From positions 120,900,001-120,964,000 of the forward strand of contig OX597820.1 in the NCBI GenBank assembly GCA_951406725.2: DNA of 64,000 bases, given 5' to 3'. The DNA is from Octopus vulgaris. Taxonomy: Eukaryota. Made by a program: the position numbers and the translations under genes. Below the pieces are notes generated by a model. The model had not been told where the DNA came from, made no database searches, and saw only the letters and a program-made list of their open reading frames with translations. This document shows positions 1 through 64,000 of this stretch, piece after piece (within the stretch, counting starts at the first letter, position 1; every line of letters begins with the position of its first letter).

Positions 1-437
<437 letters not shown>

Positions 438-506
438 GAACCTTGTCATTAATTCAAGGAGAGAATTTCTAAAAAGTCCAGCTACATCCTAGAAATAGCA
501 GCAAAA

Positions 507-550
<44 letters not shown>

Positions 551-1048
551 AATCGCACAAGTCTGATCTGAATAATGAAAGAGGAAAGAAGAATTATTAC
601 ATAACTTTAAAATATTGGGTGGTTACGAATATATTAGGCATACATAAATTCTTTCCACCATTTCACGGAATACTCCGTGTCAGTAAGATCACTTTTATCG
701 TCCATTGTCGACATGATGATGATCATCATCATCATCGTCGTCATCATCGTCATGATTTTTTGTTGTCATTTTGGGTAGTGGTATGTCATTTTTAATATAA
801 GTGAACAACAGTAATTATACATATATCTACGAATATATATGCGTGTGTGTGTGTTTGTGTGCCTGTGTGTGTGTATGTGTGTGGAGGCAGTTATATGGAT
901 AAACAAATAAAATCTGTCAGTTTGGGTTTGATATCCAAAATATATGCAACTGTATACATGCAAACCGAAATAAAACAAAGAATGAAGATTTTTCAGATGA
1001 TTAATATTTAATCATCTGAAAATCATCTGATAATAGTTAATCATCTGC

Positions 1049-1400
1049 ATGGTGCCAAAGATTCCAACATCACCATCAAAATACAGGACCAGATGCTGCA
1101 ACAGAATGGGTTTCAGAGGACCACAGCTCTTTAACATCCTCCCTAAATGCCTGAGAGACTAGCATGGTGTGGATATGGGTTTCTTTAAAACCAAACCGGA
1201 TCTCTTCTTGTCGGGGGTCCCAGATGAACCTACCTCACGACAGGAGACACAGATGCGGGCAGCGGCATCGAACTCCCTTGTTGACCAACTGCCACGTATG
1301 AGAGGTGGATTCACATATTAGTGTAGCTCATTCAGCGGTGGTGCCCCAGCATAGCCGCAGCCTTAGGGCATAGACATTTTTAACGATTTAAGGATTTAAG
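1049..1400 (+). mobile_element. 5'-truncated CR1-like LINE 3' end (ORF2 C-terminus plus 3' UTR and tail)
   Basis: 1049-1321 translates as MVPKIPTSPSKYRTRCCNRMGFRGPQLFNILPKCLRD*HGVDMGFFKTKPDLFLSGVPDEPTSRQETQMRAAASNSLVDQLPRMRGGFTY*. This fits the CR1-group ORF2 terminus pattern GPxLFNxLP...FKxxLDxFLxxVPDEP...AASNSLxDQ. It ends in a short tandem tail (GATTTAAG)x2. Confidence 0.8.
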
Positions 1401-1748
1401 TATAAATACATAGATATTGATAGATTAATCGATCAAACTCAGAGTACAAACAACAGAGAAAATTAAAGAAATGCAAGTACGGTGTTATATGACCGACAGC
1501 TGTTTCTAGGAGCTCGGAGATCCATTATAATGCCAGTAGATGTAGTTCACCAAAATATGCAGACAGTAATGAAAACACTTGCACGTTAGATAAATCGAAC
1601 TTCCATCATCAGGATAGAAAAATTCTTACATTTCAAATTCTCTATAACCACTGACGATTTTGTGTAGGATCGAAACTTCAACTTCACTTCCATTTTTGCA
1701 GAGCGTCAAATTAATACCTCTTCTTTGCTTTTCATTCCCCTGTCTCTT

Positions 1749-1752
<4 letters not shown>

Positions 1753-1815
<63 letters not shown>

Positions 1816-1922
1816 TCCTCTCTCTCTCTCTCTCTTTCTTGTTAATGTACAGTTTTGATAAGTTTGTGTGTGCGCGTGTGTGTGTGTATGAGTGCGTGCG
1901 CATGCACACAGACACACACACG

Positions 1923-1994
<72 letters not shown>

Positions 1995-1995
1995 C
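1753..1995. repeat. (TC)n, (CA)n and (TA)n microsatellites
   Basis: Directly visible dinucleotide arrays. Confidence 0.95.
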
Positions 1996-1997
1996 AT

Positions 1998-2196
1998 ATC
2001 GCCATGTTGATTCGCTAGCTTCTGCACTCATTTTTTTCTCTCCGTGTTTCTTTTCTGTGTATATTTCTGTTGAAGAGCGTAGGCTTGAAACGTAAAAGAC
2101 TTGTTTTATTTATATTCCTGAGCACCATACTAATACAATTGTTTGTTTGTATTCCACCTGCCTTCGTCTTTTGTTTATTTTCATAAAGCTTCCCGT

Positions 2197-2200
<4 letters not shown>
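1998..2200 (+). mobile_element. Short TA-flanked repeat carrying a hammerhead-like motif (same family as 33922-34190)
   Basis: It is homologous to the reverse complement of about 33930-34115 and lies between (TA)n tracts. The motif at 2064-2098 reads ttt-CTGTTGA-agagcgtaggctt-GAAA-cg-TA-aaag. Confidence 0.65.
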
Positions 2201-2258
<58 letters not shown>

Positions 2259-2659
2259 CATATATATGTATATGCAGAGATTGTCATGAAGAGAGGAGAG
2301 TGAAATGTATATATGTGAGCTGAGATGTGTGCATACATGAAACAAGGAGGTATGTGTATATATTTGTACGTATGTACATATTTGTGTGAGTGTATGTGTG
2401 TGTGAGAGTGAGAGAGAGATGCTGTATTTATATATCGTCAGATCTTTCACTTTCGAAACAGAGCGGGGCATCAAATACCTGCATTTGAGTTGTTCGTGTC
2501 ATGTCCATCTTTTGCCGCCCATTTTTTCTTTTTCCTGTTTCTAGGGAGAATATTGGCTCCCTGTCTGCAAAACGAATCTGGAGAGAATATTATATGTTGT
2601 CACGTTGAGCAATTCAGTCAACTTTTTAGAAGTTGTATAAATTCGTAAATAAAGTAAAA

Positions 2660-2960
2660 TATACCTGTAGAAAATGTACTGTGATCAGAACAGTGGAAGG
2701 CCATGTGTTCCCTGTATCCAAAACGGATAATGTACGTCATATTAGCATTGAAACTATGAGATGTAGCATTATCCTTTGTAAAGTTGGCACCTATGATATT
2801 CTTGAGGAATATTTCTGGCAACAATGTAGTTGAACGATTTAACTTCTAAATTCAAAGTATTAATTGCCATCCAACAGAGCCAAATCTCTTAAATATTCCA
2901 GCACCAGATATGAAGTTTCCGTTTCACTCCACCAACAGCTCTCTTTTTGTTTGCCTTCAT
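2660..2960 (-). pseudogene. Possible heavily decayed Tc1-like transposase fragment
   Basis: The minus strand gives FTKDNATSH (compare FQQDNAxxH), followed across frameshifts by a WP...D stretch (compare WPxxSPDLN). The match is very degenerate. Confidence 0.25.
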
Positions 2961-3256
2961 TATCCCATCAATATATGCACAACCATACTTGCGCACATTT
3001 CAGACATGCTTAATTAACCGCGTTTTTACTTTGCATTTAAAAGGAATACGCTTTGCATCTTCTAATAATTTGAATTAATTTAAATAAACTAGAAATTATG
3101 CACATTGATGTAAAATGCTCCTGTAACCTGGCCTGATGGCAAAATATCTGCTTAACAACAGTTCTAAAGCATTAATTGGATTAGTACTCAAAAAATATTC
3201 ACAGGGGTGTTAAACATTTATGATATTACGAAATGCCCAAATGCGTGCATCCATTG

Positions 3257-3639
3257 ATACATACATATATACATACATACATACATACATACATAAATAC
3301 ATAAATACATATATACATACATACATACATACATAAATACATACATACATACAAACATACATACGTACATACATACATACATACATATATACATACATAC
3401 GTACGTACATACATACATATATATATATATATACATACATACATATATACATAATACATACATACGTACATACATACATATATACATACATACATACATA
3501 TATACATACATACGTACATATATACCTAATACATACATACGTACATAAATACATACCTATATATACATACATATATACATACATACATATATACATATAT
3601 ACATACATACATGCGTACATACATACATACATATATACA

Positions 3640-3701
<62 letters not shown>

Positions 3702-3715
3702 GTGTGTGTGTGTGT
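3257..3715. repeat. (TACA)n / (TA)n microsatellite
   Basis: Directly visible. Confidence 0.95.
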
Positions 3716-4134
3716 AAACCGTAAAATGTCAGGAAACACGAGGTGAATATATTTAGACAATATATTAGGATTAAGGCCTTTTAGCAGCCTTCATCGTACG
3801 ATAATAATTTCAGGGAATAATAAATTATGTTTACATGTCTGCGCTAATATGCATACTACTCATATTACAAATCAATTGTATATGTATAAAATTAAAATAT
3901 GTGCAGATAAAGAAAACATTGGGGTAACCTCGATGTTCTGGTAATCTGATGAGCGAGCCTTCTTTATCTGCGCTGATCCAGTAAGCATACAATTGTATTG
4001 TATAATGCACAACATTCATTACATAATGAACGATGCGAAGCAGCTAAAATGCTAAGGATGAGGACTGTTTAAATAAATATATTCGGCTCTTATACCGCCT
4101 GGTTTATATAATTTATATAGGCACAGGAGTGGCT

Positions 4135-4538
4135 ATAGGCGCAGGAGTGGCTGTGTGGTAAGTAGCTTGCTAACCAACCACATGGTTCCGGGTTCAGTCC
4201 CACTGCGTGGCACCTTGGGCAAGTGTCTTCTGCTATAGCCCCAGGCCGACCAATGTCTTGTGAGTGGATTTGGTAGACGGAAACTGAAAGAAGACTGTCG
4301 TATATATGTATATATATATAAGTGTGTGTGTATATGTTTGTGTGTCTGTGTTTGTCCCCCTAGCATTGCTTGACAACCGATGCTGGTGTGTTTACGTCCC
4401 CGTCACTTAGCGGTTCGGCAAAACAGACCGATAGAATAAGTACTGGGCTTACAAAGAATAAGTCCCGGGGTCGAATTGCTCGACTAAAAGCGGTGCTCCA
4501 GCATGGTCGCAGTCAAATGACTCAAGCAAGTAAAAGAG
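4135..4538 (+). mobile_element. tRNA-derived CORE-type SINE (family A), full length
   Basis: A box TGGCTGTGTGG, B box GGTTCAGTCCC, CORE-like CCTTGGGCAAGTGTCTT, internal (TA)/(TG) tract and tail AAGTAAAAGAG. More than 10 copies occur in the window. Confidence 0.9.
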
Positions 4539-4836
4539 TATATATATACTTACATACAGAGAGAAGGAGCGAGAGGGAGAAAGATAGAGAGTAGCAGATA
4601 GAAGCAGAGAGTAACTTGAGAATGATTTAGAAAAGCAAATAACATCTGCCAGACGAATAATCAGTGAACTGGATATAATTACATGTATTTGTTTGTTTAG
4701 CATTTTTTTTCTATTACGAAATTCCCTTTCGTCCTTATATAATATGAAATCGATGAATAACCCGCAGGTAACCACCTGCTTACCATCTCATCTGCGTAGA
4801 GTCCACAGGTAGCTTTTCGTTACCTTCTTTGCAATA

Positions 4837-5014
4837 TCTTTATATATAAAAGTCAAGTTGTGTGTCTGTCTCTTACGATTTAGATTCCTAACTACTCCCA
4901 CATCTTGCGGTGCAGTTTAACCAAAACCGGGTATCTTATAGTCGCGATTCATATCGAGCCCTTCTGGGTATTAGCGCGCGTCTACGATGAGTCTCCGATT
5001 TAAAAAAAATTACC
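4837..5014 (+). mobile_element. Non-autonomous Helitron, 5' part (3'-truncated)
   Basis: It begins A|TCTTTATATATAAA and closely matches the 5' halves of 28877-29272 and 45744-46046. Confidence 0.8.
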
Positions 5015-5360
5015 GTCACAGTGACAAGATAAAAAGCGGGAACAAACACCAGAAATTATTTTAAGCAACATTTTGAAAATTTCTCCAATCCGTGATGTTG
5101 TTTGAAAACTGATATACTTCATTGACCGCGGAAGGATGATGGGCGAATTTGTCATCTGTAGTATTTTAAATTAGAACATAAGTCAGTAAAAATCCGCTGT
5201 ACATTTTATACGCTGCTTAATGAACCTAACACTTTTCAGTTCCCCTTTTATGATCTTTAATGTAAAATCCAATTAGAGTGTCAGTTATGTACCGAGCTAA
5301 TTTAATCATCTCCTTTCTCTGTTATGTAATGTTTGTGTGGAACCAAATATTCCAGCAATT

Positions 5361-5847
<487 letters not shown>

Positions 5848-6039
5848 TATCCCTAAAGCCTATAAATTTAAGGGGATTGACTGATGAAACTATGGAACAA
5901 AACCAATATTCACACTTCATTCCTAAAGTGAATCATATTTTTCTGCAAAGCTACTGGAAATTCAAACATTGTTATGCCCATGGATCTTATATACTCACAA
6001 GAACTGTAACGATTTAAAAAAAAAAAAAACATAACAAGT

Positions 6040-6373
6040 ATAGGCGCAGGAGTGGCTGTGTGGTAAAAAACTAGGTTTCCAGGCACATGGTTCTGGGTTC
6101 AGTCCCACTGCGTGGCACCTTGGGCAAATGTCTTCTACTATAGCCTGAGACCGACCAAAGCCTTGTGAGTGGATTTAGTGGATGGAAACTGAAAGAAGCC
6201 CGTCGTATGTATATGTGTGTTGGTGTTTTTACGTCCCCGTAACGTAGCGTTTCGGCAAGAGAGATCCGATAGAATAAGTTACTAGGCTTACAAAGAATAA
6301 GTCCTAGGTTCGATTTGTTCGAATAAAGGCGGTGCTCCAGCATGGCCGCAGTCAAATGACTGAAACAAGTAAA
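6040..6373 (+). mobile_element. SINE family A, internally deleted
   Basis: Same head, core and tail as family A. It lacks most of the internal microsatellite and adjacent bases. Confidence 0.88.
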
Positions 6374-6533
6374 TAAAAATTAAATAAAAAAGTAAATAGG
6401 ATGCACAAAGAGAAAAAAAAAAAACTATTGGGAGATAATTGAAAGGTTTACTGGGTAATGTGAGAGAAAAGATGGATTGTATTGATTTCTAAAGCTGTTT
6501 GATTGGATGCTGTATTCGTGTCTATAAATGTCT

Positions 6534-6894
6534 ATAAGCGCAGGTGTGGCTGTGTGGTAAGACATCTGCTCCTGACCATAAAGTTCTCGGGTCCATCCCA
6601 CAGTGTTTCGGCTTGAGCAAGTGTCTTCTACTTCAGTCTCTGGTTGACCAAAACACTTGTAAGCTGATTTGGTAGACGGAAACTGAATGAAGCGCGAATT
6701 ATACATATATATATATATATATAGGCGCAGGAGTGACTGTGTGGTAAGTAGCTTGTTTACCAACCACATGGTTCCGGGTTCAGTCCCACTGCGTGACACC
6801 TTGGGCAAGTGTCTTCTACTATAGCCTCGTGCCGACCAAAGCCTTGTGAGTGGATTTGGTAGACGGAAACTGAAAGAAGCCCGTCGTATATATG

Positions 6895-6951
<57 letters not shown>

Positions 6952-7397
6952 CATGTATGTTTGTATGTCTGTGTTTGTCCCCCCAACATCGCTTGACAAC
7001 CGAAGCTGGTGTGTCTATGTCCCCGTCACTTAGCGGTTCGGCATAGAGACCGATAGAATAAGTACTGGGCTTACAAAGAATAATTCCCGGGGTCGAGTTG
7101 CTCGATAAAAGGCGGTGCTCCAGCATGGCCGCAGTCAAATGACTGAAACAAGTAAAAGAGAGTAAAAGAGTAAAGAGTATATATATATGTGTGTGTGTGT
7201 GTGTTTGTTTGTCTTTGTTCCTCATCACCAGTTGACATTTGGTGTTGGTGTGTTAACGCGAGCGTAACTAAGTGGCTCTGCCAAAAAGACCAACAGAATA
7301 AGACCAGGCTTCAAATAAATATGACCTGGGTTCGATTCGCCGACTAAAATTCTTCAAGTCGGTGCCCCAGCGTGGCCGCAGTCTTGATGACTGAAAT
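6534..7397 (+). mobile_element. Older diverged SINE family A copy split by a younger copy
   Basis: A diverged head and core at 6534-6697 and a diverged 3' half at about 7190-7397 flank the younger copy at 6721-7178. Confidence 0.75.
6721..7178 (+). mobile_element. SINE family A, full length (nested)
   Basis: Near-consensus copy ending in repeated GTAAAAGA-type units. Confidence 0.9.
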
Positions 7398-8706
7398 TAA
7401 TATAAATTTGGACGGTGCACACCCTCGCCAGATTCCTTCCATTTCGGAGCTTACCATTCAAAATTAGCATTAGAACATCTTTAAAATAATGATTTTCTAA
7501 AACCAATGTCAGAATATTGTTTATATTCTGGCAGGAATAATATAAAAAATTAATGCGAAGTAATTGCTCAATTTTTCAAGAATGATTTAAATTATCAGAA
7601 AAATTAATAACACATCACTGATTTATGTGTTGCGTGTAACAAAGGACTTTCTTTAACTACAAAAGGTTAACATATTGGTGGTTTATAACTAGTTCTTGAG
7701 ACATTTCCACACATCAAAACACGCTAATTTAATAAATCGATTTAGATTTAGTTATTTTTGGCTTTCACTAACATTTGTATTTAACGGTCAACATATTCCT
7801 GCAACATGATTTCTTGGCCTTCTGCCATAATGTCATGAAATATTAATTTCTAGTATACGTAAAATGCCTATTGAGTTAAGTCGAATATACATAACGCAAC
7901 ACATGAATGGTTCAATACCTTGTCGACTGCGAAAAGACGAGGAGCAAAACTGACATTTGGGGATTTCATTTCAAAATAATATTTATTCTGTCTTTTTGGA
8001 AAATAAGGAAGGGGTGGTATTTCTTTACACACACTATCTATTGCCATTAGTTTTCGTATAATAAAACCATATTTCGTGCATCGATGGAGACGGTACCAAT
8101 ATCGTAGCAGACATCTTAAAAAGAAAATGTCGGGTATTCAGAGAATAGTGATGATTAAAATGTTTACATACAACCGTTGTTGACGTGCTTGATTGTAAGA
8201 CCGAAGACATACTTGAAGAAAGCATATATTGAGAGTTGAAGTTGACAGATAGGAGTTACACACACGTCAATAAAACACCACTCCGCCTCACAAACAAACA
8301 CACACACACGCACGCGCGCGCACACATAATCCATGATAAGCACGGAGCAAAAGGTTAGTCTGGTCTAACGAAGGACTTATTTAATATACTCACCTGAAGA
8401 AACCCATTTTTACGCCTTTGATGGATGGCAGTTACAACGCAATGTCAGTTACATCATCTCACCAATGTACTAAGGGTATGTGTGGAAACAATTGTAGCGA
8501 CATGGAAAAAAAGAATCTCATTCCCTCCGTTTTCTCTTTTTGATCTCTGTCTATAAATTCTATGGCTTCTAATGGAATTCCAGATAACAGGAGTAGTCTC
8601 AATCTTTAACGACATTCAGTAACCAATAACTTTGGACAAGCTTTCTATAGCATACCACAAGGTTTTTGCCCAAATTGTCTTCAACGATATGTGTGTATGC
8701 GTGCGT

Positions 8707-8754
<48 letters not shown>

Positions 8755-8953
8755 GCGGCTAAGCGCTATATAAAATATAAAGGAAAATATTAATCGTCAC
8801 CATTAATGACTTTTAAATATAATATATACGTGTGTGTGTGTGTATGTATGTATATAAAGTATTCTATAATTATATATATAATTATAATCAGGGTCATAAT
8901 ATTTATGGTAGATTTTTATGTATATATATATACTGTATGTATATATATATATA

Positions 8954-9565
8954 CGCCATAACATATCTTTATTATTATATTATTGTCACAGTGCTTTCTG
9001 CACATGCGTGCTTACAGTTGGTATTGTTGTGGTCACGTGATCGAAATTTAATCCTGATCACGCCATTACTCTTTCTGGCTTTACAGTGTAAGCATGGCCG
9101 CTCCACTAGCAACGTGCACCGAGGAAGAACGAAGAGCAGTGGATGCGATTGCTCTGGTCGGAAGGTGTGTCAGATGGTGAATGTCATCGGAGGCTTTTAT
9201 CACAATACGGAGACAGTGCTCTACCATGTAGAAGTGTGTAAGAGTGGATCATAAAGTTTGAAAGAGGCCAGACAAGCCTGACGCGCGAAGATGGTGCAGG
9301 ATGCCCGTCAAGCTCCACCACTGACGAGAGAGATGGTAATGGTGAATCGGTTCACCATTACCATTTCTCCGACCACTGCTTTTTGTTTTTTGGGCTTTTT
9401 TTTTTGGTGCACGGTGCTGGTGGAACGGCCATGCTTACACTGTAAAGCCCGAAATATAAAATGGCAAGATCAGGCTCAAACTTCGATCAAGTGACCACAA
9501 TAGTACCAAGTATAAGCACCAATGTGTAGAAGTTCGAGTGACAATAATAACGATATTTTATGGCA
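8954..9565 (+). mobile_element. Mariner-derived fold-back element with ~190-bp inverted arms
   Basis: About 8955-9142 is the imperfect reverse complement of about 9373-9564. From the ATG at 9094, across frameshifts, it reads MAAPLATCTEEERRAV/RLLWSEGVS/HRRLLSQYGDSALPCRSV*EWIIKFERGQTSLTREDGAGCPSSSTTDE, a mariner transposase N-terminal HTH region. Confidence 0.8.
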
Positions 9566-9700
9566 TACATACATACATACATACATACATACATACATAC
9601 ATACATACATACGTACGTACGTACTTCACCCACATATATATAGTTAAAAAAAGATTAGAGATCTATAGAAATCAAATTTTTATATATAAAAGATGAAGGT

Positions 9701-9828
9701 GGAAATAGCGCAGAAGCTTAAGACATTTCAATTTTAGAGGGAATTTAGTGAAAAAAATTTCTTTAATGATGAAATAGTGATCAAATACCTCTTTAAACTG
9801 AAATGTCTTATACTTCTGTGCTATTTCT
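9701..9828. repeat. Imperfect palindrome (MITE-like hairpin)
   Basis: GAAATAGCGCAGAAGCTTAAGACATTTCAATTTTAGAGG pairs with CCTCTTTAAACTGAAATGTCTTATACTTCTGTGCTATTTC. Confidence 0.75.
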
Positions 9829-9870
9829 ATTTTATATGTAAAGAATCAATTTGCATATACCTCTAATCTA

Positions 9871-9905
<35 letters not shown>

Positions 9906-10084
9906 TTTATTGAAATAAAGCATATTACAACTACCCCTCGGTATTTGAGTACTCGGAGAGTTTTTTCCACCTTGTTTCACATTTATGTGTTTACTCCGGT
10001 TATATTTGTTATATATATTTTTATATATATATATATATATATATGATACATATTTATATATACCTATGTTACACACACACACAC

Positions 10085-10135
<51 letters not shown>

Positions 10136-10139
10136 TTTG

Positions 10140-10375
10140 CGTGCTTCTTTGTTTGTACTGGTCCCCCACCACCACTTCAGTATCGATTTTGCGTTGCCTA
10201 CGCTCCCCACTTCGTAACTTAGCCTTTCGAGAAAAGAGGTCGATAGAATAAAATGAAGGGTTAAAAACAAAAAAAACAAAAAGAGTCCAATAAATACTGG
10301 GATTCATTTGTTCGACTAAACCCTGAAAGGAAGTGCACCACCACGGACGCTGTTCAATAAATAAAACCAGTAAAA
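10140..10375 (+). mobile_element. Degenerate 3' half of SINE family A
   Basis: Recognisable GTAACTTAGC...CGATAGAATAA...TCGACTAAA segments. Confidence 0.6.
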
Positions 10376-10481
10376 TTTGATCGATGAAACACACACAAAA
10401 GCATATACACATAAGCCTATGTGTGTGATTGTGTGTGTGTGTGAACGTATAACGACAAGGAAATTTCAAATGCAAAAAGAT

Positions 10482-10926
10482 GGATCTTTTCGGTTTGAAC
10501 GGCAGTTTTTAATATAATTTCTAGGTAACTAAATAATTTAAACTTCGTATACTGGTAGAATGTGTTTATAAAACATCTTTTTCTTTTGGAATTATTGAGA
10601 AAATTCTATAGTTTGTAAGATATTTGTTGTTTTTTTTCCTTCAAATTCTGCAATTTCAACCAATCAGTGACGTCTATTGAGTTAAAAAGTATTCTGTGCC
10701 GTATGAATATGTCCCTCGTTTAAGAAACAAAATGGGTTTATTTACATTTGTGAAGACAAAATAGATACCCTTCCCCCACCCCTTACCCTAACCCTAACAG
10801 TAACTAACTCTAACTAACCCTAACTAACCCTTGAAATGCAATAGATCGATTCTGGGGTCATGATTATGGGTGACAATTTCATATGACACTGCCAGAAAAA
10901 AACTGCCGTTCAAACCGAAAAGATCC
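10482..10926. mobile_element. MITE with ~29-bp perfect TIRs and 8-bp TSD (Merlin-like)
   Basis: TIR GGATCTTTTCGGTTTGAACGGCAGTTTTT at both ends. TSD AAAAAGAT at 10474-10481 and 10927-10934. Internal CCCTAA-like repeats at about 10780-10831. Confidence 0.9.
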
Positions 10927-11482
10927 AAAAAGATAAATATCACAAGAAAAAAATTAGTATTCTCAGAAAAGAAAACGAAATAAAAAAAAAAATAAACATT
11001 ATTGTTATAATTGAGATTTTTTTTTTAAATTTCAGGTTTGGTGCCCCTTCAACAATAACCCACTTCATATGGTGAAGCATCGTATCATTTTAAGTGAAGT
11101 GTAGCACTAAGAATCCTCTGCCATATGGTAGATAATAGTTTAAAGTTGCCTTTCAGTTCCCATTAAATTTTTAAAATGACGTTGCTAGATTCTGTAATGA
11201 AAAGCAGGATTTGGCCAACGTATTTGGCGAATTGACAATTTTACTTGACTGGAATGGCGTCAAATCAATTTGAATGACACCATCAAACTCGATGCTTCTA
11301 TGTTATATTTGGTTCTTTGCCCTCCTTACAGAACACTGTACTTGATACCTGACGCGAAATTACGTCTAAAACACTCTACACACATACACGTGTGTATACA
11401 TGTGAACGTGCATATATGTGTGTGCATGTAAAATACACACACACACATGCGTATATATATATACATATATCTATATATATAT

Positions 11483-11552
<70 letters not shown>

Positions 11553-11577
11553 GTGTGTGTGTATATATATATATATG

Positions 11578-11619
<42 letters not shown>

Positions 11620-12153
11620 ATACGTGCACGCGCACGCACACATAATAATATATAATAAATGAAACACGGGCACAATTTAACATTGTATTATTAACACTCT
11701 TCGTGAGACTTGCTTTTCTATCGCCGTCTCCTTATTCTCTTCTTATTTTTTCTTTCGCTCATTGCATCTTACAACCTTCTTTCTCATTTGTTTTATCACT
11801 TTTGAATGAAGATCAGTGTGCTTAGTTGTATGTGCTTGTATGTGTACATGTGTTGTTTTTATTGGTAATGTTAGCAGTGATACAGGTATTGTACACATTA
11901 TAACCGACGGTGTGCTCAAAACAGCAAATCCAGCAGTCATCGACGCGCCAGGATTGTTCATAAGCTTGGTCAGTCTTATGTGGTACCTGTCCATTTCAGT
12001 CGATCCAGTCAACTCTTTTAAATCATCGGTAAACTGGGACATAGAAATGCAGAGGTTTATGGCCACCAATCGTAGCCTTTCCCTAGCGGGCACCCCGTCC
12101 GTCAGGTTTATTGTCTTTATCTCGGCAAGGTCGAGCAGAGATGGTGAACCCTT

Positions 12154-12459
12154 TTGTTGTTTGCTCCTTCACGAGCCACGCCTGGCTCATAGGGCCGGTT
12201 TCCAGGTTTCCTTGGCGTATAGGTTCCTCCACCCTGGACGAGACGCCGGTCCGTCGCAGGCGAGCTGCAAGATGCAGGAGGAAATAATGAGAGAAGGTTG
12301 TGGCGAAAGAGTCAGCAGAAGTTCATTACTTTCTGCCGGAGCCGCTTGAAGTTTAGGTGTTTCGCTTATAAACACACACACCACCCAGTCTGAGATTCCA
12401 ACCCGCGATCCCTCGACCGCGAGTCCGCTGCTCTAACCACTAGGCCATGTGCCTCCACA
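12154..12459 (-). mobile_element. tRNA-derived SINE (head C + tail 3) with 13-bp TSD
   Basis: Minus-strand head TGGAGGCACATGGCCTAGTGGTTAGAGCAGCGGACTC. TSD ATGGTGAACCCTT at 12141-12153 and 12460-12472. Same type as 63770-64000. Confidence 0.88.
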
Positions 12460-12742
12460 ATGGTGAACCCTTGCATCACCTACGTCATATATTACTGCTT
12501 GACAGGATCGCCTGCTCTTCTGTTTTCTGTGAAACGGATGCTTTCGCCTGTACCAATGTGTAGAGGAAACATATATCAGTGACTTTAGAATATACGTGGA
12601 GAAGAGATCGTAGAGATTAGTTGGTAATTTGGAAGAAATCTGAAGATAATTCGGAAGAATTCAGCGTCTTTGTGAACCATCTCTGAAATTCATGAAGGAG
12701 ATAACCAACCTAAAATTATAAAATATAATGCTAACATCAAAA

Positions 12743-12827
<85 letters not shown>

Positions 12828-13106
12828 AGGCATTATTACACATAAATGCCGCACGCTAGGAGGGAATCTTAAAGTCAAAACTACCAAAATAAACATATCG
12901 TACCGAATGCAAGTCTCGAAGCAAGTCATTTAAAAACAGAATTTAGCCGCATATCACCAGTGATTTCGTAATCAACGCATTGTGTGCGTCCCTTACTCGT
13001 CCGTACAGCGATTCAATATATATAATGAATGAACAAAATCAACATACCAGACGAACAACCATCGCATCCACCGTAGCATATAGAACTGTTCACCCCTTAT
13101 ACATCT

Positions 13107-13187
13107 ATGTAAATGGCGGGCTTTTTCGAATTGCATTTCGGTACAAACGTGTTACCGAAATGCAATTCGAAAAAGCCCGCCATTTAC
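13107..13187. repeat. Perfect ~35-bp-arm palindrome inside a short dispersed repeat
   Basis: TGTAAATGGCGGGCTTTTTCGAATTGCATTTCGGTA / TACCGAAATGCAATTCGAAAAAGCCCGCCATTTACA. The adjacent 13190-13320 resembles parts of 59441-59660. Confidence 0.85.
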
Positions 13188-13353
13188 AGATTGGAGCAAT
13201 CTCAAGATTAATCAGCCGAAATTACGAGGATGATCCGGTTCTTGACTAAAGATTGAAGGTTTCGTGTTTTTTGTATCGTATTCTAAATGTTTTGCGTTCT
13301 TGTCCCAGTTTGTATTTTTTATACAGTTTAATACTACCTTGATAAACAGGTAT

Positions 13354-13758
13354 ATAGGCGCAGGAGTGGCTGCGTGGTAAGTAGCTTGCTTACCAACCAC
13401 ATGGTTCCAGGTTCAGGCCCACTGCGTGGCATCTTGGGCAAGTGTCTTCTGCTGTAGCCTCGGGCCGACCAAAGCCTTGTGAGTGGATTTGGTAGATGGA
13501 AACTGAAAGAAGCCCGTCGTATATATGTATATATATATGTGTGTATGTGTGTGTGTTTGTGTGTCTGTGTTTGTCCCCCTAGCATTGCTTGACATCCGAT
13601 GCTGGTGTGCTTATGTCCCCGTCACATAGCGGTTCGGCAAAAGAGACCGATAGAATAAGTACTGGGCTTACAGAAGAATAAGTCCCGGGGTCGAGTTGCT
13701 CGATTAAAGGCGGTGCTCCAGCATGGCCGCAGTCAAATGACTGAAACAAGTAAAAGAG
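13354..13758 (+). mobile_element. SINE family A, full length
   Basis: Near-consensus copy. Confidence 0.92.
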
Positions 13759-14013
13759 TCGACTGGTGCCCTACCATTCAAAGAAACACTTCCGCATTCA
13801 AATCTGACAATTCGTTCCCCTCTCTCAGTCTTCTCTCACTCTTTCACTTGTCCATTGCCTCTCAGCTTCTTACCATCCTTCTCGCTCTGCTCATGTTTTT
13901 GCTGCTATTTCCACCATTGTTGGTGTTGGCTGTCGTCGCCGTTGGTCGTCGCTTTATTTATTTCTTTCCTTCTTTCTTCTATTTGTCAACTCCATTACTA
14001 AAACGAAACAGCA

Positions 14014-15704
<1,691 letters not shown>

Positions 15705-16370
15705 AACCTATTTTCCCCACCTCTTCGCTATATTTCACTGTTTTATTATTTTTCCCTACCGCGCCATATTCTCTCTCTTCCAATATACTCCTTCACATTT
15801 CCTACTCGATTTCTCTTTCTTTTCGCTATTCTCATTCTTGCCTTTCTCCTTCTATTTCAAGCTCCAACTAATCTAATCCAGTCTTCTGACATATAAAAAC
15901 AAAAAACAAAAAAGAACAAAACAAACGTAAAAACATCCTTGTTTACTCCCAAGTCAGTCTATCGATAAAGGTTTCAGATACTGAAAGACGTCCCTCAAAC
16001 AAACATCACCTCTTTGATGATATATTTCAATGTGCAAAATATTTTTAATTTCATATGTTGCGCTGTTGTTTTTTTTCTTGTGTGTGTGCGTGTGTGTGTG
16101 TTTGTGTGTGTATGTTTGTGTGCGTGTGTCGATTTATTATTGTGATTTGTATTTTTTTTTCATTCGATCTCACTTTCTTTTATCCTTTGACCTGAAGCGT
16201 ATCCGTTGTGAAAATATATCTACATATTTATCTCACCATATTTTTGCTTACTTCCATATTAACATTATATATGCGTGTGTGTGTGTGTGCGTGTATGTGT
16301 GTATACATATACGCACGTATGAATACGTTCCCCCATACACCTAGTTATGTACACAAATATATAAATAACT

Positions 16371-16600
16371 GGCACTCCGTCGGTTACCACTTCGAGTATT
16401 CCACTTAATCAAATTTTCTTGCAAGTGGCTCAACACTCCACAGACACGCGTGTGACACAGAATTAGACAAAGCTGGTCCTTTGAAAAAAGAGGTACTATT
16501 CACTTTTATCAGGTGTGTGGACCGCAGCCACTTGGAATAAGTTGTCTTGCTCAAGAGAGACAATGCGCCGCCTCGAATCGAGCTCACAACCTCTAACCAC
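16371..16600 (-). mobile_element. Degenerate SINE (head D + tail 1)
   Basis: The tail GCACTCCGTCGGTTAC...CACTCCACAGACACG matches 29848 onward. The head/core TGTCTTGCTCAAG matches the 59810-type family. Confidence 0.65.
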
Positions 16601-17038
16601 GAAATCATGTTTCTTCACGCATATACATATATAAGTATGTGTGTGTGTATAATTTATATATGCATATATATACGTAAATGTCCAAAACTGAAAATGAGGG
16701 TGCAACACGGCCTTGGTGGATATAATTTCTTTATTTGTAAATTAAGGCTACTGTTGGTTTCGTGACAAGAAAACTAGGAAAGACTCCTAGTGTCTTAGCA
16801 GTTCTTCAAGCCAGTCACATGGAAGATGTTTACCTCCATTTTGGAAAACACAGCCTCGTTTAGTTCGGGAATTCACGTAAATAGAACAATGAATCATGCG
16901 ACGTTAATCTTTGGTGGCATTTTTGGCATGTTTGTCTCACTTGGATTTCTCTTTAATGATGCAAATTGTTGCCTGGCCAATTTGCATTATTTTCTTGTTT
17001 TTGTTCTGGGCATCGTGTTCTTATATTTGTGTGTGTAT

Positions 17039-17126
<88 letters not shown>

Positions 17127-17390
17127 GTGGAATATTTGTTTTTCCTGGCTTCTTTGCCGATGAGACGGGCCAGCGGTAAATTGACTTGATTAATTTTAAT
17201 TTAATTTAATTAGGCTGGTTTGCCAAAAAGTACGTCCAAACTATGCATAGTCCAAAGATGATTCGGGTAAATGTTTTTAATTTTCCTTTGATTTCTGAAT
17301 TACCACTATTTAGCGGTTTGAGTTTAGCTGCTCGTTTTAGTGAGTTGAATGGCCTATTAAGGCCATTCCTTAATATATGATATATATATA

Positions 17391-17472
<82 letters not shown>

Positions 17473-17499
17473 TTTATGTATGTATTTATTTCTTGTTGT

Positions 17500-17548
17500 T
17501 CTTTTATTTGTTTCAGTCATTTGACTGCGGCAATGCTAGAGCACCGCC

Positions 17549-17550
<2 letters not shown>
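17500..17550 (-). mobile_element. 3' tail fragment of SINE family A
   Basis: TGTTTCAGTCATTTGACTGCGGCAATGCTAGAGCACCGCC is the reverse complement of the family A 3' end. Confidence 0.8.
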
Positions 17551-17600
<50 letters not shown>

Positions 17601-17930
17601 CATATGTCTGTGGTATGTCAATTCCAATAGGAAATAATGGAAATAATCTTTTGTCATCACAAATGGAGAATGTGGATTCGTACATACCATGTGTTGTTCA
17701 TTCCAAGTGGTCTTTGGAATTTACATACCACGGACAGAACGTATTTCTAACTCTTCTACACACAACTTTCCTTGGATAATGGAACTGCAACTATAACAAC
17801 TTTACACATTTTTATTCCTATTTCTACATTCATTCTCCTATTTCCCTACACACTCCTCATTTGCTCCCTTTTTCAAAAGAGCCCTTCATATCGAACTCTA
17901 ATATTTCCCTCTAATTAAACATCTCACTTC

Positions 17931-17978
17931 GTCTCTGATGAAAGGATATCCCTAATATCCGAGAAACAGCTGTAAGAC
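17931..17978 (+). ncRNA. Type-I hammerhead ribozyme motif (Penelope/retrozyme-like)
   Basis: GTCT-CTGATGA-aa-GGATAT-cccta-ATATCC-ga-GAAA-CAGCTG-TA-AGAC. Stem I is GUCU/AGAC, the core is intact, stem II has 6 bp, stem III is palindromic and the cleavage triplet is GUA. Confidence 0.8.
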
Positions 17979-18200
17979 TAACTTTCTCTTTATACATGAC
18001 CTGAAAATTCCACAGAGTTGGCTCTCTTGTCTCGATTTATTTCACATATACATACTCATAAACGACCCGCAGTAGACTCCTCACTCCTTTCATTATGGAA
18101 ATGAGAGTTTAACTATGGTCCATCCGTAGCACTTACATTGCGTTACCTACCACCATGGGTCTTCTGGATACCAATACCTCTCATATCTCTCTATATATAT

Positions 18201-18275
<75 letters not shown>

Positions 18276-18325
18276 TATATATATATATGCATATATAGAT
18301 AAGTTTGTATATACACATATGCCAT

Positions 18326-18500
18326 TGAGCTGGCGCACTTATCACGCCGAGCAAAATGCTTTGCACTGTTTCGTCCGTCCTTACGTTCTCGGTTCCAATC
18401 TCCATTTTGTCTTTCGTTCTTTCGGTGTCGACAAAAATAGTCCCAGTTGATCACTGGGGTCGCAATTACCCTCTCCCACTAACTTGCTGGTTTTGTCAAA
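18326..18500 (+). mobile_element. Degenerate Meta-domain SINE (family B)
   Basis: Diverged GAGCTGGC head and CTTTCGTTCTTTCGGTGTCGACAAAA core. Confidence 0.6.
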
Positions 18501-18530
18501 ATTTGACGTTGACGTCTATGCATGTATGTA

Positions 18531-18566
<36 letters not shown>

Positions 18567-18632
18567 CTCGTTTCTCTTTTTTCACGTTTCCTTGATGTCC
18601 TGTACCCATATATGCATGTATATATACATATA

Positions 18633-18865
18633 TATTTCTTTACTACCCACAAGGGGCTAAACACAGAGGGGACAAACAAGGTCAGACAAAGGGATTAAGT
18701 CGATTACATCGACCCCAGTGCGCAACTGGTACTTAATTTATCGACCCCGAAAGGATGAAAGGCAAAGTCGACCTCGGCGGAATTTGAACTCAGAACGTAA
18801 CAGCAGACGAAAAACGGCCACGCATTTCGCCCGGCATGCTAACGTTTCTGCCAGCTCGCCGCCTT
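18633..18865 (-). mobile_element. Meta-domain SINE (family B)
   Basis: On the minus strand, head GGCGAGCTGGCAGAAACGTTAGC, B-box-like GAGTTCAAATTCC, and GCCTTTCATCCTTTCGGGGTCGATAAATTAAGTACCAG, which resembles the MetaSINE central domain. Confidence 0.85.
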
Positions 18866-18950
18866 ATATATACATATATATATACATATATATGTAGGTA
18901 TGTACATATCTGTATGTATATATGCATATACTTATATATTATTCACATTA

Positions 18951-18991
<41 letters not shown>

Positions 18992-19737
18992 CATATGTAT
19001 ATATATATATAGGCGTACGTATTATGTACAGACAATTACTACAACCTACTTCATTTCTACACATTAAGCTACCGCACGTGTTTGAAAATGTGTGCAACGA
19101 AAGCTGCTATACATAAGATATACACTATACATGTGTGTCTGTCTCTCTGTCTGTATGTTTTTGTGTATGTGTGTGTATAGAAAGACAGAAAGGGAGGAAT
19201 AAGAATGATAGGTAGAGGGAGAGATAGAAGCTTTCGTATGGGTCGGGTCTTGTTCAATTATAATGTCCGATGTGGTTATGTGGCTCCGTACGTGCTTGTC
19301 CCTTTCATTAACTTTAATAAGTCTGTATCGGATATTTGAATATACATTTGTAACATATCGTATCATATATGTTTCTAGGACTCCAGGACCCATGTTCACG
19401 GCAAACAAAGGGAAAAAAAACCAAGCATTTGTTTCCATTTCCTTGACTTCTGTAAACTGCAATCACGAAATGGAATTTTTCAAGCATCCACTGATTGGTG
19501 CAATGATATATTATGCAACGATGCAAGAAGACCTCCTCACTGGGGGCTGCAATTTCCTTTACAATGAATGTAGTCATGCCACTGTGTAGAAGCATAATTG
19601 CAGAATACATATTTATTATCCTTCCTATTGTTGTTTTCATGGCGTTGTATATATATATATATATATATATCTTTGGTTCTGTCTATCTGCTTCTCTCTCC
19701 ATATATGTGCGTACGTGATTGTGTGTATCTCTCTCTC

Positions 19738-19787
<50 letters not shown>

Positions 19788-19976
19788 TATGTACTCACGC
19801 ATGCACTGAACAAAATCGAGCGGTCTAGTGTGTACCATTTTGATTCTAGAAAATGTACGGACAATGCCAATTCTGCTACGTCTAATATTAATGAAAACTG
19901 TAGCAACAACAACAACAACAAGAATAATATCTATTATTGTTATTATTATTATTATCATTATTATTATTATTATTAC

Positions 19977-20007
<31 letters not shown>

Positions 20008-21631
20008 GTTAGCAACAGCAGAAGAATGATAAGTGTTACTTCATTCGTTGGAACAAGACGACATATTTTTAGGGAAGCATACGTTCGAGTTAATTGCTAC
20101 TTATTTCTGCGGCTCAGTGGAATGCTAAACTTGGCTTAGCAACACACTGCCAGGCATTAATTCCAAATCTCTGCTACTCTGTCATCAGATGGAACATTTT
20201 TTCAGCTTCTTTTTCTTACATTTACAAAATGAAAACTTCCAGAAAGAAAAAGTGTAGTATTCGTAAAAAAAAAAATATAAGACTACGAGAGAATAAAAAA
20301 TAATCGAGCAATTATGGAATTCCTCACATTGTTTTCAAACTACAAATTTTAAAAATATCTATGTTGTTAATTTTATCAAGTTTAGTCTATGCTTGATACG
20401 TATCTGGTTCACCTCCCTCTAAGGGAAGGATAAGCTATACGTTTGTACCTGGAAGTTATTTCGTAATATCCTTATTGTGTAAAACCACACGAGCCCTCAT
20501 TTAGAATACCTATATTTACAGGCGTTCCAGCTGTGCACATCACCACTTCTTTTCCCCATCCTTGTGTTTTTAGGCAGTAGATTAGCTGGATCTTTTAATA
20601 TTACTTCAGTCAGGATGAACACAGAATTTTCACTACTATCCCATGGTTGCTATTAGCGTTGGTTGTCACGTGCTCTCAGACCACAGATCGAGAAGATGTG
20701 TAGGAGGCAATCCCACGGGCAATGTAAAGATCGTTTTTACCTGTATTCATATGCTCTAAAGTAATAATCCAACTACACATAATTATGTGGTCAGTAACAT
20801 AGTAATTATTTACTTAATAACTTATACTGTTATTGTCATTAATTAATCCTACCTCATCCTCTTACGGTTGCCTTTTACAACACATAGAACAAACGCTGGG
20901 TCTAATCATCAAAAAAGAGTTTTGGCTTTGTTTATCGAAACATTTAAAATTACTTTTTATTCCAATAAGCCTTATATAGTGCAGAATGAAATATGATGCG
21001 GTGTATAACGAAAATTCAGCTACAAAATATATTTGTAATGCAGTCATCACAGTTTGTAGAGTTAAGGATGCTAGGCAAGCTCGAAATTACCAATCTAAAC
21101 TATCAATGCATTTAAAAATAAAGGAAAGATAACATCAAAACACTTACACATATGCATATGTGCAGATATATGTATGTGTGTGTGTTTGTGTGTATGTGTG
21201 CGTGTGTGTGTATGTGTGTAGTTGAGGGGCATATGATACATGCACAAACGAACGCAAGACAGACGTAGAAAGCCACCAACTCTTCATCTGTTATCGGCCA
21301 GAAGGTCGAACGCAATTTCGCACCATTGACGATAATGATACTTTCCTTCTGGTGATATCATCCTAAGAAGCGGCGGAGAAACGGGACTAGAATCTTAACA
21401 GGACGAGAAGGAACAAACAATGAATAAAAACACAAGCCACACAGAAGTGGACATACGAATATGAATAAATGTGATTGAAGACGAGGCCATAGGTGGATGG
21501 ATGAGGGGAAAAGACAAAAGAAATAAACAGAATAAAGCTTTAGAACCAGACAGAGACGAAAGTATGTGTGTGTGAGTGCGTGAGTGTGTGTATGTGCGTG
21601 TGTGTGAGTTTGTGTGTGTGTGTGTGTATAT

Positions 21632-21708
<77 letters not shown>

Positions 21709-23200
21709 TAGATAGGTAGATAGATAGATAGATAGATAGATATAGATATAGATATGTATATATGTATAGATATGTGTGTGTGTACATTTTTAGCAAGTTG
21801 AAAGGTATGGCCGGTCATAGAGTGACCGATGGTTTTGCACCTATAAGACGCTTAGTATTATAGGCGACTCGTCAGATTCAGATGGTTAAAGGCGAGTAAC
21901 CTCTCTACAATTGGAGGAAGAAATACGTAAAGGTCAGTTGGTTTTGTAAGCAAAAAATAATTGTGCGTGCTGAAGTCAGGACAGAATTATGCCCCCTTAC
22001 ATGGGTTCCAGCTTTGGTGATATTCTAAGGAGCTTGGTAGGGCAAGAATCTTTAAAAACTCATCCGATTTAGGGACCTTTCTAAACTGCAGGTAAAATGT
22101 GTTAATCTAAAACGTTTCTTTCTACAGACTTGGAATTCCCCTTTCGCTGAATAAGCCCGCGTTTTATCACAGCTTTAATGTAAAAGAGACTTGATTTCAT
22201 CGAGACAACAGGTTCCCTAATTTCTTCTTCCATAGCTTAAAAGAATTCCCTGATGAAAGAGAAAGAAGAACTAATTTCCGACGTCATAAATGACGCTGCA
22301 TTCGCATTTCTTTCGCACTTAGTTACATAGTAAGCGCGTCCGACTGAACAACACATTTTGTGATTCGACAACGCATGTTTATCAGAAATTAATATACACA
22401 CGCGTACATACATGTGTGGGATAGAAAATGAAAAAGAAGAAAATTAAAATAAAAAAAGATGTAGAAAAATTTGAAGAAATGGTGGGGGAGGAGGAGGAAA
22501 AATATAAATTTCAAGATAAAAAATATAGTTCAAATATAAACTAAAAGTTAACTATAGTTGTGTGTAGACATGTGTGTGAGAGAGAGTGGAGGAGAGACAA
22601 TATGTGTATATGTGTGTGTGTGTGTGTGTGCGTGCGAGTGTGTTTCACTGTTTGGTAGTAGGGATGCTGTTTGTGATTATTTTAAGCTGATACATATGAG
22701 ACAGGGCTTTGCTTTCTTCATCAGTTTCCGTTTTGTATTTCCATTATGAAATTTGCGATGTAACTGAGCAGGTTGTGAAAAGAAAGGTTCTAGGGGAAAC
22801 CTTACACACCGTTTCTCTATTTCTGTTTCGTTTGTTGTTGTTGCCGTTATTGTTATTGTTGTTGTTTTGCCCACAGGTTATCTCTTCGAAAAACATCAAG
22901 TCTTTCGAGTCATGAGAGCCATGCGTTCGGCTGAGGCACACTTCATTTTGAAGTCCTGCATTAAATGCGTCATTCGCCGTCAATGTAAGAGTGTACTGTG
23001 ATTTGAGGGCGACGTGACAACTATTTCTAGTAGGTCGACTATTGAATTTGAGGGTCCCTTGCCATTGCTCGATAATGTGTTGTTGTTACGGTTCAGTGGA
23101 GCAAAACATTACTGAGTCGTGACGACCATCCCAATGAGCTGAAGAATTAAGGATGGAAATGAAGCGGAAGCAATTAAATAAACAACATGGATGACAATGA

Positions 23201-23257
<57 letters not shown>

Positions 23258-23270
23258 CAGTAGTAGTGGC

Positions 23271-23332
<62 letters not shown>

Positions 23333-23405
23333 CGTCGTCGTTATTTTTTGTTGTTGTTGTTTGGTGGTGCTGGTTCTGTTGCTGGTGTAGCTGCGAGGAG
23401 AAGAA

Positions 23406-23441
<36 letters not shown>

Positions 23442-23519
23442 GAGAAAAGTAATGAAGAAACTGATGGCAGAGAAAAAATACTAAGAGAAATGTTGATGAT
23501 AATACTGATGATGATCGTG

Positions 23520-23658
<139 letters not shown>

Positions 23659-23720
23659 TTGTTACTTTTAGTTGTCGTATACTATGTACGCTTTGCTTGT
23701 TTGTTCTATTGTATACGATA

Positions 23721-23950
23721 GGTGGCGAGCTGGCAGAAACGTTAGCACGCCGGGCGAAATGCGTAGCCGTATTTCGTCTGTCGTTGCGTTCTGGGTTCAA
23801 ATTCCGCCGAGGTCGACTTTGCCTTTCATCCTTTTGGGGTCGATAAATTAAGTACCATTTACGCACTGGGTCGATGTAATCGACTTAATCCGTTTGTCTG
23901 TCCTTGTTTGTCCCCTCTGTGTTTAGCCCCTTGTGTGTAGTAAAGAAATA
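23721..23950 (+). mobile_element. Meta-domain SINE (family B) with 9-bp TSD
   Basis: TSD TATACGATA at 23712-23720 and 23951-23959. Confidence 0.9.
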
Positions 23951-24048
23951 TATACGATATCATCTCGTTATACGTAAAACTCCACAGTCTTTGTATTCTC
24001 ACCCGCATTCTATGCCCTCATGGCAAATAAATGAAATCATTATCATCG

Positions 24049-24079
<31 letters not shown>

Positions 24080-24080
<1 letters not shown>

Positions 24081-24621
24081 GAGTGAGAGAGCAGTGCATG
24101 CCATCAAAGTGACACTGGGGTAAAATATACGAAGCCCAATATACCCATCATGACTACCCGTCTGACAAAGGTACACCAGGCACATGCATCACAACCATAT
24201 GTGCACGACATGGTGATCTCATATCAAGATAAACAGCACATGACCTTGCAGGTGGGGCCCAGTTAGAATTTTCTTCAGGTTGAGTAGCCCATCCCGCTCA
24301 AGCGGTCTCTGAATAAGGGTTGTTTAAGGATGTTGAAAGAACCATCCATGTTTCCAGAGGTGAACTATTCAAACCCCAAAGAATCCCTCTCAACACATGT
24401 CTATGATGCTCCCCCACTACTTCTGCTCGTGATCAGAGATGCACATATCACCAGCCACTAAGGGACATGCTCAACTGGTTAAAGTCAAACAACTGACAAG
24501 CAAATCTGTGGTATTGAGCAGAATATTTGCTGTAGCCCATCTTTTATACCAAGACAAAACAATGTACATGATAACACTTCCAATCAGTTAAGATCAGAAG
24601 CCATGAGAGCCACTGCCTGGT
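24080..24621. mobile_element. ~540-bp dispersed repeat embedded in (TTA)n, copy 1
   Basis: Direct, diverged copy of 24706-25242, bounded by trinucleotide arrays on both sides. Confidence 0.8.
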
Positions 24622-24641
24622 CATCATCATCATCATCATCA

Positions 24642-24703
<62 letters not shown>

Positions 24704-24705
24704 AT

Positions 24706-25377
<672 letters not shown>

Positions 25378-25387
25378 CATTATTATT

Positions 25388-25456
25388 CAGGTCACTGCCT
25401 AGAATCGAACTCGGAATCTTGGCGTTAGTAGCCCGCGCTCTTAACCACTACACCCA
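25388..25456 (-). other. tRNA-like Pol III head (SINE head or pseudo-tRNA) running into (AAT)n
   Basis: The minus strand reads TGGGTGTAGTGGTTAAGAGCGCGGGCTACTAACGCCAAGATTCCGAGTTCGATTCTAGGCAGTGACC. A and B boxes are present, but the acceptor and anticodon stems pair poorly. Confidence 0.65.
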
Positions 25457-25473
25457 CATGCATATGACGTTGT

Positions 25474-25684
25474 GCAGGAGTGGCTGTGTGGTAAGTAGCT
25501 TGTTTACCAACCACATGGTTCCGGGTTCAGTCCCACTGCGTGGCACCTTGGGCAAGTGTCTTCTACTATAGCCTCGGGCCGACCAAAGCCTTGTGAGTGG
25601 ATTTGGTAGACGGAAACTGAAAGAAGCCCGTCGTATATATGTATATATATATATATATATATGCGTGTGTGTGTGTGTGTGTCT
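25474..25684 (+). mobile_element. SINE family A, 5' half
   Basis: Head and core are present. The copy breaks off in the internal (TG) tract. Confidence 0.88.
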
Positions 25685-25785
25685 AACAACAACAACAACA
25701 AATAATAATAACAACAACAACAATAATAACAACAACAACAACAACAACAAAAACAACAACAACAACAACAGCAACAGCAACAATG

Positions 25786-25842
<57 letters not shown>

Positions 25843-25889
25843 TCGAAAAATATCTTAGGAATGAGAACCCCGGTTCGAAATTTGCCCGA

Positions 25890-25935
25890 GACACCTGATG
25901 AAGGTTGGAGGGTATATTAGTCGAAACGTTGTGTT
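25890..25935 (+). ncRNA. Minimal type-I hammerhead ribozyme motif
   Basis: GACAC-CTGATGA-aggttggagggtatattagtc-GAAA-CG-TT-GTGTT. The core is intact, stem III is the palindrome AACGUU and stem II is wobble-rich. Confidence 0.75.
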
Positions 25936-27779
25936 AACAACTAACAAGATGAGGAAAAATATCCGTCAAATGTAAATAGTATATGTAATCGGTTATGTTT
26001 TAGAAAGCTTATAAAATTCATATAAGAAAGTTGTGATGCGTTATAAAATTGAATACTGTTTCTTTAGGTACAAATAATTGGCTACATCAGGTGCTAAGTG
26101 TAGATGAAAGAGAGAACAAGGTCGGTTAGAAATATAAAATATGGTTTGCTGTAAAATGTAAAAACGACGCGACTAACTATTGCTTTTAATTGGTATATAA
26201 AAATACAAATCATAATTTTTCACATTTCGTTTTGTAATTTTTAAATAGTCCAAACAGTATTATTGGATATGGTTTACTGCATATGCAAGTAAAGGATAAC
26301 ATGAGATTTATGGTTTGGTTGTTCCATATTACCTGATGGTACTTGATGTTACTCTTTTATCGTGTAATGGGGTAAGAAGTGGTTCATATTCTCCAGTCAC
26401 AGAGAAAATAATTATGTCCCCAGTCAAAACGGAGTTTCGATTCAAGTACGGACTCCGAAAATCTTGGCACATTTTTACATGTTCTTGCACCGGTGAATCG
26501 TTTTACCAGATTCCTCATTCTCAGTACTGAAATATGACAGTAAATGTTTGAAAATGTACAGAGGAACGATGAATATGAAATGCTTTGTTCGTATCTGTCA
26601 ATATCCTTAAGAGTGCTTTTGTCTTGTTATAAAATGTTACCAGTGACATCTCCCCACAAACCAGGTGGCACACTAACAACCCTCAGGAATAGACTATTTA
26701 TGTTAGTTGACCTGAAACAACTTCGTTTATATTGACGTGTCCCCTATTCATCTACCATGCATGTTGTTGGGTTACATCTTCACAAAGAGTGAATTAAACA
26801 GCTGTATCTATCTCTATATGTTCGTGAACATATACGGAGAAATAAAGGAATGAAGATACGAATATATTGAGGCGTGAATGTATCAAAGAATCAAGGAATG
26901 AATAAGTAGATCTATAAATATGTGGCTGAATGGCTGTATAAATGAACGAATTCTACAATATATGAATATAGGAATGATTGAATGCATGAATGAACAAATG
27001 AATTTATACTTCAGGGAATATTTGGATTAATGTTGTGCTTGGTATTTTCTGGTTCGAAGCTAAGATGGTGTCAGACACCATGCTGTGGTAACTAGAATTT
27101 ACATTATCGTTCCATCGTACATCAGACGACATTTCACAACCAAATGGTCCACTTCAACCAGCTGGAAGCAGACTCAATACAACATTACCACAGGCAATTC
27201 TAAATTTTTGCAGAAAACTATAATTGATGAATAATAATCTACCTTGCAATGTCGACGACATACAAATCCTACCACCTACCTGGCATTAAAAAATACATAG
27301 AAACTTTGGCAGGTTAGCTTGTATTTAATTTAATCTTAGTGAGGAAGAGTTTATTCACGAACTTACCACAAGATGAATCGACGATACAAACATCACCGAG
27401 ATTTTGTCTAATATTACAGCTAGAAAAGTTGAGAACGTGAACAGAAATTAGCTGAGATCGAACCCACACCCGCACACAACACTTAACCAAATCGACCACT
27501 GATACAAAAAGGGGTACGTTTGCACATTTATTTTTAATCACTACAATTGTTTCCACGCAACATAGTTCTCAGGTGTGCAGGTATTTGATTATGCAACTAT
27601 TTCCCCGCGTTGTGAGATCTCGTTGTGCTTTCTCAGGTGATATGTAAATAGTGTCTCCGTAAGTTTAAAATCTTCGGTTTCTAGAACATCCTCTCTGTAC
27701 GTTGTGACCTGAATTTAGTAGTAGTCACTTAGTTTATATGGGTGTGTTGTTGCTGAAGGACCATTGGCCACCTGCTTTG

Positions 27780-27940
27780 AATGCTGTTAGCATTCGGTCA
27801 CCTTCAGAATGCCTATGATTTCACCGAGCCATCCGTACTGTTGTTTTTCTCGGAACGCCCGTTCTTTGCCAGTCTTTTTATTATCCAGTGGCTTGGTAAA
27901 GCTTCCATGCTCGAACACAAGCCGTTCCCCTGCATCCTAA
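27780..27940 (-). pseudogene. Possible decayed Tc1-like transposase N-terminal fragment
   Basis: The minus strand gives RTGVPRKTTVR (compare RxGRPRKTTxR). Stops and degeneracy surround it. Confidence 0.3.
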
Positions 27941-28389
27941 TTGCTTGCTAATGTTCATGAAGGAAACATTTTGCTGATGAAGCAACACGATCTTTGATCC
28001 AGTAACTGGACAGATATTACGAAGCTTTCCCATTGTGAATTAATATGTAACAATGCTTGATTATTAAACAAAACAGTGCAGTATGACCGACCAGTCATAA
28101 GACCACCCACTTGGTTTATTAATTTGCATAATTTTGGTACGGTCTTAAACTTATTTCGCCGACAATTTCCAATCATTTGAATTAAATGCACATTAAAATT
28201 ATTCAAATTTTAGAAGGATATATAACGATTACATCATTTGAAAGAGAAAATAGTTCTACATAAACTGTAATAAGTAAAATAATTATAGTTAATTTTTAAA
28301 AAGTAAATTAATGAAGGAACAGAACTGTCTTAAAATTATTTTGGCCAGTGTAAATTAAAGCAAAACAAAAACATGACATAATCATAGAA

Positions 28390-28480
28390 ATATTGTTCAA
28401 CAAAGACATAGATATGGGAATAAATAAATGCACCAAAGCATCATTAAGAAGAGGCAAATCAATTAACACAGAGAAATATT
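28390..28480 (+). mobile_element. Short R4/Dong-like RT remnant
   Basis: FNKDIDMGINKCTKASLRRGK resembles FSxDIxMxFGxxKCAxxxxxRGK, found after the RT catalytic motif in R4/Dong elements. Confidence 0.4.
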
Positions 28481-28559
28481 ACATTATACACTGAAAGCGA
28501 GGGAATGATCTGTTTTGGCCTTGACCGATGTTTGTCCACAAATAAGAATGAAATAATGA

Positions 28560-28770
28560 AAACTGATGTCCTTCAGTGAGAGTCTTCCTAGTCTCACCCT
28601 TCTTCGTTTTGCTCTTCCATCTAGTTTCTGGATGGTGAGGTTCTGGGCTCTGATCACATGACCAAAAGGTACAGCCGTTTTCGCAGTCTTGCCAAAAATA
28701 TTATTTCCATTCTCAGTTGTGACAATTTTTCCGATGGCCACTCCAGTTGATCAACTGCGCTCTTTGCTAT
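28560..28770 (-). mobile_element. RTE-like LINE ORF2 C-terminal remnant
   Basis: FGHVIRAQNL...KLDGRAKRRRVRLGRLSLKDI resembles the RTE pattern FGHVxR...GKxxGxRxRGRPRxRWxDDI. Confidence 0.55.
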
Positions 28771-28876
28771 CACGTCGTCTCAGATAATTTGTGTATATCT
28801 ATATACGTATCATTGCATGCATGTATGTATACACACACACACACATACACACACGTACACACACAATATAAACATA

Positions 28877-29272
28877 TCTTTATATATAAAAGAGAGGTTG
28901 TGTGCTGTCTGTCTCCTACGATTTAGATTCCTAACTACTCCCACATTTTGCGGTGCACTTTAACCAAAACCGGGTATCTTATAGTCGTGATTCATATCGA
29001 GCCCTTCTGGGTACTAGCGCACGTCTACAATGAGTCTACGATTTAAAAAGAAATTTACCATAAATTTTTCCCATTTTTAATGCATTTTTGGCATATATAA
29101 GGGAAGTAACTCTCTAAAAATTTATTATTAAATCTCAGAACGTAAAAAGCTACAGTAACACCCCCCCCTTTTGGTTAGCCATATTGAGATGGCTATTATA
29201 CTTTACATCTCTAAAAATGCTTATATAGTTATTTCCCTTACAAACCCGAGCAACGCCGGGCGATACTGCTAG
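28877..29272 (+). mobile_element. Non-autonomous Helitron, complete
   Basis: 5' TC and 3' CTAG, inserted between A and T with no TSD. Subterminal GC-rich hairpin CCCGAGCAACGCCGGG. Confidence 0.9.
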
Positions 29273-29700
29273 TGTTTTTATAAACATGTTTTTTCTTTCA
29301 TCATACACATGGAAACACGCTGACTCAGACACGCACACAGATGAATATACACACACATTTACGTATATGCTAAAAGAGAACACAGCTTACATTTATTAAG
29401 TGATAAATTTATTCTGCATATTACAAAGTTCAATATTAAATTGCTGTTGTATTAAGATTGCTTAGTTCGTTGCTGTAGTACACAATCTGACGTGTCCATC
29501 GTCCTTTTTAGACCAAACTACATGCTATATCATTTGTAAACTGTTCTTGTGTACAAAATATATCACACAAATAATCTAACGTTCAATTTCGTTGCTATGA
29601 ACGTGCTATATGTAGTTATATACAAATCATTCTATCCAGTCGACTTTAGTGAATATTAGTGAGGTTGTTATCGACCTATTTGCAGACAGCTTAATGTTTA

Positions 29701-29748
29701 TATAGAGGCTGACGAGCACGTCAAAAAGACCCGAAACGTTCATTTATA
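29701..29748 (+). ncRNA. Type-I hammerhead ribozyme motif (stems partly decayed)
   Basis: TATAGAGG-CTGACGA-gcacGTCaaaaaGACcc-GAAA-CG-TT-CATTTATA. Confidence 0.6.
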
Positions 29749-29837
29749 TGTCTCTTTGGTTTTCTATCCGCTCACGTATTATGCAAAAGAACCATTAAAA
29801 TTTGCGTAATTATACTCGATATATACAAGTTTAATAT

Positions 29838-30211
29838 GGTGGTGGAAGCACTCCGTCGGTTACGACGACGAGGGTTCCGGTTGATCCGATCAACGGGACA
29901 GCCTGCTCGTGAAATTAACGTGTAAGTGGCTGAGCACTCCACAGACACGTGTACCCTTAACGTAGTTCTCGGGGATATTCAGCGTGACACAGAGAGTGAC
30001 AAGGCCGGCCCTTTGAAATACAGGTACAACAGGAACAGGAAGTAAGAGTGAGAGAAAGTTGTGGCGAAAGAGTACAGCAGGGATCAGCACCATCCCTGCC
30101 GGAGCCTCGTGGAGCTTTAGGTGTTTTCGCTCAATAAACACTCACAACGCCCGGTCTGGGAATCGAAACCGCGAGTCCGCTGCCCTAACCACTGGGCCAT
30201 TGCGCCTCCAC
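29838..30211 (-). mobile_element. tRNA-derived SINE (head C + tail 1) with 13-bp TSD
   Basis: Head TGGAGGCGCAATGGCCCAGTGGTTAGGGCAGCGG...GGTTTCGATTCCC. TSD ACAAGTTTAATAT at 29825-29837 and 30212-30224. Confidence 0.9.
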
Positions 30212-30767
30212 ACAAGTTTAATATATAATATATAGCAACAGCTAGAATTCGCATCCAAATATATTTCTGCCACCTTAGAAAATGTCACTGTTTTTAATGT
30301 AAACATGCGTTAAACTTACGGTTTCTTTAGGTTTGTTTAATCATGGTTATGAAAGGTGACAAACATTTAACCAAACTGTTACAACCATTAGCCACAAACA
30401 TACACGAGAAAGCATTGATGTTTCCAACTTCTTAGGTTCCATTCCCAAGCTTACTTCTCACATTGATTTCAGTTGGAAACAAGTGTAGAATCTTTTAATT
30501 CTTCTTTTTTCACATAAAATCTCATTTTCCAGTTCAATGTCCCCGTGCCTTCTTTAATTTTTACGTCTTGTTTCATACGAAATGTGTGCAGGCCTACACA
30601 CACAACGCACACACACGCACACACACACACACATACATATATATATAGAGAGAGATACATATATGTATATATATATGTATATACTTATGTATACATATAT
30701 GTATGTACGTATATATATATATATATTTATATATATGTATAATATATTCATATATATATATATATAT

Positions 30768-31065
30768 CACAGTGACTGACCAGACTATCAGATGTTGTTA
30801 CACATCGCTGGTCACAATGCGCTTCGCATTGTTTTAGCCTTCAAATGACGCCACTCCGCTGGCTAAGCGAACCGGCTGACAGAAGAGAGAGTGAGAGAAA
30901 GTTGTGGCGAAAGAATACAGCAGGGATCGCCACCACCCCCTGCCGGAGCCTCGTGGAGCTTTAGGTGTTTTCGCTCAATAAACACTCACAATTCCCGGTC
31001 TAGGAATCGAAACTGCGATTCTACGACCGCTAGTCCGCTGCCTTAACCACTGGGCCATTGCGCCT

Positions 31066-31068
<3 letters not shown>
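30768..31068 (-). mobile_element. tRNA-derived SINE (head C + tail 2) in a (TA)n tract
   Basis: About 30885-31068 matches about 30045-30210. The 3' portion is unrelated. Confidence 0.85.
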
Positions 31069-31140
<72 letters not shown>

Positions 31141-31152
31141 TATATATATATA

Positions 31153-31224
<72 letters not shown>

Positions 31225-32201
31225 TATAAATATATATATTTGTACATATATACATATATATGTGTGTGTGTGTTTGTGTGTGTGTGTGTTTGTGTTTGTG
31301 TGTGAGTATATACACATATATTTATAGATACATACACACGGGCACTCATATATTATATGTGAATGTAGATGTATATGCACGTATGTCTATGTTTGTAGAT
31401 ATGCGTAGATATCTGCCTGTCATTGAGCATATGTGTTTAAATGGCGTTTTAGGGAAATATCGTTTTTTTAATACAAACGCCACGCGATTTATTGTAGCTG
31501 TTCTTTCTTTAAAATGGCGATAGAAATCTTCAGACATATCGTTGCCATTGCAACCGGAGAACCATAAAACAAAGTCAATATTTCTTGTTACATACTTGTC
31601 TTTTGTTTATGTTAATGACGCCTATGTGGTTTGGCGGTTTTATGGCCACGTTTAAAATTTTCATTGCCAGTCGTTACAGAACTCCACTCCCCTCACGGTC
31701 GTCCCCTCACCATGAGATTCCTTTCAGAAGTTGCTTGAAGATAACTTCGATTCAAACCCATTAATGTATATGTCCCTCAATGAAGCCAACTTCACTATGT
31801 ATGCATGGATTCTAACTCAGCATGGATTGAATGCCTGACGAGAGAAGTAAGTGAGCCTCTGTGCATATGTAGGAATAAACATGTGCGTGCGTACGCGTAA
31901 CTTTTCCTTTATGAGGCTGTTTTCTCAAACAAGCAATTCGGTTTTGTGTAATTAAGTTCAGTTGCAGGGCACTGTAAACCTCCAAAGACATTAAAAGATA
32001 TTGGTAAGATTCCAAGACGTGTGATGATCCAGTGTAGTTCAATTCACGATATATTTAAGAAGTTATCGTCTTACATCCTATCCGACCTTCAAGAAGCGAA
32101 TATACCGAATGCAGATTGACAGCCAATAAATTTAAGAAAGGGGAATATTTTAATAACCCCTTCGCTAAATATGTTTTATATGAAGTTTACATACATATTG
32201 A

Positions 32202-32247
<46 letters not shown>

Positions 32248-32265
32248 AGGCACAGACTCTCTCTC

Positions 32266-32320
<55 letters not shown>

Positions 32321-32344
32321 GCGCGCGAGCGCGAACACCTATCT

Positions 32345-32690
32345 TTCTTTTAAGTTTTACTTGTTTCAGTCATGAAAGTGTGGCCATGCTGGGGGCACAG
32401 CCTTGAAGAATTTGTAATCGAACGCATCTATCCGTGTATTTATCATATCTCTTAGAACATAGTATTTATTCTATCGGTTTCTTTTGCCCAATTGCTAAGT
32501 TACGGAGACATAAACTCACCAATACCACTTGTAAAACGTTGTTCAGGTACAAACACACACACATAAACGACAGTTTTTTTTTCTGTTTATGCCAACCAAA
32601 TCTACAAGGCACGAATCTATTTGAGAAAACACTTGCCCAGTGGATTGAACCAGGAAACATGTGTTTGAGACGCTAACTTCTTACCTGCGG
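32345..32690 (-). mobile_element. Degenerate SINE family A
   Basis: TTTTACTTGTTTCAGTCAT...GGCCATGCTGG tail and ACACTTGCCCA core are recognisable. Confidence 0.7.
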
Positions 32691-32744
32691 CACATGGTAC
32701 TACATACATACATGCATACATACATACATAATACATACATACAT

Positions 32745-33181
32745 GATGGCTGCCCCCTCGTTATCGAGTATGGCCATTGCACGAAGCTTAACTGTTATTG
32801 GTGCTGTGATCGAATGTGACTTTTTAGCCCAGCCAAAGATCTACAATGTCTTGTACAGAATTGGCAACTAAAACCTTTTCCGGTAATAGCCGGCTGTAGT
32901 TGTAACTGGGCTTCATGTACCTTTGCATGTCGCATAAGTCCTCCTGCCGAATTACACTCTCTTCCACATGCCCGACAGATATGATTAGTATGGTGTATTA
33001 CACCACCACCAGTGGTCAGGTTGTCACTCATCTGTCTCGTTTTATGACTATGAAGATGACTCATAAGTCCAGCTTTACTGAGGCAGGGTCTTGCACAGAC
33101 ATTGCATGTCAGCATCAAAGGAAGACCTTTCCTTCTGGAAGTGTAACAGCGATGCCCTTCCTGACAACCCTCCCTTCCTGA
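32745..33181 (-). mobile_element. RTE-like LINE 3' end encoding three C2H2 zinc fingers
   Basis: CNVCARPCLSKAGLMSHLHSH, CRACGRECNSAGGLMRHAKVH and CQFCTRHCRSLAGLKSHIRSQH*. A short RTE-type 3' UTR (ATGGCCATACTCGATAACGAGGGGGCAGCCATC) follows. It is embedded in (TACA)n. Confidence 0.75.
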
Positions 33182-33731
33182 CATACATACATACATACAT
33201 ACATACATACATACATACATACATACATACATACATACATACATACATACATACATACATACATACATACATACATACATACATACATACATACATACAT
33301 ACATACATACATACATACATAAATGCATACATACATGCATAAACACATACACGTGTTTTTACGGTCAAAGGGGACATATTTCGAATTCTCATTCTTCTTT
33401 TGTCTTTCTTTCCCGCTTTTTTAACCCTTCTCCATTTTATATGCATCTTCCTCTCTTATTTCCCGCGTGATTTCTCTTGTTCTACTGGCCTGATATACAA
33501 CTTGTATCGGCCATGAGCTCAGTGAGCCCGGAGATTGCTTGGAGGTACTGGACGTATTATCAAAAGCTACCTAAATAATATCAGCACCGTATAGAACTAT
33601 AAGTAGCTCATGGCTATGTACTCTGTACATTGAACGGGAAGGTAAGCCATATGAATGTATATATACATACATACATATATACATATATACATACATACAT
33701 ACATACATACATACATACATACATACATACA

Positions 33732-33765
<34 letters not shown>

Positions 33766-33802
33766 CATACATATATATATACATACATACATACATACAT
33801 AT

Positions 33803-34680
<878 letters not shown>

Positions 34681-35827
34681 GTACAAATGAGATGTGTAAG
34701 AAATTTTAGAATCCAGTTGTTGTCTCCGGACAACAGCCGGATTCTAAGACTGCTGGGTGTGAGACACTACTTAGTTCTCTTTGAAGTATTTCTCTAGGTG
34801 AGGATTTCTTTGATATAAATCCTATCTTGCAGGGAACTGGATCATCATTTCTCTATTCCACGAGAATACCACTTTTCTTTCGACTCCCGAATTATGGTAA
34901 GTGGAACCAACTATGATGAGATTCGAACACAGGAATATAATTGAATAACGTGAGTCATTTTATCTGTATTATACTGATTTAGGAAATCTAACGCCTATCC
35001 TGCAAGCTGTGAATTTAATACTATAAAAATATACACGAAAAATTATATAAATTTCTAGCTACAATAATCCAGTTGTAAATAAAGATTTTTAGAATTTTAT
35101 ATGTTTATAATTTTATCAGAGGGTGAAAATTAATTATACAACCACATAAATATTAACTTAAATTCCTAATGTTGTCATGCACTCAAGTAACTTTAGAAAT
35201 TGAATCTGAAGAAATTCGTGCGTAACAAAATATTAATAATACTTAATTTCAACTTATTTTATATCAACTAATTAAAACCCCCATTTTACATTACGCTGAC
35301 CTACACAAATTATACGAGTTATATTAACCACCAGCTCGTCTATGAAAAGATAATTATTAATGCATTTAAATATTTTTCATCTATTAAATCTGAACATTTT
35401 CAACATCGCATTACGCGTCCTCACAATATTCTACATACGCTAGATAAGAATAAGAAGTCAACAGATTTATTAAAACATTAGAGAGAATGTAAAGTGATGT
35501 ATATTCAAAAAATATATATAAACATCATTTATATTAGATATTATAAACAAATACTTAATTCATAGCAATTTTGTTTAACAAACATAACAACAACAACAAC
35601 GCCACCATAACTTATAAATACATACATACAGCTGTATATATCGTGGTCAGTGAGATTTGGTTGATATGCAGTGAATGGATGCTAGGCAGTGAGGAAGCGC
35701 AGTACGCTAAAAACGAGAAATTTGGCATTTCCGGCGTCCATGGCAACCGGTTCTCGTCTGCTAACGATATATGTATGTGCTCTTAGCACCCTACGTCTGT
35801 ATGAGAGAATCTCTCAAGATTAATACC

Positions 35828-36060
35828 TATTTCATTACTACCCACAAGGGGCTGAACATAGAGGGGACAAACATGGACAGACATAGGTATTAAGTCGATT
35901 ATATCGACCCCAGTGCTTAACTGGTACTTAATTTATCGACCCCGAAAGGATGAAAGGCAAAGTCGACCTCGGCGGAATTTGAACTCACAACGTAACGGCA
36001 GACGAAATACCGCTAAGCATTTCGCCCGACGTGCTAACGATTCTGCTAGCTCGCCGCCTT
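35828..36060 (-). mobile_element. Meta-domain SINE (family B) with 9-bp TSD
   Basis: TSD ATTAATACC at 35819-35827 and 36061-36069. Confidence 0.88.
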
Positions 36061-36144
36061 ATTAATACCGTACTGTTAATACCGTACTATTCGGCCTTCG
36101 GCCTTCTAATAATAAATTCGCGTTCAGTATGCTGAACTATACAA

Positions 36145-36773
36145 AAAATTATAAGTTAGGATATCTAAGAGATACCACCATGCTGGTTTTAAAATACCAC
36201 CATGATGGTTTTAAAGTCAGATCATGGCTGCTATTTTCAGCATGGTGGTATCTCGTAGATACCCTAATTTATAATTTTAATAATTATTACCTTTGAAGGT
36301 TATTTTTTCCATGCTGACCACTTGATAAAATCGTTATTTTATTTTTAAATTAACGATCTTATCCTTATTTATATAAATTTAAATTTATTTCGTCACTGTA
36401 TTTACTGCGGCGATATTTTCCTCATATCTCACATGGAATTAAACGGCGGGTATTTTAAACTGGCCATGATGCATACGTGCATATATATGTAGGTATACGT
36501 TCGTATATGTGATTATTAGTATGTAGTATTTATATATATATTTGTATTTATGTTTATCTTCTGTGTGTATTCTACTGACGTGGCAAAGCATTCATAAATG
36601 CAAAGTCAGAAATCCTGATCTAGAATTATCCAGTAATTTTTTACTAGCTTCATCTTGCCTCTTTGTTTGTTCTCCGTGTTGACATATGGACAACTTAGGT
36701 GGTTTTAAAGTTAGATCATGGCTGCTATTTTCAGCATGGTGGTATCTCGTAGATACCCGAAATTATAATTTTT
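36145..36773 (+). mobile_element. Retrozyme/Penelope-like non-coding element (inverted piece, ~494-bp direct-repeat period, hammerhead)
   Basis: Direct repeat 36206-36278 / 36700-36772. About 36145-36185 is an inverted copy of part of the repeat. The hammerhead is at 36569-36626. Confidence 0.75.
36569..36626 (+). ncRNA. Type-I hammerhead ribozyme motif (one core A missing)
   Basis: ATTCTA-CTGACG(-)-TGGC aaa GCATT cata AATGC aaa GTCA-GAAA-TC ct GA-TC-TAGAAT. Confidence 0.72.
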
Positions 36774-36785
36774 ATATATAAGGAT

Positions 36786-37070
36786 AAAGACCTCGTTCGG
36801 TCATGAATGACCATGGGATTGCGCCTAGAATGTTCCCCTCTGAGGCACAAGTCCAGGCAAGGTTATTAGTGGAAGGCCAACAGTCGCCCATGCATATCAG
36901 CCCCCCCTCTTTACGCCACCTATGTTATGCAAGGGAAAAACGAGGGCCGATTCAGCTTGGCACCAGAGACAATGTTGCAACTCAATTCTACAACCTGTGT
37001 GAACTGGTGCAATGCGAAATAATGTGTCTTGCAGAAGAACGCAACACACAGCCTGGTCCGGCAATCGAAT
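36786..37070 (-). mobile_element. SINE (head D + tail 4), diverged
   Basis: Reverse-complement similarity to 59870-60122. Confidence 0.75.
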
Positions 37071-37498
37071 ATGTGTGTGTATATGTGTATGTGCGCTCCC
37101 CCCTCTGTGTGTGTGTGTGTGTGTGTGTCTGTGTGAGCATCTGTGTATATATGTATGCATGTAATCAAAATTATTATTTGAATATTTTCAAAGGAGACAT
37201 TTCAGCTGAATTGCCAATTTGCAATTAAATTTCCATGTATTTTTCTTTCCTATGACGAATGTTTCATTTTCAATGATGCTACATTCGTAACATAACTACA
37301 TCATGCTGCTAAGAAATATCGACAGAAATCTATAATAATGATGTTTATAGTCAACATATAAGCATTTACATACTTTTACATTTTTAGCTTCATTTTCTTT
37401 CTTTTTGAAATCCGGAAATCTATGTTCTTAAAGCATAAGTTCACCGTATGAACAAGTACGAATGTCTTGTCGGTGTGCTTTTGTGGAAATGCGTGTTT

Positions 37499-37542
<44 letters not shown>

Positions 37543-37546
37543 GTGT

Positions 37547-37637
<91 letters not shown>

Positions 37638-38339
37638 TGAGAGACATCAGAATAATGTGCGGATATAAGTGTGCGCGTGTGTGGATTTCCATTATGCAAA
37701 AATCAGTAATTTTACTTTCAATATATATTTTTTCTTTTAGCCATCAACTATGAAATAAAGTGATGATATACTTTCTCAATAATGTGTATAAGTTATTATA
37801 TATATTAATTTCATATCTATATGTGCTATTTAGATTGTAAATCTATCACCTACCCCAACTCACATCTTTCTTTTCACTCATGTATAAAGAAAATGATTTA
37901 AGTAAGCCATTTGCAATGCTAATATGATAGTCACCAAAAATTATCATAATCCTCCAGATCTGGAACTATACGCAAGCTTTCCGGTTCTTCGAAATTCTAG
38001 TCGCTTCTCTGATACCTTTTCAAATGGACGTGTCCTAACACTTCCAGATGTTCATATTTTGGACGGGCACGTAAGTAACAGGTGGCGAAATACAGAGCAG
38101 TGCAGCAACTTTTGCTTACAACTCCCAGGTGTAAAAAACAATCAAAGATGTTTCCGAATATTGCTTTCAATTTCCAGCTTAACATAAATAAACAATTATC
38201 CAACCCGACAGAAACCCAGATTCGTCAATATTTTAAAAATGATTTTGTCCCAGTCGTTCACTTCAATCAATAATCTTTCAGTTCTTTACCGAAAATAAAT
38301 ACGTTACTCTTGATATACATAAGATATGCAGCCATATCT

Positions 38340-38406
<67 letters not shown>

Positions 38407-38408
<2 letters not shown>

Positions 38409-39194
38409 CATTATATAATTAGGGCTTAGTAAAATAAATTACTTTGCCACATACTGAACTAAGTAGAAATAGCAGCCCCAAAAATTTTTTTTAGCCATTT
38501 CTACTACTTATTTTACTAAGCCCTAATTATATAATGTAATATTTTGAATTCGCCTTAAATGGTCCTTTTACATACTGAACACTTGGTGAAATTGATTAAT
38601 TAATTAATTTTACCCTCAATTGTTGATATTATAATTCATTTCTCTCTGTCATACTGCCTCGGTTCTCGCGGTTAAAATATAATGTTTGCTAGATAGACCA
38701 CGTGGGTGGAAGGGGGAGTGCAGAATTTTACGCCTGCGCATTTTGAATTTGTTGACACTGTTAGTTGGAGTGGTTCATCTGAAACGACAAGTTCGTTGAT
38801 AGGTAAAGTTCCTTCTTTTTAGTGTTTCCAAATCCAAATTAAGAAATTTTGAGCTGACGAAAGAAATGCTGATTTTATTTGGTTAATCTTGAAACGTTGA
38901 CGTACTCAAACGATCTATGTACTTGTGATATTTTTCTGTATTTACCTCCAAACCTCCGTGAGCTGTCTGGAGTAAACATTATCTGAGAGAAATTTTCTTT
39001 AAGTAGTAGAAATGGCTAAAAAAATTTTTTTTTGGCTGCTATTTCTACTTAGTTCAGTATGTGGCAAAGTAATTTATTTTACTAAGCCCTAATTATATAA
39101 TGTAATATTTTGAATTCGCCTTAAATGGTCCTTTTACACACTGAACACTTGGTGAAATTGATTAATTAATTAATTTTACCCTCAATTGTTGATA
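38407..39194 (+). mobile_element. Retrozyme/Penelope-like non-coding element (inverted piece, ~566-bp direct-repeat period, hammerhead) in (TA)n
   Basis: Near-identical direct repeats at 38508-38628 and 39074-39194. 38408-38510 is the reverse complement of about 39000-39103. An intact hammerhead lies at 38848-38910. Confidence 0.85.
38848..38910 (+). ncRNA. Canonical type-I hammerhead ribozyme
   Basis: TTTGAG-CTGACGA-AAGA...TCTT-GAAA-CGT tg ACG-TA-CTCAAA. Stem I has 6 perfect pairs, all core nucleotides are present and the cleavage triplet is GUA. Confidence 0.88.
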
Positions 39195-39209
39195 TATATA
39201 TATATATAT

Positions 39210-39375
39210 AAAGTTAATCCAAACAAGAAAACACAACAACGCGAGGACGTGGAACAAATAAAGTATTATTGGACGCTCAGGAAAGAAGGGAAGAAGGAGG
39301 GTTTAACGTTTCGAGCGGAGCTCTTCGTCGGAAACATAGGAGAAGGAAAGATCCCGAGAAGGGAACGCCAGAAAA
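39210..39375 (-). mobile_element. Short TA-adjacent repeat with hammerhead variant (family of 54628-54850)
   Basis: Minus strand 39301-39335 reads GTTT-CCGACGA-aGAGC tcc GCTC-GAAA-CG-TT-AAAC. Confidence 0.7.
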
Positions 39376-39778
39376 GTGGAAAATTTGAGGGCAAAGCTAA
39401 CAGTCATTAACTAGATCATCGATAAACTGTGTGAGAGGTAGTTTCTGATTGGTTGCTTTTTTTATGGAATCATAATAAATATTGAGATCATTTCTTTCTG
39501 AGTGAACCTCACATCATGGAAGAAAGTTGTGCAAGGAAACAGGTATCAGACTGGCAGAGAGAAATTATTGTTCTTTTCAAAAGTGAAAATCCGAGTTGGG
39601 GACTGGCTTAAAGGTTAACTCTGTCACCGAACTCGACCGAGTTACCCAGTGTTAATATGATATCACGTTTTGTGACGCTTCTGGTCTACCTGAAATAGAT
39701 CTTGTGAAAATATAAATCGGCATTTCTCGAAATTCCTGCTTTTCTAGCGACCAACCTGTATTAGGAAGTCAAAGTTAC

Positions 39779-39887
39779 GGTCGGTCATAAAGTGACCACT
39801 GGTTTCTCATCTATCAAGCGCATAGCAAAATTGAGTCTGTTAAGCGCTTTATAGGTGCGAAACCAATGGTCACGCTATGACCGACCA
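39779..39887. mobile_element. Small palindromic MITE-like element
   Basis: GGTCGGTCATAAAGTGACCACTGGTTTC... / ...GAAACCAATGGTCACGCTATGACCGACC. A related half-copy lies at about 21811-21853. Confidence 0.7.
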
Positions 39888-39927
39888 TAATAATGAAACT
39901 TCCTGCTTGAGCAATGAGGCTCTTAAG

Positions 39928-40085
39928 ACCGGTTTCCAGATTTTGTGTGACACATATTCCCCACTACATGGGAAGACAGCCCCTCACAGGATTAATCTTT
40001 TTTACCAGCTGAGGGCACTGGAGCAACGAGAAACGAAGGTTTTGCTCAAGAGCACAACACGTCGCCTGGACAAGGAATCGAAACC
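39928..40085 (-). mobile_element. Degenerate SINE (head D + tail 3-like)
   Basis: CCGGTTTCCAG resembles the tail at 12195. TTGCTCAAGAGCACAACAC...GGAATCGAAACC resembles the family D core and head. Confidence 0.5.
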
Positions 40086-40684
40086 TAAATCTTTGAATCA
40101 TCTTAATCATTAATCATTAAGCCTTAATCAATAAGCCATGCGCCTACACAAACACACACACACGGATAGACACACACACAAATAGAAATATAGTTAAAAA
40201 CATATACATACATAAATACGTACGCGCACGTACACACAAACATATATACGTATCTTACATACATATATAGAGCGAGAAGGAAAGAAAGAATATATGTGTA
40301 AAAGTAAAGGAGAGAGATTAGGAGAGAGGTAAGTATGGAAACCATAAAGAAGAAAAAAGACGAGAAGAAAGAAGAGTGAGATGTCGTCAGAATCAAACAA
40401 CTGAAGACATCATAAAACTAAGTTTGAGAAAATAGATTCATAGAAGGAAGATCAAAAGGAATTTGCTGAGAGATAAAGAAAAAAAAAAGATTACGAAAAT
40501 AAAAAAAGAGGAAATCAGTTTCGCATCCACTGCTAAGCGAGGAGCAGAATCGAATAAATTTAACATATCATACTGTATTCTTATTGAATATGTAATTAGT
40601 TTAGACGAATTAAGTTGGTTTGTATCCGGGTTCGGAGCGTCTAGATTTCATACATATGTGTGTGTGTGTGTGTATGTGTACTTA

Positions 40685-40814
<130 letters not shown>

Positions 40815-40934
40815 TATACTTCTCATATACGTAAATATCTATATATGATTATTATATATGCACACGTGAGTATGTAACTGTAAATAAATATATATGCATA
40901 CACACACACACATAAGCATTTATATAGATATACG

Positions 40935-40969
<35 letters not shown>

Positions 40970-40991
40970 GTATATATTATATATACATATA

Positions 40992-41032
<41 letters not shown>

Positions 41033-41959
41033 TTATGTGTATAGGGGGGTGAATATATATGTATGAGTGTATGTGTGTTTTTGTCTTTATATGTATGCAT
41101 ATACGTATACCCCCCCTCTCTCTCTTTATCTGTCTATCTTTTTTATGTATTAAGATATATATATATATATATATTGGTGTTTCTATATTAATATTTCTAT
41201 TGCTGATTGACAGGAAAATGTGTGCGAAAGAGATACACAAGCATTAGAAGCGTCGGGGTTAAGTGTGGCTATGTACATGCATTCAAACGTGTGTCTGTGC
41301 GTGTACATGTGTGTAAGTCTGCGCGTTTGTGTGTGTGTGTGTGTGTGTGTGCATGCATATTGTTCAAGAGATAAGCAAATAGACGTGGATTTACTTGGAA
41401 AATATAAATGGAATGCGACATGAGATAGAAATGAATGTCGTCAGCAGTCAGGAGTAAAACATAAATAGAAAACAGGGAAATGCCATGACAGTATATTACA
41501 GTTGTTTGGTTTAAGAGTTATTCAATGGCCACAATGAGATATGTAGTTTCGGAGGGTTGATCTCGCTGGCCCACGTGTTAATAAATCAATAGCAAAGTTG
41601 TATATTCCCAGTTTAATTTCGCTGCATGCGCCCTATTTCTTACTGATCCCCTCTTCCGCTTCAATATGGACGGCCTGGCTTTGTTACGGGTTGGGTGAAC
41701 GAGAAATTGTGATGAGATGGAGAGGTTTCGCATATATAATCCTGATGTAAACAACACGCACACACACACATACAGGCACAAATACAGACACCCCCACGTA
41801 CATATTGTATGTATATATGTGTGTGTGTGTGTGTTTGTGTCTGTGTGTGTATGTGTGTTTGAGTGTCTGTGTTTGTGTATTATTCGGGTTCACATATACA
41901 CAAGTATTGTACACACACACACAAGCATAAGCAGGCTCACACACAGGCACGCACACATG

Positions 41960-41999
<40 letters not shown>

Positions 42000-42008
42000 A
42001 ACACATAC

Positions 42009-42059
<51 letters not shown>

Positions 42060-42101
42060 CATGCACACACATACATATATATCTATATATATACATACAC
42101 T

Positions 42102-42141
<40 letters not shown>

Positions 42142-42430
42142 CATACATATATATATATATGTATGTATGTATATGTATACGACTACGTACACTTCAGTGC
42201 AGCTCGCTATCGAAATTCCCTGTCTATACATCTCGCACTACTTCGCAACAGCGAGTTGTCATTGCAATATCTGCTCTTGCACACGAGATAACGGTATAAA
42301 TCAAAACTGACCAATTCATATCTGGTTAATGGATTTCATTTAGATGACACCGTTGTTGCTGGACGGCGGTGGGTGGGGATGCTGAGCGGGGGCAGCTTGT
42401 GAGTGCAGCAGCAGCACCAGCAGCAGGAAC

Positions 42431-42499
<69 letters not shown>

Positions 42500-43121
42500 T
42501 CTAGGGTCTTGACATCCTATGGTTTATAATGTTATAAATGAATGCAGTTGATGCTGGATGGCAAGTTATAGAGAGGCCGTCATCATAATTGTATGCCTGC
42601 CACACACGTAGAATATTGGATTGTCCCTGTTTATATTGACAAAGACAATGCAATGATTTTCGAGGGGGGGTTGACACATAATTTATTATGATGACTATTT
42701 GTACCTCCGTTTCTCTTTAAGTCAGTCTCCATGAATTTGAGAACGCTCCGACGAATCATGATTTTTCCTACGTCCAAATATTTGGTTTATTTGTGAAACA
42801 ATCGTATGACAAAATACAAAAGCACATTGTATATCGTCTATGATCAACCTCCATTCCGATGCCACCTGCATAGAATATTTTTGAAAATTTGTTGCTAAAC
42901 TACGGGTTTCATTAGCAATATGCAACCAAAAACTCAGTTTCTAATAATTCGAAAAATGCATATATGTCGATTAGTGTTTCAAATTTGCAGCGAAGAATCT
43001 CTATTTTTGAATTGATAAATTTACCAAAGTTGTGTATATACGCGTTTCCTAACAACGTGAAAACTGCAGTTCTTTTAATGGTGAAGGCATACACATATAA
43101 ATCCATGCACACACATGCGCA

Positions 43122-43178
<57 letters not shown>

Positions 43179-43888
43179 GTGTAAGAAAATATTGCAATTT
43201 GTAAAAGCGTCGAGATGATCCTGTTCGTTATTATGCATGCAGATGACAATTATGAAAAGAAACAAAATACTTCAGATGAGCAAATTTAGTGAAATTACGT
43301 AAGATAACACCCCCAAAACAAAATGTAAGCTAGCTAAGTTCATTACTGGTGCTAACGCTCAAAAAGTCTCTCTCTCTCTCTCTTCATTATATAAAAGGGG
43401 AGTTCAGCCCAATTACAATAATGAATAACTTCTATAGCACACACTTCCACATGCAATGACGCACACACAAATACACTGATGTTTGTATACACATGCAAAC
43501 AATTGTATGCGACGGAAATTCAAGACCACAACTGGGAGATTCTCTTCTAAGATACAATTTTAATATTTCTTATCTCAAGGAAGTTTTAAGTAAGGAAAGT
43601 TTAAGGATATAACAAACATTAGCGACAACAGATAGATAGATATTTTTTGAATAATAGGAGATACGCCAGCGGCTTTCAACACAATTCAAAATACTTCATG
43701 TGAAAAAGTAACCCGATTATTTTTGATGAGTAAAATGAAAATACGAAACTTTCATTCTTCACATTGGATGTTGTAGCGTATTTCGCTTCTAATCAGTCAC
43801 AAAATTTTTGTTTCAAATCCGAGCTAATCGTTAAAATTTTTTTATATATTTCGCTTTAAGTATGCTGTCCTACTTAAAATTACGAAGG

Positions 43889-43927
<39 letters not shown>

Positions 43928-43936
43928 ATATATATA

Positions 43937-43980
<44 letters not shown>

Positions 43981-43985
<5 letters not shown>

Positions 43986-44355
43986 ACCGTCCACTCGTGA
44001 CCGAGGAAGACCATTGCCGACCTTCAGGAAGATTGTGCGCTCTAGGACTAACTTATATTTTGCATTTGCGGCTCCGTTGGTGGCTAATCAGCCCTGCTTT
44101 GACAAGCATACACGACTGCAAACATTGCAGACCAAGCTTTCCCCATTCACTATACGAGCCGTGCACTTTCGCAAGGCTCGCTTAAGTTCTTCATGCTGGA
44201 TACGTGCTCTCTCAAAAGTGTCGATCCCCTCCTTAACCTGCTTTCTCCATCTGTGGCGATGACAGGCATTGTTCTCCCAGTCAGTGTCCTGCATATCAAA
44301 GGCCTTTAACGAGGACTTGACACAGTCCTTAAATCGCAGCCTTGGTTTCTACCGG
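43981..44355 (-). mobile_element. RTE-like LINE 3' end (5'-truncated)
   Basis: KPRLRFKDCVKSSLKAFDMQDTDWENNACHRHRWRKQVKEG...CNVCSRVCLSK/GLISHQRSRKCKI* with a 1-nt frameshift. This is a typical RTE ORF2 end with one zinc finger. Confidence 0.88.
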
Positions 44356-44862
44356 AATATATACATACATACACACGCGTGGAATAGCGCCATTCATGTG
44401 AGTGTATATTCACGTGAGTACCATTCATGTGTGTATATATTATATGAATATAGTTTACTTTTCCGCTTAGGTGAAATAAAAATCGTTCGCCATCAAGTAA
44501 GAAAAAATATTATATGTTCATAATATACAATGACGTGCTACTAATAGTTCTATACATTGGAGTTGTGGTCCCGTCAAGACTTAAGAACAAGCCTTGTGTC
44601 TCTAAGCAATCTTACCGCTGTGTGCTCCTGCCCTATACTATTTACAGTTCAGCTCGCTAAAGTAAGAGAAATCATGGGAAAAGACTAGAAGGTGGATGCA
44701 AAAAGATGAATGGGGAATAAAACGGAACAAGAAGAGAAAAAAAGCAAATTAAATATGTCCCTTTTTGAATACATAACAAAAAGAGAGAGTCTTTTGGCTG
44801 TAACTATCTATCTATTTATCTATCTATAGATAGATAAATAGATAGAAAGATAGATAGATAGC

Positions 44863-44923
<61 letters not shown>

Positions 44924-45159
44924 GAGAGTGAGATAGGTAGATAGAGGCATAATAAAGCAAGATGTTGTAGAACTTGATTACAATGTCACTAGTCATCTAA
45001 AGAATGAGAAAAATAAATATGAAAAGAAGGCCTGGCAACACGGCCTTGGGCCACAAACCAATTAGGAACAATTACAGTTGAAGGTAATATTGATATAGTC
45101 ATGATTTTTATTTCTGTTGCTTTTTTTTATGGTTGGTCTAGTTTTACAAGTGAATCGTG

Positions 45160-45521
45160 TCACTCTGTCGGTTACGACGATGCCGGTTCCTGTTGATCCG
45201 ATCAACGGAACAGCCTTCTCGGGAAATTATCGTGTAAGTGGCTGAGCACTCCACAGACACGTGTACGCTTAACGTAGTTCTCGGGGAGATTTTAGCGAAT
45301 CACAGTGTGTGACAAGGCTGGCCCTTAGAAATACAGGTAGAACGGGAACAGGAAGAATGAGTGCAAGTTGTGGTGAAAGTGTACAGCTGGGTTTGCCACC
45401 AGCCCCTGCTTCATACTCGTGGAGCTTTAAGTGTTTTCGCTCAATAAACACCCACAATGCCTGGTCTGGAAATCGAAACCGCGAGTCCGCTGCCCTAAAC
45501 CCTGGGCCATTGCGCCTCCAC
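45160..45521 (-). mobile_element. tRNA-derived SINE (head C + tail 1)
   Basis: Colinear with 29848-30210. Confidence 0.88.
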
Positions 45522-45743
45522 ACCAGTTAATATAATATCTGTGATAGTTACAGCTAAAAAGTGTTAGTTTATTGACAGTATACATGCTTACAACCTTAAT
45601 ATTTGTATCCATCTCAACTTCGATTATTAATTTGTCGTTTCTATAAAATAGACTTTTCGCAAATTTTCTTTCCTTTTACCTAGCTTCATCATTGTATTCC
45701 TATCCGTCCCTCTATCATAATCATGGGAGCGCATATAGCTAAA

Positions 45744-46046
45744 TCTTTATATATAAAACTGAAGTTGTGTGAGTGTCTGTCTCCTACGATTTAGATTCCT
45801 AACTACTCCCACATTTTGCGGTGCAGTTTAACCAAAAGCGGGTATCTTATAGTCGTCGTTCATATCGAGCCCTTCTGGGTATTAGCGCGCGTCTACGATG
45901 AGTCTACGATTTAAAAAAAAAATTACCATCATTTTTTTCCCATTTTTAATGAATTTTTTGCTATTATATAAGGGAAGTAACTCTCTAAAAATGCTTATAT
46001 AGTTATTTCCCTTACAAACCCGAGCAACGCCGGGCAATACTGCTAG
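45744..46046 (+). mobile_element. Non-autonomous Helitron, complete (internally shorter variant)
   Basis: A|TC...CCCGAGCAACGCCGGG...CTAG|T. It lacks about 90 bp present in 28877-29272. Confidence 0.9.
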
Positions 46047-46525
46047 TATATACTAAATGTCTTACAAATTCACCCGCTAAAATTTGGTATTTTCTATCGC
46101 AGGAATACCAATTATTTGAAAATGTTGAACGTAAGTTATTAAATTGCACACTGTGTTGGATTATTCAACAACAGCCAATTGTTTCAAGCTTCATTCAACA
46201 TTTTGGTTAAACATGATCAGAACACCAAAGAAAAAATTGGAGATATGATGAACCTTTGGAAATGTTCCCGCACAAATGAGGCGCCTAGGTTTTCGTAATT
46301 CCCTCTTTTTGTTTGCATCATTGCCATTTACGAAGAATCTATTTAATGCAGCTGTTTATTATCTGAGTTATTTGACACATGCTTAATGTTATAATGAAAA
46401 TTGCTTGGGTAAATAAATGCAGCGACAAAATATCTGCTCAGGATTCGTAAAGCAAGCCATATTTGATGATCCAAAGCAGTAATATTTGTAGTACTATTTA
46501 TTATTTTTCGATTAATTTTGTTTTT

Positions 46526-46716
46526 TAGGCGTAAGAGTGACTGTTTGGTAAGTAGCTTGTTTACCAGCCATATGGTTCCGGGTTCAGTCCCACTGCGTGG
46601 CACCTTGGGCAAGTGTCTTCTACTGTAGCTTCGGGCCGACCAAAGCCTTGTGAGTAGATTTGGTAGACAGAAACTGAAAGAAGCCCGTCGTATATATGTC
46701 TCTCTCTATATATATG

Positions 46717-46797
<81 letters not shown>

Positions 46798-46999
46798 TTG
46801 TGTGTCTGTGTTTGTCTCCCCAACATCACTTGACAACCGATGCTGGTGCGTTTACGTCACCGTAACTTAGCGGTTCGGCAAAAGAGACCGATAGAATAAG
46901 TACTAGGCTTACAAAGAATAAATCATGGGGTCGATTTGCTCGACTAAATGCGGTGCTCCAGCATGGCCACACTCAAATGACTAAAACAAGTAAAAGAGT
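46526..46999 (+). mobile_element. SINE family A, full length
   Basis: Head, core, internal microsatellite and tail are all present. Confidence 0.9.
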
Positions 47000-47289
47000 A
47001 ATTATACCTACAAAGATCTCTAAGGTAAAATACGTCATTCAATTGTGTAAATTAAATTTATGAAACTAAATGTCAGATTTGCAAATCTTCTATTCGTCTT
47101 TAGCCGTCACAACCCTGTTATTGAAAAAGAAATAATATTTAACCTTTTTCAAATAATTTATATGTGTGGATTTTAATACAGAAACATCCGTCACAGTTGG
47201 TACTTTTGAAGAAAGATCATTAAGCCATTGCTTCCCAATTTGAGGATTGCCAATAAGGAAATTTTGACGAACAAAGTAGTGTCACCAGT

Positions 47290-47695
47290 GCTGGCAGAAA
47301 CGTTAGCACACCGGGCGAAATGCTTAGTGGTATTTCGTCTGCCGCTACGTTCTGAGTTCAAATTCCGTCGAGGTCGACTTTGCCTTTCATCCTTTCGGGG
47401 TCGATAAATTAAGTACCAGTTACGCACTGGGGTCGATGTAATCGACTTAATACCTATGTCTGTCCTTGTTTGTCCCCTCTATGTTTAGCCCCTTGTGAGT
47501 AATAAAGAAATAGGTATTTCGTCTGCAGTTACGTTCTGAGTTCAAATTCCGCCGAGGTCGACTTTGCCTTTCATCCTTACGGGGTCGATTAAATAAGTAC
47601 TAGTTACGCACTGAGGTCGATATAATCGACTTCATCCGTTTGTCTGTCCCTTGTTTGTCCCCTCGGTGAGTAGCCTCTTGTGGACAGTAAATAAA
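47290..47695 (+). mobile_element. Meta-domain SINE (family B), tandem dimer
   Basis: A second unit restarts at GTATTTCGTCTG (about 47514) directly after the first tail. Confidence 0.88.
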
Positions 47696-49199
47696 CAAAA
47701 AGTATAGAGTAAAAGTTAGCTTTGCGCTGCTTCCAAATATTGATTGCAGTTGCATCTTCGGTTTTAGTTTTACCTAGGTATGTGCTGGATGTGTTTTGTT
47801 TAGGAAAGCGGTACAAAAGCTAGAATCTTTCATATTCTCCAATATTTTGTTGATATATAGATGTTGCACATTACATGTAGTGTACGAATTTTAGTTTCAG
47901 AAAGTCAGTTTCTTACTATCTCAATTAGATTCTTAACGTAGATTTAGGCGCCATTTTATGCGTAAAAAGCAATTTCTATTCAAATTTAATAAAATTTCTA
48001 TTTCTTTGGAGAATAACAATATGCATAGACAGACTGCTAAATACACAGCTTTAAATTCATGAAATAAATGGTCTTCGATGTCTTCTTCCGAATAGAATTT
48101 ACTTTTTAAATCTGAGGCCAAGAATTATTTTGCGTTAAATTTCGTACCAAAGAGTAAATATTAATCGACACAAATATTTAATAAAGCAAGTAATAAATAA
48201 GACTGCTTGACCTCAATTGCAAAACTTTGAATTATATTAGGAAATATTAATCAAATATATTAAAATTTTGTAAATTAATGGATTTGGGAGGTAAAAATAT
48301 ATCACATATGAATATCTTTTCTTATTGTTATTTAAATGATTTTGAATATTCTAATTTGTATTTGAATATAAATGCAACAGAAAGGAATTTCATATTGAAA
48401 CATATTAACATTTTTATAAATGCTCATTTTAATTTTGATAATTTGTTATCTTTAAAAATTATTCCGAAGCTATTTAGTGATATAATTCTGCTTGTTTGTC
48501 TCCCAGTTCTAACCTAATCATAAAAGTTAGATGCGGTATGGACTGTGTAGGACCAGACAAGGGAGGGACCAAGCGCAAATTACAAGTTTCTGTTAGCAAT
48601 TAAAGCATCACTAAGTCGATCATCAATTGCTTGGTTTGTCATGGCGATTCACGCGTACCTAGAGCTTGATCTATGAGGTGACTTGCGTTATGCTCAAGAC
48701 TAGCTATCAAATGCTTCGTTGATCATGGTTGCGTCAAGAACATCTTTTGCTTCATCTCTATGAAGTTTCGAGTTGTGCTCTGGCCATTTATGTTTGTCCT
48801 TCAGACTGCGACGTTGTTGAAACCCATTTTCACCCCAAACTTATCCAGTCATATTTGTGTGACATTTTAATACTGGCGCCCTTCCTTTCAGGTTCTTTTG
48901 ATTTATTAGAATGTTCTCGATTGTGAAGCATTTATAAATAACCTATTTTTCTATCTCTTTTTAAAATATAATTTTTCTTATAAGTAATACTGTGTGAAAA
49001 TAAATCTTTTGGATTTTATATATTTTTCATTTTGTCCCAAATATAGTGGAATATCAGCAAATGAGTGAGGATTCACTGGACATGAAAAATTAGAAACTTA
49101 AGCAGATTCCGCTAGAATTATAGTTTTTATTTGCAGTACATAAATTTCTTGGCGGCTTGAGTGGAAAACTTAGGAAAAAAATTCCAAGACAAACTAGTG

Positions 49200-49820
49200 G
49201 GGGAATTACAACCGTGTTTCGAGGTCTGCTACCACAACAGCTCCTTTATAGGATCCAGTTAGCTCAAGACATCATCAGGAGGAACCAAGTCCGGTTTCGG
49301 CCCCTACTCCTCTACCGTTTTGACGTGGCGGGCCCCCCCTTTCGGAGGTGTCTTCAGCTCTGGTGTTGGGACCACGTCTTCTTTCTTCTTCTTTCTTCTA
49401 TTCCCTGGCCTCTTCGATGTATCGTCAGCGAGTGTCAGCCGGTGACTGACTGACTTGTCAAATTTTTCCCATTAAATACCTGCCACATAGGCTCCAGCAG
49501 GCAGCCCCAGCATGTTGTCATGTGACACTGTCTCACCTTAACTGACGAGTGAAGGCAAATTGTATTAGCCCACGCATTCTCTAAACGACCGTCACCTGTC
49601 AGTCAGCGAAGCTGATTCAGTGTCAGCTTTTCTCACCCAATGATGTTATTTCCTGCCGGCATGTTATGACTTTCAAGCCATTTTCGGTCTTCCCGCTTCA
49701 GCCATATATAGAAGCTGGCTTTTTCGACCGCCTCCTGAACGCTCCTTATTAGTTTTCGCAGCTCGGAGCTAGAAAATACAAATCTTCTTTTGAAAAGTGT
49801 TGTCATTTTCCTTTCAATCT
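49200..49820 (-). mobile_element. HERO/NeSL-like non-LTR retrotransposon 3' end
   Basis: 49633-49818 on the minus strand reads IERKMTTLFKRRFVFSSSELRKLIRSVQEAVEKASFYIWLKREDRKWLES...*. This resembles the HERO C-terminal AExASxWLWxxR motif. A GC-rich putative 3' UTR follows, with uncertain extent. Confidence 0.6.
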
Positions 49821-52724
49821 GGAAATCATGTTGAGAATGTATTTATATTTGATTATAATTTTCTGGAGGAAAGGAGTTCCATAGGTCAAACTTTATAGAA
49901 GTCTTAGTTATTAAGAAACAGAGAGTCTTCTGATACCAACAGCCCAAGAATGTTGGATTTCTGGAGTCTCATGGCCAACGACTCTGGATCCTAAGTCTCT
50001 AATGAAGATGAACATTCATTTTTAAACTCGCGTGAGGAATTTTCACAACCCAAAGTCTACTATCACTTTCTTCTCGTATTTCTGAAGCAATAGGATACTA
50101 ATGACCGGGCCAGCTCAATTGCAATTTTGTCGTTCTTCTCTAAAGGAGCACATATTTTAGTATTCCTGAATGTCGGTTGACGTATGGTAAGAAACAAACT
50201 AAAATATTAATCTATTATTAATTAACCAAATTTTAGCATATTTTCATGAATTTTGAATAGTTTTTCTCAGTTGAGTTTATGGATAATTGGTATTGATAGA
50301 ATAGATAATTATTTTAGTATTATATAAAAAAAAATGTGTTCTATATGAAAAATATTCGCTATCTTTGGGTGGATGGTATCACTGCATTGGAGAGGCAATA
50401 CATTGTTATAAAGTTAATTTTTTTAAAAATTAATCAGCTTAAAGCAATTTAGCTGTCTTTTGAGAGTTTCACATTTGTCTCGGTGTCATATAACTGATAG
50501 CCATTACTTCGGTTACAAAACACTGCAAGAAAATATATGTTAGATCGAGATAGCCTTCCTTGCGTTCTGGCTGCACAACTAATTTAACGTTTTGAAATTA
50601 CAATGAAAATTACAATCTCAAACTTATTTTCTAAGTTCTGTAGTAGCGTCGCCTTCAAACGAGTATCATCGGACCTAAGCTGTTTCACAGTTGTCACAAA
50701 ATGGTGGACTTTTTCTTCCATTCCTTTCAGGAACTCAGAATAGGATCTGTATCACTTTGATGATAATTGAAAATTAATTCAAAATTATAATACCAAATAT
50801 TCACAGGATTGGACAGTAATGATCAAATATTGACATATAGCCAACCCCTGTAACCTAATCTTGCCCCTATGAAAGCAATTAACCTACATAAAACTACTGT
50901 ATTCTTTTCTCAGTTCCTCATTCTTTTCGTAAATTTCACAAAACAAAAGTTCCAAATTTCTGAAAAGCATTACCAATATCTATAGACGTAGAAACCAAAA
51001 GAATTTTTACCTCGCTTCAAAACAAAGACTATTAATTGTAAGCTGTGCTCAAATTCATCTCTGTTTAAGGCAAAATAAATTAAAAATGCATCTTATGAAT
51101 TATAAAATTGCATATAAAATAAATTGATATACATTATTTGTTTCTAATAACAATGATTTTAACTTTCAAATACAGAGAACGCATTCAAAATCAGGAAAAT
51201 ACTAATTTTCTGTTGAATTGCAATCCATTTGGCATTTGTCCTTTTCACCATTAGAGTTCAAACTAAAAATATAACCAATTAACAAAAATTATTAATCGAA
51301 ATGGGTCTTTGATATTTTGAATATTGTGTGCAATATTTTTTAACACAAATAGTTGTTATCAATTTATATAATGATTCTTTTGAAGAGAATTATTTTCATA
51401 AATATCATAGGTTGATCAAAGTTTTATAAATTGGATAAAAAATTATAATTTGTCTCTTTCCTGTATAGAAAATATACATTGTATACGAAGTTAAAAGAAA
51501 ACAAGTATAAAACAAAAATTAGAAATACGAAATAGAAATCATTAACTGAAGCCGTATTGAAAAATATTTTAAATTGATTTATTTATACGTACAAAAACAT
51601 CAAAACATTTGGAATTGGAATACAATTTCGTGATTCACACACTGCCAGGTGTTAGCAACATATACTTTTATTTAATTTTGTTTACAACGCTTTCAATGTC
51701 ACAAAATTAATTAGCACTAACCCTAAAATTTCAACAGTTTTTCATTGCTAACTTTTTCTCTTCTGAATCAATTTTGAATCAATTTTGACGCAGTTTTAAG
51801 TTTTTCATCCTTTTATTTAGATCTTTTAAGTGAGATTAACAACAGTAGTTTTTTTTTCTAAAATAACCGACACGATACTTAAAAGAAGAATTTATGCATG
51901 AATCCTATTTAAAGTTGAATATTTTTGTCTTATATATTTTTGAACACCACTTATTTTAACAAGGTTTACGAAACCAGAAACCTATTTTGATATTTTTACT
52001 TAAGAATAATTACAAAAATATAAAAATATAAAGAAATGCTACTGCCTGGACTTTATATTTCGGTATTACTCTCACATTTTCTAATGTATATTTTATGGTA
52101 TCTGGTTACCACCAACATCACCGACTAATGCATTGTTGGCAAATTGTATATCTCCATTAATGCATTTAACTGTTATGTACAGCGCTGCTAGCTAAATAAT
52201 GAAGTTCCCCTCTCTCCAACAAATCCATGTTTACTATAAACAGCAATAAGCTGGTATCACATTCTCCTCACAGTCTACATATTAGACTTTCATATTAGTC
52301 ATATTTCATACGGGTGTGTGCACGAGTGTGCATGACTGCATACATGTATGCATGTAGATGCAACGTTTATCTACAGCATAATTAATCTGAATCTACATTA
52401 ATTGGACGATGAATAGATAAATATTATCCTCGGACAAAACTGCGCAATTGACAATGGCTTCGTTCTCTCTCTTAAGGTCTGTCTTCTAGAAATGTCCTTT
52501 TATCTTTCCCAACTAAATTCACAAAGAACAGCAAAAAATATTATTTAAAGTAACATTAATAAAGATTTTAATTAAAATATTCAAGCCTAACTCGAATGCA
52601 AACACGCGTGCACACCTCCACCAACATATGCACACACATACACACATGCACGCATATATATATATATATATAGGTTAATATGTACATATATGTATGCGTC
52701 TGTGTGCATATAAATGTATACATA

Positions 52725-52771
<47 letters not shown>

Positions 52772-52774
<3 letters not shown>

Positions 52775-52844
52775 ATTCAGAAAATTATATTACACACGCA
52801 CACACGCTCACACACATATACATATATATGTATATGTATAATAC

Positions 52845-52932
<88 letters not shown>

Positions 52933-53022
52933 ATATATATATGTATGTGTATATACATATACATATATATGTATATCTGTGTGAGCGTGTGTGCGTGTGT
53001 GTAATATAATTTTCTGAATCTT
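52772..53022. repeat. Inverted repeat centred on a (TA)n tract
   Basis: AAGATTCAGAAAATTATATTACACACGCACACACGCTCACAC and its near-exact reverse complement ending at 53022. Confidence 0.88.
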
Positions 53023-53339
53023 CAATATGCTAGACTACTGATATCAATTTAATATCAATTTTAACCTTATTGTTCAAATTTATATATATATATACATATA
53101 TCTTTAATACCATTTAATGAGTGTGTGTGTATGCGTGTCTGTGTGTGCGTGGGTGCCTGCGAGCATGCGTGTGTGTGTGTGTGTGTGTGTGTGTCTGTGT
53201 GCGTATGCACGTATATACATATATACATATTTGTATTTTATCTGCAATACGTTATATGAATATGATTGTGCTATGAATTGACTTCAATATAAGTCTCTAC
53301 TTTGGTTACATATACCGAAATTTTTGGGTAAGAGACCAA

Positions 53340-53415
53340 TTTGTATACCCCGAAAGGATGAAAGGCAAAGTCGACCTCTGCAGAATTTGAACTCAAAACG
53401 TAAACACAGACGATG
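53340..53415 (-). mobile_element. Meta-domain SINE fragment
   Basis: CCCCGAAAGGATGAAAGGCAAAGTCGACCTC...TTTGAACTC. Confidence 0.8.
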
Positions 53416-54575
53416 ACTTCATTAATATTGACAGTCCGCTTACGGATTTTCCTCGTTATATTTCTAGCACCTTGGCTGTTATGTCGTCTACAATACAATT
53501 TCACTTTGGTAAGCCTCACTTACGTCTACTTAAAGCTGTGGTTTAGGCACAAATTGAACCTGAGCCTGCATTGTATGTACCCGACATATTACGTCGTTTG
53601 ACTTGTTATTAGTTAAGTTTATGTACACATACATCCCTACATATATGTGTGTGTGTGAGCATCTGTATGGTGAGATTCTATGGTTAGTTATGTACGCACA
53701 CGTATTTGGATGTGTGTGTATATGTATGGTGTAAGTCTATAGTTGCGTCTGTGAGCTTGTATGCGTATGTGTGTTTGTGTGTGTATGTAAGTGTGTGTCT
53801 GTATATGTGTATGTGCTTGTGTGTGTGTGAGAGAGTAAAACAATTAGAAATAAGGCAAAAGCTTAAAACAGATGCTAAGAAATCAGCCTGAAGACTCGAA
53901 TTCATGTATCAGTTTTCAGCTAACATTAAGATTTTAATCTAAGTGCCAAAGATGAAAGCAATGTCTTAAAATCCTGCTTTCTTAATTAGTGTTTAATTCT
54001 GTTTAAAAAAAAATATTATTATTATCTTATTCCAGGAAATATTTTACTCAGCTGGTTAATTTTTGACATATAACAGATATAAACATCAAAATTCCATGCT
54101 TCTGTTGATTCGTGCAATACCCTGCTGTCATGCAGCTTTCGAGCAAAATGTTTATCCAACTTCTTGTGTCTGTAATGATACGGAGTACAGCAAAGTACGA
54201 AGAACATCAGATTGTGATGAGGACATAACTTACGCAGTTGCTTTGTAAATTTCGAACATGTTAAAAAGATATTCTTTAAAACGAGTCACGCCAAGACATT
54301 ATTTTTCCTCTGATATAAGGTATACATTTCGCAGATACTAATTGAACGAGAACAGAAGTAAACACTGAACATCAAGTTTCGACCACCTTGGAAAGAAAAG
54401 CAGCTGATGCAGAACGCTTCGGCCCATAAGCTTGCTTCGTAAGATGGTAGAGCTTTATATGCATCAGCGCCATCTTCAATATCACAAGCAAAACCATCAC
54501 ACCAGGGGTTCTGCATCTTCTTTAGCGATCGAAGCCAACTAGGGCTTTGTATTCTTGTGTTGGGTAAGTGATGAA

Positions 54576-54627
<52 letters not shown>

Positions 54628-54630
<3 letters not shown>

Positions 54631-54850
54631 AATTTAATCCAAACATGAAAACACAAAGAGAAAACACAACAACGCGAGGACGTGGAACAAATATAGTATT
54701 ATTTGACGCTCAGGAAAGAAGGAAAGAAGGAGAGTATAACATTTCGAGCGGGGCTCTTCGTCGGAAACATAGGAGAAGGAAAGATCCAGAGAAGGGAAGA
54801 CAGAGGAAAAAAATCGCCAACGCTACACACGCGGTCACATTTTGAAATAT
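54628..54850 (-). mobile_element. Short microsatellite-flanked repeat with hammerhead variant (family of 39210-39375)
   Basis: Minus strand 54734-54768 reads GTTT-CCGACGA-aGAGC ccc GCTC-GAAA-TG-TT-ATAC. Confidence 0.68.
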
Positions 54851-54865
54851 ATCTATATATGTATG

Positions 54866-54945
<80 letters not shown>

Positions 54946-54950
<5 letters not shown>

Positions 54951-55356
54951 GAAATATTAAAATTACTAAGTCTCTCTAAAAGAGATTACGACAGCGTTAC
55001 TGGAAATTAATTGTTATCGCCATATTAATATGGCAATCTTATAGATATAAGACTAAAAGCTGTCGCTGATTAGCTCCATGAGGCCATCGCCTTAAGATAG
55101 CTATTGACAAACAAACTGTGTCCATTAGAACCTTCGAACAAGGGAGGTCAGCCGCTTCACACTGCTAGTCAGACTGCTACAGGCGCGTTTCAGGGTATTT
55201 GCCCCTTGTCAATGTAGCGTAGTCGACTCAGCAGGTGTCGCCACTGATCGTCTCTGTTGGAAGGTTCTATTTACCTATTTTCGGTGGAATACATCCACTT
55301 GTTTTCAATAATAGAAATATTAAAATTACTAAGTCTCTCTAAAAGAGATTACGACA
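54946..55356 (-). mobile_element. Retrozyme-like element: ~363-bp unit bounded by identical ~48-bp direct repeats, with decayed hammerhead
   Basis: TAATAGAAATATTAAAATTACTAAGTCTCTCTAAAAGAGATTACGACA occurs at 54946 and 55309. Minus strand 55176-55218 reads GCTACA-TTGACAA-GGGG caaata CCCT-GAAA-CGCG-CC-TGTAGC. Confidence 0.7.
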
Positions 55357-55426
55357 TATAAATATATACATTTAGAATTTAGTATGGTATTATTCATATA
55401 ATTCAAAATGGGTGATTATTTTGATT

Positions 55427-55485
<59 letters not shown>

Positions 55486-55574
55486 CACATATATACATAT
55501 ATATACATATATATATAAATATAATTATATAAATATATATACATATATATATATGAATATATATATACATATAC

Positions 55575-55599
<25 letters not shown>

Positions 55600-55605
<6 letters not shown>

Positions 55606-55761
55606 CTTTATTTAAAGCAGCGGAAAATTCAACAAAGCCTGTTACTCTGAGTTTTACGTTCCCGTTCGTCGGACAGTTTTTGCTAGAAAGCATATTACTC
55701 TACCACTGGTATTTGAGTACTCTTTTTCCACCTTGTTTCACATTTATGTGTTTACTCCGGT
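55600..55761 (-). mobile_element. Short TA-flanked repeat with hammerhead variant (shorter relative at 9902-9999)
   Basis: Minus strand 55639-55676 reads CTGT-CCGACGA-ACG ggaa CGT-AAAA-CTC a GAG-TA-ACAG. All three stems pair, but GAAA is AAAA. Confidence 0.65.
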
Positions 55762-55811
55762 ATATATTTATATATGTATATTTATATATCTATATCTATA
55801 TATAAATACAT

Positions 55812-55869
<58 letters not shown>

Positions 55870-56041
55870 GAAAGAATGTTTGAAGATTCAAATTTTAAAA
55901 GGTATTTTTTCAATTGACCGGTTTCACTTTTTTAGAAAAATTTTGTCAAAAGTAAAATGTAAAGCTTTGTTATGTTAAGTACTGGTTATCACAAATGTAT
56001 TAAAAGATATATATAAGAATTTATTTAAGAAAATATCCATC

Positions 56042-56182
56042 AAAAAGTATTAGGAGTTTAATAAAAAACATGTTTGTTTGGTATTATCTATATACATACA
56101 CTGAAAAAGTATTAGGAGTTCGATTAAAATTATGTTCGTTTGGTAGTATATTTATACACAGAAGGAAATAGATTTAGGAGTT
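56042..56182 (+). repeat. ~62-bp minisatellite (about 2.3 units)
   Basis: AAAAAGTATTAGGAGTT...ATGTTYGTTTGGTA recurs at about 56043 and 56104, with a partial unit at about 56174. Confidence 0.7.
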
Positions 56183-56224
56183 AACAAAGAATTTGAGAGG
56201 AACTAACCTGTTTTACTAGTCAAA

Positions 56225-57238
56225 AAAGTACAAAAAAGGAACTCTGCAGCCGAAGTGACTCGAAACACACTTAATTTATGGGAATGAAAGAACTTGCTGA
56301 CGACGGTTTGCAAAATTCAGAAATGGAGATTTCCGCCTTGAAGATGAAGATCGAACAGGACGTCCAATTGAGTTTTATGATAAACTGTTTGTGGCATTAC
56401 TTGAAGAAAATCCTGCATTATCAGTTGAAGATTTGGCAATAAAGCTTAATTCAAGCCATACAACTGTTCATCGGCATCTTCAACAACAAGGAAAGGTTTA
56501 TAAACTTCAAAAATTGGTGCCTCATGAATTGTCCGAAAGAAACAGCAAATCCAGAGTTGACATCTGCTCTTTCCCCCATTCTCGTGAACTCATTTCACCC
56601 TTTTTGGATAGACTTATAAATGGTGTCGAATAATGGATCCTCCATCGAAATGTTAATCGTCGTAAACTGTGATTTGGTAAAAGGGAAAAAGCTCAACCAC
56701 AACCGAGAAGGCAACTTCATGGAAACGTTTCTTGTCTCTACCTGGTGGGATTGCAAATGAGTCATTCATTTTGCATTGTAACCACCTAATGCAACAATCA
56801 ATGCTCAAGTCTACTGTCAGAAATTAGACGGTTTGAACCAAGCTTTGAAGAAAAAAGACCCGCTTTAGTGAATCGAAAAGGATTGATGTTTCATCAGGAA
56901 AATGTGTGACCCCACACTGCAAAGATCACATCACAGAAGATCGAAGAGCTTGGTTGAGAAAACATTCCTCATCCACCTTATTCTCCCGAACTTGCTCTTT
57001 CAGACTACCATTTGTTTCGTAGTTTACAGAATCATTTGGGGGACATACCATTTCAGAGTTCTTCGCTTTGAAACCAAAAGCGTTTTATATTGATGGGATT
57101 CAAAAGCTTGTAAATAGATGGAAGGAAGTCATAGATAATCAAGGAAAGTACAATGATGATTAAATTTCAATTAAATATAATATTTGATTACTTGTTTCCT
57201 TTATTCAAAATTCGAACAGAACTTATGGGATGACCTGA
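56225..57238 (+). pseudogene. Mariner transposase pseudogene with 3' TIR
   Basis: FAKFRNGDFRLEDEDRTGRP, LVPHELS (WVPHEL), FLDRLINGVE*W (TGDEKW), FHQENV*PH (HDNARPH) and HPPYSPELALSDYHLFRSLQN (YSPDLAPSD), with many stops and frameshifts. The right end is ...AACTTATGGGATGACCTGA followed by TA. No matching left TIR was found. Confidence 0.95.
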
Positions 57239-57253
57239 TATATATATATATAT

Positions 57254-57419
57254 ATAGGCGAAGGAGTGGGTGTGTGGTAAGTAGCTTGCTTAACAACGAC
57301 ATGGTTCCGGGTCCAGTCCCACTCCGTGACATCTTGGGCAAGCGTCTTCTACTATAGCCTCAGGTCGACCAAAGCCTTGTGAGTGGATTTGGTCGACGGA
57401 AACTGAAAGAAGCTAGTCG

Positions 57420-57461
<42 letters not shown>

Positions 57462-57678
57462 CTATGTATGTATGTATGTATGTATGTATGTGTATGTATG
57501 TATGTATACGTTTGTGTGTCTGTGTTTTTCCCCCGACATCGCTTGACAACCGGTTCGGCAAGAGAGACTGATAGAATAAGTACTAGGCTTACAAAGAATA
57601 AGTCCTGGGGCCGATGTGCTCGACTAAAGGCGGTGCTCCAGCATGGCAACAGTCAAATGACTGAAACAAGTAAAAGAG
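57254..57678 (+). mobile_element. SINE family A
   Basis: Full length apart from a ~35-bp internal deletion. It sits in the TA tract next to the mariner TIR. Confidence 0.88.
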
Positions 57679-57707
57679 TATATAAATATATGTATATAAA
57701 TACATAC

Positions 57708-57760
<53 letters not shown>

Positions 57761-57766
<6 letters not shown>

Positions 57767-57901
57767 AAGAGTAGAGTGTACGTTCAAACACAAAAGAGAT
57801 ACCCGAAGAATAGGATATCTGACTGCTCTTTCTAGCGAGTCAGATATCCTATTGTTCGGGTATCTTTTTTATGTTTGAACGTATACTGTATTCTTCTTTG
57901 A
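57761..57901. repeat. ~140-bp imperfect palindrome (MITE-like)
   Basis: ...TACGTTCAAACACAAAAGAGATACCCGAAGAATAGGATATCTGACT / AGTCAGATATCCTATTGTTCGGGTATCTTTTTTATGTTTGAACGTA... Confidence 0.85.
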
Positions 57902-58003
57902 ATAACATATAATCTATTAACTAATTTTTTCTTTCTCGCTAGACCACTGGTAACTGAGAATTTTTCGATGAATGTTCTTTCTACCCTAAGATTTTAATTA
58001 ATG

Positions 58004-58048
<45 letters not shown>

Positions 58049-58676
58049 TTTGAAGCACATGTTTTGTAGTAGGATTTTGTGGTAACCTTCAACAAAGAAG
58101 CGTTATTTGACTCCTAAATCTATATATTCGCAAATTCAAAGACGTCACCATGTCTGGGTATCTATGGATGGCAACTGAAGAACAAATGCACCAATTTTAA
58201 CAGTCCTTGATCTATTTTATCCCACAAAATTTATATCTATTTACAGATGTCTACCTGAAATCTCTTTAGTGACATAAAATTCAGAATATCAAATAAAACA
58301 GGGGTCATTCTTCACAGAAAATCTCATATTGTATTAAAATATTATGAAAGATATATACTTTTTCTATTTCTGTTCTGAGAAACTCCGTACACGAATTAAT
58401 GGCCATATAATGATTGATGAGTCACCAGATGTTTACTAACTCACAGAAGGGTAAGCCAGCAACAAGTCGCTGAAGTCCTACTGTAGTTTATGAATATTCC
58501 GGTGGCCTCATCACTAACCATCCTCGCCTGAGGATTGCTTCCGGGCAGGAAATGAGATGTGATGTTTGATCTAATATAAACAGTAAATGTACTTCGCTAT
58601 TCGACCGTAAAGTTAATTTACCAATGAAACATTTCTATTGCAAACATGATGCAAACACACACACACGTACATTCAA

Positions 58677-58771
<95 letters not shown>

Positions 58772-58819
58772 AACATATATATACACGCATATATATACAC
58801 GCATATATATATACATATA

Positions 58820-58885
<66 letters not shown>

Positions 58886-59379
58886 CATAAATTATTAGAG
58901 AGTTATCCACTATGTGGATAACTCTAGTGCTAAAAATAGCTCCGAAGCAACCACAGAAGATCAGTTTCCAACTAGAATCAACATACATTTAACGGGAGGA
59001 AAGTGAAATACAACGAATAAAATAGATTGACTGTGATATTATACTGTTACTTGATATCAGGCGGCATACCAAAAAGTAATAATCAACGATGTAGATGGAA
59101 TGCAATAAACTTGTATTCATTAAGGAATAACAGTAAATATAATTGAATGGTAACCTTGGTTTTCCAAGCATCAGACTGCTCTGCTCTGCCTATATACGTA
59201 CAAACATACACAAATACTCATATACATACACACACATGTCCGTGTGCAAGTGTGCGTGTGTGTGGATGTGCATGTATACGTGTGTTTTTGTGTACCTGCG
59301 CTCATACATATCTATGTGCATACACAGTTGCACACACGCACACGGGCACATATGGATTTACTTAGAATTACATATCAGC

Positions 59380-59438
<59 letters not shown>

Positions 59439-59440
59439 GT

Positions 59441-59660
59441 AAGAAAAACGGGACAAGAAGGCAAAACATCCAGACAGATGATACAAAAAGGGACAAGAAA
59501 AAACAGGGACGGGTCATACGGACTTTCTATTGTCAGTCGAGTTCCAGATTATCTTTACAGTTTCGGCTAGAAAAAAGAGAACTCCGAATGAAAGGTCCTT
59601 GGTCTTTCTTGCCCCATACTGTCTGTATGTTTTGAGTTCTTGTCCCATTTTTTGTCTTCA
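59441..59660. mobile_element. Short repeat with ~35-bp inverted arms
   Basis: AAAAACGGGACAAGAAGGCAAAACATCCAGACAG / CTGTCTGTATGTTTTGAGTTCTTGTCCCATTTTT. The interior resembles 13200-13260 in reverse. Confidence 0.6.
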
Positions 59661-59697
59661 TTTTTTATAAACATATAGCGGCGTCCGTACACGTTGG

Positions 59698-59736
<39 letters not shown>

Positions 59737-59747
59737 AGTGTGTGTGT

Positions 59748-59800
<53 letters not shown>

Positions 59801-59804
59801 TGTG

Positions 59805-60122
59805 AAGGCTCATGGCTCAGTGGTTAGAGCGTCGAGCTTATGATCTTGAGGTTGTGAGCTCGAATCCCACACCGGGCTGCGTGTTGTGTTCTTGAGCAAG
59901 ACACTTTAATTCACATTGCTCCACTTCACTCAGCTGAGTTGCGACATCACAGATGCCAAGCTGTATCGGACTTTGCCTTTCCCTTGAGTAGCACTGGTGG
60001 TGTGGAGAGGGGAGACCAGTATGCATGGGCGATTGCTGGTCTTCCATAAGACCGGACTTGTGCCTGGGAGGGTAACATTCTAGGTGCAATCCCATGGTCT
60101 ATTTTGTGACCGAAGGGGGTCT
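59805..60122 (+). mobile_element. tRNA-derived SINE (head D + tail 4)
   Basis: A box TGGCTCAGTGG, B-box-like AGCTCGAATCCC, core GTGTTCTTGAGCAAGACACTTT. Confidence 0.85.
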
Positions 60123-60316
60123 CAGATATATTTTTCCTGTACTCTATTTTTTTTATTGTTTAAGAAAAATGTCCAGTTCCTTGTTTTTGTGTTTATGTTT
60201 CCGTTTCTCATTGTGTTCGACGTTTTTGGGTGTCCTGTACCCATATATGCGTGTATATATACATGTAGAGGTAGGTACGTACATATATGTATATATATAT
60301 GCATATGTTTTATTTA

Positions 60317-60381
<65 letters not shown>

Positions 60382-60835
60382 CTCGTATAATGTCAGATCA
60401 AAGAAATTCCTTGAACTAATGCTCATATTAAATAATCCTGAAGTAAACACAGAAAAGTTCCCCTCGTGCACCGAGTCCATGAGCCGTTGCAAGCAGCTCA
60501 TGTCTGGTGAAGTTGGTCGGTTTCATTCATTATATAAACCTTAAATTAAAAGTAAAAGTTGAAGGCAAAGAATCACGTAAGTGATTTAACCGAATTGATG
60601 GAATATTCGTCGTCGAAAGTAACAGAGCCATCATTTACCCATCTCGGAAAGGGAAGGTATTAATTATCAACTTCACAATCTCCTTCATCATTACGTCTCT
60701 GAATACGAGGATCATGAGAAATGTACTAACGACATCCATAAACGTCTATTAAACCTGAAATTTCAAAATGTGACGACACGCACAACGATTAAAATTAATT
60801 AATGGTTCGTTCTTCCTCTACTTTTTTCTAGTATT

Positions 60836-61253
60836 ACTCTTTTTACTCTTTTACTTGTTTCAGTCATTTGACTGCGGCCATGCTGGAGCACCGCCTTTAA
60901 TCGAGCAACTCGCCCCGGGACTTATTCTTTTGTAAGCCCAGTACTTATTCTATCGTTCTCTTTTGCCGAACCGCTAAGTAACGGGGACATAAACACACCA
61001 ACATCGGTTGTCAAGCAATGCTAAGGGGACAAACACAGATACATAAACACACACACGCATACATATATATATATATATACATATATACGACGGGCTTCTT
61101 TCAGTTTCCGTCTACCAAATCCACTCACAAGGCATTGGTCGGCCCGAGGCTATAGTAGAAGACACTTACCCAAGGTGCCACGCAGTGGGACTGAACCCGG
61201 AACCATGTGGTTGGTAAACAAGCTACTTACCACACAGCCACTCCTGCGCCTAT
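60836..61253 (-). mobile_element. SINE family A, full length
   Basis: Near-consensus reverse-complement copy. Confidence 0.92.
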
Positions 61254-62597
61254 TGTGAATATCTTATAAGAATTTCAATGTCAGGATCTGAATATATAAA
61301 AACTATTTTCACTGGTTTCTCATCTTTCCATTTTCAGTATTTCTCACTATTTACATTCAACATCTTTGTTTCTCCCTCACTTCTTGACTTTTCTTATGAA
61401 CAGCGATACGAACTGCTCTATGCGTTCGTGTAGAGTAGTATTTGTACATTTTAGTTACATCCTTCACTCACCCAATCTTTCTCTCTAACTCACTCTGACC
61501 CTGTCTCTCTCTCTTTCTCTTCTACATCTTTGTAATCCTCTATGCATTCTGTACCTAGTTTCACTTTTCTCATTTTAATACTTTTATCCATTGATACTAC
61601 GTGTCGTCATTTGTGTTGCTTTTCTTTTGACATATATCTACTTACCAATCGATCCTCTTTTTATCTCGTTTATCTCACTTTTTCCGACTTTCATTTTTTA
61701 TTTCTCTTTTCTATATTTTGCTTTTTGTCTTTCGGTATCAATTGTAAGAAAATCCAAAACATCAGAAGAGCAGAGTTTCTGGGAAAAGCGCCAGACGAGA
61801 AAGAAAGAAAGCACAGTCAGGTATTAATTTCACTACCAAAGAGATGGTAAACTTACAATATCTAGATAATGTAAAAAACTAGAATAATATTAAGCTTTTG
61901 TTTATTTGGTATACACAAGATACTCCTCTAACACCTACAATATTTTTAATAAATCTGTTTATAATACATATATTTCACAGAGTTTTATATAGTTTTGTAA
62001 CATAATTATGCTATGTATTGAATTTGCGGAGATAATATTAACATAATGTGCAAATCTAAACTTTATCAGATGGACAAAAATCTCAGAAGAACAACTCTCA
62101 CTTCAGCCATGATATTAATATTTATACGAAGACAATAAAGATAGGTTATTAAGAGGTTATGTTTGACGACCTCAACCTCAATGTCAACAGAGAATAAAAC
62201 CTTAGCTCCAACGGATTATCCGAGAGTGTATATTCTGTGAAGTAATTTACTAATATAACGATAAATGCGCTGACGGGAAGGGTTTCGGAGTCTATGAAAA
62301 TTAGGTGAGAGATAAGCTGATATTTGGACTGAGTTACAAGAGAGTTCGATTCTTAACTCTTGAGCAGCGGTAAACGAGGTTTGGCAACTTTGTTAACAAG
62401 AGCTTATACGTATATTTTCCGCACTTCCATCAAATATAGAAAGTGTCTGTGTAATGCTGTGAAGCGATACTCTCGGTTTTCAAAATACACTGCATGGATA
62501 TTGAAAATTAATTTCCCGAACAATTTACAAATATATTCTTTAAAAATTATTATTCTGGAAATGAAATCAACCGCACCTGCATAACGTAAGAAATATT

Positions 62598-63197
62598 CTT
62601 TTCTACGGTAGGCACAATGCCCGAAAGTTTTTTTTTTTTTTTGGAGGGGGCCAGTCGATTAGATCCACCCCAGTACGCAGCTGGTACTTAATTTATCGAC
62701 CCCGAAAGGATGAACAGCAAAGCTGACCTCGGCAGAATATGAACTTAGAACGTAAACACTGACGAAATACCTATTTCTTTACTACCCACAAGGGGCTAAA
62801 CACAGAGGGGACAAACAAGGACAGACAAACGGATTAAGTCGATTACATTGACCGCAGTGCGTAACTGGTACTTATTTAATCGACCTCGAAAGGATGAAAG
62901 GGAAAGTCGACCTCGGTGGAATTTGAACTCAGAACATAACGGCAGACGAAATACCTATTTCTATTTCTTTACAACCCACAAGGGGCTAAGCACAGAGAAG
63001 ACAGACAAGGATAGACAAACGGATTAAGTCGATTATATCGATCCCTGTGCGTATCTGGTACTATATTTCTCGACCCCCGAAAGGATGAAAGGCGAAGTCG
63101 ACCGCGGCGGAATTTGAACTCAGAACGTAACGGCAGGCAAAATGCCGCTAAGCATTTCGCCCGGCGTGCTAACGTTTCTGCCAGCTCGCTGCCTTTT
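62598..63197 (-). mobile_element. Meta-domain SINE (family B) trimer within one 14-bp TSD
   Basis: Three tandem cores. ACGTAAGAAATATT occurs at 62584-62597 and 63198-63211. Confidence 0.88.
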
Positions 63198-63769
63198 ACG
63201 TAAGAAATATTAAATCTCCTTCGTTTTCCATGGATGCTTAACAATATTATATAGTGTCTTCTAAAATTTGCTTTTACAGTTTTAAATATTTCCAGATTTG
63301 TTAAATTAACATTTACTTGTGGTTTCAAAGTTTTCTTTACGAAGACGAGTCAGAATGACATTTAGCTTCACGAATGGACGTCAATACATTCAAAATATCG
63401 ACGCTGAGTTACCATCCACGAGTTTCAGTGAAACACCTAAAGCCCCCGTTTCATAAAAAGGTCCCTTTGGTGGAATAAACTCCATCTAAGATAGAAATCC
63501 TGTCTGAAAGCTGAGGGTAAGGTTGTTCCTTCTTCACACTGATGAAGACTTCAAATAAAACTCATAGATGTGAAAGTTGTACATCAGACAGAGATACAAA
63601 TATTCAACGTCAAGGAAGTTAAAGAAACACTTCCATGCATTTTACATTTAAGGCTGAGAGCCATTTCCGCAGTTGTAAACCGCAACTAAAAACTGTCAAT
63701 CCAAATTAATAATTAAGTATGTGATAATATGCGAAGTATAATTGTCGCTCAATCATTTACTAGAAAAGG

Positions 63770-64000
63770 ATTGTTTGTTCCTTCACGAGCCATGCCTGGC
63801 TCATAAGAGCCGGCTTCCCGGTTTCCTTGGCGTATAGTTTCCCCACCTGGACGGGACGCCGGTCCGTTGCAGGTGAGCTGCAAGATGCAGGAGGAAAGAG
63901 TGAGAGAAAGTTATGGCGAAAGAGTCAGCAGAAGTTCGCCATTACCTTCTGCCGGAGCCGTGTTTAGCTTATGTGTTTTCGCTCATAAACACACACATCA
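63770..64000 (-). mobile_element. tRNA-derived SINE (head C + tail 3), runs off the window end
   Basis: Colinear with 12154-12380. Confidence 0.88.

Follow-up and report, generated by a model that had tools for sequence, protein, structure and literature searches.

Architecture of the insert and its predicted structure

The window, a 64-kb stretch of repeat-rich animal DNA (∼35% GC), holds a 788-nt insert (38408–39195) between two (TA)n runs (Table 1). Direct repeats with a period of ∼566 bp, an inverted left end of ∼100 bp and (TA)n on both sides had been claimed by the first-pass annotation, and all three are present. The direct repeats are 122 nt each, spaced 566 nt apart, with one mismatch (38573/39139); the inverted arm, 103 nt long, matches 39000–39103 at 96.2% over 104 columns, the differences sitting in an A/T-run loop; and (TA)n occupies 38343–38407 and about 39192–39210. 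The inverted arm has its 3′ end toward the left TA run, and its 5′ end, at 39000, lies immediately outside a predicted long stem, 7 nt from the foot (38993). The forward arm measures 688 nt, or 1.22 units, and crosses the predicted hammerhead cut site. Because both flanks are (TA)n, a target duplication is unreadable. No ORF was found in 38508–39195, where the longest stop-free stretch in any frame is 48 aa, and the 566-nt unit occurs as a single copy within the window. The window is probably octopus DNA, to judge by its SINE-like repeats and microsatellite load; a protein search with one translated repeat gave no match. In the window as a whole no tRNA gene was found, and one possible exon had no relative among solved structures.

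Table 1 Features of the insert and its flanks, in window coordinates
Feature	Positions	Strand	Basis
(TA)n microsatellite, left portion of putative target	38343–38407	.	sequence
Inverted 5′-truncated arm, reverse complement of 39000–39103	38408–38510	-	self-comparison
3-nt overlap TTA, linking inverted and forward arms; start of direct repeat 1	38508–38510	.	
Direct repeat 1, a pseudo-LTR-like partial tandem made of the 122 nt that end the preceding unit	38508–38629	+	
One full 566-nt unit, 34% GC, non-coding, strongly self-paired	38630–39195	+	
Predicted long stem (38638–38731 with 38925–38993), enclosing a second arm and the hammerhead	38638–38993	+	folding
Small hairpin with two-sided A-U to G-C changes (38784/38796, 38783/38797)	38783–38797	+	contig variants
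Canonical type I hammerhead, predicted cut after 38904	38848–38910	+	motif descriptor
3′ domain including hairpin 39004–39048; contig depth rises here	39000–39073	+	
Direct repeat 2, ending at second recurrent 3′ end (putative priming site 2)	39074–39195	+	
First recurrent 3′ end (putative priming site 1); the inverted arm uses 39103 here	39090–39108	+	
∼90-nt tail, at the right end exclusively	39104–39195	+	
Hairpin inside direct repeat 2, 15 nt from right end	39151–39180	+	
(TA)n, right portion of putative target; run begins about 39192	39196–39210	.	

The canonical hammerhead proposed earlier, with cleavage predicted after the GUA at 38902–38904, was recovered with all 13 of its pairs Watson–Crick. 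It consists of a 6-bp helix I (38848–53/38905–10), the core CUGACGA at 38854–60, a 4-bp helix II (38861–64/38887–90, with a 5-bp extension possible) followed by GAAA, and a 3-bp helix III closed by a UUGA loop. The full motif occurs once in the 64 kb and in none of 100 block-wise dinucleotide shuffles. Rfam gave no match in the window at gathering score and, over 38300–39700 with E up to 10, 12 weak unrelated matches that included no hammerhead family; a 24-nt hammerhead pattern had no match in metagenome and viral contigs. By prediction, the active fold lies 1.2–2.0 kcal/mol above the minimum-energy fold, with an occupancy of 0.6–1%, or 3–6% with the family letter at 38883. This letter, a C in nearly all matched contig depth, removes a pair of the misfold and raises the predicted occupancy 3- to 9-fold. 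The helix III decamer (38894–38903) is self-complementary, at −10.8 kcal/mol as a duplex and unfolded alone, like the helix III of hammerheads described as working as dimers in PMC4209133, so that a hammerhead dimer is possible on modelling grounds.

Folding of the whole unit gave −148 kcal/mol (z −5.19), with none of 100 shuffles as stable. The circular fold also had z −5.19, compared with −2.86 for the opposite strand (40 shuffles each). The 371-nt stem domain reached z −3.36, a value matched by 5 of 80 background tiles (scan up to 56393, microsatellite tiles excluded). To relate the fold to family variation we took the 40 best-supported of 134 variants, some of them linked and with phase inferred from matching depths: 16 fell on unpaired positions, 11 kept their pair, 5 were compensated by a further listed variant and 8, among them the C at 38883, broke a pair. 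The pair-breaking count among these best 40 of 134 compares with 15.1 expected (P = 0.003), and two-sided changes affected three pairs against 0.39 expected (P for two or more = 0.053). Several variants retain pairing solely as G-U on the + strand. Family variants tend to preserve the pairing that the model predicts, and the proposal of a structured, non-coding unit of retrozyme type is supported. Just past the head-to-tail point, at 38660–38671, a perfect small hairpin would, by eye, result from the variants at 38668 and 38670 together with diverged loose ends; it is a possible protein-binding signal.

Copies of the unit in public sequencing runs

Part of the stretch is contained in 20 of the 24 listed runs, which cover four organisms and 8 studies. 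We analysed contigs from four runs (X1, X2, X15 and X17; three organisms) at a likeness threshold of 80% and found, in order of size, 5950, 535, 194 and 118 matching contigs per run. The unit is therefore not single-copy but belongs to a multi-copy family with subfamilies, in line with the first-pass interpretation. Among the listed contigs, X1 record 5 and X2 record 30 read across the hammerhead, with 3 and 4 differing letters, respectively. The insert differs from all or nearly all matched contigs at 38784, 38796 and 38883, so this copy has either decayed slightly or belongs to a subfamily or species outside the four runs. Its supposed youth is thus only roughly right: the repeats differ at 1 of 122 positions, but these three letters deviate from nearly all contigs. 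Loose ends at 38771–38816 in three runs point to a subfamily with a different segment of similar length.

Contig depth, which we did not take as copy number or expression level, had no consistent step around 38904 (X15 88k/114k/80k, X17 5.3k/5.1k/4.3k, X1 774/1148/1357, X2 30/30/30), and no joint or loose end lay at 38904 among those listed. At about 38990, depth rose 1.6- to 2.8-fold in all four runs (116k to 326k, 9.4k to 23k, 3.4k to 5.5k and 53 to 95). X1 record 1 reads across the head-to-tail point (38629/38630), where 435 of the depth of 929 belong to it, with only 13 letters on its left side, the threshold being 31; the short contigs listed reach at most 13 letters left of this point, and none spans a unit.

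The loose ends, variants, indels and pieces used here are the listed ones, with 184, 94, 34 and 6804 more beyond them, respectively. Among those listed, 3′ ends fall at two TA-run sites ∼90 nt apart, about 39090–39108 and 39195. TA loose ends mark the latter, at 38629/38633 (equivalent to 39195), in at least 19 X15 and at least 3 X2 contigs, and the former in at least 14 X15 contigs before 38421 and at least 1 X2 contig behind 39108. A T-to-A change at 38542, present in about half of the depth in X15 and X17, is grouped with the 39090–39108 site. All 15 inverted/forward joints listed, out of 16, link a shorter inverted arm, 18–55 nt long, to a forward arm that starts anywhere from 38819 to 39171, with 0–5 letters shared. 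Each joint is weak singly, because it comes from one X15 contig with 20–28 letters on the short side; all were called at 80% likeness in this one run, and such joints can stem from repeats. Clustered 3′ ends combined with varied inverted junctions are the signature of insertion by Penelope-like elements (PLEs). An assembly artefact was rejected, as independent runs contain these parts and this type of junction as well. Circular permutation of the copies, which the first-pass annotation had put forward as a check, was not borne out: in the rows listed the 3′ ends gather at two recurrent sites, a pattern of internal priming by a PLE and not of a DNA transposon, and random permutation was rejected.

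Integration mechanism and template

The Penelope-type architecture suspected earlier is supported: the insert has a partial tandem, an inverted arm, a one-sided extension of ∼90 nt and (TA)n flanks. PLE insertions are described with partial tandems, an adjacent inverted 5′-truncated copy, a tail at one end and a (TA)n bias (PMC8557442, PMC3846280), and an Anolis PLE protein is reported to cut and extend both strands, to prefer AT-rich DNA and to start at two internal RNA sites, which define the tail (PMC11167929). The insert is probably a non-autonomous, retrozyme-like unit integrated by a PLE-class mechanism, whichever template was used. An autonomous PLE reverse transcriptase-endonuclease acting in trans would nick the TA run on both strands. 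Priming internally at 39195, one of them would give a 688-nt copy that passes the uncleaved hammerhead site and takes in 122 nt of the preceding unit; the other would prime near 39103, and its cDNA would stall where the long stem begins, having reached 103 nt. Annealing of the two cDNAs by their ends, over 3 nt, and repair would follow. For the inverted arm, self-priming is a published alternative origin (PMC3846280) and may apply here instead. No RT-core or GIY-YIG Pfam match to such a partner was found in the 145 of 200 filtered ORF stretches of the window that were searched.

As for the template, it must have been intact at 38904, because the long cDNA crossed this position and a cleaved linear monomer allows just 291 nt; it was thus an uncut multimer or a religated circle. 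The first-pass annotation had attributed a unit longer than one monomer to reverse transcription running past the end of a circular RNA. The excess length stands, the forward arm reaching 1.22 units, but it does not single out a circle, as an uncut linear multimer yields the same product at this locus. We give an even chance to the specific reading in which a multi-copy, non-coding 566-nt unit is mobilized in trans by a PLE reverse transcriptase-endonuclease from an uncut linear head-to-tail transcript, the likely template in our model. The Anolis PLE, the one PLE studied in vitro, mainly used RNA that had not been cleaved (PMC11167929). A point against this reading is the tail, which is ∼90 nt rather than the usual 30–40.

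In a tentative alternative, PLE-driven integration would have used a 566-nt circle, released by double hammerhead cleavage from tandem masters elsewhere and ligated by the host; reverse transcription would then pass its own start point, and the element would be a full non-LTR retrozyme. The motif itself fits this, being canonical rather than minimal, with a 6-bp helix I, a 4-bp helix II, a short helix III and a self-complementary loop (compare PMC4209133). Such motifs mark retrozymes, for which circular RNA is reported in coral, mussel and axolotl (PMC7229834); the present unit is known from contigs. The self-pairing of the whole unit, with its circular z score and compensatory pairs, also suits a circle, although the fold needs no circular closure, the linear minimum-energy structure being identical. 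Internal priming and 5′ truncation would shrink the daughters of a linear master, so something would have to restore copies of more than one unit. Against a circle, release of a monomer by double cleavage is impossible at this locus because one hammerhead is present; a second would require a forward arm of 914 nt instead of 688. Neither a dimer nor a genomic array with two hammerheads was seen among the short contigs listed. In addition, 8 of 9 predicted Xenopus retrozyme dimers are reported as uncleaved in vitro (bioRxiv 10.64898/2026.07.22.740005), the Anolis enzyme favours uncleaved RNA, and the predicted ribozyme occupancy is low. Neither tertiary contacts nor co-transcriptional folding enter the folding model; cleavage may therefore be fast, and fast cleavage would speak for the circle.

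A cluster of A-to-G differences is a hint of expression. In X2 (organism B), for which the label RNA is a guess, G makes up 42–72% of the depth at 39059, 39076, 39081, 39084 and 39085, compared with at most 10% at the same positions in the other runs. A loose end in 5 X2 contigs differs from 39054–39072 by five A-to-G changes alone. By eye, in the listed rows, 9 of the 11 A positions in 39054–39085 have such a change, and X2 overall has 25 A>G versus 15 T>C places. Judged from these contigs, the cluster looks like sense-strand A-to-I (hyper-)editing. It may instead be a subfamily difference, as the four runs compared include no DNA of organism B, and among the listed runs containing the stretch none is on record as RNA. 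A more speculative reading, which we consider rather doubtful, is that of a retrozyme family, probably octopus, with an abundant A-to-I-edited 566-nt circle and a PLE integration footprint, namely TA targeting, a pair of fixed internal priming sites separated by ∼90 nt, and the use of both target strands as primers. If true, this would be direct footprint evidence of PLE machinery reverse-transcribing a ribozyme circle, so far only proposed. The case for mobilization of animal retrozymes by PLEs has until now relied on hammerheads common to both, on co-occurrence and on terminal homology; the evidence here is of a different kind, a non-coding unit with a canonical hammerhead and many insertions with PLE-type ends. 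With thousands of contigs and varied junctions, priming sites, stall points and crossing of the ribozyme site could be counted in an assembly, making the template testable. Were the template linear, this would be an ordinary non-autonomous PLE family.

It is improbable that the unit is no family of its own but stems from the terminus (pseudo-LTR/UTR) of an autonomous PLE, persisting as truncated partial tandems. Most PLE insertions are 5′-truncated, and 24 of 57 Xenopus retrozyme families are said to match known repeats, nearly all PLE termini (bioRxiv 10.64898/2026.07.22.740005). Depth over the last 200 nt is several-fold above that of the body, and one of the listed X15 contigs carries, to the left of 38628, 19 letters that found no placement. 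However, an ORF remnant is absent in every frame, X1 records 1 and 2 continue past the end of the repeat into the beginning of the unit at high depth, diverged subfamilies resemble 38648–38680 beyond the head-to-tail point, and autonomous animal PLEs are described as mostly carrying minimal hammerheads (PMC4209133, PMC7761336). That the insert is itself an autonomous PLE is ruled out, as the unit has no ORF and neither RT nor GIY-YIG.

Least probable is a non-autonomous DNA transposon, either a MITE or a Helitron/Helentron derivative, with a hammerhead-like motif by chance: inverted repeats, TA flanks, the hairpin at 39151–39180 and a tandem-like structure would fit, but inverted junctions differ between copies (15 joints listed, out of 16) and several variants pair only as G-U on the + strand. 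The inverted repeats are not terminal, because the left end corresponds to 39103, a position 92 nt short of the right end; with the junctions varying as well, a MITE or other cut-and-paste element was rejected. The 3′ terminus of a Helitron is a hairpin followed by CTRR. Here the hairpin is present but the end runs ...GTTGAT into TA, and a Helitron was rejected.

Relation to known elements and other repeats of the window

Having one hammerhead and no autonomous-PLE ORF, the unit was classed as a non-autonomous, retrozyme-like PLE derivative. It resembles the animal non-LTR retrozymes described by Cervera and de la Pena (2020, PMC7229834) and by Li, Clavereau and Pollet (2026, bioRxiv 10.64898/2026.07.22.740005) in its canonical type I hammerhead, lack of an ORF, GC content below 50%, self-pairing, head-to-tail arrangement, many copies and proposed PLE dependence. 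Its 566 nt exceed the 150–450 bp given in the former source and fall within the 51–972 bp of the latter. An 'active' retrozyme has at least two consecutive units, each with a hammerhead; with 1.22 units and one hammerhead, the locus is a 'monomer' in the 2026 definition. The inverted arm, tail and TA target seen here are not described for retrozymes in the available text of either source.

Endonuclease-bearing PLE insertions, as presented in Arkhipova et al. (2013, PMC3846280), Craig et al. (2021, PMC8557442) and Frangieh et al. (2024, PMC11167929), share with the insert the partial tandem, the one-sided tail, an inverted 5′-truncated neighbour with a short overlap, a microsatellite target and a hammerhead upstream of the 3′ ends. 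Unlike the PLEs of these accounts, the unit has no RT/GIY-YIG ORF, a tail of ∼90 rather than 30–40 nt, and a hammerhead that is canonical instead of minimal and is not part of the 122-nt direct repeat. Chlamys elements of the non-autonomous type, such as MRC1 of Chlamydomonas, likewise derive from PLEs, have pseudo-LTRs and form multicopy insertions arranged head to tail; these, however, are algal, mostly without canonical hammerheads, and have a partner known via shared 3′ ends, according to PMC8557442. Recently active Penelope-like families are reported for Octopus vulgaris (PMC13282606), and 235 hammerheads for the giant squid (PMC6962438). Literature searches on octopus and cephalopod hammerheads and Penelope, and broader ones, turned up no account of such a family; supplements, Repbase and Dfam, outside these searches, may list it. 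The family is likely to be new, within a kind of RNA parasite that is already known.

Several other repeats were observed in the window. A second repeat family has copies at 39205–39365 (-) and 54625–54798 (-) that are 87% alike over 174 nt. Both contain a variant of a minimal hammerhead-like core (CCGACGA...GAAA), at 39331 and 54764, respectively; the first copy adjoins the TA run of the unit in opposite orientation. A relaxed scan found a minimal hammerhead-like core, CTGATGA...GAAACGTTG, at 25895 (+) and weaker candidates at 23139, 58528 and 31533. Palindromic segments at 39775–39890, 52766–53028, 13108–13188 and 57749–57911 (53-nt arms; 266 nt at 89%; others) are MITE-like or stump PLE insertions. 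Remnants, probably of LINE ends and a Tc1-type transposase, lie at 32798–33358 (-), 34383–34766 (-) and 56301–56630 (+), on the basis of Pfam matches to a C2H2 zinc finger and a weak zf-RVT (LINE ends) and a weak HTH (Tc1-type). A tandem duplication of ∼630 nt with 87.6% identity occupies 24036–25308. Two SINE-like families are both abundant in the window: the first, which presumably resembles octopus repeats, at 4134–4540, 5360–5847, 6720–7180, 13353–13759, 46526–47001, 57254–57680 and 60844–61253, and the second at 18629–18864, 23720–23954, 35822–36060, 47290–47700 and 62653–63198.
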